Shown here: positions 1 through 32,000 of the stretch, one piece after another | Layout of the letters: each line of letters opens with the position of its first letter | Numbering within the stretch: the stretch's first letter is position 1 | Assembly: GCA_964510585.1 (NCBI GenBank) | Contig: CAZECW010000173.1 | Coordinates: forward strand, 1 to 32,000 | Direction of reading: 5' to 3' | DNA from: an uncultured archaeon | GTDB lineage: Archaea; Asgardarchaeota; Jordiarchaeia; Jordiarchaeales; Jordiarchaeaceae | DNA length: 32,000 nucleotides | Notes under the pieces: model-generated | What the model saw: only the letters and a program-made list of their open reading frames with translations | The model's database searches: none | What the model was told of the DNA's origin: nothing | Made by a program: the position numbers and the translations under genes

Positions 1-72
1 TAGGATGATGTTGGGCAGAGAACCGACAGGGATGAAGCCGTAATCTGTGGGAGGTACTGTTGTTTGCGTCAT
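1..72 (-). CDS. 5' end of a hypothetical gene running off the window edge (MTQTTVPPTDYGFIPVGSLPNIIL...)
   Basis: ATG at 72 on the minus strand, preceded by GGTGAT (complement of 81-86) as an SD-like site 8 nt upstream. The frame is open to the window edge. Only 24 codons are visible. Confidence 0.4.
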   Translation of the reverse strand, partial: MTQTTVPPTDYGFIPVGSLPNIIL

Positions 73-252
73 AGACGCGTATCACCTTTTTGGTATAACG
101 GTACCTCCCTCCCGTACAAATTTCTTTCCATTAACCCCCCATTTTTTTACAAAAATTCACTAACGAGGAACATAGTGTCGGCAACCAGTCCAAGAAATTT
201 TATATATGTTAACGCATTTTATAGTTTAAATCAAACATTTAGAGGAAATAAG

Positions 253-780
253 ATGTCCACATTAAAGAGAAGGGTTTTCAAATTTTTAAAATGGATGGCT
301 ATAGTTGCAGGATTAGGTTCAACAGCTTTCGGTCTTCTTCTAGGTTATAATGCCGCCCAATTGCTACAGGTTATTCCAACTTTGAATTACCAATTTGCCC
401 TGTCACCCAGTGCCCCCAAAACTCTATATTACGGTGGATTTGGCTATGATTTCAATTTAGTTGGGTATTACCAAGCAGCATTTCCCAATGGAACAGTAAT
501 TGATAGTAACACGGACTATATACTTTGGCCTTATGAGTTAACTTTACCTTTGAAATCAACTGATCCTATGCGAATTTTATTGGGATTATACGCCAATACC
601 TTCTTCTTAGATGTAAATTTGGTTATACCCTGGGAGGCTGTACAATGGGCAAAAGACAACGGCCAACCCCTATATTTAACTGCAGTCTTTATCATTTGGT
701 TCAATCTTCCCATTGACGGCTTCAACCTAATTATGACGCCGACCACACTATTTTACAGCAGCCCCCAATATGTTCCATGA
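253..780 (+). CDS. Hypothetical membrane-anchored protein (N-terminal TM helix, beta-rich remainder), 175 aa
   Basis: ORF 64..780 trimmed to ATG 253, which follows AGAGGA and an AT-rich promoter-like tract near 199-206. Basic N-terminus followed by hydrophobic WMAIVAGLGSTAFGLLLGY. Confidence 0.8.
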   Translation: MSTLKRRVFKFLKWMAIVAGLGSTAFGLLLGYNAAQLLQVIPTLNYQFALSPSAPKTLYYGGFGYDFNLVGYYQAAFPNGTVIDSNTDYILWPYELTLPLKSTDPMRILLGLYANTFFLDVNLVIPWEAVQWAKDNGQPLYLTAVFIIWFNLPIDGFNLIMTPTTLFYSSPQYVP

Positions 781-798
781 TAAAAGGAGGAATGAACA

Positions 799-1311
799 AT
801 GTCGTTCATTAAAACTATATTAACAAACCCCCTCTACAGCGGAATAGCATATGCAATAGAATATTTTGTATTCTTCTCCATCGTGCCCATAGTAACATTT
901 TCCATCTTAGACACTTATGGCTTCTTCATCCAGCAGAAGGACCCAGTTATGCTAATAATATTTGGAAGTATAATATCGACATTTATCTTCTTTCAGAAAG
1001 CCTTGCGCAGAAGCCACTTCAGATTAAGTGGGGCTTGCGGAATTGTAAGATACTTCGTTTCACTGATTTGGGTTTTCATAATCGCCAACATGGTAAGAGT
1101 TATATGGGTTTATGGCTCCATCTATCAAACCTTATGGGGCTCTACATTGTGGGCTTCTGTCGACTACAGCTTCGTAATCGGACTAGTTTTAATAGTGTTC
1201 GTGATTAGATTCATTAGGTACGGCTACCAGATTATATTCGCCAAGGACCTCAAGGGAGAACCAGGAGTAGAAACATTAGAAGAAGAAATAAGAAGAGAAG
1301 TTGAAGACTAA
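799..1311 (+). CDS. Hypothetical integral membrane protein, about 4 TM helices, 170 aa
   Basis: AAGGAGG SD before ATG 799, four hydrophobic segments, acidic C-terminal tail. It lies 18 nt after the previous gene, so the two are probably co-transcribed. Confidence 0.85.
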   Translation: MSFIKTILTNPLYSGIAYAIEYFVFFSIVPIVTFSILDTYGFFIQQKDPVMLIIFGSIISTFIFFQKALRRSHFRLSGACGIVRYFVSLIWVFIIANMVRVIWVYGSIYQTLWGSTLWASVDYSFVIGLVLIVFVIRFIRYGYQIIFAKDLKGEPGVETLEEEIRREVED

Positions 1312-1325
1312 GCACGACCCACCAA

Positions 1326-1345
1326 TTTTTCCCCTTTTATTTTTT
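1326..1345 (+). terminator. Oligo-T tract, probable archaeal terminator of the 253-1311 unit
   Basis: TTTTTCCCCTTTTATTTTTT about 15 nt after the stop codon. Confidence 0.4.
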
Positions 1346-1388
1346 GAATATGTAATGCGATAGGTGTCAGTGGGAAAAGTGGGAATTA

Positions 1389-1402
1389 GTAAACTTTTTA
1401 TA
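1389..1402 (+). promoter_or_regulatory. Candidate BRE/TATA promoter for the AbrB-GTPase gene
   Basis: GTAAAC followed by TTTTTATA, ending about 33 nt upstream of ATG 1435. This spacing fits an archaeal promoter with a short leader. Confidence 0.4.
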
Positions 1403-1434
1403 TTCTCGCAATATCCACTTAATAGGGAAAGCCA

Positions 1435-2130
1435 ATGAAACTCCTAGGCGTAGCAAGAATAAGCGACAAGAATCGGATAACCCTCTCAAAAGAAGTAAGA
1501 AACAAGTTGAAAGCGGGCTCCGGAGACCTACTCCTATTCTTTGAAGATGATTCTGGAAACGTTTTAATCTGCACCGAGAACACACTACCCTCGGGCAAAT
1601 CAGATGTAGAAGTCCTCAAACTATTAGTAACAGGCCCCTATAACGCAGGAAAAAGCACCATCGTTTCCAACCTTTCAAGAAAAGCCACAAGCATAGACGC
1701 ATTACAAACAACTGTTGGCTTCGATTTCGGCAGAAAGTACGATGAGATTAATGTTTTTGACCTTCACATCTTTGGAACTCCTGGACATACACGCTTTGCC
1801 TTTATGCAAGAGATTCTAGCCAAGGGGAGCGCTGGGGTTCTTCTTGTGGTAGACAGCACAAATCCTGAAACCTTTAGTTTAGCGCGAGACATCCTATATC
1901 GAGTAAAGAGGGAAATAAGCGAGAACGTACCTGTAGTTATTCTCGCCAACAAGCAAGATCTTGAGGGAGCGATGAAGCCAGAAGATGTAGCCAAACAGCT
2001 GAGCATTGGAATGGACATACCAGTTGTGGGAACCGTGGCGACTCAAAACCAAGGTCTGAGAGAAGCTTTACAATTAATACTAAAACAAATAAGTAAAATG
2101 AGAGGCAAAGAGAGGCCTAATATTAGCTGA
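1435..2130 (+). CDS. AbrB/MazE/SpoVT-type DNA-binding domain fused to an MglA/CvnD-like small GTPase, 231 aa
   Basis: N-terminus VARISDKNRITLSKEVRNKLKAGSGDLLLFFEDDSGNVLI fits the swapped-hairpin AbrB pattern. C-terminus has G1 GPYNAGKS, switch TTVGFDFG, G3-like FGTPGHTRFAFM, G4 NKQD and G5-like TVAT. Confidence 0.88.
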   Translation: MKLLGVARISDKNRITLSKEVRNKLKAGSGDLLLFFEDDSGNVLICTENTLPSGKSDVEVLKLLVTGPYNAGKSTIVSNLSRKATSIDALQTTVGFDFGRKYDEINVFDLHIFGTPGHTRFAFMQEILAKGSAGVLLVVDSTNPETFSLARDILYRVKREISENVPVVILANKQDLEGAMKPEDVAKQLSIGMDIPVVGTVATQNQGLREALQLILKQISKMRGKERPNIS

Positions 2131-2237
2131 ACCTTTTTTCACCCTATGCTTTCCAGATAAATAAGTATGTTGCAATGGGTTCTCTGCACTTGTTTCCCAG
2201 AGTCTGTTTGACTCCGTGTCGGTTTATTTCTTGATTG

Positions 2238-2486
2238 TTATGTTTTTATTGCGGTTTTTTGTATGATAGTTTGGTTAGGTATTTTTTCCTTTTTTGGTTT
2301 CCAAGTCCATACCACTTCTGCTGAAACATCACAGTCTTGGCAAGTGTAGACTGTCTTTGCTACATAGATTGAGCCCCCGTCCGCCTTACTCATCCAAGCG
2401 TCCGTCTTATCCTTTAGGGCCATTGGTGCTCCACAACTTGGGCACCATACACTTTCGAATTGTAGATTTTCACATTTTATTTTCAT
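2238..2486 (-). CDS. Small zinc-ribbon protein (CPSC...CQDC), 82 aa
   Basis: ORF 2238..2579 trimmed to ATG 2486, which overlaps the end of the upstream gene by 17 nt. Two CxxC knuckles. Confidence 0.6.
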   Translation of the reverse strand: MKIKCENLQFESVWCPSCGAPMALKDKTDAWMSKADGGSIYVAKTVYTCQDCDVSAEVVWTWKPKKEKIPNQTIIQKTAIKT

Positions 2487-2859
2487 TTTTCTCATCATCC
2501 TTAAAGTATATGATTTTATAGAGCCAGCCTTTTTTTGGCAAACTGTTGCTTTTCTCGTTAAGCCCACTAAAAACATCATAATGTTTCTTTATCGCCTTCT
2601 GCCACTCCTCCAAAGTATCGAAACCGCTATCCTTAAGGTACCACACAAGATCTTTTTGGGGATTTATTTCTCCTATCTCCTCAACGATGACATTTATCTT
2701 ATTAGGAGTATTATGGAGGAGATTTCCGTTTTTGAATATGCAACCGCTGCCAAACCAGTTTTCTATTCCAGTCCTGCGATTCATCCTAAAGGTATAAACT
2801 ACACCTTTTTTCAACAGGCGTTTCATCGCCTTTTCATCCAGAACCATAACTATTCCCAT
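2470..2859 (-). CDS. Probable ASCH/PUA-like domain protein, 129 aa
   Basis: N-terminal KGVVYTFR (GxKxxTxR-like), C-terminal DSGFDTLEEWQKAIKKHY helix and a final GWLYKI strand are characteristic of the ASCH fold. Recognised by pattern only. Confidence 0.65.
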   Translation of the reverse strand: MGIVMVLDEKAMKRLLKKGVVYTFRMNRRTGIENWFGSGCIFKNGNLLHNTPNKINVIVEEIGEINPQKDLVWYLKDSGFDTLEEWQKAIKKHYDVFSGLNEKSNSLPKKGWLYKIIYFKDDEKNENKM

Positions 2860-3005
2860 AAGTTACAGCCCTCCCACAGGAAGCCATTAAGAGAGAGCGA
2901 AAACTTCTCAAGAGTAAAAACTGGTGTTCCAAAAGAAAGAAGATAAAAGGGAGACCTAATAGTGAGTTTTGATGTTTTGGTGTTTATTTTGATTTTTGAC
3001 TCCAC
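2850..3005 (-). CDS. Possible 51-aa ORF (VESKIKINTKTSK...GCNLWE), not in the supplied ORF track
   Basis: GTG at 3005, open frame to TAG at 2850-2852, overlapping the ASCH start by 10 nt. No recognisable motif. Confidence 0.3.
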   Translation of the reverse strand: MESKIKINTKTSKLTIRSPFYLLSFGTPVFTLEKFSLSLNGFLWEGCNLWE

Positions 3006-3206
3006 CTCTTCTTTTCTATATATATCAATATAGTTCCAATAAATAATATAATATATATTAACTATATAAAAATAATGTTCAAATTAGCAGCCAAAAGGCA
3101 TCTAATTATTACACTTTTTGAAAAACAATTGAAAAGTAGAAGCGACCAAAAATTGTTAATAAGCCAAGCGGAATTTTAAAAATCTTGGAAGCGGCTACTT
3201 TTTTGA

Positions 3207-4241
3207 TCATAAACCCAGTGCCCTTTTTATAATCTTGACTATTTCCAGTATAGACGCTTTTTCCAACTCTGAAGAATTTAATAGTCCATCCTGGGAGATT
3301 ATTAGAGGGACTTTCATCTCTTCTTCTGTGATTCCGCCGTGGCTTCCCTTTATTTTCATATCTCCTAGCTCGTAGCCCTTCTCGGCGGTTACAACTAGGT
3401 CACCGCTTCGGGGATGCGAAAATTTTAATTCGGAAATTCGTTTGCCATCCATAACCTCTAGAATACCTTTCGTTTCACTTAGAAGCTTGTACACCTCATC
3501 GATTTGTTTTGGGGAATTTATGTATATGTGGCTGGTTCTGTGTGAGGGCAGAGAGATAGCGTCTAGCTTTTTGTTTTTCAGTAATTTATTTAGTTGTATT
3601 TGTTTTTGGCCTTCTGTCATGCCGTGATCAGCGGAAACGATCATGCAGATTTCTTGGTCTAGCGATTTGTACTCCTCGAAGGTTTTCTCTAGAATGTTAT
3701 CTACTTCTTCTATAATTTTTAGGACTTCTCTGCTTTTTGGTCCGTAGCTTTCGCCGAAGCTGTCTACTGCGGGGAAATTGGCTATTATCAGGTCAGGCTC
3801 TTCTCTCCTTATCAGCTTTATGGATTCTTCAAAAACTTTACTGTTCTGACTGGAAACTGGAAAACTTTGAATGTGTTTTTTTGAAATAATGTGTTTCGCC
3901 CCTTTAGTGACTGGTTCCCCTATGGCTGCTGTTTTAAATCCTGCAGCTTGAGCTTCCTCGAAAATGGTTGCAGCTTCCAGGCAAAGGTTTGGATCGTAAA
4001 AATCAAAATTTCTTGTTTCCCTAGTTTCCCTATCGTAGAACTGGTTTCCTATTATGCCGTGCTCTCCGGGATATACTCCAGTAATTATGGATGTGTGCCC
4101 AGTGTAGGTTGCTGTGGGGAATACTGCGTGGCAGGATAGGGTGGATGCTCCCCTATTTGATAATTTATCTAGGAATAGTGTTTTGGCGTTTATTATCCAA
4201 TTAATATTGCATCCATCAAGAATTGCGAGGAATACTTTCAT
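3207..4241 (-). CDS. Alkaline phosphatase superfamily, nucleotide pyrophosphatase/phosphodiesterase (NPP-like), no signal peptide, 344 aa
   Basis: Motifs ILDG, FPTATYTGH (Thr nucleophile), HGIIGN, SADHGM and GSHGG. DSFGE stands in place of DxxGH. Confidence 0.9.
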   Translation of the reverse strand: MKVFLAILDGCNINWIINAKTLFLDKLSNRGASTLSCHAVFPTATYTGHTSIITGVYPGEHGIIGNQFYDRETRETRNFDFYDPNLCLEAATIFEEAQAAGFKTAAIGEPVTKGAKHIISKKHIQSFPVSSQNSKVFEESIKLIRREEPDLIIANFPAVDSFGESYGPKSREVLKIIEEVDNILEKTFEEYKSLDQEICMIVSADHGMTEGQKQIQLNKLLKNKKLDAISLPSHRTSHIYINSPKQIDEVYKLLSETKGILEVMDGKRISELKFSHPRSGDLVVTAEKGYELGDMKIKGSHGGITEEEMKVPLIISQDGLLNSSELEKASILEIVKIIKRALGL

Positions 4242-4303
4242 TTTTTTTCATCCGGTGAGGCTTGTTCACTAGGTTTAAATTAATAGTGGTGGGAACTGCT
4301 AAT

Positions 4304-5521
4304 ATGTATTTTCAGGATGTTATACATGGTAAAATTAGGGTTAATGAACTGGAGCAGAAACTTCTAGGCACCAGTGTGATGAAGTCCCTTTCAGGAAAGA
4401 TGGATATAGGTAATATTAACCTAGTTTATCCTGGCGCGAGGCATACACGTCTAGAACATAGCTTAGGAACACTACATGTTGCCAACCGGATTTGCGACAT
4501 ACTATTAAAAAAAGGCTATGAGATTGGGGAGGAGGTGGAGAGTATTAGGCTTTCAGCTCTTCTCCACGATGTGGGTCACGGTCCCTTTTCTCACGGATCA
4601 GAGATTATTCTTCAAGAAAAAACAGGCCTCACACATGAGGAAATGAGTAAGGAAATAGTTATGGACGAAAAATCGGAGATAAATGAGGTGCTCAGAGACT
4701 CAGGATTAAGTAAAAGGTTAATCAGCGAGATAGCGAACAACATTTTGGGAGTGAATAGGAGAAGACCGTTCATAGGAGAAATCATTCATTGGATTGTGGA
4801 CGCAGACAAACTGGACTATCTACCTAGGGACTCCCTCTCCACAGGATTTTTACCTTACCTAGTTCAGAGCTCACACATAATCGATTCTATGAAAATTCTA
4901 GACGAACACATAGTTTTTGAGAAAAGCGTGGTTCCCTACTTGGACTCCATGGTTTTCGCAGAAGCCATTTACTACAAAAATATTCACCACCACCCCACAG
5001 TAAGAAAAGCGGATCAAACCCTATCCAGGGCCATAAAGATCGCGGTTGAAAAGGGGATAACAACAATATTTGAAATCCAAAAAATGACTGACGAACAAAT
5101 AATTTCCTTCCTAAAAAAGGCGGGAGGAACCATTACCCAACTAACATCCAAAATACAGTATAAACCGTTAGACACCATCCTAACTATAAAATGGGAGGAA
5201 CTTGATAAGGATATAGTAAAACAATTATTAGAAGTAGCCAAAGACAAACAGGAAAAAGAAAACATAGAGAAGAGTATAGCTGAACACATAAACAGCGACC
5301 CCAACCTCACTATACTAGACATACCTGAACTCCCAAGCATCCAAGAAGCAAATACACCCATAATGCTCAATGATGAGAAAAAATCTCTCCGAGACATTTC
5401 AAGCATAACCAGAGCAATAAGCGAAAATCAACCCACCCAATGGACCCTACACATTTACTCAGAAAAAGCACCTAAAGAAAGCCTAGATAGCTTTCGAAAA
5501 TTCTTCTTATCACAGATTTAA
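4304..5521 (+). CDS. HD-domain phosphohydrolase, SAMHD1/YdhJ-like dNTPase family, 405 aa
   Basis: Motifs DVIHG, VYPGARHTRLEHSLG, LLHDVGHGPFSH, THE and DADKLDYLPRD. Start trimmed to ATG 4304. Confidence 0.92.
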   Translation: MYFQDVIHGKIRVNELEQKLLGTSVMKSLSGKMDIGNINLVYPGARHTRLEHSLGTLHVANRICDILLKKGYEIGEEVESIRLSALLHDVGHGPFSHGSEIILQEKTGLTHEEMSKEIVMDEKSEINEVLRDSGLSKRLISEIANNILGVNRRRPFIGEIIHWIVDADKLDYLPRDSLSTGFLPYLVQSSHIIDSMKILDEHIVFEKSVVPYLDSMVFAEAIYYKNIHHHPTVRKADQTLSRAIKIAVEKGITTIFEIQKMTDEQIISFLKKAGGTITQLTSKIQYKPLDTILTIKWEELDKDIVKQLLEVAKDKQEKENIEKSIAEHINSDPNLTILDIPELPSIQEANTPIMLNDEKKSLRDISSITRAISENQPTQWTLHIYSEKAPKESLDSFRKFFLSQI

Positions 5522-5915
5522 AAAAACCTACAACAAGAGACAATTAGGAAAACAACCTCTCCCCAAATTTCTGTAAAAGTCGGATTCAGTAAATAATTTT
5601 CCTGTACAATTCCCTTACCAAAAATCGCATACCTAGGATCCCAACACTAATTGGGAATTATCAATATTTCTTTTAAACAGTGTTCTAGGGAATGCTGTTC
5701 GGTGCCAGCCAACCTAATGATGCGAACAGGACTATTATAGCAAATTCGTAAATAATATTAGGAACACAATTGTAGCCTTGCCCACCCGACTAATTTGAAT
5801 CAAGAAAAACTTTGTTTAAGAAAGTTTTAAATTTTTCAAAACGGTAAGAATCATAAGAATGCGACTGAAGGATAATATCACAATAGAGCCAAATCATAAG
5901 GAGAAGTGTAGTACT

Positions 5916-6443
5916 ATGTCTGGAGATTACGATTATCTCTTCAAAATCATAGTAATCGGTGACGGAGCCGTCGGAAAGACAAGTTTGACTGTCCGCTTTT
6001 CGCAGGGATACTTCAAGGAAGATTACAAGATGACCATAGGCGTTGATTTTGCTGTGAAGACGGTTAGTGTTAATACGAATAATGGTCTTAAGACGGCTAA
6101 GTTGCAGATTTGGGATACTGGCGGTCAGGAGAGGTTTTCTTATATTCGTCCATTGTATTATCGTGGCGCTATGGGTGGATTGTTGGTTTATGATGTAACT
6201 AAGCGGGAGTCTTTTGAACATTTGGAGAATTGGTTAGAAGAAGTTGGCAAGCACTGTCCTTCTATCCCTATGGTTATGGTTGGTAACAAAACAGATATGC
6301 CGGGTAGAGCGGTTTCTCTAGAGGAGGCTTTGGAGTACGCAATTAATCATAATATGGTATATTTTGAGACTAGTGCAAAGGAGGGCACCAATGTGGAGGC
6401 CGCATTTGGAGATCTTACTAGAATTCTGATTGATTACACTTAG
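5916..6443 (+). CDS. Rab-like small GTPase (eukaryotic signature protein type), 175 aa, no C-terminal prenylation cysteines
   Basis: DYDYLFKII, GDGAVGKT, TIGVDF, KLQIWDTGGQERF, YYRGA, LVYDVT, GNKTD and ETSAK give all G boxes plus RabF motifs. ATG 5916 follows AGGAG. Confidence 0.95.
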   Translation: MSGDYDYLFKIIVIGDGAVGKTSLTVRFSQGYFKEDYKMTIGVDFAVKTVSVNTNNGLKTAKLQIWDTGGQERFSYIRPLYYRGAMGGLLVYDVTKRESFEHLENWLEEVGKHCPSIPMVMVGNKTDMPGRAVSLEEALEYAINHNMVYFETSAKEGTNVEAAFGDLTRILIDYT

Positions 6444-6526
6444 TCTTTGCGACTGTTTTTCTTTTTTTGGTTATATTCCTTTACAAAAATCATTGACGCG
6501 AAGGCTGCCGACCTTCGCGGGAAGTA

Positions 6527-7924
6527 TCAAAAACTGTTTATTTCCATGTTTGGTTCATTTATTACTTTGCCTTTTGGTGTGTATATTGGTGCTTTTGGTA
6601 GTAGGTTGAAGGTATTTCTGAGGGCGAGTTGGTAGGCTCCTACGTCTAGGACTATGAGGATGTCTCCGGGTTGAGTTTTAGGAAGTTTTCGAGGGCCGGT
6701 GTTGTTTTTTGACCAGGCAAAGGTGTCGTTAGAATCACAAGTGATTCCAGCTATGTTGTAGTATTGTGTGGGTTTTTGGGTAGGTTTGGTAGCGTTGACT
6801 ATTTCGAAGTGTTGCGCTATCCAGACCGCGTCGTTGGTGTCCGTTAGAGCGCTTCCATCCGTTATTATCCAGGGGTGTTGTTGAAGTGGTTGACTTATTT
6901 CTGTTGCTTTGATTATTAATATCATGATATTTGCGGTTAGCCATCTCCCTGTTTCGATTATGATTGTGGGAGGGCTGGCTTTGTTTTCTTGGTAGGTTTT
7001 GATTATTTGTTGGGTGGTTTTTTTGGCGTATTCCTCGATGGTGTAGTTGGGATTGAAGGGGTGGTTTTCTGTTTTGTAGTAGTTGACTGCGATTCCTCCG
7101 CCAAGGTTCAGGTTTTCTATGGTTGTTCCTAGTTCCTTTGTCATTTGTGTTGCGTATTGGGATAGTAGTTGTGCGTTTTGGACTAGTTTTTGGAGTTGGG
7201 TTATTTGGGTTCCTATGTGGGATTGTAGGGTTGTTATTTTGATTTTTGAATTTTTGAGGAGTTTGATTGCTTGGGGTAGTTGCTCGGGTGGAATTCCGAA
7301 TCTTGCAGCTCCACTGGGTTTTTCGTAGTTTTGAATGCGGTGGGTTAGGTTTAGGGATATTCCGGCTTCTAGTTCGATATTTTGTTTTTGGCAGAGGTTT
7401 CTCGTGTATTTGATTTCTTCGATAGAGTTGAAGTTTAGGGTTATGTTTCTTTCTCTTTGTAGGCTGATTACCGTCTGTATCAGATTTTTGTTCTGCTTTT
7501 TTGAACTCCAGCTTTTTGAAACTCCGTTACAGATAATGTATGGTACATTTTTTAGTTGTGTTAGGGTGTATTTTAATTCGTAGATGTTTACTACTTCTAT
7601 TCCAAATTTTTGGTCTACTAGGGTCTGGGCTACTTGAGGGAGGTGGTTGGCGGCCAAGGCGTAGCAGGGTTTGAAGGAGGGGTATTTTTTGAAGGCTTCT
7701 TGAAGCCTTTGAGCATTTCTTTTTAATTGGTCCAAACTTAGGACGTAGATGCGGGTTCCCAAGGTTTCTGCTAGCTTTTGAATGCTGACCCCTTCAAAGA
7801 AGATTTGATTATCAGCGAGTTTTAGGGGTTCTGCGAAATCTTTCTTGCCAATGTAATCTTTAGGATGAGGTGTAGACATTTGTGTAAATCTCTCCATGGT
7901 CTCCTCTTTAGGGTTGTGCGACAT
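6527..7924 (-). CDS. Diaminopimelate/ornithine decarboxylase-like (fold-type III PLP) protein lacking the Schiff-base lysine
   Basis: Motifs LAETLGTRIYV, YALAAN (canonical YAxKAN), RFGI, HIGTQI, NLGGG, ETGRWL, GITCDSND and GAY. The start could instead be ATG 7897. Confidence 0.85.
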   Translation of the reverse strand: MSHNPKEETMERFTQMSTPHPKDYIGKKDFAEPLKLADNQIFFEGVSIQKLAETLGTRIYVLSLDQLKRNAQRLQEAFKKYPSFKPCYALAANHLPQVAQTLVDQKFGIEVVNIYELKYTLTQLKNVPYIICNGVSKSWSSKKQNKNLIQTVISLQRERNITLNFNSIEEIKYTRNLCQKQNIELEAGISLNLTHRIQNYEKPSGAARFGIPPEQLPQAIKLLKNSKIKITTLQSHIGTQITQLQKLVQNAQLLSQYATQMTKELGTTIENLNLGGGIAVNYYKTENHPFNPNYTIEEYAKKTTQQIIKTYQENKASPPTIIIETGRWLTANIMILIIKATEISQPLQQHPWIITDGSALTDTNDAVWIAQHFEIVNATKPTQKPTQYYNIAGITCDSNDTFAWSKNNTGPRKLPKTQPGDILIVLDVGAYQLALRNTFNLLPKAPIYTPKGKVINEPNMEINSF

Positions 7925-8148
7925 TTGAGTAAAAGTTATAGACTTTTTGGAGGTACGCAGGGATTCTAGAAGATATTAAGTTTTCCTTAAAAGTCTAATT
8001 TAGTTTTATATCCATTTACTCTCCCTTTTTGAGCCGGACCAAAGATTACTAGATTTTTCGCCATAATTGTGGAGTTTTTAAGTTACAATAACATAAGCAT
8101 TAGAAGTGTGCTTTACAAGACTTGGATAATTTTGGTGGTTAGGGGTGA

Positions 8149-8349
8149 ATGGTTTTGGTAGTCCCAGTTTGTTGTACTATTATTTTGGCATATTTTTGGG
8201 TCTGGTCAGGTTTAGGTAGTGCGGAAACCAGACTTTACAGTGTTCTGGTTGTAGTATCGCTGCTATTAATAATCGTGTTGATCATAAAGTTTGTTTTTAT
8301 GGGAGAGAGGAAGAGTACAGCGTGTTTTGAGAGGAGCTTATGGGCGTAG
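8149..8349 (+). CDS. Possible small two-TM protein, 66 aa
   Basis: ATG directly after AGGGGTGA and two hydrophobic stretches. It lies in a G/T-skewed zone that can generate such ORFs by chance. Confidence 0.3.
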   Translation: MVLVVPVCCTIILAYFWVWSGLGSAETRLYSVLVVVSLLLIIVLIIKFVFMGERKSTACFERSLWA

Positions 8350-8385
8350 TCTTGAAAAAAACGCCTTTAAAATGTTTTTGGGGTT

Positions 8386-9921
8386 TTAAGTTTCGTAGGT
8401 TTTGATTACTTCGGGTATTAAAGGTATGAGGTCGGTTGCAGTTATGTGATAGCCTTTGTCTTGAACTGCTTTATCTCCGGCCTTCCCGTTTAGGAACGCG
8501 GCGGCTACTGCCGCTCTGAATGGTTCATAGCCTTGAGACAGGAAGGCGGCGCAGATTCCGCTTAGAACATCTCCTGTTCCGCCTACGGACATTCCGGGGT
8601 TGCCAGTTGTGTTGATTTTTGTTCTTCTGCCGTCGGAAATGATGTCCTCGTGGGCTTTGAGGAGTATGGTGACTCCTAGCTCTCTTGCCCAGTTTTCAAC
8701 TGTTTTTATTCGGTTTTTTAATTCCGAGGGGGGTGGCATTTTTTGTCCAGTTAATTGTAGGAATTCTCCTTGGTGGGGTGTGAGCACAGTTTTTGTGCCG
8801 TGGAGCATTTTATTTTCTTTTCCTAGGATTTTTATTGCGTCTGCATCCACAAGTAGGGGTAAATCTCTCTTTTTTATGAGTTGAAAAATTTCAGGGATGG
8901 TTTCTATGGTTTTTTCGTGTAGTCCGAGACCCGGCCCCACAACTGATGCGGTTGCCCAGTCTTGGATTAAGCTACTTATGAGGGGGAGAGATTCATTGTT
9001 TAACACTTCTCCTGGAAATTCTCTTACTATTAGGTCGGGGGAGAATCCCCTAATTATCGGAGCGATTTTTGAGGGGGCGACAACAATTACGAGGTCAACA
9101 CCAGTTCTGAGGGCAGAGAGAGCAGTTAGCGCTGGTGCACCAGTATAGTATATGCTTCCGCCAATTATGAGAACTTTACCAAAATCACCCTTATGAGAAT
9201 GGAGACCTCTCTTTTTTATTACGGACTTCACATCTCCAGGACCTGCTATGACCTCTGCTTCTGGAGGTATACCAATAGGCCATACTATGAGTTCGCCAGT
9301 ACAGGTTTTGTTTAATAGTCCGGGTTTTGCTTTGTGGAAGGTTACTGTTAGGTTGGCTTGGACCACTTTGTCGTGGACTTCACCGCTCTCTGGATTTAGT
9401 CCTGATGGTAAGTCTACTGCTATTTTGAAGGCCTTCGCGGAGTTGAATAGATCTATGGCGGTGGAGAAGGGTTCCCGGATTTTTCCCTCTATTCCTGTTC
9501 CTAGCATGGCGTCAATCAGTATATCCGCTTTCTGGATTAAGTCTTTGATTTCCATTAGTTCTGAGGAGTCCCTAATTATAGTTTTTTTTACATTGAGAAT
9601 CATTTTTTCTAGGGCTTTCCAATTTTGTCTAGCCTCAGGGGTTCGAATATTTTCTGGTTGGCCTATGAGAATTAGATGTACCTCCGCGCCAAGTGAGGCA
9701 AGGTGTCTTGCGGCGACAAATCCGTCTCCACCATTATTTCCTGTTCCTGAGAAAATTATGATGCTTGATTTTTCCACTTTTTTTCTTTTTATTATATTTT
9801 CTACTATTCCTCTTCCAGCGTTCTCCATAAGTAGTAATCTGGGGACTCCCAAGTACTCTGAGTTTTCGTCTGCTATTCTCATATCTTCTACGGATATAGT
9901 TTCCAAATTCTGAGCCTCCAC
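8386..9921 (-). CDS. nnr: Bifunctional NAD(P)H-hydrate epimerase/dehydratase (NnrE-NnrD fusion, YjeF), 511 aa
   Basis: Motifs LMENAG, GNNGGDG, DAMLGTG, DLPSG, HKGDFG, YTGAP, GPGLG, DADA, TPHQGEF and GGTGDVLSG. Confidence 0.95.
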   Translation of the reverse strand: MEAQNLETISVEDMRIADENSEYLGVPRLLLMENAGRGIVENIIKRKKVEKSSIIIFSGTGNNGGDGFVAARHLASLGAEVHLILIGQPENIRTPEARQNWKALEKMILNVKKTIIRDSSELMEIKDLIQKADILIDAMLGTGIEGKIREPFSTAIDLFNSAKAFKIAVDLPSGLNPESGEVHDKVVQANLTVTFHKAKPGLLNKTCTGELIVWPIGIPPEAEVIAGPGDVKSVIKKRGLHSHKGDFGKVLIIGGSIYYTGAPALTALSALRTGVDLVIVVAPSKIAPIIRGFSPDLIVREFPGEVLNNESLPLISSLIQDWATASVVGPGLGLHEKTIETIPEIFQLIKKRDLPLLVDADAIKILGKENKMLHGTKTVLTPHQGEFLQLTGQKMPPPSELKNRIKTVENWARELGVTILLKAHEDIISDGRRTKINTTGNPGMSVGGTGDVLSGICAAFLSQGYEPFRAAVAAAFLNGKAGDKAVQDKGYHITATDLIPLIPEVIKTYET

Positions 9922-10020
9922 CGCTTACAAAATAAAATATGAAGAGGTTGCAGTTTTAACCTTTACCTTTATTGTTAATTGTTCAAAATCTTTTTATTTC
10001 CCAGTGTGATTTTTCCCCTC

Positions 10021-10650
10021 ATGCGACAAAGATTATTACTATTTTTAAAAAAGGTCAAGGCTATTATTAAGGCACCCAACTTTGCGTGCACCCAGTGCGG
10101 AGAATGTTGCTCTAGGTACATCATATGTGTGACTCACAAAGATGCTTATAGAGTAGCCAAAGAGTATGGATTGGATCCTCATGATTTCTTGGATTGCATT
10201 ATTCCTGAGAAAAGCGTTGAGGAAACATATAAGGGTGTTCCTAGATTCTTGGGTGAAGATGGGAAAAGGTGGGTGCTCTGTTTTAAGACCAACGACAAAA
10301 ACAGCGGTTGCTGTTTTAATAATGGGGGGCCTTGCTCGATTTATCCCGTTCGACCCTTGGTTTGCCGGGCATTCCCCTTTCTCTGGAGAAGATTGCTCCA
10401 TGGCCACAAATTCATATTTAATAGTGAAGCCTTGGAGTTTTGTAAAGGATTAGGAGCCAAGGAGAATAAGTTTGACTTTGACAGTGTAGAAAGGGACATG
10501 ATTCAATCAGAAAAAGAAGACAAGGAATACGCCAAACTTGTGGACGAATGGAATAGACTGGTGGAGGGAAAAAAAATAAAGTCTCCCTCATTGGACAGTT
10601 TTATTGACTTTTTTATGAAAACCCTCTCGGATGAGGAAAATGAGTTATAG
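10021..10650 (+). CDS. YkgJ-family cysteine-cluster (Zn/Fe-S chelating) protein
   Basis: CTQCGECC, C...CSIYPVRPLVCRAFPF and a distal FCKG cysteine. Start trimmed to ATG 10021. Confidence 0.87.
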   Translation: MRQRLLLFLKKVKAIIKAPNFACTQCGECCSRYIICVTHKDAYRVAKEYGLDPHDFLDCIIPEKSVEETYKGVPRFLGEDGKRWVLCFKTNDKNSGCCFNNGGPCSIYPVRPLVCRAFPFLWRRLLHGHKFIFNSEALEFCKGLGAKENKFDFDSVERDMIQSEKEDKEYAKLVDEWNRLVEGKKIKSPSLDSFIDFFMKTLSDEENEL

Positions 10651-11506
10651 AAACTTGTATCTCTACCCTCAAAACATTTTCTTGGGAAGCACAACTTCAT
10701 ACGAGGAAGCTGACTTCGCCCTTTTTGGAGTTCCATTCGACGGCACGTGCACCTTTTTGCCTGGTGCAAGGTTCGGACCGACAGTAATTAGGGAAGCCTC
10801 GTGCAACCTAGAATCGTTCAGTCTAAGAAGTTTCAGAGACGCTGAGGATGCCAAAATCTGCGACTTAGGGGATATCGCTGTAATTCCAGGGGATGTTAAT
10901 CAGACACTAGATCGAGTGAAAAAAGTTGTAGGGGAATTAAAACAGGACGGCAAAAAAATTATAATGCTGGGAGGCGAACACACCATAACACTGGGGGCCA
11001 TAAGGGGATTTGGAATGGATGTAGGAATAATAGATTTTGATGCACATATGGACTTGAGAAACAAATATCTGGATCAGCAAATCTCCCATGCCACATTAAT
11101 GAGGAGGATGGTGGAAGAAGGCGTGGAAATCCTTCAAATAGGGGTGAGGTCAATCTGTAGAGAGGAGTACGAATTTATTTCTCAAAAAAAGTGGAACTAT
11201 GTCACAGCTCTTGAAGTGGAGAGAGAGGGGATAAAAAAAGCTGTGGACAAAATAAAAGAGTTTCAATCAAGAAAAGACCGCATATATTTGACCATAGATG
11301 TGGATGTAATTGACCCCTCCTACGCTCCCGATGTAGGAAACCCGGAACCTTGTGGATTAACACCGACCCAGGTTATAGATATTTTGGAAAATTGCGATAA
11401 AGTTGTGGGCTTTGATGTGGTGGAGGTAACTCACGGCGGACGAATAACAGCCTTGGTTGCAGCCAAAATAATTCTGGAGTTACTTTGTACCATCAAGTTT
11501 CAATAA
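10640..11506 (+). CDS. speB: Agmatinase (ureohydrolase/arginase family)
   Basis: Motifs GVPFDGT..FLPGARFGP, GGEHTIT, DAHMD and DVDVID...PDVGNPEPCG. The start overlaps the stop of the YkgJ gene. Confidence 0.9.
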   Translation: MSYRNLYLYPQNIFLGSTTSYEEADFALFGVPFDGTCTFLPGARFGPTVIREASCNLESFSLRSFRDAEDAKICDLGDIAVIPGDVNQTLDRVKKVVGELKQDGKKIIMLGGEHTITLGAIRGFGMDVGIIDFDAHMDLRNKYLDQQISHATLMRRMVEEGVEILQIGVRSICREEYEFISQKKWNYVTALEVEREGIKKAVDKIKEFQSRKDRIYLTIDVDVIDPSYAPDVGNPEPCGLTPTQVIDILENCDKVVGFDVVEVTHGGRITALVAAKIILELLCTIKFQ

Positions 11507-11531
11507 TTTTTGGTTTATTGTAATTTTCAGG

Positions 11532-12311
11532 TTATATTTTAATCTCTTCGAGGGGCTTCATAAATCCCACTTTTTTGTGTCTTATATAGACTTGGGGAAT
11601 TTGGGCACTTTTTGCCAACTTTACAAGCAGGTCTAAACTTGGTGGTTTAATTTTTTTCAATTCGTGGCTAAAGGCATTTGCTGGCTCAAATTCTTGAAGG
11701 GTGTAGCTGGCTTTTTTCTTTTCTGCTTTTGAAATGTATCCGAGGCCCCTCAAAACTTCACCAATATTTTTGAAGTATGCTTCTTCATCATTTAGGGAGG
11801 GAATGACAGTGGTTCTCAAATCTGCATATGAACTACTCCCAAAAACAGTCTCTAGGGTCGCCATTAGGTTTTCAATCACCTTCTCACCGTCATGAAACCC
11901 CACTATTTTGCTGTAAAGTGCTGGGTCGTTAAAGGGAGCTTTAATATCTATGGAAATTAGATCCGCACTATTTACCAGTTTTCTTATATTTTCTGGAAAG
12001 AAACCATTTGTATCAAATCCGAAAGAAAGGTTCTTCCTTCTACAAAAATTAGCAATTTCTAAAAGAACCTCAGGATAAAGGGTGGGTTCTCCGCCCGAAA
12101 CTTTAACGGCCTCCACAAGTGAGCTAGCTTTTTCGATTCTCGCTAAAACTTTGGATAGTTCCACTTCCTGATTCGGGGTTACCTCGAGCATTCTCCAGTT
12201 ATGGCACATAGGACACCTAAAGGAACACCCCGCCATAAAAATCACCATAGCAGGTTTTTGGGGGTAATCAATGGTACTAATATCCAAAATTCCGTAGACA
12301 TATACCTTCAT
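11532..12311 (-). CDS. Radical SAM activase, anaerobic ribonucleotide reductase activating (NrdG/PflA-like) family
   Basis: STIDYP, GCSFRCPMCHN (CxxxCxxC), SGGEPT, DTNG, DIKAP and RTTVIP. Start trimmed to ATG 12311. Confidence 0.88.
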   Translation of the reverse strand: MKVYVYGILDISTIDYPQKPAMVIFMAGCSFRCPMCHNWRMLEVTPNQEVELSKVLARIEKASSLVEAVKVSGGEPTLYPEVLLEIANFCRRKNLSFGFDTNGFFPENIRKLVNSADLISIDIKAPFNDPALYSKIVGFHDGEKVIENLMATLETVFGSSSYADLRTTVIPSLNDEEAYFKNIGEVLRGLGYISKAEKKKASYTLQEFEPANAFSHELKKIKPPSLDLLVKLAKSAQIPQVYIRHKKVGFMKPLEEIKI

Positions 12312-12446
12312 CGAAACCACCGGTTGACGGTAACTACAGAAAAATTCTTTAAGAACATGAAACATTCCTAAACAATTAATTTAAAATAGTTATTTAAATA
12401 TAATAGATTCCCCATTGAAACTAAGGGAAAAGGAGAACTGTGGAAG

Positions 12447-12872
12447 ATGAGCAAACACAAAAATATATACCAATCCGCACAGTTTACAACTATGGACTCA
12501 AAAAAGCGAATCACCCTCCCCGAAAAGGTGTGTGAGATGCTGAACATAAAAGAGGGTGCAAAATTTTTAGTGGTAGCAGATAAATCAAAATCCAAAATTA
12601 TGCTGTACCCCATAATTATGGGAGAAGATAAATTTGCCGAGTTGTATATGAAACTCCGAGATATTCCGGGTGTTCTGGGAAAAGTGGCAACAGAGCTCGG
12701 AAAAATGAACATTAACATCGAATCTAGCATAGTTACACCCAGCGTAGAGAAAATAAGCGATTTTAATGCAATAATTAACTGTAAAAACTGCAAACTATCC
12801 CTGGTGGAAGTAGAGGAAAAACTAAAAAAACTGGAAAACACCATAGAAGTTGAAATAACACCAGTCGAATAA
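12447..12872 (+). CDS. AbrB-type DNA-binding domain plus C-terminal ACT domain regulator, 141 aa
   Basis: TMDSKKRITLPEKVCEMLNIKEG is AbrB-like. LRDIPGVLGKVATELGKMNINI is the ACT signature (DxPGxL...INI). Confidence 0.85.
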   Translation: MSKHKNIYQSAQFTTMDSKKRITLPEKVCEMLNIKEGAKFLVVADKSKSKIMLYPIIMGEDKFAELYMKLRDIPGVLGKVATELGKMNINIESSIVTPSVEKISDFNAIINCKNCKLSLVEVEEKLKKLENTIEVEITPVE

Positions 12873-13026
12873 AAAAGATAAATTTAGAAAAATTGAGTTT
12901 ACTCCCAATGAGGGTTAAAAACAGTAATTAATTCAGCGAAATTAAATAATTAAAACAGAAATTCTCCTCAATACACTTTTTATTGACTGTTTAAGAATTT
13001 ACAAGACGAGGCTCAGTAGAGAAGGC

Positions 13027-13857
13027 TTATTCAGAAATGTGTAATCCATAGTACACTATCGATATACCTATTAGAACTACTAAAGGGCTAATTAGGTCGA
13101 AAATCTGTAAGCTTAGTGTGCTAGCGAGGCTGGTAGAGATTCCCCCAAAGAGTAGGGTTGATAAGAATCCTGCGAGGAAGAAGAGAATTCTTCTTTTCAA
13201 TATGCCCTCGGAGGCTCTGTAGACTTTTATTAGGTAATGGGATAATACACTTAAACCTACTGCTAGAGTAATTAGAAGTACTACCACGAGAAGGTCTGAG
13301 AAGGCTGTGTCTGGCGGCGCCACATCTAGAATCACTATGGATCCTGGAAGCCACACAACTATCATAGGCAAAGTAACGTACAGTATTATGGTTCTGGTGG
13401 CTTTAAGGTATCGAATCTGAATTTCTCCATAGTTAAGGCCCACGGAAACTATGAGCAGTAGGCCTAAAGATATCAAAATGAAGCTCAACATGAACTTTTG
13501 CCCAATTATTAAACCCGTAGCGTTTATGAAAAGTCCTAGGTTAAAGCTAACCGCAGCTGCAGCTATTCCCACATAGAAGGCTGCAAAAATTTTGTTAAGC
13601 CAGTAATCGGGATTCTTCTTATAAACTTTGTAACCTAGAATCAAGCTAATGATCGAAACAAACAAAGCTACAGCGAATTGTATGTAGTCCAGAGAAGTGC
13701 TCTCAAGGGGAAGTATCAATTTAATGCTCTCAGGTATTAACAAGTTCAGTATTGAGGGATAAAATACTTTAAGAAAAGGCAATACGGGGACTAGAGAGGG
13801 TATGAAATAAGCTATAATAAGCAATTCTAAAAAAGACGGCATTGTAGATTCCACCAC
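13027..13857 (-). CDS. Multi-pass (7-8 TM) membrane protein resembling stand-alone 7TM sensor domains, 276 aa
   Basis: Successive hydrophobic segments joined by basic loops (KVYKKNPDYWLNKIF; KVYRASEGILKRR). No soluble output domain. Confidence 0.8.
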   Translation of the reverse strand: MVESTMPSFLELLIIAYFIPSLVPVLPFLKVFYPSILNLLIPESIKLILPLESTSLDYIQFAVALFVSIISLILGYKVYKKNPDYWLNKIFAAFYVGIAAAAVSFNLGLFINATGLIIGQKFMLSFILISLGLLLIVSVGLNYGEIQIRYLKATRTIILYVTLPMIVVWLPGSIVILDVAPPDTAFSDLLVVVLLITLAVGLSVLSHYLIKVYRASEGILKRRILFFLAGFLSTLLFGGISTSLASTLSLQIFDLISPLVVLIGISIVYYGLHISE

Positions 13858-14073
13858 ATCAATTTCTCAGGAAAATAACCACTATTTTTCGTCTAAAGTA
13901 CCGATTTCCCTCAAATTAATTTTTCCCCAGCCTGGAATGTGTAGATTCTTTCCATTTTTCCTCATAAAGAAGCATTTATAGAATCTTCTCCGCCTGAGTC
14001 TAAAAAATGATTAGAATCGCATTATTTCGCATCATCTTTTATGAAAATACGTATGCTAAAGCGTTTTAGACGA

Positions 14074-14090
14074 GTAAAAACTGTTTTTAC
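14074..14090. promoter_or_regulatory. Perfect dyad GTAAAAAC-T-GTTTTTAC, candidate operator
   Basis: 8-bp arms with a 1-nt spacer in the cofC/7TM intergenic region. Confidence 0.35.
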
Positions 14091-14176
14091 AGCGATAAGT
14101 TGCCTGAATATGCTTACAAATTTCGTAAAAGTATGGGGAGGCTGTTTGAAAAATATATTTTTATAGGAAAGGGTGG

Positions 14177-14857
14177 TTAGTGCTGGTGTATTTTGGGGTT
14201 TCTTCTACTTTTAGTTACAGATAATATTAGCTCGGTCTTGCATATTGCATCGAATGTTTTCGTGTGGGTACCATACCTCACAAATTTTTTGATGTCCTCA
14301 ACCTCGTCTAAATCGAGGATTACTCTGGGCGAACGGTATATTTTGGGTTCTATATTCCTTTTTCGAGTTTCTTCGATGTGTGCTTGGAAGCTATTTTTCC
14401 CAAATTTTGGTTCAATAACATTGGGGGGAGACCTATAGAGTATGTTTGTTCCGCCGTTTAGGGATGGAGAAAGAATTACTGTCCTTTCCGATTTTGCCAT
14501 TGATGTTATTTCGTCAATGTCTCGAGGTGTGATTAAGGGAAGGTCGGCGGGAATAACCAGAGAAGCTTCCGCATTCATTTCCAAACTGTATTCTGTGGCT
14601 TCGACTATTGCCTGATTTATTCCTCTCGGCTTTTCCTCCAGAAGTAGAATGGCGTTTTTTGGGATTATTTCTTCTATTAATTTATCTGAAGTTACCACTA
14701 TGAGTTTACTTACTTTTTTGGAGGAGGACACAGCAGAAATGACATCGGAAAGCATAGCTAGTACCAATTGCTTCCTTTGGGTATCAGGAATCTGGTCAGC
14801 TAATCTAGACTTGGATTCCTTCAGGCCTTTAAAAGGAATAACAACATGTACCCTCAA
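14177..14857 (-). CDS. cofC: 2-phospho-L-lactate/PEP guanylyltransferase
   Basis: Motifs VIPFK...SKSRL, AMLSDV, IPADLPLI, GGTN and DLD..ED. TTG start after GAGGGA. Located in the cof cluster. Confidence 0.92.
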   Translation of the reverse strand: MRVHVVIPFKGLKESKSRLADQIPDTQRKQLVLAMLSDVISAVSSSKKVSKLIVVTSDKLIEEIIPKNAILLLEEKPRGINQAIVEATEYSLEMNAEASLVIPADLPLITPRDIDEITSMAKSERTVILSPSLNGGTNILYRSPPNVIEPKFGKNSFQAHIEETRKRNIEPKIYRSPRVILDLDEVEDIKKFVRYGTHTKTFDAICKTELILSVTKSRRNPKIHQH

Positions 14858-14885
14858 GGTTATCCCTCATACTAAACATCATAAA

Positions 14886-15692
14886 TTAACCAAAATTCAA
14901 ATTAGAAATTTTCCACATCCTTCTTTGCAGGGCCTCCTCAACCTCCTGTGCAAGCCTTCCAACCAATCGAGGATCATTGAGAGTATATCTTGCAACTGAA
15001 ACCACCCTTGCCCCAGCCTCAATCATTCTTAAAGCGGTACTCGGATCAGTGACAGAATTGTTTCCAATTAGAAACACTTTACTTTTTTTTGAAATATTTC
15101 TAATGACTTCCAAGTCCGCCTCGGAGTAGCCCGGCTTCATGGCATCCACATGAAAGGCGTCTACTCCCAAGGAATCCAAGTTTTTTGCCAAGGCTACGTC
15201 GTCCACCACATTCGCGCGCCACTTCACTATTAAGGGCAAATCCAATACCTTTTTCAGACTTTTAATCCATTCTTTGAGTTTGTCAAGATTCAGGAGCAAT
15301 GCTTGACCTCCGCCCAATTGTGTTATCTCATGTTGCCTACAGTGAGCGTTAAGTTCAAAGGCATCTGCACCACTACTTTGAACAAGTTCTCCCGCTCTCA
15401 GCAGTCCTTCCAGTGTTGCCACCCTCACATTTACCGTTACTGGGGCGCCGCCCCTTTTTGCAGTTTTGACTTCTCTGAATAGAAAGTTTTCCAAGTCGCA
15501 GAGTTCCACATAAAACTCGCTTCTGCCCCTATTCTTAATTTCCAAGCCAGCCTTAATTGTTTCAGCATCAAAGTTTATTCCGCCCAGTATAACCATACCA
15601 GCGCCTGCTTTAGCAGCTTCAAAACAGAACTTACCATCACAAACGCCAGCCATAGCTGCCAAAACTACATGGCTCTTAACGCTTACCATCAT
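14886..15692 (-). CDS. Archaeal DUS-related FMN TIM-barrel protein (MJ0144/TIGR00736-like)
   Basis: VVLAAMAG, ELNAHCRQ (the DUS-type Cys is retained), G.GQALL, VKWR, HVDAM, IGNNSV and terminal SVAR. Confidence 0.85.
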   Translation of the reverse strand: MMVSVKSHVVLAAMAGVCDGKFCFEAAKAGAGMVILGGINFDAETIKAGLEIKNRGRSEFYVELCDLENFLFREVKTAKRGGAPVTVNVRVATLEGLLRAGELVQSSGADAFELNAHCRQHEITQLGGGQALLLNLDKLKEWIKSLKKVLDLPLIVKWRANVVDDVALAKNLDSLGVDAFHVDAMKPGYSEADLEVIRNISKKSKVFLIGNNSVTDPSTALRMIEAGARVVSVARYTLNDPRLVGRLAQEVEEALQRRMWKISNLNFG

Positions 15693-15699
15693 CCGGCCT

Positions 15700-16626
15700 C
15701 TAAATTTTCATTCTTTCCATAACCAGTTTAGCAAGATTTACTTTATCCTCCTTACTCTTCATTATAATATTTGTGCAAAAAACGCTGATACCCAAATCCT
15801 CTATCCTTTTAGTGAAAGCCTGATCACCTGTATCTATAAATATTTCATCTATGATGCCTTGATAAATGGTAGCTACCCCGAAGGGCGACACTTCAACGCC
15901 TATCCCCCTCAACAAGTTTCCTGCCGGTCCACTAACCGGCCCACCACCTATTATGGGACTAACACAAATTCTCTTGACCTTAACCTCCCCCAAGGCTTTC
16001 TTTATCTTGGATACGCCAAGGATTGGCCCTATGCTGGTAACGGGGTTGCTTGGACCGATAACTATTCCCTCAGACTTTTTTATTGATTCCAACACTCCCG
16101 GAGCCGGCTTAGCCTTTTCTATTCCCTCAAAAATAACATCTAAAACCTTATCTTCACCTTTTCTCTTAACCCAGAACTCTTGGAAGTGAAATTTTCCTTT
16201 ATCAGTTTTCACAAAAGTGGTTACTTTATCATTAGACATGGGCAGAATCTTTACCTTTATATCAAAGGCCTTACACAGCGAGTTGGTGACATCGGATAAA
16301 GTGTAACCCTTTTTTAGTAATATGGTTCTGTGTAGGTGTGTTGCTAAGTCTCGATCCCCAATGGAGAACCAGTCTGGGTAACCATATCTTTTCATCATAC
16401 TTAAAAAGTGAAAGGTGTCATCCTTTATTCCCCAAAACCTGTTTTCATCCAGAAGACCAGCTAGAAGGTAGATAGCTGTATCAATGTCGGGGCTAATGTA
16501 TAGTCCCTGCCATTCAAAGTCATCTGCAGTGTTGATTATGAGGGTTACTTCCTCAGGCTTCATGAAATTGAGAAAACCTTGGATAAGCTTTAGGCTGCCA
16601 GTTCCTCCGGACAGTACCGTTATCAT
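15700..16626 (-). CDS. cofD: 2-phospho-L-lactate transferase (LPPG:FO transferase)
   Basis: Motifs LSGGTG, SPDIDT..Y.LAG, WFSIGDRDLATH, HFQEFWV, GPSNPVTSIGPIL and SPIIG..PVSGPA. Confidence 0.95.
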   Translation of the reverse strand: MITVLSGGTGSLKLIQGFLNFMKPEEVTLIINTADDFEWQGLYISPDIDTAIYLLAGLLDENRFWGIKDDTFHFLSMMKRYGYPDWFSIGDRDLATHLHRTILLKKGYTLSDVTNSLCKAFDIKVKILPMSNDKVTTFVKTDKGKFHFQEFWVKRKGEDKVLDVIFEGIEKAKPAPGVLESIKKSEGIVIGPSNPVTSIGPILGVSKIKKALGEVKVKRICVSPIIGGGPVSGPAGNLLRGIGVEVSPFGVATIYQGIIDEIFIDTGDQAFTKRIEDLGISVFCTNIIMKSKEDKVNLAKLVMERMKI

Positions 16627-16642
16627 TTTTCCACTCTCTTAC

Positions 16643-17389
16643 TTATCGAAACATGTCCTTCTCAGGCGCCCTTAATAAATCTTTAATGCTTCCTTCACCT
16701 TCAATATAGTCGAAACCCCTTATTATGACCACTGGGATTCCTTCATTAGCCTCACCCATAACGAGCTCCGCAGCCGACGCCAACTCATCCGCGATCCCCA
16801 CCAGTGTAGATTTCAAAGTATAACCAAAAAGATCAACATCGCCCCTCCTGTCCCAAACAGGTTTCATTCCAGATACGCCAATCGCAACATTGATGGCTCC
16901 CTCCCTGAATGGTCGACCATGTGTGTCCGAAATTATTACCGCTAGTTTAACTCCAGTTAATTTTTCCAATTCTTTCCTTATCTCCCTAGCTGATTTTTCC
17001 GGATCTCTAGGCAGTAGAGAAACAAAGTGTTCGCCCGGCATATTCGATTTGTCTACACCGGAATTGGCGCAAATAAAACCATGCTTGGTTTCTGTTATTA
17101 TGGCGTGCTCCATTCTAATAATTTGTTTCGCCTCTCTAAGTATAACCTCGACCTGACGGGGATCCTTTTCAAACCTTTCGGCAGTTCGTATAGCAAAATC
17201 GGATGGAACTACTGTATTAAGATCAACCACACTGCCCTCGGCTCTAGAAACTATGGTTTGGGCAATAACAAAAATATCCTTAGCTTTGATTTCTATGCCT
17301 TGTGCTTTAGCCGCTTCTACGATGAGTTTCGGTATATTATCGCCTTCCTTAACTATAGGTATTTCTTTTAGACCCATTATGTGAATCAT
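16643..17389 (-). CDS. cofE: Coenzyme F420-0:L-glutamate ligase (stand-alone, no FbiB-type nitroreductase domain), 248 aa
   Basis: Motifs IVSRAEG, ETKHGFICANSGVDKSN, LPRDP, ISDTHGRPFREG, ADELASAA and GEANEGIP. Confidence 0.95.
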   Translation of the reverse strand: MIHIMGLKEIPIVKEGDNIPKLIVEAAKAQGIEIKAKDIFVIAQTIVSRAEGSVVDLNTVVPSDFAIRTAERFEKDPRQVEVILREAKQIIRMEHAIITETKHGFICANSGVDKSNMPGEHFVSLLPRDPEKSAREIRKELEKLTGVKLAVIISDTHGRPFREGAINVAIGVSGMKPVWDRRGDVDLFGYTLKSTLVGIADELASAAELVMGEANEGIPVVIIRGFDYIEGEGSIKDLLRAPEKDMFR

Positions 17390-17601
17390 ATTTTCAATCC
17401 TCTAAAAAATTAAAAGCAATTAATGAGAAAAACGCAAATTAAATTAACCGAAGCTGAATAAGGAAATTTCAAGGTTCATAATGTTAATAGAACAGATTTA
17501 GAACACCCACTTAAAAACTCTTTTGTAAAAAAACAGATTCAAAAATTTTTTCACTTTTTTGTATCGCAAGTTAGAAATTAGTTTTAAATTACTATCGCAA
17601 G

Positions 17602-17621
17602 AAACAATTCGTGAATTGTTT
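17602..17621. promoter_or_regulatory. Dyad AAACAATTC-GT-GAATTGTTT upstream of cofE, candidate operator or hairpin
   Basis: 9-bp arms with a 2-nt spacer. TATCGCAAG is repeated at 17562 and 17593 immediately beside it. Confidence 0.35.
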
Positions 17622-17645
17622 TAGAAGCACAGTTCATGTAGGTTT

Positions 17646-18080
17646 TTACTTTTTGTGCGGAAGTTTACCGTTCACAATTTTGGAAATGATGTTTTTCTGG
17701 GCACGACCTACTGCGCTTGTAAAATCGAATCCCTTTGTGTCTACGCTCAACTCATCAATAATATCTCCATAGGTGCACTCGTTAACAATTTCAATAATCA
17801 ATTCGGTTATGTCATATCTTCTTGATTTGTATCTTACAATAATGGTCTGATTCTCCCAATCCACTTCAGCGCCGTATTCTTGTCTCTGTAAGTTAATCGC
17901 CTCCGCTATGGTAATCCCGGGATTCATCCTCATCACTTCTTGAGGTGAAGGAACGGTTATTCCTTCCCTAGCTAGAAGCGTGTGTTGAACAAACATTGCA
18001 AGAAGCCAACAACGGTTAAATCTCCCCGCCCACACTCGCGGTATTCTGTCTTCATCGTTTTCAGACAAACAACTCACCAT
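17646..18080 (-). CDS. Hypothetical soluble protein, 144 aa
   Basis: Clean ORF with globular-protein composition, preceded by an AT-rich promoter-like region. No motif recognised. Confidence 0.75.
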   Translation of the reverse strand: MVSCLSENDEDRIPRVWAGRFNRCWLLAMFVQHTLLAREGITVPSPQEVMRMNPGITIAEAINLQRQEYGAEVDWENQTIIVRYKSRRYDITELIIEIVNECTYGDIIDELSVDTKGFDFTSAVGRAQKNIISKIVNGKLPHKK

Positions 18081-18411
18081 TTAACATATAAACAATCTCA
18101 GTCTAATAAATGATTTCAATTAAGTAAATATTAAATTATTTTTAAATTAATAAAAAAACGTGTGAATTTAGCTTTTGTTATCGAATGACTGATAGTAGGT
18201 CTCCAAGTCCAGAAAGAAGGCTTATTTTAGGCTCTTTCAGCGAAGGCTTCTCATCCGGAAAAGAAACACAAATAGCCCCCCATTCTAGGAAAAGGGAGCA
18301 TATAACACCAGATTGACCTTCAGAATCTAAATACACACAAAAAAACAATAAATTTTTTGGAATAAGATTACAGAAAAAACCCAGAAAAACCATCGTTATT
18401 TGGGAAAAAAA

Positions 18412-18987
18412 TTAACCCCCCGAGTTCTTTTTGGCAAGTTCTCTTCCTAGTTTAACTCCTCTTATTAGTGCCTGAATATTTCTCTCCTTTACGCTCTCCC
18501 TTAAGTCTAGTTCTAGCATCACATCAAGTAAAGAGTTTAAAATTGATTCTTCTGAAACAATATCAGTTATCCCAATTAAAGCTCCAAGCATTATAAGGTT
18601 AGCAGGCGTCTTGGACTTGAACTCGGACTCGGCGATTTTGATGGCGGGAATTCTGAAGATTCTAAAATTTTTCTCCGAGGAGATTTTTATATTCTCGTCT
18701 ATTAGTAGCAATCCTTCTTCCTTCAAGTTGCTTATAAATTCTTCTAGCGATTCTTCTGACATAATCACCAAAATGTCTGGATTAGTTATAATGGGGCAAA
18801 CAATTTCGCTGTCTGAAATGATAACGTCGGATACAGTTGAACCCCCTCTCACTCTGGAACCGTAACTTTGAATATTGGTAGCGTTTTTTTCCTCATAAAC
18901 CACGGCAGCGCGTGAAAGAATAAAGCCTAAAAGAACAATTCCCTGCCCGCCACTCCCAACAAACTGTATTTGTGTGGTCAACTCCAA
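18412..18987 (-). CDS. korC: 2-oxoacid:ferredoxin oxidoreductase gamma subunit
   Basis: GSGGQG, QSYGSRVRGG, ANLIMLGA and terminal N..AL..G. Probable TTG start at 18987 or 18981. Substrate specificity cannot be assigned from sequence. Confidence 0.9.
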   Translation of the reverse strand: MELTTQIQFVGSGGQGIVLLGFILSRAAVVYEEKNATNIQSYGSRVRGGSTVSDVIISDSEIVCPIITNPDILVIMSEESLEEFISNLKEEGLLLIDENIKISSEKNFRIFRIPAIKIAESEFKSKTPANLIMLGALIGITDIVSEESILNSLLDVMLELDLRESVKERNIQALIRGVKLGRELAKKNSGG

Positions 18988-18995
18988 ACATCCCC

Positions 18996-19883
18996 CTACT
19001 CTCTGAAAGATAATTCCAGCCAATCCAACTGCGGCCTTTTCAATTTAATGGTTCCTCTCTGCACGCCCTCAATGAGCTTTCTGTACTCGTTAGCCATTTC
19101 AGGTCTATCCCTGTCAGCGAATTCCCCCAGTATCAGTTTCCCGCTAATTTTTCTTGGAGGAAGCTTCTTTGCAACTTCCAGTTTAACGGTGCGCTCCCTG
19201 AACCAATCCATGAGCTGCTTGGGGTCGGGCATCTCGTTTTTTCTTCCGAACTGGGTTGGACACTGACTGATAACCTCTATGTAGGTGAATCCCTTTTTTT
19301 GTATGCCCTTAATTATGGAACTTATTATTCTCTGAGGCTGAACAGTGCTCCATCGAGCCACATAACTGGCGCCAGCACTAGTAACCAACTCACAGAGGTC
19401 AAAAAAGCCCTCCACACTACCGTAGGGAGAAGTGTATGTGTAGGCTCCCACAGGGGTGGTGGGACTTGTCTGGCTGCCGGTTAAAGCGTAAACCAAATTG
19501 TTGACACTAATCACATTAATGTCTATATTTCTTCTGGCGGCATGTACCAGATGTGATATTCCAATTGCTCCACTGTCCCCGTCCCCAGTGAAGACAATTA
19601 CTTCAAAGTCTGGGTTGAATAGTTTGATGCCTGTGGCGAAGGCTACAGCTCTTCCATGTGTCACATGCAGGCTGTCAGCATTAATGTATCCCGGTATTCT
19701 ACCTGAGCATCCTATTCCAGAAACAAAAACAATGTCGTCTATGTTAATACCCAATTCATCTATGGCTCGTAGGGTGCAGTTCATTATTATTCCATTACCA
19801 CAACCTGGACAGAAAACTGTGGGAAGTCTATCCTCCCGTAAATACTTTCTAAGAGGCTGAATCACGCATGTTTTCTCACCCAA
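18996..19883 (-). CDS. korB: 2-oxoacid:ferredoxin oxidoreductase beta (TPP-binding) subunit
   Basis: Motifs FCPGCG, SGIGCS, HGRA, GDGD...GISH..HA.RRN, NN.VY.LT..Q.SPT and QCPT. Confidence 0.93.
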   Translation of the reverse strand: MGEKTCVIQPLRKYLREDRLPTVFCPGCGNGIIMNCTLRAIDELGINIDDIVFVSGIGCSGRIPGYINADSLHVTHGRAVAFATGIKLFNPDFEVIVFTGDGDSGAIGISHLVHAARRNIDINVISVNNLVYALTGSQTSPTTPVGAYTYTSPYGSVEGFFDLCELVTSAGASYVARWSTVQPQRIISSIIKGIQKKGFTYIEVISQCPTQFGRKNEMPDPKQLMDWFRERTVKLEVAKKLPPRKISGKLILGEFADRDRPEMANEYRKLIEGVQRGTIKLKRPQLDWLELSFRE

Positions 19884-19907
19884 TTTGTCGCATCCTCCAA
19901 ATTTTGC

Positions 19908-21068
19908 TCACAAGAGCTTTTTTATAGCGTCGAGAATCTCTTTGGGTTTAAATTGCCTAGCTATACCCATGAGGGAAACTACTTGGGCTTTCCCCTTAGC
20001 CGCCTCGGTTACACTATGAACTAATTGACCGACGTTCAATTCGGGAACCAATATGTAATCCACTCCGCTTGCAATTTTGTGCACCTCATCGTAAGGGAAA
20101 GGCCAAATGGTAATCAAACGCAAGTAGTTAACAGGTATCCCCTCCTTTTCCGCCTCAATGACCGCTTCCAAAGCTACTCTGGAAACGCTTCCAAAAGAAA
20201 CAACTGCTATTCTTGAATCGTGAAAATCGCGCTTCTCAAAGTAGGTAAAAGCTTTAGAGTTGTTGACTATCTTGTCTCTCAAACGTCTCACAAGCTCCAA
20301 GTGCTTTTCTGGATCATCTATGGGGTATCCTTTCTCATCATGACTCAAACCCGTAAAGTGGAAGTGGTAGCCAGCACCAAAAGTGGGCAGTGGTGGGGGA
20401 ATCCCTCGCGAGTCAGGTTTGAAGGGCAAAAACTCTTTTGGCGGAACTTTAGGATTTCTTCTCCAAACCAATTTTAACTCGTCATGGTTTGGAATTTCAA
20501 CCTTCTCCCTTATGTGGGCCACCTCTTCGTCTGCCAATAATATGACTGGAACCCGATAGGTTTCCGCAATGTTAAATGCACGAATAGTTAAGTCAAACAT
20601 TTCTTGGGGAGTATTCGGAGCCAGAGCCACAATCATATTGTCTCCGTGTCTACCCCAAAGACATTGCATAACATCCCCCTGAGAAATGCGGGTAGGCAAA
20701 CCGGTGCTCGGACCAGCGCGTTGACAATCCACAACGACACAGGGAATCTCGCACATAACTGCCCAACCCAAGTTCTCCTGCATGAGAGAAAAGCCTGGGC
20801 CACTAGTAGCAGTCATGCCCTTCGCGCCGGCCAACACGGCGCCGAGTACTGCGGCAATGGAGGATATTTCGTCCTCACACTGTAGAAAAACCCCGCCAAC
20901 CTCGGGCATCCTACGAGCCATAACCTCCATAATTTCAGTAGCAGGGGTAATAGGGTAGCCAGCAAAAAATCTGCACCCCGCAGTTATCGCCCCTTCCGCA
21001 CATGCCTCATTTCCACTCATAAAGTATACTCCGGACTCCAACACAAAGTCCTTCCAACCATTTCCCAT
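19908..21068 (-). CDS. korA: 2-oxoacid:ferredoxin oxidoreductase alpha subunit
   Basis: Motifs GNEACAEGA, FAGYPITP, EDEI, TATSGPGFSLMQE, QRAGPSTGLPT and ELNVGQ. The exact start is uncertain. Confidence 0.93.
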   Translation of the reverse strand: MGNGWKDFVLESGVYFMSGNEACAEGAITAGCRFFAGYPITPATEIMEVMARRMPEVGGVFLQCEDEISSIAAVLGAVLAGAKGMTATSGPGFSLMQENLGWAVMCEIPCVVVDCQRAGPSTGLPTRISQGDVMQCLWGRHGDNMIVALAPNTPQEMFDLTIRAFNIAETYRVPVILLADEEVAHIREKVEIPNHDELKLVWRRNPKVPPKEFLPFKPDSRGIPPPLPTFGAGYHFHFTGLSHDEKGYPIDDPEKHLELVRRLRDKIVNNSKAFTYFEKRDFHDSRIAVVSFGSVSRVALEAVIEAEKEGIPVNYLRLITIWPFPYDEVHKIASGVDYILVPELNVGQLVHSVTEAAKGKAQVVSLMGIARQFKPKEILDAIKKLL

Positions 21069-21147
21069 AAGACCACACCAAAAGAAAACCTTTACCAAAT
21101 ATGGTTAAAATTAGGTAAAGTATACTTTTCTAGTTATTGGTTAATAT

Positions 21148-22032
21148 TTAGATTAGAGCCCTTCTAGCAAGGATAACCGAAATCAGCATTGAAACTAATA
21201 AGAACAGTAATAAGACAGAGGCGTCGAATAATAATGAGGGTAAAATATCCATGGTTGCAAATCCCCCTCCCAATTTTCCCAATTGTCCGCCCAGCATAAG
21301 TTTTCTTATCCCATCTACAGCGTAGGCTAGAGGGTTAAAGCGGGCAATAGCTTGGAGCCATTGGGGCATTGCTTCAACAGGGATTATGGTTCCACTTACA
21401 AAAAATATGGGCATTAGGAAGAGGTTTATTAGTTCGAAGAACTCGTGTCCCGCGATTTTTAGTCCAACGGCTGTTGAGATTGCCGAGAAACCCATGGTTA
21501 GCAGAATCAGGAAGGGGATGGTGAGTATAACATAGAATCCAGTGTTAATTTTCACGCCTATCAAGGGCACGAGGGCGAGCATAATTATGCCCTGTATTAG
21601 ACTTCTCAGGACAGTTGATGTGAGTTTTCCCAGTATGATGGATGTGCGGGGAATGGGGGATACTAGCAGCTTAGTTAAGAAACCCATACGTTTATCCCAA
21701 AATATTGAAGTGCCAGAAAATGCCGCCATAAACATTACCGAAGCCGCCACCACACCCGATGCATAGAAATCAATATAATTAACACTAAATATGTTCAGCA
21801 AAACATACCTTACAGGCGATGATGGAAGAAATAATAAAAGTGAAGAAAGAATACTTGCGCCTTGCATATTCCACGAAAAATTATAGTTATAGAGGGGCAT
21901 ACCTCCATTAAAGGCGAATCCGAAGAAGATTAGCCAGGCCAGGGGAGTGATTAGTGATGTGGCAAACTGGATTCTCCGCCGAAAATAATGCTTCATATCC
22001 CTTTGAGCTATTTGCCAAGCCTCAGCCAACAT
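21148..22032 (-). CDS. ABC-2 type (DrrB-like) exporter permease, paralog 3
   Basis: WDKRMGFLTKLLVSPIPR.SI.LGK, PIFFVSG..P and NPL.YAVD..R, with six or more TM segments. Confidence 0.9.
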   Translation of the reverse strand: MLAEAWQIAQRDMKHYFRRRIQFATSLITPLAWLIFFGFAFNGGMPLYNYNFSWNMQGASILSSLLLFLPSSPVRYVLLNIFSVNYIDFYASGVVAASVMFMAAFSGTSIFWDKRMGFLTKLLVSPIPRTSIILGKLTSTVLRSLIQGIIMLALVPLIGVKINTGFYVILTIPFLILLTMGFSAISTAVGLKIAGHEFFELINLFLMPIFFVSGTIIPVEAMPQWLQAIARFNPLAYAVDGIRKLMLGGQLGKLGGGFATMDILPSLLFDASVLLLFLLVSMLISVILARRALI

Positions 22033-22161
22033 GTAGCACATTACCTCTGAGAAACGGTGCTAAACCCGGTTTATAAGCTCTGCCATCAAAAAGTTTCAAG
22101 AAAAACATCAACTCTACCATAAACACTAAAATTCATACGAAGAAGAATTAGAGAAGAGTGT

Positions 22162-23079
22162 TTAAAGGGTATACTTTCTGAATAGTAGAGCCCCCGTAAC
22201 CACCATAACTACAAATATCACCATCAGCACCACAAAATCTAATAGTAAGGACCCCCCGATTCCCAAAACAAATAAATTCCAATTGATTGGCATATATAGA
22301 CCACCAAAAAGGGCCAGCCTAGTGGCGTCAACAGCATAGGTTAACGGGTTTCCCTGAGCAATAAACTGCAACCAATTGGGCATAGAGGCTATGGGTACAA
22401 CCGCCGAACTGGCAAAGAATAGGGGAAGTAGAATCATTTGAAATACGCCGAAGAAGACCTCGTGATCAGCCAACTTGATTCCCAAAGATACCGAGAGACC
22501 GGCGAGACCCGCAGCGAAAACTATCATGAAGGGAATGCTTATGGCAACGCCTAATATGCCAGTATAAATTTTGGCTCCCAATAGTACGGCCAGCACAACA
22601 ACCACTAAAGCTTGTATTAGGCTTCTAATAGTGGAAGACATCATTTTTCCCAGCATAATGGAAGATCTGGGAATTGGAGCCACCAACAATTTGGTGATAT
22701 ATCCAAACCGCTTATCCCAGATAATGCTTATTCCAGACATAAAGGCAGTAACCATGACAGTGGCGGCAATAATTCCAGTCGCCAAAAAATCGAGATATTG
22801 AATACCATAACTGGTTAATAGGATAGATTTTAGAGGTTCACCAATGGGAAGAAAATAAACAAAAAATTGAATAATGTTTAGTAGTCCCCGACCACCAAAA
22901 ATTGCACCACTCAAACCCGGAATCCCTGAACTTATCGCATAGCCAAAGAACCCCAGCCAAACCGCAGGCTGTATGAACGAAGTTAACACCTGCACTTTTC
23001 TTCGCATAAAATGTCTTAGCTCCCTTTCCGTTACATACCATGCCTCTTTAAACAAAAGCTTTTCCACCACCAAGCCCAT
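22162..23079 (-). CDS. ABC-2 type (DrrB-like) exporter permease, paralog 2
   Basis: WDKRFGYITKLLVAPIPRSSIMLGK, PLFFASSA and NPLTYAVD. Confidence 0.9.
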   Translation of the reverse strand: MGLVVEKLLFKEAWYVTERELRHFMRRKVQVLTSFIQPAVWLGFFGYAISSGIPGLSGAIFGGRGLLNIIQFFVYFLPIGEPLKSILLTSYGIQYLDFLATGIIAATVMVTAFMSGISIIWDKRFGYITKLLVAPIPRSSIMLGKMMSSTIRSLIQALVVVVLAVLLGAKIYTGILGVAISIPFMIVFAAGLAGLSVSLGIKLADHEVFFGVFQMILLPLFFASSAVVPIASMPNWLQFIAQGNPLTYAVDATRLALFGGLYMPINWNLFVLGIGGSLLLDFVVLMVIFVVMVVTGALLFRKYTL

Positions 23080-23110
23080 TCTAATTAAAAAGTTAACTGT
23101 TCAAAATTTT

Positions 23111-24004
23111 TCATTTGAGCGACCTTCTAAAAATGGTTACTCCTATCGAAACCATAATCACTATAAACAAGGTCAACACAACCGCATCCACCAGAAGACT
23201 CCCTCCAATCCCGATTAGAGCATAACCACCCCCCAATGGTCCAAAGGTCCCCCCCAGCATCGCACATCTTATTGCATCCACAGCGTATGTCAAAGGATTA
23301 AAATAAGCCACAACCTGCAACCAACCCGGCATAAGTTGAACAGGAACAAGAGCCCCAGAAGCAAAAAACAGAGGCAGAAGTATGAGATTAATAACTCCAA
23401 AGAATTCCTCATGTTCCGCCATCTTAATCCCAATAGCCGTAGATAACCCCGAGAACCCCAAGGTAAACAGAATCATGTAGGGCACAGCTATCACAACCCC
23501 CCATAGACCCGTATTCATTTTCGCACCCAAAACTATCGCCAAACCCATAACTATCAACCCCTGTATCATCGCTCTAACCGTTGCCGAAATCATTTTACCA
23601 AACATTATCGAACTCCTAGGAATCGGACTAACCAACAACTTATTAAGATAGCCAAACCTCTTATCAAACACTATAGAAACACCCGCAAACATCCCAGTAA
23701 ACATAACGGTCATAGCCACAATACCCGGAGAGAGGAAAGAGAGATAACTCGTGGTAGTCAAATTCAAAAGAAAGTAACTCTGCCAAAGTTCAAGATTCAG
23801 AGACAAAACAAAAAAAGTAAGCAAAGTGGGAATACCCTCAATCCCAAGACTACTCAAATTAAACCCAGGCAAACCCCCACTAAGCGCATAACCAAACAAC
23901 GCCAACCAAATCACAGGAGTAGCCAGAGAAGTAACAATCTGAATCCTCCGCCTATAAAAATGTTTAATCTCCCTCAAAGCCACATACCAAGACTCACTCA
24001 ACAT
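23111..24004 (-). CDS. ABC-2 type (DrrB-like) exporter permease, paralog 1
   Basis: FDKRFGYLNKLLVSPIPRSSIMFGK, PLFFASGA and NPLTYAVD. Confidence 0.9.
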   Translation of the reverse strand: MLSESWYVALREIKHFYRRRIQIVTSLATPVIWLALFGYALSGGLPGFNLSSLGIEGIPTLLTFFVLSLNLELWQSYFLLNLTTTSYLSFLSPGIVAMTVMFTGMFAGVSIVFDKRFGYLNKLLVSPIPRSSIMFGKMISATVRAMIQGLIVMGLAIVLGAKMNTGLWGVVIAVPYMILFTLGFSGLSTAIGIKMAEHEEFFGVINLILLPLFFASGALVPVQLMPGWLQVVAYFNPLTYAVDAIRCAMLGGTFGPLGGGYALIGIGGSLLVDAVVLTLFIVIMVSIGVTIFRRSLK

Positions 24005-24008
24005 ACTA

Positions 24009-25001
24009 CTAACGCCTTCTCCTCTTCATTAACATCATTCTCTTAAATAGCTCAATCCTGTCCGCCTTCTCCTCCCTAAGACTCCTACCCGTAAACTTAA
24101 TGAAAACATCGTCAAGAGTGGGACGACTCAGAGAAATATTATCTATACTCACACCAATCCTGCTCGCCTCCTGAAACAACTTGGGTATCGCAGTCTCACC
24201 CCTATCAACCGTCAACCGAATACCATCCTCCTGCGGCAAAACCTCAGTAACAAAATCCAAGGTTTTGATGTGATTCAGAAACCGCTCCCTATCATTAGCG
24301 TGCACCGTAACCACATCCCCACCCAGCATCCCCTTAAGCTCCTCCGGAGAACCAATATTCACAATCTTCCCATAATCAATAATCGCAATACGATCACACA
24401 ACTTATCAGCCTCATCCATATAATGAGTGGTCATAAAAATCGTAATACCCTCCTCGTTCAGCTTCCTAACATACTCCCAAATACTAGCCCGACTCGCGGG
24501 GTCTAATCCTAAGGTGGGTTCATCAAGGAATAGTATGTCTGGGTGGTGCATTAGTCCCTCGGCGATTTCTAGTCTGCGGCGCATTCCGCCGGAGAATTTT
24601 TTGACTAGAGTGTTTTGCCATTCAGTTAGTTCTACGATTTGAAGGAGTTCGGGTATCCTTTGTTGTATGAGGTTTTTGGGCATGTGGTAGAGTTTGCCGT
24701 GTAGTTCCATGTTTTCTCTTGCTGTGAGTTCGTCGTCTACGCTTATATCTTGGGGTACTAGCCCTATTTTTTTTCTTACTTCGTCTGGTTGTTTTTTTAC
24801 GTCTATTCCTGCTATTTTGGCTTCTCCTTCGGTTATTTGTGTTAGGGTGCATAGCATGTGCACCGTGGTTGTTTTTCCGGCTCCGTTTGGTCCTAGGAAA
24901 CCGAATATTTCTCCTTCCTGTACTTGGAAGCTTATGTGGTCTACTGCGGTGAATTTTCCGCCGTAGATTTTTGTTAGGTTGTTTGTTTCGACTATGGCCA
25001 T
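24009..25001 (-). CDS. ABC exporter ATP-binding subunit, DrrA family, 330 aa
   Basis: Walker A GPNGAGKT, Q-loop VPQ, signature FSGGMRRR, Walker B LFLDEPT, H-loop TTHYMDEA and C-terminal PTLDDVF. Confidence 0.95.
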   Translation of the reverse strand: MAIVETNNLTKIYGGKFTAVDHISFQVQEGEIFGFLGPNGAGKTTTVHMLCTLTQITEGEAKIAGIDVKKQPDEVRKKIGLVPQDISVDDELTARENMELHGKLYHMPKNLIQQRIPELLQIVELTEWQNTLVKKFSGGMRRRLEIAEGLMHHPDILFLDEPTLGLDPASRASIWEYVRKLNEEGITIFMTTHYMDEADKLCDRIAIIDYGKIVNIGSPEELKGMLGGDVVTVHANDRERFLNHIKTLDFVTEVLPQEDGIRLTVDRGETAIPKLFQEASRIGVSIDNISLSRPTLDDVFIKFTGRSLREEKADRIELFKRMMLMKRRRR

Positions 25002-25019
25002 TGTGGGGCACCGCTTTTT

Positions 25020-25440
25020 TATTTGTTATGAAAAACTTATTTCGTACTTTATGAAACGCGTTAATTGCATGTAGGTTTTTTTGGTATTTATTGACTGGGT
25101 GTGGTCTTTGTTTTTTGGTTTTTGGGGTTTTGTTGTTTGTGGGTTTTTGTTTTCGTGTTCTTTGATGTTTCTGCCATATAAGTGTTTTCGAATTTTTTGT
25201 GGGTTTTTGGGTTTGGATGTTTTTGTTGTTAGGCGGAGCGTTTTTGGTGATTTTTGGTTTGTGTTTTTGTTATTCTGGAAGAATTTAAAAGGTTTTTTGC
25301 GTATTTTTTTGTGGATTGGTTTAGTGTTTTCAAGCGGGTCGAATGAGGTTTTTGGTCCGTTTGAAGCTGTGTGTTGGTGTGAGTGTGTATATTTGGTATG
25401 GTTTGGTTTGTTGTGGATTTGAGTGTTGTAGGGGTATTTT
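25020..25440. other. Low-complexity G/T-rich intergenic tract
   Basis: 55 of 60 bases at 25081-25140 are G or T. TTTGTGGGTTTTTG occurs twice, 60 bp apart. Confidence 0.8.
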
Positions 25441-25442
25441 AG

Positions 25443-26516
25443 ATGGATGGGCAGTCTGTTTTGGCTATTGTTAGTTTTCTGCTTTATATGGGGTTTTGTA
25501 TTTTTTGTATTTATCAGAGGGATATTATGTTGATGTTGGAGTTGAGGAAGGTGGGTAAGAGTCTTAGGGAGGTTTCGAGGATGGTTAAGGAAGCCCGTTC
25601 AATGGTAATGTCTTGTTTTAGTGATAAGTTGACGGTGGAGGAGAAGGAGGAGGGTTTTGGGAAGGTTATTGAGTATTTCGTTATTGCGCCCATAGAAACG
25701 GATCCTTCGGGGGTTATGGGTCGCTTGGAGTATCTTCTTGATGTTAGTGATGAGGCTTTGGAGGGTTTGGTTAAACCGTTGGTGCCGGATGGGGATTTGG
25801 AAAAGGTGGAGAACCTTAAACAGATGTTCAGGGAGGCTGTAGTTCTTAATAGAATTTACAAAATGGTGAGGGAGATATATGTGTCGAGTAAGATGTCTAA
25901 GAGTCTTGAGACTACGATGCAGGCGACGATGAATCTGTCGCTTTTGGTTCGGGATGCTAGGATACGTTTTAAGGCGGTTAAGGCTTATGTAGATACTCAG
26001 CCTATTGGTAATGGTATTGGTCCTTTGGTGGTTGCGAAACTGTTGGGTGATTCTCGTTTTGAGGTTAGGGATGGGGTTGTTGTTTCTGAAGTGATGCATA
26101 AGGGGAGGGATTTAATATTGATTAAGCCTAAGGGTCCGGGGGCTAGGGTGAGAAATTTGGGTAAGGTTGCGGAGGCAGTAATAGAGGGGGAGGAAGATGT
26201 GGGGGGTGTGGTTATAGTAACGGCTGAGGTTAGACTTGAGGGGGAGAAATCTATTATCATAACGCCGGCGACTGGTGTTGCCTTGGTTTCTGAGCCTGAT
26301 AAGTATAGGCTGGAAGAGTTGGCGTCTCGGAGAAAAATACCGTTAATATCTTTGATTGTTAAGATGTCAAATGAGGAGTACTTCACAAAGATGAGTGATG
26401 AGGTGAGGGGTGCGGTCCCCAGAATTATTGGGAAGCTGGAAGAGTTAATGGGGGGATTCGGAAAGGGAAAGGTGGTAATAGTGGGGTCGGGAAACACTAT
26501 GTCTATAACTCCCTAG
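25443..26516 (+). CDS. DUF1512-family protein (N-terminal TM), divergent copy, 357 aa
   Basis: YFVIAP...DPSG, QPIGNGIGPLV, GPG, LEGEK, IPL..LIVK and terminal GSGNT match my recollection of archaeal DUF1512. Confidence 0.8.
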   Translation: MDGQSVLAIVSFLLYMGFCIFCIYQRDIMLMLELRKVGKSLREVSRMVKEARSMVMSCFSDKLTVEEKEEGFGKVIEYFVIAPIETDPSGVMGRLEYLLDVSDEALEGLVKPLVPDGDLEKVENLKQMFREAVVLNRIYKMVREIYVSSKMSKSLETTMQATMNLSLLVRDARIRFKAVKAYVDTQPIGNGIGPLVVAKLLGDSRFEVRDGVVVSEVMHKGRDLILIKPKGPGARVRNLGKVAEAVIEGEEDVGGVVIVTAEVRLEGEKSIIITPATGVALVSEPDKYRLEELASRRKIPLISLIVKMSNEEYFTKMSDEVRGAVPRIIGKLEELMGGFGKGKVVIVGSGNTMSITP

Positions 26517-26585
26517 TATAATTTGGAGCTTGGGGAGCTATTAGAAAAATGTGGTTTCTGAAATTTTTTCCTGACTATTTTGAAA

Positions 26586-27206
26586 TTATTCTATTGTTGG
26601 GTGGCGTTCTTTTAGGTCTTTTTCTTTGACGCCCAATCTCTCCATTAGTTCGGTTATCAAGCCGTCTAGGAACGCTAGAACGGTGGATTCAAATAGGGTG
26701 CCCAAGGGTGTTAGTGGGGAGTGTTCTCCTTTTATTTGTCTCCGGATGTAGTCGTTCTGTCCGTCTATTTTTGTTCGGCCACGGATGGTCAATACTAGGT
26801 CGGCCAATTGGGCTAGGGGGGAGTCTGGATAGGAGGTGATGACTACTAATGTTGCGTTAACCTCTTTTTTGGCGATGCGTGAGCTTTCTACCACGAGTTT
26901 TGTTGTGCCAGAGCCGCTTATGGCGATTAGTATGTCCTTTGATGTGACGGCGGGTGTTATGGTTTCTCCTATGACGAAAACTTCAAAACCGAGGTGCATA
27001 AGTCGCATGGCGAAGGCTCTTACCATTAGACCGGAGCGCCCCGCCCCCACTACAAAGATTCTTCTGCCGGATTTTAACCCGTTAATTAAGAGTTCGACTA
27101 GCTGGTTTACTTGGCTGTCATCAATTTCTTGGACTGCGTTAGATATGTTTCCACTGATTTCTAGCATCGCTTTTTTTAGGGTTCTGGTATTGGTCACCAC
27201 GCCCAC
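26586..27206 (-). CDS. hxlB: 6-phospho-3-hexuloisomerase (SIS domain)
   Basis: Motifs GAGRSG..RAFAMRLMHLG, GETITP, ISGSGTT, PLGTLFE and C-terminal RH..IE. Confidence 0.93.
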   Translation of the reverse strand: MGVVTNTRTLKKAMLEISGNISNAVQEIDDSQVNQLVELLINGLKSGRRIFVVGAGRSGLMVRAFAMRLMHLGFEVFVIGETITPAVTSKDILIAISGSGTTKLVVESSRIAKKEVNATLVVITSYPDSPLAQLADLVLTIRGRTKIDGQNDYIRRQIKGEHSPLTPLGTLFESTVLAFLDGLITELMERLGVKEKDLKERHPTIE

Positions 27207-27504
27207 CCGTGATTCTTAATATTCAATTTTCAATTTAAAAGTGACCATATATTTATACTCTACGTTTTAGATTCATGTCGAAATAATTAATGTTCTCAAT
27301 AAGAAATAGACATAAAAATGTATATATTAAATCTCGGTTTTAAACTTGTTTCTGTTTTGACTTTTCGTGTTACAGACTTGTTAAAGAATATACCGCGAAG
27401 ATATTCTATCTTGAATCGTTAGATGAACGGAGAAGTGGGTGTTTCCTCAAAATTTATATTATGCTCTTCTAATTATTGGGTTTAAGCGTTATGGAGGTAG
27501 AGAG

Positions 27505-27978
27505 TTGGCTGGTAGGCCTAAAAGCAAGTTTTTCGAAGCAGACATTTGGTGGCAGCACCAATTAAAGTTTAAAGCTAAATTGGATGGTTTTCATGAGGTT
27601 GAGATAGACGAGTTGGAGCCTCACGGAACGGATAGCGCTCCGAATCCTGCTGATTATTTTCTTTTAGCTGTTGGTGGCTGCCTTTCTTCCTCATTTATTT
27701 TTTCTTTAAGCAAATTTGATGTGAGTTTGAAGAAGATGCACGCCAAAGTTAGGGGAAAGTATACTCGTGTAAATGAGAGGGTGAGAATTGAGAGAGTGGA
27801 TGTAGTTTTGGAGGTGGAACCATCAACTGAAAGGGATCTTCAAGAAATGAAGGAGTGGTGTATTGGTGTATTTAGGAATTTTTGTATCATTTCTGAATCA
27901 ATTAGAAAAGGTTTGCCCATAGGAGTAACACTAAAAATTGGAAATGAAGAAATTGAGATTCCTCCACCCGAAGGATAA
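27505..27978 (+). CDS. OsmC/Ohr-family protein, 157 aa
   Basis: DE...HG.D.APNPADY.L..VGGC and a second Cys in FCIISESI. TTG start 6 nt after GGAGGT. Confidence 0.87.
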   Translation: MAGRPKSKFFEADIWWQHQLKFKAKLDGFHEVEIDELEPHGTDSAPNPADYFLLAVGGCLSSSFIFSLSKFDVSLKKMHAKVRGKYTRVNERVRIERVDVVLEVEPSTERDLQEMKEWCIGVFRNFCIISESIRKGLPIGVTLKIGNEEIEIPPPEG

Positions 27979-28016
27979 AGTTTTCAGCATTATGTGTTTC
28001 CAAATAGTTCTGAAGA

Positions 28017-28415
28017 TTAAACTAGATTTTTGGTGTTTTTGGAAGCGCCCATTGCTTCCTTCAATATTTCTCTGTAAAGCGCTTTTAACTTTTTGCACTT
28101 TTCTTTAATTTCTCTTTTTGTAACCGTGTGGTAGTTTGGGCATTCTTTGTCTACTAGGCAACTTTTTCTATCAAAATTTAGTATTATCGGGTAATAGGAA
28201 CATCCTTCAGGACGTGAAGAGTAAACAGAACACCCATCATTGTAAAAGAAGCATTTACCATCTATGTTTCGGAGTTGATGAAAACCCTCAGCGGTAGTTA
28301 TCGTAAAGTCTTCGCGGTTATATCCTAAGGCTTCAAGTCTAGCGATGTCTCTACTGGATAAAAGCATCTCGGTACTATGGCAGCATAATCCACACCGACT
28401 ACACTTCAATTTCAC
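28017..28415 (-). CDS. YkgJ-family cysteine-cluster protein, short form, 132 aa
   Basis: CSRCGLCC, CFFY..GCSVYSSRPEGCSYYP and a distal C...CP. Confidence 0.87.
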   Translation of the reverse strand: MKLKCSRCGLCCHSTEMLLSSRDIARLEALGYNREDFTITTAEGFHQLRNIDGKCFFYNDGCSVYSSRPEGCSYYPIILNFDRKSCLVDKECPNYHTVTKREIKEKCKKLKALYREILKEAMGASKNTKNLV

Positions 28416-28514
28416 CGCTTCCCCTTTTTTAGAAAGAATGCTTAATTAATGCTAACTTTTCCAAGGCATTCAAATTCAGAAGCATTTTTTAAAGTGCGCT
28501 AAGTAATTTTAATT

Positions 28515-29504
28515 TTAAATGCGGCCATATTTTTCAACGATCCACCTAACATATTTCCTTATCGCTTCGTCTATTCGCATAGTGGGTTTCCATCCTAACC
28601 CTTTGAGTTTAGATATGTCAAGTAGTACAAGAGGCACATCACCAGTCCATCCTTGTTCTCCTCCAGTGTAACTAAGTTGCACATCTTTAAGTTTTAACTC
28701 ATTTATTACAATTTTCGCTATGTAGTTTACAGTCACCCACTCTTCGGAGCCAATGTTAAAAACATTAAACCCCTTCTCAGCCTTTTCTGTGACATAAATT
28801 GAGGCGTCGACACATTCTGAAACATCCATGTAAGATTTTCTCTGGTTTCCATCGCCCAATATTTCAAGTCTTTGGGGGTCCCTCTTTAGCTTTTGATAAA
28901 AGTCGAAAATCACCCCATGGGAACTCCTAGGCCCAATAATGTTAGCATATCTTAGGGAAACCCCGCAGAGACCATAACACGCACAGTACGCAGAAATATA
29001 CATCTCGGAAGCCGCCTTCGCCGCCCCATAGGGACTAATAGGCTGCAGGGGGTAGGTCTCGGGAGTGGGAATAGCCTCAGCCAATCCATATAGGGTTCCA
29101 CCGCTGGAAGCAAAAACCAGATTTTGAACATTCCTCCTCCGCATCGCCTCAAGGATGTTAATCATTCCATTAACATTGATGCTAAAATCATACAATGGGT
29201 CCGAAACACTCCTCCGAACGTCATACTGAGCTGCAAAGTGAAAAACAATGCTACAGTCATCCACACAGCTTTCCACAGTTTCAAAATCTCTAACATCACC
29301 TTCAACAAACTCCACGCGACCTGTACTCAGATAGTCCTGAATATACTCAGTAGTGGAATTAGAGAGATCGTCCAGAATAGTTACATCGCAACCCATGCCA
29401 ACCAATCTGTCGACCAAGTGACTTCCGATGAAGCCGGTTCCACCAGTTACCAAAACTTTTTGGCCTTTAATATACAAAATCTCAACCCCAGAGAATATGC
29501 ACAA
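28515..29504 (-). CDS. NAD-dependent epimerase/dehydratase (GalE-like extended SDR)
   Basis: VTGGTGFIG, FHFAA, ASS, YGAAK (YxxxK) and LRYANIIGPR. The true start may be TTG 29477. Confidence 0.93.
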   Translation of the reverse strand: MCIFSGVEILYIKGQKVLVTGGTGFIGSHLVDRLVGMGCDVTILDDLSNSTTEYIQDYLSTGRVEFVEGDVRDFETVESCVDDCSIVFHFAAQYDVRRSVSDPLYDFSINVNGMINILEAMRRRNVQNLVFASSGGTLYGLAEAIPTPETYPLQPISPYGAAKAASEMYISAYCACYGLCGVSLRYANIIGPRSSHGVIFDFYQKLKRDPQRLEILGDGNQRKSYMDVSECVDASIYVTEKAEKGFNVFNIGSEEWVTVNYIAKIVINELKLKDVQLSYTGGEQGWTGDVPLVLLDISKLKGLGWKPTMRIDEAIRKYVRWIVEKYGRI

Positions 29505-29918
29505 ATAAGGGATTGGTATGTTTTAAACTTGAAGTGTGTCCATTAAAAAAACATATCCCCCTCACCGATAAAGTTCAAACTCCGATACCCCCACAATTTT
29601 TGGCTCTAAATTCGAAAATAAGGCCAATAAATTCACCTAAAGAAAAATAGAACTAATTTAAATCACCTTTCCAAGGAAAAAGACAAAAATACAACGAAAA
29701 AGGAAGCAATAAACAAAAACATTAAGACAAACACCGAAAAAACTTAAGGCATTCGGTTTCCCCTCGCAGAGAATCAAAAACCAAAAACAATACTTGGTCT
29801 ATGAGGACTTCAAGATAACACCGGAAACACTAAAAAATCCAAAAGCCTATGAAATTTAGATCTCTAAAAACAGAACCTCCCCAAGGACCAACCGCAGAAT
29901 CATTAGTAATAGGGAATA

Positions 29919-29972
29919 AAAAGGGAATTGTGCGGGGGCCTTCCCATGGTGGCGCCCACATAATTCCCTTTT
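29919..29972. repeat. Inverted repeat / stem-loop in a 1-kb gene-free region
   Basis: AAAAGGGAATT (29919-29929) pairs perfectly with AATTCCCTTTT (29962-29972) and continues into an imperfect GC-rich inner stem. Confidence 0.7.
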
Positions 29973-30039
29973 CTCCCTCCTCGTGTTAGTCGCATGGGTA
30001 AGCTTGATTTTTGTGAGAGGGAGTGATTTTGATTCTTTA

Positions 30040-30240
30040 ATTTTGGAATGAATGTGAGTTTTTCTTTAGTTTAATATTGTTCTTTTCTTATTTATACTTT
30101 TCTAATAGTTAATTTTTGCTAGATAGCCGTTTATTTTTTATTTCTTAGTGAATTATTTCTTATTTAAAAATTAGTATTTTTGGTAATAAATTTTTTCTTT
30201 TTTCAATGATTTTGGTTGCAAAATGATTATTTTTTAGGAA
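30040..30240. other. Very AT-rich, T-dominated tract
   Basis: Only 10 of 60 bases at 30061-30120 are G or C. Confidence 0.7.
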
Positions 30241-30548
30241 ATGAATTCGAGGTGATAGTAATTATTGATAACTTCCACTGTTATGTGGATCGAATAAATC
30301 GCACCAATTTTAATTAGTGCGGGACTACAAATATGAGTTCTTGTGGTATTTAAGCTACTCCTGCTTAAAAGCCGGCCTGAGATGCTCGGAGGATTGGATA
30401 AAGGAGCCTTTTAGAGATGAGGGTATCGAACTTAAGAATTATCTACTGAACTCTAAGAATTTGAATGATTTATTTGGTTCGTGTGGGGGATTTCCTAGAA
30501 GTTTGAGGGGGGCCTAAGGTTATGTGGGGTGGTGTGGGGTTAGGATGG

Positions 30549-31778
30549 TTAGCTTATTTTGAAGCTGTTTTTGATTAGTTTTAATGCTTTTTCTCCGTCT
30601 TTGGAGTGTACTAGAACTTTTATGCTGCTGGCTGTGGGGAGGAGGCTGTAAATATTGATTCCTTCCTTTGTTAAGGGTAATGTTATTTTGGATATTATTC
30701 CAGGGATTTTCACGAAATCTTGTCCTTTTAGGAATATTAGGTTTAGGTTATCGTAGCATGTTGCTGATTTTCCTATGCCTCTCTTGCTTATTAACTCGTG
30801 TACCACGTTGAATGGTTTAAGCTGGGGATTGTCGACGACTAGGAGCATTATGCACCATGATTCTAGTGTTGCGCCCAATACTTCGATTTTTTGTTTGTGA
30901 AGGTCTTCAAAAAATTGAGATAGTAGTTTTGGTTCAGTTACGTTATCTCCTATTATTGTGATTAGTTGAACCGGTTTTTCCATTATTGATATTTCTAGTT
31001 CTGGTTGACTCTTGCCCGTTATCGTTGTGCCTTCGTCGGTGATTTTTCCATTGTTTATACCTACGATACGAATCACTGAGTCGTCAGATTTGTACGCGAG
31101 GGCTTTCGACTGGATTACTTTGGCTCCCGAGGAGGATAAAATTTGGGTTTCCAGTGTGTCTAGAGCCTTAACGGTGTTTGCTTTCTCAACCTTTTTGGGG
31201 TCACCTGATTTTATGCCCGGAACATCTTTGACCAGTATTACTGAATTGGTGTTGAGGCATTTTCCTAGCAGCACTGCAGTTAAATCGCTGCCCCCTCGGC
31301 CCAGGGTTGTAATCTGACCTTTTCGATTCTTTCCTAAGAATCCACAGATTATGGGTATCCTGTTTTCTTCCAGTAGGGGGATCAACTTATTTTTTACAGC
31401 TTCCTTTGTGAGTTCCAAGTCGGGATTTGCGTTTCCGTAGTTATCATCAGTAAATATTGGCCACAACTCACTTTCTGGGTCTACTAGAACGGCGTCAACT
31501 CCTAGGGCTTTAAGCGCTATACACATGAGGCGGGCGCTTGTTCTTTCACCCATTGATAGTAAGTTGTCTAGATCGCTGGAAGCACTGGAGTTACAACCCA
31601 GCAGTTGAGCCATTTTAATTAGTTCGTCAGTTTGGCCTTTTAGAGCAGACACCACAACTACTATTCTCTTTTTAGTCTGACTTTCGTTTTTTATTAGCTC
31701 TGCAACTTTTTTAATACTAGAGACACTGTCTAGGACAGAGCCGCCGAATTTGTATACTACTGTTTCAACTTTCTCCAT
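30549..31778 (-). CDS. lysC: Aspartate kinase with C-terminal ACT domains, 409 aa
   Basis: Motifs KFGGS, VVVVSA, SMGE, TTLGRGGSD.TA, KDVPGI..GDP and GAKVI, followed by ACT-like repeats. Confidence 0.93.
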   Translation of the reverse strand: MEKVETVVYKFGGSVLDSVSSIKKVAELIKNESQTKKRIVVVVSALKGQTDELIKMAQLLGCNSSASSDLDNLLSMGERTSARLMCIALKALGVDAVLVDPESELWPIFTDDNYGNANPDLELTKEAVKNKLIPLLEENRIPIICGFLGKNRKGQITTLGRGGSDLTAVLLGKCLNTNSVILVKDVPGIKSGDPKKVEKANTVKALDTLETQILSSSGAKVIQSKALAYKSDDSVIRIVGINNGKITDEGTTITGKSQPELEISIMEKPVQLITIIGDNVTEPKLLSQFFEDLHKQKIEVLGATLESWCIMLLVVDNPQLKPFNVVHELISKRGIGKSATCYDNLNLIFLKGQDFVKIPGIISKITLPLTKEGINIYSLLPTASSIKVLVHSKDGEKALKLIKNSFKIS

Positions 31779-32000
31779 TGTAAATTACTCCAGAAAAATT
31801 TTTGTTTAGAAAAAGTTGGTCAAGTTGGGATGTGGATTTTTTAAAAAAGAAGGTTGCTATTTTAGTTATGCAGGAAAAAATAATCCATCCACATCACGTT
31901 TTCACCGCTTCTTTCCGTTACGCAGATATAATTTAAAAATTTTTCGTATTTAATCGCTTAACTTATATACCAAAAAAATTTTAATTATAAATATCCCGTT

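Follow-up and report, generated by a model that had tools for sequence, protein, structure and literature searches.

Small GTPases reach transcription through effectors. The GTP-sensing regulator CodY joins a GAF domain to a winged helix, with neither GTP hydrolysis nor a GAP. AbrB folds are obligate dimers. Among archaeal regulators, sites upstream of the BRE may activate and sites downstream of the TATA box may repress. No paper was found on a small GTPase carrying its own DNA-binding domain, nor on the combination of an AbrB domain with a GTPase; the automatic IMG label alone names both domains, in keeping with the original prediction that this architecture is, as far as known, uncharacterized.

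Bacillus subtilis AbrB recognizes bipartite TGGNA sites whose halves are 4-5 bp apart and may be direct, inverted or everted (PMC3738160). Its DNA-contacting arginines are R15 and R23, and Sso7c4 of Sulfolobus has Gln at the first of these positions (PMC5222340). The criteria that separate MglA groups 2-5 from group 1 and from CvnD of the Streptomyces conservons were taken from Wuichet and Sogaard-Andersen (PMC4316618).

The gene described here lies in a window of 32,000 nucleotides (the whole stretch of DNA that was analyzed) and encodes an AbrB-fold domain fused to an MglA-family small GTPase (Table 1). AbrB, Abh and SpoVT (AbrB-GAF) of B. subtilis share with the fusion the swapped-hairpin domain with its R15/R23 equivalents, and the candidate sites show the same bipartite TGGNA pattern with a 4-bp spacer as those of AbrB. 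The candidate regulon comprises 3-4 genes with archaeal BRE/TATA promoters, whereas AbrB of B. subtilis is a global regulator. SpoVT and the fusion both carry a C-terminal partner domain, in the fusion a Ras-superfamily G domain. Sso7c4 is an archaeal AbrB-fold dimer, as the fusion is predicted to be, and is a top structural match, but it is a chromatin protein with Gln where the fusion and AbrB have Arg, and it has no fused domain. On the GTPase side, MglA-MglB groups 2-5 and Asgard MglA2-5 have the same Thr-Thr in G2, GTPG in G3, NKxD in G4 and lack of an arginine finger; a 1:2 complex with a roadblock dimer, resembling MglA-MglB, is predicted for the fusion. CvnD also has the GTPG motif and no arginine finger, but differs in its NxFD G4, its DAR G5 and its four-gene operon with a kinase. 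Tuning of DNA binding by guanine nucleotide within one polypeptide, as in CodY, is what is proposed for the fusion. Both modules are known; the conserved candidate sites are new.

Domain organization of the fusion protein

The ORF is open along its full length. Its N-terminal 50 aa or so, originally predicted to be AbrB-like, were confirmed as such by profile and structure comparisons. Residues 8-45 match TIGR01439 (AbrB) with an E of 1.5e-6 and 27.8 bits against a cut-off of 28.3; the orthologue in genome G006 exceeds the cut-off (30.9 bits), and TIGR01439 is matched by 41 of 51 aligned relatives. The match to Pfam PF04014 is weak (E 0.014). A profile built from the 51 relatives matched the structures of Sso7c4, SpoVT, Abh and AbrB; a mixed alignment that included stand-alone AbrB proteins was discarded as misaligned. 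The AF2 model of residues 1-52 has a pLDDT of 90, and its top Foldseek matches are SpoVT, Sso7c4, AbrB and Abh (probability 0.99-1.0, TM 0.63-0.70, no E below 0.001). R14 and R22, the equivalents of AbrB R15 and R23, are invariant across fused members, and the Pro that usually occupies position 18 is missing. The AbrB fold of this domain is close to certain, and the protein is predicted, with high confidence, to bind DNA.

Table 1. Coordinates of the fusion gene, its domains, its promoter elements and its upstream neighbors in the window
Feature	Position	Strand	Evidence
Fusion gene, AbrB-fold domain + MglA-family small GTPase, 231 aa	1435..2130	+	Orthologues 82-100% identical in 6/6 genomes of the genus
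AbrB/SpoVT swapped-hairpin domain, residues 1-50	1435..1584	+	Profile, structure-model and Foldseek matches; dN/dS 0.03-0.16
Flexible linker, residues 51-58	1585..1608	+	pLDDT <50 at 53-56; dN/dS mostly 0.15-0.4
G domain, residues 59-225	1609..2109	+	G1-G5 motifs; dN/dS 0.02-0.06
Candidate operator (pair of TGGGA half-sites separated by 4 bp), immediately 5' of BRE/TATA	1371..1384	+	Conservation
BRE/TATA-like promoter element of fusion gene, 17 bp	1386..1402	+	Invariant in 10 aligned loci
Upstream membrane-protein gene, conserved neighbor in genus	799..1311	+	Neighborhood comparison
Membrane/secreted-protein gene further upstream, in every case paired with the 799..1311 gene	253..780	+	Neighborhood comparison

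AbrB folds are joined to ligand-sensing domains elsewhere. The window itself holds a second AbrB fusion at 12447-12872 (+), an AbrB-ACT protein of 141 aa with an apparent orthologue in genomes G006 and G007; no TGGGA site was found in its promoter.

The linker is loose, and the predicted structure of the fusion has no confident inter-domain contact. The complete GTPase with GTPG in G3 that had been predicted to follow the linker was found, its motifs being G1 at 67-74, G2 at T92-T93, G3 GTPGH at 114-118, G4 NKQD at 172-175 and G5 TVA at 200-202. The G domain matches Myxococcus xanthus MglA in structure (Z 20.9, rmsd 2.4, 170 residues aligned), tied with Rab3C and Arf6. T92-T93 is invariant and places Thr where an arginine finger would be. 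All fused members have His at the catalytic Gln position, giving GTPGH in place of the GTPGQ of groups 2-5; since the sister paralogue and most relatives carry Gln, the His is a derived variant, and it probably slows hydrolysis. Judged by its motifs, the GTPase is of MglA group 2-5 type, archaeal and with a canonical NKxD in G4. As regards archaeal groups 4 and 5, NKQD is present and the quick tree was built without named references of either group. The MglA half of the predicted MglA/CvnD assignment was thereby retained and the CvnD half abandoned on the mismatches at G4 and G5. Identity with CvnD (MglA group 2) was rejected for want of NxFD in G4, of DAR in G5 and of a conservon operon, and the Myxococcus type (MglA group 1) for want of TVPGQ in G3 and of an intrinsic arginine finger.

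Distribution and origin

Homologues carry the names Freyarchaeota, Jordarchaeum and Ca. Freyarchaeum deiterrae, and the host is an Asgard archaeon of the Jordarchaeaceae. When the architecture was searched for, as had been suggested, the fusion was shared by the whole genus (6 of 6 genomes) and so is not peculiar to one assembly. It was not found in five sister-family genomes (73-95% complete), nor outside the genus among 400 Asgard genomes. An all-length profile search, which covers this AbrB subtype, found a single cluster matching both parts among 1.84 billion protein representatives; in the Atlas (small clusters being outside its scope) relatives are only unfused or KaiC-fused. The fusion is restricted to one genus and is no ancestral trait of eukaryotes.

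An unfused paralogue of about 60% identity, with Gln in G3 and no adjoining roadblock, is present as well in all members of the genus, near an ESCRT-I/II cluster (Vps23, Vps28 and EAP30; loci L024 [G000:C4:280-4757] and L008). The quick tree groups the fused clade, this Gln paralogue and two unfused His-bearing proteins with a support of 95. One of the His-bearing proteins sits in a ParA-V4R-roadblock operon and the other adjoins two roadblocks. The latter protein has its accession series in common with fused proteins of the Ca. Freyrarchaeum guaymaensis cluster, so this species appears to have both a fused and an unfused His protein. An origin of the His together with the fusion was rejected because of these unfused relatives: the His predates the fusion, and neither it nor the loss of roadblock linkage came with the fusion.

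The fused AbrB domain corresponds to an entire stand-alone Asgard AbrB protein of 53-60 aa, tail included, so that the fusion most likely joined a stand-alone AbrB gene to a duplicated GTPase gene. Those stand-alone genes that most resemble the fused domain are located in mobile or defense-like regions of another Asgard family (L048, L050-L052, L054); no GTPase was found alongside them, and no TGGGA site pair.

Substitution rates indicate that the AbrB and G domains are both under purifying selection, with higher dN/dS in the linker (Table 1; dS about 0.4-1.8 for the AbrB part).

A further GTPase paralogue, which ends in a winged-helix-like domain (supported by weak Pfam hits) and has Leu or Met at the G3 Gln position, occurs in both Jordarchaeia families (L033:1501-2214, L034, L036, L039, L018-L021, L028); it was not found in this assembly. 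It suggests that, within Jordarchaeia, possible DNA-binding domains were acquired by this GTPase family on more than one occasion.

Candidate DNA sites

Both half-sites of the candidate operator are intact in five of seven diverged lineages, with drifting flanks; the first half is degenerate in G006, and Ca. Freyrarchaeum guaymaensis has lost the site. Orthologous promoters of the fusion, of one roadblock gene and of a TPR gene keep TGGGA half-sites at a distance of 9 bp, whatever their orientation, and so, in one species, does the promoter of a sister GTPase. At locus L080 the 14-mer of the operator was found reversed before the unfused His paralogue, together with inverted and everted half-sites, and two alleles of that promoter differ by exactly one 9-bp unit. 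A similar site is present in the roadblock promoter of the same locus and in the orthologous C202 roadblock promoter of this genome, at about 15740-15780 of G000:C202, as well as in G006, G008, G009 and G010. The promoters of the other roadblock paralogues do not have it, and the strict pair was not found at roadblock homologues of the sister family, which lacks the fusion. Inverted pairs in sister-family genomes G004 and G005 were discounted because they lie inside coding sequence.

An array of three half-sites lies between the TATA box and the start of a TPR gene in every genome of the genus with that gene; in this genome the TPR promoter is at about 7560-7610 of G000:C118. The three-half-site pattern matched five stretches in 185,579 genomes, four of them the Jordarchaeia TPR promoter, and three further metagenome matches are that same promoter. 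The gene (L124:1091-2056, - strand) encodes a genus-specific 321-aa protein with a SNAP-like Pfam hit; it has the best-conserved array and is a candidate effector. Because fusion, site and TPR gene are all genus-specific, their co-occurrence is partly kinship.

Strict pairs of the TGGGA motif, which was found after the fact, are present in 9 of the genome's 2479 promoter-like regions, and these nine include those of the fusion gene, the TPR gene and the roadblock region. Direct, inverted and everted orders all occur among the candidate sites. Single TGGGA sites and the 12-mer core showed no clear enrichment in intergenic DNA, so a global regulon is not present. A sigma-70 promoter scan was set aside as irrelevant for an archaeon.

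About 20 further AbrB-fold genes occur in the genome, and the promoters of some of them contain similar half-sites. At least two half-sites were found in the own promoter of five of nine AbrB genes with Arg at the R14-type position, against 0 of 12 others (background 3.2%). In G006 and G007 together the same threshold gave 3/13 against 1/22 (p 0.13); with at least one site, a threshold chosen afterwards, the counts were 8/13 against 3/22 (p 0.007). This pattern supports an AbrB-type binder, with the other AbrB proteins as remaining candidates. Since a roadblock gene and the fusion gene itself would be among the targets, the fusion is the most economical candidate binder, and it probably binds these arrays.

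Promoters of other Arg-class antitoxins show related repeats, which hints at a recognition code. In an RNA run of a near relative, an RNA-library contig spans 1415-1979, across the AbrB/GTPase junction, which is weak evidence given possible DNA carry-over; the promoter gap of the fusion gene had no read cover in that one run, which is uninformative either way.

Roadblock partner

As predicted, no roadblock is encoded in the window: 16 roadblock genes were found in the genome, all on contigs other than that of the fusion. When the G domain was modeled together with a pair of C202 roadblock chains, the score was 0.92, and the best control reached 0.03; one of the 16 roadblocks was modeled, and the score does not single it out. 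The score mark was reached by 58 of 80 solved pairs and by 2 of 110 mismatched pairs. Runs agreed in at least 94% of contacts with a partner pLDDT of at least 93, and the predicted interface consists of switch I, beta2 and switch II. Since the predicted complex resembles solved MglA-MglB, passing the mark shows likeness only. Identity with the unfused sister proteins is 68-84% at the interface positions and 54-57% over the remaining G domain, switch regions being conserved in GTPases anyway. By this model the G domain may keep a roadblock-type interface, although the score may reflect likeness to MglA-MglB.

Proposed mechanism

The AbrB domains would pair as a swapped dimer, as is usual for the fold, with two G domains attached through loose linkers. 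One dimer would read one half-site, and stable binding to arrays phased at 9 bp would need dimers to join. The G domain may supply a nucleotide-dependent dimer-dimer contact, either directly or through a roadblock dimer that docks on switch I, beta2 and switch II; a comparable place is held by the C-terminal domains in AbrB and SpoVT. At its own gene and at one roadblock gene the protein would bind upstream of the TATA box, in an activator-like position, and at the TPR gene between the TATA box and the start codon, in a repressor-like position; a sister GTPase would be a further target in one species. The outcome would be feedback on the amounts of GTPase and roadblock.

The one-component transcription factor of the original prediction is supported, indirectly, by the intact DNA-binding arginines, the purifying selection and the conserved AbrB-type candidate sites. 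A roadblock-coupled, nucleotide-modulated one-component regulator with feedback on its own module, its binding and switching both predicted, stands at an even chance. Its strictest form, in which the nucleotide state set by the roadblock partner switches cooperative occupancy of the arrays, with control of its own and the roadblock gene, is more tentative and somewhat less probable. If true, a Ras-superfamily GTPase would itself be a sequence-specific transcription factor, with control over the genes for itself and for its roadblock partner. Asgard archaea have many MglA/roadblock switches, and a protein of 231 aa with named candidate sites and a candidate partner makes a direct DNA readout of a Ras-like switch testable.

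It is unlikely that the fusion binds the sites with a G domain that has no switching role, serving as a constitutive oligomerization module or leaving the DNA to anchor GTPase signaling to roadblock and TPR partners. The loose linker with no confident inter-domain contact would suit such a protein, the G3 His may keep it mostly GTP-bound, and all of the DNA-site evidence fits equally well; yet free GTPases show no stronger constraint on G1, G2, G4 and the switch surface than the fusion does, and AbrB is joined to ligand-sensing domains elsewhere, as in the AbrB-ACT protein. Of similarly low probability is ownership of the arrays by some other regulator, whether an antitoxin of AbrB type or an unrelated factor, with the fused AbrB domain only dimerizing the GTPase or tethering it non-specifically to the nucleoid in the manner of Sso7c4, which is among the best structural and sequence matches. 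One candidate owner is a genus-wide AbrB antitoxin on contig C105, in whose own promoter two inverted copies of this half-site flank the TATA box (L126, L229-L234; G000:C105 about 17960-17990), a pair also seen in a sister-family genome. Its spacer is 13 bp, however, the site is degenerate in G006 and G007, and in G009 the gene is interrupted by stops although the arrays there are intact. The winged-helix GTPase paralogue is another, but it occurs in the sister family, whose roadblock promoters lack the strict pair, and no pair was found in its own promoter. It also counts against another owner that the targets all belong to one GTPase module.

The original prediction had offered, as a second possibility, that AbrB-driven dimerization activates the GTPase in place of the roadblock GAP. 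The obligate dimerization of AbrB folds and the lack of a roadblock on the fusion contig would fit, but this is now very improbable: the unfused sister paralogue equally has no adjoining roadblock, 16 roadblocks are available in trans, the closest His-bearing relatives, in which the His arose before the fusion, sit beside roadblocks, and a roadblock gene carries the same candidate DNA site as the fusion gene. The predicted roadblock-type interface, better conserved than the rest of the domain, likewise makes replacement of the roadblock unlikely. A neutral accident or assembly artefact, to which the restriction to one genus might point, is scarcely credible, given six genomes with many independent contigs, an RNA-library contig bridging the junction and, largely refuting it, the low dN/dS of the AbrB part at its dS values. 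The feedback regulator coupled to a roadblock is the reading preferred here.

Neighboring genes

The two upstream genes (253-1311, +) are unannotated and conserved in several Asgard families; in the sister family they adjoin a TIP49-like gene. A GTPase gene often adjoins the pair, but its role as obligate partners of the fusion was not supported, because in other families that GTPase is OapA, MglA-type or Rab-like, or there is none. In relatives an oapA-oapB-oapC (arvABC) operon is divergent from the pair (L001:2912-4315, L005, L006), a position that falls left of the end of the window's contig.

Downstream, about 1 kb of lower GC (36%) at 2140-3200 holds a zinc-ribbon gene and an unannotated 129-aa gene; it is present in the three closest genomes and absent from more distant ones, and is perhaps a mobile-element remnant. 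The HD-domain gene at 4262-5521 (+) is intact, whereas gene calls in several relatives split it into two ORFs (L001-L003, L006). A Rab-like small GTPase is encoded 3.7 kb downstream, at 5859-6443 (+), and lies near the fusion in relatives too.

Follow-up and report, generated by a model that had tools for sequence, protein, structure and literature searches.

The Schiff-base lysine counts as the hallmark of PLP enzymes, and we know of no natural fold-type III PLP enzyme that lacks it. The locus studied here, in a window of 32,000 nucleotides (the whole stretch of archaeal DNA that was analysed), raises the question of what a fold-type III protein does when alanine stands in the place of this lysine throughout a clade. 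Pipelines annotate the gene as a diaminopimelate decarboxylase, an impossible function for its product, and a literature search returned no description of a Lys-less fold-III decarboxylase or of the protein family found here. The initial annotation had proposed either a pseudoenzyme or ligand sensor, possibly a regulator of the antizyme-inhibitor (AZIN) type, or Lys-independent chemistry. Both general proposals remain after our analysis, and we rate them about equal; the AZIN-like regulator does not.

The open reading frame is intact, and the motifs that had been read in it (HIGTQ, GGG, ExGR in the form ETGR, the Cys of GITCD, and GAY) are all present in the 465-residue translation (Table 1). 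Starts of the orthologues align with Met10 (7895-7897) or Met16 (7877-7879), so that the true product may be 456 or 450 residues long. The protein matches the Pfam families Orn_Arg_deC_N (87 bits) and Orn_DAP_Arg_deC (41 bits), both above their cut-offs, and its AF2 model has a pLDDT of 86.7 and a pTM of 0.89. A Foldseek search with this model returned as top matches the DAPDC 1twi and the DokD structures, with TM-scores of 0.76-0.82 against 1twi/1tuf. Pfam, AF2, and Foldseek thus agree on the architecture of the fold, an N-terminal TIM barrel followed by a C-terminal beta domain (PF02784 and PF00278).

Table 1. Features discussed in the text, in coordinates of the window
Feature	Position	Strand	Remark
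Lys-less DokD/DAPDC-like fold-type III protein, ORF	6527..7924	-	intact, 465 aa
Codon GCC, Ala91 at the PLP Schiff-base lysine position (YALAAN)	7652..7654	-	GCC/GCA in orthologues, AAA/AAG in Lys-type relatives
Ser190, Arg of RxNP in Lys-type relatives	7355..7357	-	Ser, Ala, or Cys in Ala-clade members
HIGT motif: His236 (ring stacking) and Thr239 (phosphate contact; Ser in Lys-type relatives)	7208..7219	-	from alignment
Gly275-Gly277, phosphate-binding loop	7094..7102	-	invariant across the whole family
Glu324-Thr-Gly-Arg327, ExGR (pyridine-N and phosphate ligands)	6944..6955	-	E, G, R invariant
Catalytic loop Thr395-Cys396-Asp397-x-Asn399-Asp400 and family-specific loop to Lys406-Asn407	6704..6742	-	
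Tyr431 of GAY (phosphate ligand)	6632..6634	-	invariant in the family, nearly invariant in the wider alignment
Phe439, Tyr in every Lys-type relative, equivalent of DokD Tyr430	6608..6610	-	from alignment
Arginase-family ureohydrolase (agmatinase-like)	10631..11506	+	2.7 kb away, clade-conserved synteny

Where fold-type III enzymes carry the Schiff-base lysine in a [YF]AxKAN motif, the protein reads YALAAN, with Ala at the lysine position in all 11 clade members, and an HMMER alignment sets "yalaan" opposite "yaykan" of the M. jannaschii DAPDC (1tuf/1twi). We confirmed the GCC codon, three changes away from AAA/AAG as initially stated; GCA, the alanine codon of some orthologues, is two changes from AAA. 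The RxNP arginine is indeed missing as well, Ser190 replacing the Arg of Lys-type relatives, and by motif position residue 190 would be the equivalent of ODC Arg154, the role of which has been described (PMC5518511, PMC3543441). The rest of the site appears preserved: the putative non-covalent PLP ligands His236, Gly275-277, Glu324, Arg327, and Tyr431 are invariant, and position 239 changes conservatively from Ser to Thr. Cys396, Asp397, and Asp400 of the catalytic loop, as well as Asp362 and Asp365, are also invariant in the family alignment, and Cys396 aligns with Cys387 of DokD. Among the 103 columns that are invariant across the Lys-type clades, which are far more divergent than the Ala clade, 75 stay invariant and identical in the latter. 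Around the catalytic loop, Gly392, Ser398, Gly405, His234, and Trp372 vary in the Ala clade though they are invariant in the Lys-type clades, and A395T, G399N, and D407N are fixed differences between the two groups.

A one-codon sequencing or assembly error, or a neutrally drifting pseudogene, would be the most trivial account of the alanine, and we give it practically no weight. Ala occupies position 91 in 11 of 11 full-length orthologues (65-93% identity) from Freyarchaeia/Jordarchaeia MAGs, including a complete chromosome. These assemblies are independent of one another and come from several studies and habitats, and both GCC and GCA serve as the codon. Furthermore, contigs from four other hot-spring runs span the gene with no indels, and the open reading frames are intact with a dN/dS of about 0.2. 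Two runs labelled metatranscriptomic are probably DNA. The Ala-type clade is monophyletic with 100% support, and its stem (0.76) is not longer than those of the Lys-type clades; sister clades at 37-43% identity, from Atabeyarchaeia, Methanomethylicia, Bathyarchaeia, and Theionarchaea, keep the lysine. As read from the alignment and the tree, K91A, the change of Arg190 to a small residue, and Y439F occurred once, on the Freyarchaeia/Jordarchaeia stem. Values of dN/dS among Ala-type orthologues (0.12-0.25) are far below 1 and about double what is seen in neighbouring genes (0.03-0.19) and in Lys-type pairs (0.06-0.14, with dS saturated), a pattern that points to purifying selection, somewhat relaxed. 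The combination that the initial annotation had named as fatal to its reading, orthologues retaining the lysine next to a neutrally decaying copy, was not found.

The sequence comparisons identify the family as DokD/DAPDC-like and not as LysA; the protein had first been labelled LysA/ODC-fold. A LysA function was rejected: the protein scores 204.2 bits against TIGR01048 (cut-off 297.9) and lacks the DAP-binding residues, and neither DapF above its cut-off nor DapB_C was found in its own genome or in five subfamily-bearing genomes. The position of RPxLY is occupied by TDGSALTDTNDAV, and the Cys loop reads CDSND, not CESGD; Lys-type relatives also lack both LysA signatures. The missing RPxLY segment had been correctly noted but taken as degeneration. 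Since no member of the subfamily has it, not even those that keep the Lys, and DokD lacks it too, its absence marks a non-DAP substrate and not decay. With 133.9 bits against the DokD profile NF052544 (cut-off 700), the protein resembles DokD without being a member (it has the Cys, but Phe for Tyr430 and no Schiff-base Lys). The SpeA profiles TIGR01273 and NF003763 gave 127-131 bits (cut-offs 624 and 369), only the barrel aligning, and the SpeA architecture of about 630 residues is not present.

The protein is predicted to form a homodimer, with a score of 0.91 compared to 0.01 for the best control; 20 of 30 solved homodimers attained this mark, as did 1 of 23 solved single chains. Prediction runs agreed in at least 83% of contacts, with a partner pLDDT of at least 89, and the result may reflect memory of, or likeness to, solved relatives. 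The predicted arrangement is head-to-tail with Cys and Asp provided in trans, residues 394-396, 398-399, 401, and 404-406 lying in the interface and Ala91 touching residues 439'-441' of the partner subunit. In this model, the fixed differences K91A, A395T, G399N, D407N, and Y439F would cluster at the inter-subunit active site. The same geometry raises the possibility that a lysine has simply moved and forms a normal internal aldimine, the candidates near the interface being Lys118, Lys444', and Lys406', the last of which belongs to the family-specific loop that follows the Cys loop. Indeed, residues 404-406 and 434-443 of one subunit adjoin residue 91 of the other in the predicted interface, and residue 406 is Lys in 10 of 11 Ala-clade members and Arg in most Lys-type relatives. 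However, each of the three positions is K/R in several Lys-type members, and Lys406 and Lys118 each deviate in one Ala-clade member. In alignment and model together, no lysine at the predicted interface combines invariance in the Ala clade with absence of K/R from the Lys-type clades, and we regard a relocated lysine as very improbable.

A single PF02784 gene is present in each of the 6 Freyarchaeia genomes searched, one of them a complete chromosome, and the protein's own genome (96% complete) has no other. A heterodimer or prozyme arrangement with an active paralogue was therefore rejected, there being no second PF02784 gene in the own genome or the other Freyarchaeia searched. The heterodimer and antizyme-inhibitor models put forward at the outset fail because these genomes encode no other fold-III decarboxylase, and the cofactor site of the protein is little degraded. 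The canonical lysA or arginine decarboxylase that was to be sought elsewhere in the genome was not found. PvlArgDC is likewise missing from the own genome and the Freyarchaeia searched, and no AAT-fold OKR_DC_1 was found in the genomes searched. Only one AdoMet_dc gene is present, and its overlap with speE makes AdoMetDC its likely identity. The Freyarchaeia genomes searched contain TiaS, agmatinase, and SpeD-SpeE without any known type of arginine decarboxylase, an enzyme (ADC) that is essential in most archaea (PMC8503589). The window's protein is the sole candidate for the decarboxylation of arginine to agmatine in the genomes searched, as judged from gene content.

Other genomes also bear on this link to agmatine. 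The phyletic pattern speaks for it: a sister family of the same order possesses instead exactly one decarboxylase, canonical and Lys-bearing, and the four Lys-type-only genomes tested have neither PvlArgDC nor AdoMet_dc. Among 201 Asgard genomes, PvlArgDC is absent from 9 of the 9 that bear the subfamily, an association that is not specific, as several other families lack both. The agmatinase that had been reported about 2.7 kb from the gene is indeed there, and the arrangement is kept in 69%-identical relatives, including the complete chromosome. Synteny within the clade extends to genes for a Ras-like GTPase, an NAD(P)HX repair enzyme, a CxxCxxCC protein, and radical-SAM proteins. This neighbourhood is not syntenic in Lys-type relatives, which makes the agmatinase link weak. 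The decarboxylase of Lys-type relatives is accompanied by a ThrC-like enzyme of a special type; this partner occurs in all 3 Atabeyarchaeia genomes, in Methanomethylicia, and in none of the 6 Freyarchaeia genomes, so that the ancestral job may not have been arginine decarboxylation and may have been lost with the lysine.

Based on these results, we propose, with a probability of roughly 40%, that the product of the gene is a functional homodimer, maintained by selection and descended from a DokD/DAPDC-like basic-amino-acid decarboxylase, which acts as a Lys-independent decarboxylase and is the lineage's source of agmatine or a related diamine. The further claim that Freyarchaeia/Jordarchaeia have as their real, and essential, arginine decarboxylase a natural PLP enzyme devoid of an internal aldimine is more tentative. 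In the mechanism that we envisage, PLP would most likely be held non-covalently by the phosphate cup, and the substrate amino acid would form an aldimine directly with the free PLP aldehyde. CO2 would depart toward the Phe439'/Cys396' side, as in ornithine decarboxylase, and C-alpha would be protonated by Cys396'. The amine would be freed by hydrolysis or by exogenous amines, not by transimination, and the product, agmatine or a related diamine, would supply TiaS, agmatinase, and SpeE.

Several observations weigh against a Lys-independent decarboxylase. It would have no precedent that we know of in fold type III, and the K69A mutant of ODC reportedly loses about 10^4-fold in kcat, a result attributed to Osterman and colleagues in 1999. 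The equivalent of Arg154 is lost as well. The DAPDC/DokD branch reacts with inversion, which suggests that the lysine may also be the C-alpha proton donor. The doubled dN/dS relative to neighbours and Lys-type pairs and the variable catalytic-loop positions also count against it, and import of agmatine or an unknown ADC would equally close the metabolic gap.

Much of the same evidence can be read in favour of a non-catalytic binder, a pseudoenzyme that would sense, buffer, or carry a polyamine, a basic amino acid, or vitamin B6 in stoichiometric fashion, which we consider nearly as probable, though short of an even chance. Such a protein might hold PLP non-covalently, or as an undisplaceable PLP-amine or PLP-amino-acid aldimine, after loss of the pathway of the ThrC-like partner. 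The disappearance of the universal catalytic lysine together with a second residue at the PLP edge, the absence of the ThrC-like partner from all 6 Freyarchaeia genomes, and the twofold dN/dS with constraint eased at some catalytic-loop positions all fit this reading. Most known Lys-less proteins of PLP folds are non-catalytic, LCB1 for example, and ODC K69A, a mutant with very slow turnover, retains a tightly bound PLP-putrescine aldimine through purification. However, the genome offers nothing to regulate or pair with and no second fold-III decarboxylase; the window's protein has no fused output domain, and the only synteny-conserved neighbours look like housekeeping genes. A binder would have no need of Cys396, the proton donor, or of Glu324, yet both are invariant, and Freyarchaeia would be left with TiaS, agmatinase, and SpeE but no synthesis of agmatine.

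Different chemistry without an internal aldimine is an unlikely alternative to both, either PMP/PLP shuttling (decarboxylation-dependent transamination yielding an aldehyde) or a reaction on a different, bulkier substrate occupying the space that Lys91, Arg190, and the hydroxyl of Tyr439 have vacated. Three side chains at the C4'/O3' edge have become smaller or less polar in a coordinated and fixed manner in a pocket otherwise kept, and Lys-less PMP enzymes do exist in fold type I (ColD, E1). Judging by its title, entry 9cpz contains a DokD variant crystallised with PMP and 4-guanidinobutanal, which shows that the fold is capable of decarboxylative transamination. Against this, the gene has no adjacent aminotransferase, oxidoreductase, or keto-acid enzyme for recycling PMP. 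The replacement is Ala and not a His base as in ColD/E1; no conserved His that could serve as a ColD-like base was found in the alignment. Fold type III offers no precedent for this chemistry either.

A clade-wide, selected loss of the lysine is unusual in that the cofactor site is otherwise retained, there is no active paralogue, and agmatine is needed, Freyarchaeia requiring it for tRNA-Ile decoding and polyamines. If the protein is active, a natural enzyme can do without an internal aldimine, and an Asgard lineage gains the arginine decarboxylase that its pathway seemed to lack. If it is inactive, agmatine must reach Freyarchaeia by import or through a decarboxylase of unknown type, and the window's protein is a rare stand-alone prokaryotic pseudoenzyme of a PLP fold.

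Among known systems, LysA of M. jannaschii (1twi/1tuf) comes closest overall of the PDB entries (E = 1e-32, 25-26% identity) and shares the HIGSQ, GGG, EPGR, and GAY motifs with the family. Unlike LysA, the window's protein has no Glu in the Cys loop, no RPxLY, and no Schiff-base lysine. The D-ornithine/D-lysine decarboxylase DokD (DOKDC) of Salmonella (STM2360; 6n2h, 8d2y, 9cpz) has the same two-domain fold-III architecture and is the best sequence match to the C-terminal half of the Lys-type relatives. The family has in common with it a long insertion before the WxxxD strand, the absence of RPxLY, and a CD(G/S)GD Cys loop with Asp rather than Glu. DokD carries the Schiff-base Lys and the Arg, in contrast to the window's protein with Ala91, Ser190, and Phe439, the last a natural equivalent of Y430F, and the FAWxxxxTGPRKLP loop is the family's own.

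Lys-less PLP/PMP proteins are known in fold type I, namely ColD, the E1 dehydratases, and LCB1 of serine palmitoyltransferase. ColD and E1 have a different fold, a catalytic His in place of the Lys, and use PMP, whereas the window's protein has Ala; LCB1, also of a different fold, functions only when paired in a heterodimer with LCB2, which has the Lys.

AZIN1/2, the AdoMetDC prozyme, and the trypanosomatid DHS paralogue are likewise catalytically impaired homologues of polyamine enzymes that selection has kept. All of them target either antizyme or an active paralogue, and the window's gene has no paralogue in the genomes searched. AZIN mostly keeps the Lys, has major substitutions at 5 of 16 PLP-binding positions, including the equivalents of Arg154 and Ala111, and does not bind PLP, the change at the Arg154 equivalent being counted among the causes (PMC3543441). 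The pattern in the window's protein appears to be the opposite, Lys91 and Arg190 being gone and the remaining PLP cup kept. By motif position, all but Lys69 and Arg154 of the 20 critical residues of ODC have counterparts in it, with conservative replacements of Asp88 by Glu110, Ser200 by Thr239, and Lys169 by Arg208 (PMC5518511). Phe439 corresponds to Phe397 of ODC, the residue at which the leaving carboxylate binds (PMC5518511). Unlike ODC, the window's protein stems from the DAPDC/DokD branch and has lost the Arg154 equivalent too; unlike the K69A mutant made in the laboratory, it is a natural protein, fixed throughout its clade.

Translation of the gene yielded a stop-free reading frame of 465 codons, and its product matches the two Pfam domains that make up the Orn/DAP/Arg decarboxylase fold. 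The initial annotation had described an intact frame that retains HIGTQ, GGG, ExGR (here ETGR), the cysteine of GITCD, and GAY but lacks the Schiff-base lysine and the RxNP arginine; all of this was borne out, the alanine codon exactly, by translation and a codon check, with a serine in place of the arginine. In a HMMER alignment with the diaminopimelate decarboxylase of M. jannaschii, "yalaan" of the query lies opposite "yaykan" of the chain. Aligned orthologs start where this protein has Met10 or Met16, so that the first 9 or 15 residues may not belong to the true protein. The next gene upstream, on the same strand and 461 bp away, encodes a bifunctional NAD(P)H-hydrate epimerase/dehydratase, an order kept in the clade, with no evident functional link to the decarboxylase homolog. 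A small GTPase gene lies tail-to-tail with the latter, 83 bp apart, and is syntenic in the 69%-identical relatives, whose loci hold more small GTPases nearby.

Coordinates of the features discussed, in the window or at loci of relatives (L numbers)
Feature	Coordinates	Strand	Remark
Lys-less decarboxylase homolog	window 6527-7924	-	465 aa
Ala91	window 7652-7654	-	codon GCC; Schiff-base Lys position
Ser190	window 7355-7357	-	replaces Arg of RxNP strand
Small GTPase	window 5859-6443	+	Ras/Roc type
Stretch noted along with the small GTPase	window 1435-2130		
NAD(P)H-hydrate epimerase/dehydratase	window 8386-9921	-	YjeF_N + Carb_kinase
Eight neighbor genes	window 3207-12365		
Sister-family decarboxylase	L061:6153-7463	+	436 aa; lysA equivalog score 394, cut-off 298
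One member of a Lys-type and ThrC-like pair	L008:6635-8011	+	paired with next row
Other member of that pair	L008:8001-9398		
One member of a Lys-type and ThrC-like pair	L006:9591-11093	-	paired with next row
Other member of that pair	L006:8001-9542		
Lys-type and ThrC-like pairs	L013; L047		

A search of 5.8 billion proteins returned a first tier of roughly twelve sequences with identities of 65-93%, for which any source named is a MAG of Freyarchaeota, Jordarchaeia, or "Lokiarchaeia," and a second tier at 36-43% identity, which includes MAG sequences of Theionarchaea, Methanomethylicia, Atabeyarchaeum, and Njordarchaeum. The alanine, whose conservation the initial annotation had proposed to check, is present in every aligned first-tier sequence (YA[LV]AAN, codon GCC or GCA, with residue 190 being S, A, or C; Ala type), and the lysine is present in every second-tier sequence (YAxKAN, codon AAA or AAG, with Arg190 in nearly all; Lys type). 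When 1.84 billion representatives were scanned exhaustively with HMMER, just four 50%-identity clusters came out better than 1e-80, after which scores drop to 1e-38, the level of ordinary DAPDC-like proteins; the subfamily formed by the two types is small and distinct. In a maximum-likelihood tree built by a quick method, it is one clade (support 100, stem 1.04) that contains the Ala type as one clade (support 100, stem 0.76) with branch lengths resembling those of the Lys-type clades, and the Ala/Lys label switches once. In the literature searched, we found no description of this subfamily or of any natural fold-type III PLP clade without the Schiff-base lysine.

Within the Ala clade, pairs of sequences give dN/dS values of 0.12-0.25 (NG86 and YN00), a range that takes in close pairs with unsaturated dS of 0.13-0.28 and from which one near-identical pair (0.04-0.05) was set aside. 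The values are 0.03-0.19 for eight neighbor genes in the same genomes and 0.06-0.14 for Lys-type pairs, whose dS is saturated. From this comparison, the Lys-less gene is clearly under purifying selection, rather than in the neutral decay that the initial annotation had considered, with constraint relaxed about twofold relative to its neighbors or Lys-type relatives. An artefact is extremely improbable. The dS of the gene to the 69%-identical relatives is 0.77-0.93, that of all eight neighbors is 1.1-3.4, and the amino acid composition of proteins in this sub-branch deviates, being rich in Q, T, N, and K; the low dS and odd composition may inflate the dN/dS ratio.

The gene is the single PF02784 member of an Asgard genome from hot springs (3.78 Mb, 96% complete), in which we found no pyruvoyl arginine decarboxylase (PvlArgDC) and no AAT-fold OKR_DC_1 decarboxylase, the search for an arginine decarboxylase elsewhere having been suggested at the outset. 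The genome also has no DapF above cut-off and no DapB, and the earlier LysA identity was therefore rejected. The proposal of a prozyme- or antizyme inhibitor (AZIN)-like regulator of an active paralog was abandoned too, because there is no second PF02784 gene and the residue pattern is the reverse of that of AZIN. The lone AdoMet_dc gene most likely encodes AdoMetDC, since it overlaps a spermidine synthase gene and a BpsA-like gene comes next. A complete Freyarchaeia chromosome has the same decarboxylase inventory. Arginine decarboxylase is essential in most archaea (PMC8503589), because TiaS needs agmatine; TiaS was found in all three Freyarchaeia genomes tested, where agmatinase-family genes are also present. 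An agmatine need otherwise unmet and a genome with nothing to regulate favor an Ala-type protein that retains catalysis without the lysine; they weigh against a non-catalytic binding protein, which would leave the agmatine gap unfilled and has no partner or output present.

Exactly one PF02784 gene, of the Ala type, is present in each of the six genomes of the genus, the window's own included. Each of the five genomes from the sister family, in the same order, likewise has a single one, canonical, Lys-bearing, and outside the subfamily. The sister-family protein P0190 has YASKAN and CDGGD without RPxLY and scores above the lysA cut-off. The L061 protein, with CDGGD and without RPxLY, is the sole fold-III decarboxylase of its genome and hence likely a basic-amino-acid decarboxylase that pipelines would call LysA.

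With a tolerance of one exception among the Ala-type and two among the Lys-type sequences, the groups differ at K91A, E150Q, S239T, L368W, L369I, S379T, L385P, A395T, G399N, D407N, and Y439F, to which the change of R190 to a small residue was added. In the much more divergent Lys-type clades, 103 columns are invariant throughout; the Ala clade has the same invariant residue at 75 of them, a different invariant residue at 7, and variation at 21, which in about half of these is confined to a single sequence. Kept are His236, Gly275-277, Glu324, Gly326, Arg327, Tyr431, Glu116, Asp362, Asp365, Cys396, Asp397, and Asp400 (ODC counterparts by motif position: His197, Gly235-237, Glu274, Gly276, Arg277, Tyr389, Glu94, Asp332, Cys360, Asp361, and Asp364). 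Relaxation at some catalytic-loop positions would suit a binding protein, for which, however, there would be no need to conserve Cys396 and Glu324; a PLP cup intact by motif and an invariant Cys396 proton donor argue for a decarboxylase.

The AlphaFold2 model is confident (pLDDT 86.7, pTM 0.89). The predicted homodimer with two PLP scored 0.91 (best control, 0.01), a mark attained by 20 of 30 homodimers and 1 of 23 single chains with solved structures, but this pass may stem from solved relatives that the predictor had already learned and indicates likeness, not binding. Three runs showed at least 83% contact agreement and partner pLDDT of at least 89. In this model, whose cofactor is unscored, Ala91 contacts residues 439-441 of the other subunit, and the interface also contains 394-396, 398-399, 401, and 404-406, which suggests that the fixed differences concentrate at the active site shared by the subunits. 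For the C-terminal half of one Lys-type relative, the best match is DokD, the D-ornithine/D-lysine decarboxylase of Salmonella. In the alignment with wild-type and Y430F chains, Cys396 corresponds to DokD Cys387 and the family's Tyr439 to Tyr430, so that the Ala type naturally bears the equivalent of Y430F (Phe439), a change that reportedly alters DokD stereospecificity (Phillips and Hoang 2022). Compared with ODC, Phe439 is the same residue as Phe397, which binds the leaving carboxylate (PMC5518511), and such an ODC-like residue at the carboxylate pocket again favors decarboxylation.

Lys-type proteins are the sole basic-amino-acid decarboxylase candidates of known type in two complete Atabeyarchaeia chromosomes, the Asgard MAG LC30, and a Bathyarchaeia MAG, from all of which PvlArgDC and AdoMet_dc are absent; a role in agmatine or diamine synthesis therefore fits. 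The two chromosomes (G003 and G004; loci L025 and L026) have an agmatinase-family gene and no match to TiaS_FLD, PvlArgDC, AdoMet_dc, or OKR_DC_1. Stronger than this association is the link with a ThrC-like enzyme bearing an N-terminal zinc ribbon and a C-terminal tail, whose gene is convergent with the Lys-type gene in Atabeyarchaeia; in Methanomethylicia, the two genes are co-directional and overlap, and the ThrC-like proteins are 57% identical across these phyla. Among 201 Asgard genomes, only three Atabeyarchaeia have this special type, all with a Lys-type decarboxylase, and Freyarchaeia have three other ThrC paralogs and none of this clade. This association, and its absence from Freyarchaeia, suggest that the ancestral job may have been to decarboxylate the product of the ThrC-like enzyme; Freyarchaeia lost both partner and lysine, and the loss of the partner speaks for a binding protein. 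The pair resembles a two-enzyme module not yet described, in which, for example, a replacement reaction on O-phosphohomoserine or O-phosphoserine could precede decarboxylation. Given the lack of AdoMet_dc in the Atabeyarchaeia, LC30, and Bathyarchaeia genomes, the module is perhaps an amine route independent of SAM; one AdoMet_dc is present in the Methanomethylicia genome.

Altogether, we give a probability of about 40% to the Lys-less protein still being a decarboxylase, although chemistry disfavors this (the K69A mutant of ODC is reportedly ∼10^4-fold slower), Arg190 is lost as well, and dN/dS is somewhat raised. A non-catalytic binding protein, the usual fate of Lys-less PLP folds, is a reading with nearly the same probability; a different chemistry is unlikely, and a relocated lysine is quite improbable. 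The outcome would be a mechanistic surprise, or else the unexpected finding that an Asgard lineage is auxotrophic or has a pseudoenzyme.

Among the 20 residues given as critical in ODC (PMC5518511), just Lys69 and Arg154 are without a counterpart by motif position in the window protein, a few counterparts being conservative swaps (e.g., Asp88 to Glu110 and Ser200 to Thr239). AZIN, which is unable to bind PLP, generally keeps the lysine but has major substitutions at 5 of 16 PLP-binding positions, among them the counterpart of Arg154 (PMC3543441). The window protein presents the reverse pattern, lacking the lysine but keeping most counterparts of the critical residues of ODC.

Follow-up and report, generated by a model that had tools for sequence, protein, structure and literature searches.

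The route by which archaea acquire the saturated lactyl linker of the cofactor F420 has been an open question for more than 20 years, and it is raised again by an operon in the window analysed here, a 32,000-nucleotide stretch of DNA from an Asgard archaeon, in which a gene resembling tRNA-dihydrouridine synthases (Dus) lies among genes for F420 synthesis. Bashiri et al. (2019) reported that phosphoenolpyruvate (PEP) gives dehydro-F420-0, which is reduced by FbiB's C-terminal domain (FbiB-C); their study left the archaea unexplained, postulated a separate reductase, 'CofX', sought only nitroreductase (NTR) folds near cofE, and found that PEP is accepted by Mj-CofC (PMC6450877). Experiments in Mycobacterium and Thermomicrobium have demonstrated the activity of FbiB-C and FbiE (PMC6450877, PMC8498797). 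In vitro, the archaeal CofC/CofD pairs studied by Hasan et al. (2022) show either a preference or a high specificity for 2-phospho-L-lactate (2-PL), and the CofC proteins of Methanocaldococcus and Methanosarcina are among the 2-PL-preferring archaeal enzymes tested (PMC8764529). A lactate kinase, CofB, was proposed but never found (PMC6450877, PMC8498797), and a 2021 review described the formation of 2-phospholactate in methanogens as a long-standing question (PMC8498797). In our analysis, no sequence criterion told CofC or CofD proteins that use PEP apart from those that use 2-PL, and our literature search returned no paper connecting the MJ0144 family, to which the gene in question belongs, with F420.

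The operon is encoded on the minus strand in the order cofE-cofD-X-cofC, where X denotes this gene. The cofE gene (positions 16643-17389) encodes an F420-0:gamma-glutamyl ligase of 248 aa (TIGR01916, 300.6 bits), cofD (15700-16626) a 2-phospho-L-lactate (or enolpyruvyl) transferase of 308 aa (TIGR01819, 354.4 bits, above the cut-off), X (14886-15692) a 268-aa member of the MJ0144 family ('archaeal Dus') of FMN TIM-barrel proteins (TIGR00736, 198 bits), and cofC (14177-14857, with a TTG start) a guanylyltransferase for 2-PL or PEP of 226 aa (TIGR03552, 174.1 bits). According to the list of open reading frames, the intergenic gaps are 16, 7, and 28 nt. Reading the DNA directly, we found the stop codon of cofD (TAG) followed by AGGCCGG and the ATG start of X, and the stop codon of X (TAA) followed by 28 nt including GAGGG and the TTG start of cofC, so the order and spacing given in the original prediction stand. 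Its statement that CofE carries no C-terminal nitroreductase domain was also borne out by a Pfam domain search, which detected F420_ligase (residues 10-225) as the sole domain and no nitroreductase domain in the CofE of the window. The source genome contains cofG, cofH, cofC, cofD, and cofE, with cofG and cofH side by side on another contig, and contains no FbiB-type nitroreductase (best TIGR03553 match, 45 bits), which agrees with the gap-filling role that had been proposed for X. A search of the same genome recovered no canonical Dus. The nearest loci, from MAGs labelled Candidatus Jordarchaeia or Freyarchaeota, share 95-97% identity and an identical gene order with the window.

What kind of protein X is can be read from its family, its predicted fold, and its conserved residues. 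The match to TIGR00736 runs from position 1 to position 226 of the 231-position model, its full length in effect (198 bits, E 1.6e-58), and the X protein of Methanobacterium oryzae reaches 251 bits. Because 198 bits lies below the curated cut-off of 218.7 bits, which is passed by 5 of the 40 Asgard X homologues described below, the Asgard proteins appear to form a diverged branch of the MJ0144 family. X also matches Pfam Dus (PF01207, 67.1 bits; X residues 83-262, profile positions 54-241 of 311). An AlphaFold model based on a 34-row alignment (mean pLDDT 93.6) predicts an eight-stranded beta/alpha barrel with one terminal helix (residues 243-266). Foldseek searches with this model returned Dus enzymes first (3b0v, 6ei9), then ene-reductases of the OYE type, DHOD B, and DPD, with TM-scores of 0.65-0.73 and identities of 13-21%, and a profile search against PDB sequences ranked DusB (E 1.8e-20) ahead of DHOD B (4e-15). 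Each of these fold neighbours uses FMN to reduce a C=C bond adjoining a carbonyl or carboxyl group. On the strength of these similarities, we infer that X binds FMN.

In the profile alignment, Cys118 of X coincides with the catalytic cysteine of DusB, and K157-x-R159 with the KxR motif of Dus. Cys118, the putative general acid, lies within the motif ELNAHCRQHE (residues 113-122; positions 15327-15356, minus strand), so that the description of X as a Dus-related TIM barrel retaining the cysteine of ELNAHCRQ is confirmed by the family matches, the model, and these residues. Among 103 distinct X homologues, drawn from Asgard, methanogen, and haloarchaeal-type loci, the residues G16, G37, E59, N88, R90, E113, H117, C118, Q120, E122, G129, K157, R159, H181, D183, N211, N212, G227, S232, and R235 are invariant, and R55 and R57 are kept in 101 of the 103. 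The 'archaeal Dus' subfamily was set up by Kasprzak et al. (2012) by clustering alone; in its members H takes the place of G in the Dus motif NxGCP, K or R that of P, and D that of R in HxR (PMC3674756). X conforms to these signatures, as N115-A-H-C-R119 and H181-V-D183 correspond to N-x-H-C-[KR] and H-x-D, respectively; where Dus enzymes have NxGCP and HxR, X thus reads NAHCR and HVD. Q57608 of Methanocaldococcus jannaschii served as the 'archaeal Dus' representative in a later paper, and our literature search uncovered no paper reporting activity in any subfamily member. Furthermore, the C-terminal helical domain with which Dus enzymes bind tRNA is absent from X: the Pfam match ends at profile position 241 of 311, a single helix follows the barrel in the model, and the matched Dus structures comprise 305-317 residues compared with the 268 of X. 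This barrel-only build falls within the architecture of the subfamily (~230-270 aa), in which a Cys-rich methanogenesis marker 9 (mm9) domain is optional. A complex prediction for CofD and X scored 0.00, below the mark, and carries no weight either way.

The position of X next to cofD is not peculiar to the window. We searched 201 Asgard genomes with TIGR00736 (X, E<=1e-33), TIGR01819 (cofD), and TIGR03553 (nitroreductase) and found cofD in 133 and an X homologue in 40, the latter spread over 8 GTDB families; a 41st TIGR00736 match, at 43 bits, is a different protein. All 40 X-bearing genomes contain cofD, and X is missing from all 68 genomes that lack cofD. In every assessable case (39/39; the 40th locus is cut by a contig end), X is immediately downstream of cofD and on its strand, an arrangement that for this reason cannot be attributed to chance. 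The usual order in 31 Asgard loci and the window is cofD-X-cofC, with gaps of -35 to +59 nt.

In other Asgard genomes, the place beside cofD is taken by a different gene. Matches to TIGR03553 are bimodal across the 201 genomes, and we counted as FbiB-C-like those scoring at least 75 bits, a strong class of 75-175 bits found in ~71 genomes. Nearly all of these nitroreductases are encoded within 150 nt upstream of cofD (n = 65), with two at 1.4 kb and four not assessable. Some are stand-alone proteins of ~205-230 aa resembling FbiE, and others form part of a ~475-aa frame fused to CofE as in FbiB, a fusion already reported for Lokiarchaeum (PMC6450877). X was found in none of the ~71 genomes with a strong nitroreductase, and none of the 40 X-bearing genomes contained a strong nitroreductase, their best matches (66 and 56 bits) being unlinked to cofD. 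The cofD locus thus holds one or the other of the two genes, a classic case of non-orthologous displacement, and since the alternation follows family boundaries, it comprises few independent switches. At the thresholds used, both X and a linked nitroreductase are missing from 25 of the 133 cofD-bearing Asgard genomes, and in those examined cofD and cofC are directly adjacent. When we looked beside cofD in these genomes for a third reductase, the genes encountered encode Rpb5, an M24 peptidase, and a radical SAM protein. One family among them (f14) has a conserved ORF of ~305 aa near cofD that matches no known family.

Outside the Asgard archaea, the association recurs in several forms. Twenty-one named loci of Methanobacterium have the order cofE-cofD-arfA-X; the intervening gene of M. 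oryzae was identified as arfA, encoding GTP cyclohydrolase IIa (371.7 bits), and in this species a stand-alone mm9 protein is encoded two genes beyond X. In a sample of 151 euryarchaeal genomes, cofD is present in 148 and a match to the X family in 100, and X lies within 300 nt downstream of cofD in 35 of these 100. Nineteen of the 35 are X-mm9 fusions of ~370-400 aa that resemble a named Methanomicrobia locus (L079). The other 16 form a lower-scoring tier, of which the four loci that were fetched (L098-L101) match the X profile at 166-194 bits and lie amid haloarchaeal-type genes. In the Methanosarcinales, X is likewise fused to the Cys-rich mm9 domain and is not beside cofD, the two genes being 27 kb apart in Methanosarcina sp. 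Mfa9. Loci of the Methanosarcinales, Methanocellales, Methanomicrobia type, and haloarchaeal type have X followed by genes for a CitG-like protein (PF01874) and a DUF447 protein, and often by dmrX. Both Methanocaldococcus and Methanosarcina carry X homologues, and MJ0144 of M. jannaschii is the founding member of the family. For methanogens, the eight-Cys mm9 domain suggests an iron-sulfur electron route; in the source genome, the search for an mm9 partner yielded just a partial one-repeat motif in an unlinked ORF of 231 aa. No cofD-linked FbiB-type nitroreductase was found in the euryarchaeal sample, so this second phylum offers no replication of the exclusion pattern. Of the 148 euryarchaeal genomes with cofD, 48 lack both X and a linked nitroreductase at the thresholds used, and X is thus not universal among cofD-bearing genomes in either sample.

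Taken together, these data bear out all the genomic predictions made for X before the survey. The expected linkage of MJ0144/TIGR00736 homologues to cof genes holds in all assessable Asgard genomes across the 8 GTDB families and extends to Methanobacterium, Methanomicrobia-type, and haloarchaeal-type genomes. That X would be a reductase non-homologous to the nitroreductase agrees with the mutual exclusion of the two genes in the 201 Asgard genomes, where each adjoins cofD, and a role in F420 synthesis instead of tRNA modification is supported by the cofD linkage, the exclusion, the missing tRNA-binding domain, and the change of two Dus signature residues. Because X is adjacent to cofD and, among the Asgard genomes, occurs only in those without a known side-chain reductase, it is a candidate for the role of FbiB-C/FbiE. 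Comparative genomics gives strong support to X as a putative enzyme that performs a known function without homology to the known reductase, and we consider it likely that X reduces the enolpyruvyl C=C bond of the side chain at some stage, be it in PEP, in enolpyruvyl-diphospho-guanosine (EPPG), or in dehydro-F420-0.

Our leading reading, to which we tentatively assign a probability of roughly 0.4, is that X may be the archaeal dehydro-F420-0 reductase, that is, the postulated 'CofX'. In this pathway, CofC would activate PEP to EPPG, CofD would move the enolpyruvyl phosphate onto FO to give dehydro-F420-0, and X would saturate the CH2=C of the enolpyruvyl group, turning it into the CH3-CH of a lactyl group and yielding F420-0 for glutamylation by the single-domain CofE. 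By analogy with Dus and DHOD, a hydride could pass from reduced FMN to the terminal methylene carbon while the invariant Cys118 protonates C2. The reaction of X, its substrate, its electron donor, and the transfer of hydride and of a proton from Cys118 are what we infer from the comparisons described here. The displacement pattern mildly favours reduction after CofD, and hence dehydro-F420-0 as the substrate. In the Methanosarcinales, X is linked to the CitG-like, DUF447, and DmrX genes rather than to cofD, which counts against the leading reading.

The data support X as filling the reductase niche of the F420 side-chain pathway, and two reactions fit the genomic evidence equally well. Instead of acting on dehydro-F420-0, X might be a phosphoenolpyruvate reductase that converts PEP to 2-PL and feeds it to CofC and CofD, making it the true source of 2-PL in place of 'CofB'; we regard this as quite possible, though not probable. 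The linkage to cofD and the exclusion of the nitroreductase would be expected just the same, and reduction before CofC is favoured because archaeal CofC/CofD prefer 2-PL in vitro (PMC8764529). Lineages with such a preference bear X, as X-mm9 fusions in Methanosarcina and as MJ0144 in M. jannaschii, and no lactate kinase has been identified (PMC6450877, PMC8498797). The conserved basic residues R55, R57, R90, H117, and R235, which are specific to the family, would suit a small tri-anionic substrate. 2-PL itself was reportedly identified by chemical means in methanogen cells by Graupner and White in 2001, but White's group is also said to have observed GTP-dependent phosphorylation of lactate in extracts, and with such an activity no PEP reductase would be needed; we know of no PEP reductase in any organism. 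Furthermore, the exchange of nitroreductase and X among related lineages is most simply explained if both catalyse one and the same step, and free 2-PL has been argued to inhibit glycolytic enzymes (PMC6450877). A different role in F420 or flavin metabolism, such as reduction of EPPG within a CofC-CofD complex or a function in the metabolism of deazaflavin or riboflavin precursors, is unlikely, and the part of it that falls to EPPG has only a slim chance. Adjacency to cofD proves a link to the pathway and no particular step, and arfA lies between cofD and X in Methanobacterium; however, the current scheme of FO and F420 tail synthesis leaves no further reduction unaccounted for, the exclusion with a dehydro-F420-0 reductase points to enolpyruvyl reduction, and the Asgard X genes lie between cofD and cofC, not with cofG and cofH, which are on another contig here.

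The two remaining explanations would remove X from F420 synthesis altogether. The CitG-like, DUF447, and DmrX families are required for the synthesis of tetrahydromethanopterin (H4MPT) in methylotrophs, and their genes following X in the euryarchaeal loci named above, often with dmrX included, could mean that X acts in the biosynthesis of H4MPT or another pterin cofactor and is a mere neighbour of cofD. Using Mch as the H4MPT marker and mapping it across the Asgard sample by GTDB family, we found that X does not track it: X is present in 15/21 and 8/10 genomes of families f5 and f21, which have no Mch (0/21 and 0/10), and absent from families f7 (0/43) and f9 (0/41), in which Mch occurs in 40/43 and 40/41 genomes. 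As X follows cofD (in all 40 X-bearing genomes) and not Mch, we rejected this explanation for the Asgard archaea and consider it very improbable overall. That X is an archaeal tRNA dihydrouridine synthase which came to lie in the cof operon by chance seems least credible of all and extremely unlikely, even though the top sequence and fold matches are Dus enzymes, close homologues are labelled 'tRNA-dihydrouridine synthase' in the databases, and the catalytic cysteine and the KxR motif are retained. Such a function is at odds with the absence of the helical tRNA-binding domain, with the changes from NxGCP to NAHCR and from HxR to HVD, with a cofD synteny conserved across phyla, and with the absence of X from 68/68 Asgard genomes without cofD; moreover, the subfamily was defined by clustering only and has no reported activity behind it (PMC3674756).

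One gene of ~250 aa is thus tied to cofD in four archaeal lineages, and it appears to replace the known reductase. If X is the dehydro-F420-0 reductase, the archaeal F420 pathway would be complete and X would provide a compact part for heterologous F420 production. The label 'tRNA-dihydrouridine synthase' would have to be corrected on hundreds of archaeal genes, the archaeal branch would leave the Dus family tree, and F420-making uncultured archaea could be predicted more reliably. If X is instead a PEP reductase, its reaction would be new to biochemistry and would represent the long-sought lactyl source in methanogens, haloarchaea, and Asgard archaea. In that case, the whole 'archaeal Dus' branch would not be a tRNA enzyme, these archaea would be without a Dus of that subfamily, and archaeal evidence would no longer back the inference that LUCA had a Dus.

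Among known systems, the closest by sequence is the MJ0144 family itself, with which X shares the full-length match, the subfamily signatures, and the barrel-only architecture. The Asgard members are 41-47% identical to the methanogen members aligned and differ from them in lacking the Cys-rich mm9 domain, which is fused to X in the Methanosarcinales and encoded nearby in Methanobacterium. With the tRNA-modifying Dus enzymes (DusA/B/C, Dus1-4; PF01207, COG0042), X has in common the FMN TIM barrel and the aligned cysteine and K-x-R, with TM-scores of 0.66-0.71 to E. coli DusB (6ei9) and T. thermophilus Dus (3b0v), and its proposed chemistry would belong to the same class, in which a flavin hydride and a cysteine proton are added to a C=C bond conjugated with a carbonyl or carboxyl group. 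In contrast to these enzymes, with which its identity is 17-21%, X has no helical tRNA-binding domain, has other residues for the Gly and Pro within NxGCP as well as for the Arg within HxR, and is encoded in a context of cofactor synthesis, not of RNA modification.

For the reaction itself, the nearest precedent is MurB (UDP-N-acetylenolpyruvoylglucosamine reductase), which reduces the C=C bond of an enolpyruvyl ether to a lactyl group with reduced flavin and is, to our knowledge, the only well-studied enzyme to do so. MurB is an FAD enzyme with a fold unrelated to that of X and with serine as the proton donor, and we saw no sequence or structural relation between the two; since MurB carries out a comparable reduction, the chemistry proposed for X appears feasible. 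By genomic niche, the counterpart of X is FbiB-C/FbiE (TIGR03553), which is likewise encoded directly beside cofD, is likewise an F420-operon gene where CofE has no reductase of its own, and is an FMN-type enzyme for the very task proposed for X, the saturation of the enolpyruvyl group of PEP-derived F420. The activity of FbiB-C/FbiE rests on experiment, whereas X is a candidate that may act earlier, on PEP. The nitroreductase is encoded upstream of cofD or fused to CofE, X downstream of cofD, and the alpha+beta dimer of the nitroreductases stands against the TIM barrel of X, so that X is no member of this family and would be its analogue.

On either side of the cof operon in the window lies a minus-strand ORF that matched no Pfam or NCBIfam family: one of 144 aa upstream of cofE (17646-18080) and one of 276 aa, encoding a multi-pass membrane protein, downstream of cofC (13027-13857). 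The window also contains one ABC ATPase gene followed by three tandem ABC-2 membrane-protein paralogues of 297, 305, and 297 aa (21148-25001, minus strand). On contig C60 of the source Asgard genome, a second Dus/DHOD-like TIM-barrel match (38360-38989, plus strand; 49 bits to PF01207) contains an in-frame TGA; it may be a pseudogene, encode a selenoprotein, or comprise two genes.

Asgard family f14 has cofD but lacks both X, the MJ0144-family TIM-barrel gene, and the FbiB-type nitroreductase. Directly upstream of cofD, this family encodes a conserved ORF of ~305 aa (L087:5949-6866 and L096:5964-6899, minus strand; L088:4025-4945 and L097:4049-4984, plus strand), whose copies share 31-52% pairwise identity and matched no Pfam or NCBIfam family. 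It could be a third solution to the same step as X and the nitroreductase, or it could be unrelated. Three family f16 genomes (G041, G058, and G020) each encode three or four additional CofD-like paralogues, scoring 180-200 bits, under the family cut-off, along with a genuine cofD adjoining X; the G041 contig matches the Candidatus Borrarchaeum weybense locus L010.

Methanosarcinales carry the methanogenesis-marker-9 domain (L038:6751-7101; L034:8722-9201) as a fusion with X, whereas in Methanobacterium it stands alone close to X. It repeats the motif C-x(7-12)-CC-x5-C twice, with eight cysteines in total, and resembles a metal or iron-sulfur module. The source Asgard genome encodes only a single-repeat look-alike, within an unlinked 231-aa ORF (L082:869-1564, contig C4) that finishes with a zinc-ribbon-like CxxC...CxxC. 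A CitG-like gene (PF01874) and a DUF447 gene come after X or its marker-9 fusion in genomes of Methanosarcinales and Methanocellales and in those of Methanomicrobia type and haloarchaeal type, often with dmrX next (L038:7091-8778; L079:2256-3650; L098:3545-4961), the haloarchaeal-type loci having the gene order cofD-X-CitG-DUF447.

Follow-up and report, generated by a model that had tools for sequence, protein, structure and literature searches.

An abrupt reversal of strand skew inside an archaeal ABC ATPase gene lies at the codons of a conserved protein motif

The locus described here lies in a 32,000-nt stretch of DNA (the window) from an uncultured hot-spring Asgard archaeon of the Jordiarchaeaceae. 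It is centred on an intact gene for a DrrA-type ABC ATPase of 330 amino acids (24009–25001, − strand), whose protein is complete and carries the Pfam domains ABC_tran and DrrA1-3_C. Three ABC-2 permease genes lie downstream of it on the same strand (21148–24004). On the other side, a spacer between divergent genes (25002–25442) separates the ATPase gene from a DUF1512 gene (25443–26516, + strand), beyond which is a SIS-domain gene (26586–27206, − strand). The spacer, including an open reading frame at 25081–25422, matched no Pfam family; it is the least conserved stretch among relatives and behaves as non-coding DNA.

Strand composition reverses abruptly inside the ATPase gene, whose codons end in A or C in the 5′ half and in G or T in the 3′ half. 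A maximum likelihood fit to third codon positions placed the change point at 24495–24498 (2-lnL support interval 24495–24501), at the boundary of the Pro168 and Ala169 codons, after …LFLDEPTLGLDP and before ASRAS…. On the + strand, G or T occupies 11.7% of the ATPase third positions to the left of this point and 88.1% to the right, and at freely variable positions the switch is complete within two codons, while codon positions 1 and 2 are nearly flat across it (0.53/0.59 and 0.46/0.52). The likelihood ratio for the change point was 218, whereas 5000 permutations averaged 4.9 and never exceeded 21. The breakpoint that the initial annotation had placed near 24490 is therefore statistically significant, and the base counts on which it rested are exact (A23 C19 G3 T15 at 24361–24420; A7 C7 G18 T28 at 24661–24720). 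In 200-bp windows, the + strand keto skew rises from −0.45 at 23801 to +0.63 at 25201, and the GC skew ranges from −0.47 to +0.73. The flip falls directly after the Walker B motif, and comparison of orthologs delimits a flip zone (24470–24530, − strand) made up of the Walker B and D-loop codons, ILFLDEPTLGLDP. The site is within coding sequence of about 47–55% G+C, and a search for promoter, terminator or origin-like repeat features at 24.5 kb found none at the flip.

Two arms of opposite composition extend from the change point. The left arm (22000–24496, + strand A/C-rich) spans the 3′ half of the ATPase gene and the permease genes; its skew peaks beside the flip and decays over about 2.5 kb (K per 500 bp: −0.76, −0.76, −0.36, −0.18, …). 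The right arm (24497–27400, + strand G/T-rich) crosses the 5′ half of the ATPase gene, the spacer, the DUF1512 gene and the SIS gene, and decays over about 3 kb (K per 500 bp: 0.77, 0.61, 0.75, 0.53, 0.53, 0.16, …). This symmetric decay over 1–3 kb ignores gene boundaries, continuing through non-coding DNA and through genes on either strand. The skew is limited to silent and non-coding sites and is maximal in the spacer, where the keto skew is 0.65, 0.63 and 0.72 at frame positions 1, 2 and 3. Coding-strand keto3 drops with distance from the flip along the three permease genes (0.64, 0.18 and −0.06), and is +0.65 in the DUF1512 gene and −0.57 in the SIS gene. The SIS gene, on the − strand, shares its + strand skew with the neighbouring DUF1512 gene on the + strand, so the skew belongs to the DNA rather than to the gene. 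Transcription direction had been set aside as an explanation in the initial annotation, and rightly so: the switch occurs in a single gene, at third positions only, and its arms cross both orientations. Since only third positions are affected, protein content is likewise unable to explain the flip.

The same junction was found in independent material. A 1444-nt contig from an independent 2017 run spans 23741–25184 with zero differences, and five further assemblies from the genus, including a closed chromosome, have the intact gene with a flip in the same zone. These rule out the mis-assembly at 24490 that had been raised as a concern. A chimera is further refuted by the intact reading frame, the restriction to silent sites and the presence of the site in a manually closed chromosome, and with six assemblies sharing the site we give an assembly or sequencing artefact a negligible probability. 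A relative that is about 93% identical contributed a 4795-nt contig spanning 23003–24915, and was present in a hot-spring run from which the present strain was absent. In two runs that carry a metatranscriptomic label, though they are probably DNA, only a relative was found.

The fixed point proposed in the initial annotation holds up in related genomes, the breakpoint staying inside about 30 nt throughout the genus: change points lie at residues 159–168 in five genus orthologs and at residue 169 in the genome studied here. Six of the seven differences between G000 and G004 in the flip zone are transitions. Across the six genomes of the genus and the sister family that were compared, the flip is confined to the one genus; its strength varies, being weak in the wetland-soil species, and it is absent from sister-family orthologs.

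The position of the flip is tied to the protein motif encoded there. A flip was found at 7 of the 8 sites genome-wide that encode hhDEPxxGL[D/H] and at none of the 27 other hhD[E/Q]P sites, in a test that was post hoc, framed after the data had been seen. Elsewhere in the genome, at unrelated locations, six further ATPase domains flip at the homologous protein motif, which indicates that the position is set by the gene sequence and not by chromosomal location; a codon flip of this kind in unrelated surroundings is what the initial annotation had named as refuting its own reading. Among paralog sites homologous to a flip, 11% also flip; the rate at control positions is 0.9%. In UvrA, an unrelated ABC protein, the second ATPase domain has its flip at this motif too, and further flips lie within signature motifs of CDC48 (two paralogs), EF-2 (DTPGH), RtcB, actin and purD, with ferredoxin flipping twice at CxxCxxCxxxCP. 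At the motif, paralogs share only about two thirds of their nucleotides, and no duplication or gene conversion partner was found for the region in the genome, the best alternative match reaching 67.9% over 635 nt.

Genome-wide, we counted 113 sharp flips from A/C to G/T against 23 of the opposite polarity, with the ATPase flip the fourth strongest of the 113. The polarity bias increases with sharpness (46 vs 1 at d of at least 1.0, 20 vs 0 at d of at least 1.2). The flips lie inside genes, at more than 100 sites in 3.8 Mb or about one per 30 kb, and between neighbouring flips the skew declines roughly linearly in a saw-tooth; there are also long neutral stretches between arms, for example at 10–22 kb of the window. 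Intergenic skew correlates with flanking third-position skew (r=0.57). Genes with an internal flip run from A/C-ending codons at the 5′ side to G/T-ending codons at the 3′ side on either strand, and genes on average drift towards A/C at their 3′ ends. A switch is seen on average at convergent gene ends but is absent from divergent promoters (kL −0.01, kR +0.03).

The stem lineage of the hot-spring clade acquired the skew through transitions. On the crown stem, the G/T arm of UvrA underwent 57 class-changing changes, of which 53 are transitions; 46 of the 57 went towards G/T and 11 away from it, and tip changes are likewise mostly transitions. At the ATPase locus the skew is now partly eroding in four crown genomes, where maximum likelihood puts the root fraction at 0.88 and the equilibrium at 0.60 (LRT 24.7); this loss implies that the process is not steadily active at the locus. 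The estimate comes from a non-stationary maximum likelihood fit, which replaced biased parsimony counts of erosion: a simulated stationary two-state process with skewed composition mimicked erosion, with a spurious excess of 2.3:1. Runs of tip substitutions in one direction were considered as signs of tract events and rejected, as composition alone explains them.

The initial annotation had suggested a local site of bidirectional unwinding or initiation, and the origin-like polarity on which it relied, A/C-rich to G/T-rich on the + strand, is borne out and is shared by bacterial and archaeal oriC. The flip is not, however, a chromosomal replication origin. No ORB-like repeats or AT-rich unwinding element were found near it, only two weak, distant inverted pairs, and the contig contains no TIGR02928 or Cdc6_C match that would mark an orc1/cdc6 gene. 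In the sister genome G003, the regions adjacent to orc1/cdc6 show a moderate switch or none. Archaeal oriC lie between genes and next to orc1/cdc6, at one to a few per chromosome. Unlike oriC, the flip has an amplitude near saturation at silent sites, arms of 1–3 kb and counterparts at more than 100 intragenic sites, and its position follows a protein motif. For a closed genome of the genus, bidirectional replication has been reported from chromosome-scale skew (PMC11291895). An origin-less genus was also considered and rejected; the G000 assembly yielded no Orc1/Cdc6, yet G003 and G005 have three copies each, so the gap in G000 most likely reflects assembly incompleteness. Resection from a double-strand break had been said to predict the opposite polarity. 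This is true for deaminated 3′ tails but not for break-repair synthesis, as repair synthesis of the SDSA or BIR type with a single-stranded nascent strand would predict the polarity observed, and breaks are thus still a possible source. The polarity is as expected if the strands running 5′ to 3′ outward are exposed or newly made.

The reading that we favour, tentatively and with a probability somewhat short of even, is that the flip records, over evolutionary time, a point anchored by sequence at which bidirectional DNA synthesis or unwinding has recurrently taken place. The flip would then be the centre of a 5–6 kb ‘butterfly’ of strand asymmetry, in which the outward 5′→3′ strand on each side would gain G and T at unconstrained sites through C→T and A→G changes. 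The point may be specified by the local gene sequence, namely the Walker B and D-loop codons (DEPxxGL[D/H]), and a recurrent local DNA transaction would begin there and run outward in both directions for 1–3 kb. Nick- or break-initiated repair or recombination synthesis, or some other origin-independent initiation, would be the most likely candidate, and would leave the outward strands newly synthesised or transiently single-stranded. Single-stranded DNA deaminates faster, and more so when hot, and the transitions may arise from such heat-accelerated deamination or from G/T misincorporation. Misincorporation gives far more G/T than C/A, and the leading nascent strand preferentially acquires C→T and A→G (PMC6159521). 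The start of synthesis or unwinding at the point, the lesion or error that makes the transitions and a recogniser of the motif are what we infer from this pattern. The composition fits both a source, with outward strands gaining G/T, and a sink, with inward strands gaining A/C, and the mean A/C drift at gene 3′ ends is not accounted for by outward synthesis.

The sink form of the argument would invoke biased heteroduplex repair or gene conversion. Invading 3′ ends would pair at the most conserved stretch, heteroduplex would extend back from it, and NucS/EndoMS, by sparing C/A mismatches, would let A/C on the invading strand survive, turning strands that point towards the anchor A/C-rich. The polarity is consistent with 3′-end invasion, the flips do sit in the most conserved motifs, a relative of about 93% identity was found in a hot-spring run, and NucS is present with a published specificity for G/T and not C/A mismatches (PMC6159521). 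We nevertheless regard this as unlikely, as NucS is equally present in the skew-free sister family, paralog identity of about two thirds is too low for pairing between paralogs, and the maximal skew of the non-coding spacer is left unexplained. Codon choice is very improbable: the proposal that the flip tunes translation speed around the motif, with A/C-ending codons pairing by Watson–Crick rules with G34/U34 tRNAs and G/U-ending codons needing wobble or C34, would suit the constant 5′ to 3′ order of codon endings on either strand and the shared motif in paralogs. It is largely refuted by the non-coding DNA, which is the most skewed and equally so in three frames, by arms that ignore gene boundaries, and by opposite-strand neighbours that share the + strand skew and hence have opposite codon choice.

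True local replication initiation, at one of many eukaryote-like points that supplement or replace Orc1/Cdc6 origins, is distinctly unlikely. It would explain the origin-like polarity and the sharp switch; moreover, the near-linear fall between flips recalls mammalian N-domains, which are bordered by upward skew jumps, and origin spacing in yeast resembles the interval of about 30 kb. Against it, the arms are gone within 1–3 kb and leave long neutral stretches, the site, at 47% G+C, is within a gene and lacks ORB-like repeats, and its position tracks a protein motif across paralogs; the orc1/cdc6-adjacent regions and the bidirectional replication reported from the closed genome, both noted above, also argue against it. 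A transcriptional cause is quite improbable. Two divergent start sites within the gene, or R-loops, could expose the non-template strands on either side, which agrees with the polarity, and somatic hypermutation likewise decays over 1–2 kb from the start site. Yet it is convergent gene ends and not divergent promoters that switch on average, the flip is 540 bp away from the real divergent spacer, and the 5′ half of the ATPase mRNA is skewed opposite to the expectation for its own transcription.

Among the candidates searched, no enzyme or recognition mechanism for the flips was found. A prokaryotic Argonaute guided by multicopy sequences was rejected, as Piwi is absent from G000, G003, G005 and G006, and cDNA-mediated conversion from mRNA 3′ ends was rejected with 0 RVT_1 matches in five genomes. 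NucS, UDG and endonuclease V occur in skewed genomes and also in one that lacks the skew; with these genes present regardless of skew, a simple defect in deamination or mismatch repair does not explain the restriction to one genus. Homing endonucleases fared no better (0 LAGLIDADG_3 and one HNH match in G000), and none of 30 homologs has an insert. Ghost intron or intein sites were also dismissed: the hypD and ppsA mRNA-intron sites and the sole extant mini-intein all lack a flip. With regard to CRISPR self-targeting, the assembly has one doubtful array-like repeat only.

Several known systems share part of this behaviour. Homing endonucleases, inteins and introns target the catalytic motifs of highest conservation in conserved genes, are largely indifferent to wobble positions, can share targets among paralogs, and have RtcB and translational GTPases as known hosts of inteins. 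The flips likewise occupy conserved catalytic motifs common to paralogs, although none carries an insert and the endonuclease matches are as sparse as given above. Kataegis in yeast and cancer produces kilobase tracts of deamination-type changes on one strand, with strand switching at a point, as here; its clusters are single somatic events caused by APOBEC or chemical damage to single-stranded DNA at breaks or during break-induced replication, whereas the flip is a fixed, lineage-wide, selection-filtered equilibrium held at the same point over evolutionary time. Transcription-coupled asymmetry, whose sign goes with the transcribed strand and changes at promoters, does not match, given a switch within one gene, skew shared by opposite-strand genes and divergent junctions close to zero. 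There is also a resemblance to bacterial GRINS, which show intense, positively correlated GC and TA skews in functional coding sequence, strongest at third positions, and change abruptly from G+T-coded to C+A-coded (PMC8256042). By the skew measure used for GRINS (correlated GC and TA skews whose absolute values average more than 0.15 over 150-nt windows), the present region qualifies, with mean |GC skew| 0.39, mean |TA skew| 0.28 and r=0.64. GRINS are further defined as repeats exceeding 500 bp in length and 80% in identity, and are tied to gene conversion between bacterial PKS modules, although their authors also noted single-copy skewed regions (PMC8256042). Unlike GRINS, the ATPase region is single-copy (the 67.9% match over 635 nt falls below these repeats), and the phenomenon is genome-wide in an archaeal genus, with one fixed switch polarity and anchoring at protein signature motifs. 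The same analysis may shed light on GRINS.

A more specific form of the favoured reading is a genus-specific DNA transaction aimed at conserved-motif codons such as DEPxxGL[D/H], with repeated bidirectional synthesis or unwinding over kilobases. We consider this possible, with the balance of probability clearly against it. If true, archaea would have sequence-directed hotspots of recombination or initiation of a class not known before, with a logic comparable to eukaryotic recombination hotspots or origin-independent replication starts and readable from silent-site composition. Silent sites record long-term unequal treatment of the strands at codon resolution, and if the flips mark starts of synthesis or repair, more than 100 hotspots have been mapped without experiment in an uncultured relative of eukaryotes. 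Skewed regions of this kind also violate assumptions of codon-usage, horizontal-transfer and origin-prediction methods, and bias parsimony and stationary substitution models. The motif link offers a handle for finding the recognising factor by contrasting the wetland species and sister family with the hot-spring clade. No DNA motif common to all flips was apparent by eye in 25 sites; G+C is slightly raised in the 10 nt before the flip (0.55 vs about 0.46).

The abrupt change of the plus strand from A/C-rich to G/T-rich DNA near 24.5 kb (hereafter the flip) lies inside a complete ABC ATPase gene on the minus strand (24009-25001; 330 residues, ABC_tran and DrrA1-3_C domains). The 3.78-Mb assembly that carries it (G000) comprises 217 contigs, the window being C173:1-32000. 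In 200-bp windows, plus-strand keto skew, (G+T-A-C)/N, climbs from a minimum of -0.45 at 23801 to +0.63 at 25201; GC skew moves from -0.47 to +0.73 across the flip, and AT skew shifts the opposite way. At third codon positions of the ATPase gene, the plus strand is 11.7% G/T to the left of the change point and 88.1% to the right, with codon positions 1 and 2 near-equal in composition on both sides. Maximum likelihood places the change point between 24495 and 24498 (2-lnL interval 24495-24501). Its likelihood ratio of 218, a value compared with 5000 permutations of which none exceeded 21, bears out the breakpoint proposed at about 24490 in the initial annotation, whose two hand base counts were exact on recount. 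In the coding sense, the protein sequence ...LFLDEPTLGLDP/ASRAS... is encoded by A/C-ending codons before the slash and G/T-ending codons after it.

An assembly error at the junction had been named as a possible explanation. However, a 1444-nt contig from an independent 2017 hot-spring run spans 23741-25184 with zero differences, and a 4795-nt contig from a relative about 93% identical spans 23003-24915. Five other genomes of the genus, including one closed chromosome of 3,576,204 bp, carry the same intact ATPase gene with the flip in the same zone. The independent contig and these five genomes rule out mis-assembly or artefact.

The skew is a feature of the DNA itself rather than of the gene. 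Gene-wise keto skew at third codon positions (keto3) spans -0.87 to +0.87 across G000, regardless of gene strand. Within the G/T-rich arm to the right of the flip, coding-strand keto3 is +0.65 in the DUF1512 gene (plus strand) and -0.57 in the SIS gene (minus strand), so the plus-strand skew is the same in both. Skew is maximal, and alike at the three frame positions (0.65, 0.63, 0.72), in the 440-bp spacer at 25002-25442, which has no Pfam family and weak conservation, and between called genes genome-wide it correlates with that of flanking third positions (r=0.57). Together these results reject translational selection as the cause. The spacer includes an ORF (25081-25422, 113 codons) that is probably not a true gene: it matches no family, conservation among relatives is lowest there, and its G/T bias is equally extreme at each codon position.

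A scan of G000 using 80-codon windows on each side found 113 sharp A/C-to-G/T flips versus 23 of opposite sense at an absolute flip size (d) of at least 0.8, 46 versus 1 at d of at least 1.0, and 20 versus 0 at d of at least 1.2; the ATPase flip ranks fourth by strength. This polarity is invariant under reverse complementation, and therefore any gene with an internal flip passes from A/C-ending to G/T-ending codons. Every strong flip sits midway between two symmetric arms, each declining over 1-3 kb irrespective of gene boundaries, and the DNA between distant flips is neutral, for example at 10-22 kb of the window. Coding-strand skew averages +0.15 at gene starts and drifts to -0.24 at gene ends. 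Averaged over gene junctions, a switch is seen at convergent but not at divergent junctions, making promoters unlikely as a general source. Two more switches of the same polarity, weaker or intergenic, lie at about 5700-6000 and 29900-30000 of the window. At C196:41125-44969, 2.2 kb separates two ABC ATPase genes that both flip at their DEPxxGLD motif, with a full saw-tooth between them (K 0.75, 0.71, 0.12, -0.16, then 0.56).

The strongest flips include pairs of paralogs that flip at homologous codons. Counting flips at d of at least 0.4, positions homologous to a flip also flip in 11% of 218 paralog comparisons, versus 0.9% of 4514 control positions elsewhere in the same paralogs. Flips are shared in this way only within subfamilies. 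Six DrrA-type ABC ATPases do so, although their protein identity is only 32-52% and they are spread over five contigs and both strands, as do the second ATPase domain of UvrA, two CDC48 paralogs out of four, and two groups within a family of proteins of about 445 residues. Within the ABC domains, 0 to 9 codons separate the Walker B aspartate from the change point that follows it. All flipping ABC domains read DEPxxGL[D/H], whereas those that do not flip read DEPxxNLD, DEPxxALD, DEPTTGQD and so on. Genome-wide, seven of eight hhD[E/Q]PxxGL[D/H] sites flip, against none of 27 other hhD[E/Q]P sites (Fisher p 1.2e-6, for a pattern defined post hoc). Other flips are precisely placed at AHGA/GR in RtcB, ISIKGPE in CDC48, INLIDTPGH in EF-2, CxxCxxCxxxC/P in two ferredoxin genes, YPVEHG in actin, GPETGGMG in purD, HDCCP in thiolase and GGGWNIM in acyl-CoA dehydrogenase. 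The flipping paralogs are not DNA-level copies of one another, the flip region's best other match in the genome being 68% over 635 nt, and no DNA motif shared by the flips was seen by eye in 25 sites. The recurrence of the same flip at a homologous motif in unrelated contexts, an outcome that the initial annotation had listed as counting against its reading, contradicts the idea of a position-specific site.

Conservation of the breakpoint in related genomes, also raised in the initial annotation, extends throughout the genus, the ATPase orthologs flipping at residues 159-169. A strong flip is present in G001, G003 and G004, whose proteins are 97-98% identical, and in G002, at 88%. In G005, a genome from wetland soil, protein identity is 81% and the flip is weak, the coding-strand G/T fraction going from 0.19 to 0.48. 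No flip is seen in orthologs from the sister family, at 62-64% identity, or from 12 further families. Patchiness, the standard deviation of keto skew in 500-bp windows, ranks genomes in the same order as ATPase flip strength: 0.18-0.19 in G000, G003 and G004, 0.09-0.13 in G002 and G005, and 0.04-0.10 elsewhere in the phylum. Every run with more than a quarter of the stretch is labelled hot-spring metagenome.

The place of the flip is stable, its strength rises and falls by lineage, and the changes are mostly transitions. Between species 91-95% identical the boundary shifts by at most 30 nt, and six of the seven differences in this zone are transitions. Substitutions were polarised over 18339-27446 among the four crown genomes (G000, G001, G003 and G004). 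By parsimony the skew seemed to be eroding strongly, third-position changes towards versus away from G/T standing at 77:32 for the A/C arm and 17:86 for the G/T arm, although in simulation parsimony alone yields about 2.3:1 apparent erosion under stationarity. Stationarity is still rejected despite this bias, as a non-stationary two-state maximum-likelihood model gave a root of 0.88 and an equilibrium of 0.60 for the G/T arm (LRT 24.7), and 0.18 and 0.35 for the A/C arm (LRT 7.8), versus an LRT of 0.3 in a control stretch. At the UvrA locus, changes towards versus away from G/T on the crown stem were 46:11 in the G/T arm, and 53 of the 57 class-changing changes were transitions. Since then flux in this arm has been eroding in G003 (1:32) and balanced in G000 (21:21) and G001 (16:19), a balance that requires an approximately five-fold per-site bias still to be acting.

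A chromosomal origin at the flip is rejected. Neither ORB-like repeats nor an AT-rich element occur at 24.5 kb, and no orc1/cdc6 was found on C173. The whole G000 assembly (96% complete) has no Orc1/Cdc6 gene above TIGR02928 or Cdc6_C thresholds; G003 and G005 have three copies each, and the origin regions seem to be missing from G000. The orc1 regions of G003 are not strong flips, one having a moderate switch only (-0.25 to +0.2) and the other none. For the closed genome of the genus, cumulative GC skew has been reported as consistent with bidirectional replication (PMC11291895). Of the earlier proposal of a local site of bidirectional unwinding or initiation, the fixed, bidirectional, DNA-level feature stands, but its position-specific or origin-like character does not. 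Also without support as causes are Argonaute (no Piwi in G000, G003, G005 and G006), reverse transcriptase (no RVT_1 match in five genomes), loss of NucS, UDG or endonuclease V (genes not lost) and homing endonucleases (none of LAGLIDADG_3 type and one HNH match in G000). The extant intein and two mRNA-intron sites show no skew flip. This intein, the only one found in G000, is a mini-intein without an endonuclease domain in a helicase-like gene (DEVH box; C105:12039-14150) with no skew feature around it.

Composition allows two mirror accounts, in which either outward strands gain G/T or inward strands gain A/C. Inward gain would fit a model in which an invading 3' end anchors in the conserved stretch and NucS then introduces a bias when mismatches in the heteroduplex are handled. 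Outward gain would instead involve a process beginning at the flip point and leaving the outward strands newly made or single-stranded, such as local initiation, nick-primed strand displacement, or the repair of breaks through either synthesis-dependent annealing or break-induced replication. These strands could then be enriched in G/T by the deamination of C and A, which is faster in single-stranded DNA and greatly accelerated by heat, or by an excess of G/T misincorporation. G/T misincorporations far outnumber C/A, and C to T and A to G changes are favoured in the leading nascent strand (PMC6159521). The argument in the initial annotation that breaks predict the opposite polarity holds for deaminated 3' tails only. 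We favour outward G/T gain over the 3'-end invasion account because skew peaks in the non-coding spacer, the two arms mirror each other and strength tracks hot habitat, although these three reasons are not decisive.

The closest described phenomenon is GRINS, found in bacterial polyketide synthase genes, which likewise shows intense, correlated third-position skews with abrupt changes (PMC8256042). GRINS are, however, defined by repeats and gene conversion (PMC8256042), and with a best other match of 68% over 635 nt the flip region falls outside that definition. We found no description in the literature of kilobase flips of this kind in archaea; no word beginning with 'Asgard' or 'keto' occurs in the main text of a 2026 survey of archaeal skews, and a literature search pairing 'Asgard' with 'nucleotide skew' gave unrelated papers only. 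What is new is the single polarity, motif anchoring, restriction to one genus, and lineage-specific build-up and decay of local intense skew.

Other elements were also seen. A repeat of about 200 bp at 18141-18345 of the window recurs four more times in the genome, at 72-89% identity (C75, C80, C196 and C35). In three sister genomes the contig or the alignment is interrupted precisely at this repeat, pointing to a small element that is mobile or resembles a MITE. The assembly's sole signal resembling a CRISPR array is a doubtful one, made up of five 22-mer copies at about 50-nt spacing (C58:41318-41523). One contig ends in an element of about 140 bp (C38:31995-32135; L063:14994-15134) that recurs dozens of times in G001, G003 and G004, at 75-86% identity and in either orientation, with none listed for G005; it probably represents a MITE family whose expansion took place in the hot-spring clade.
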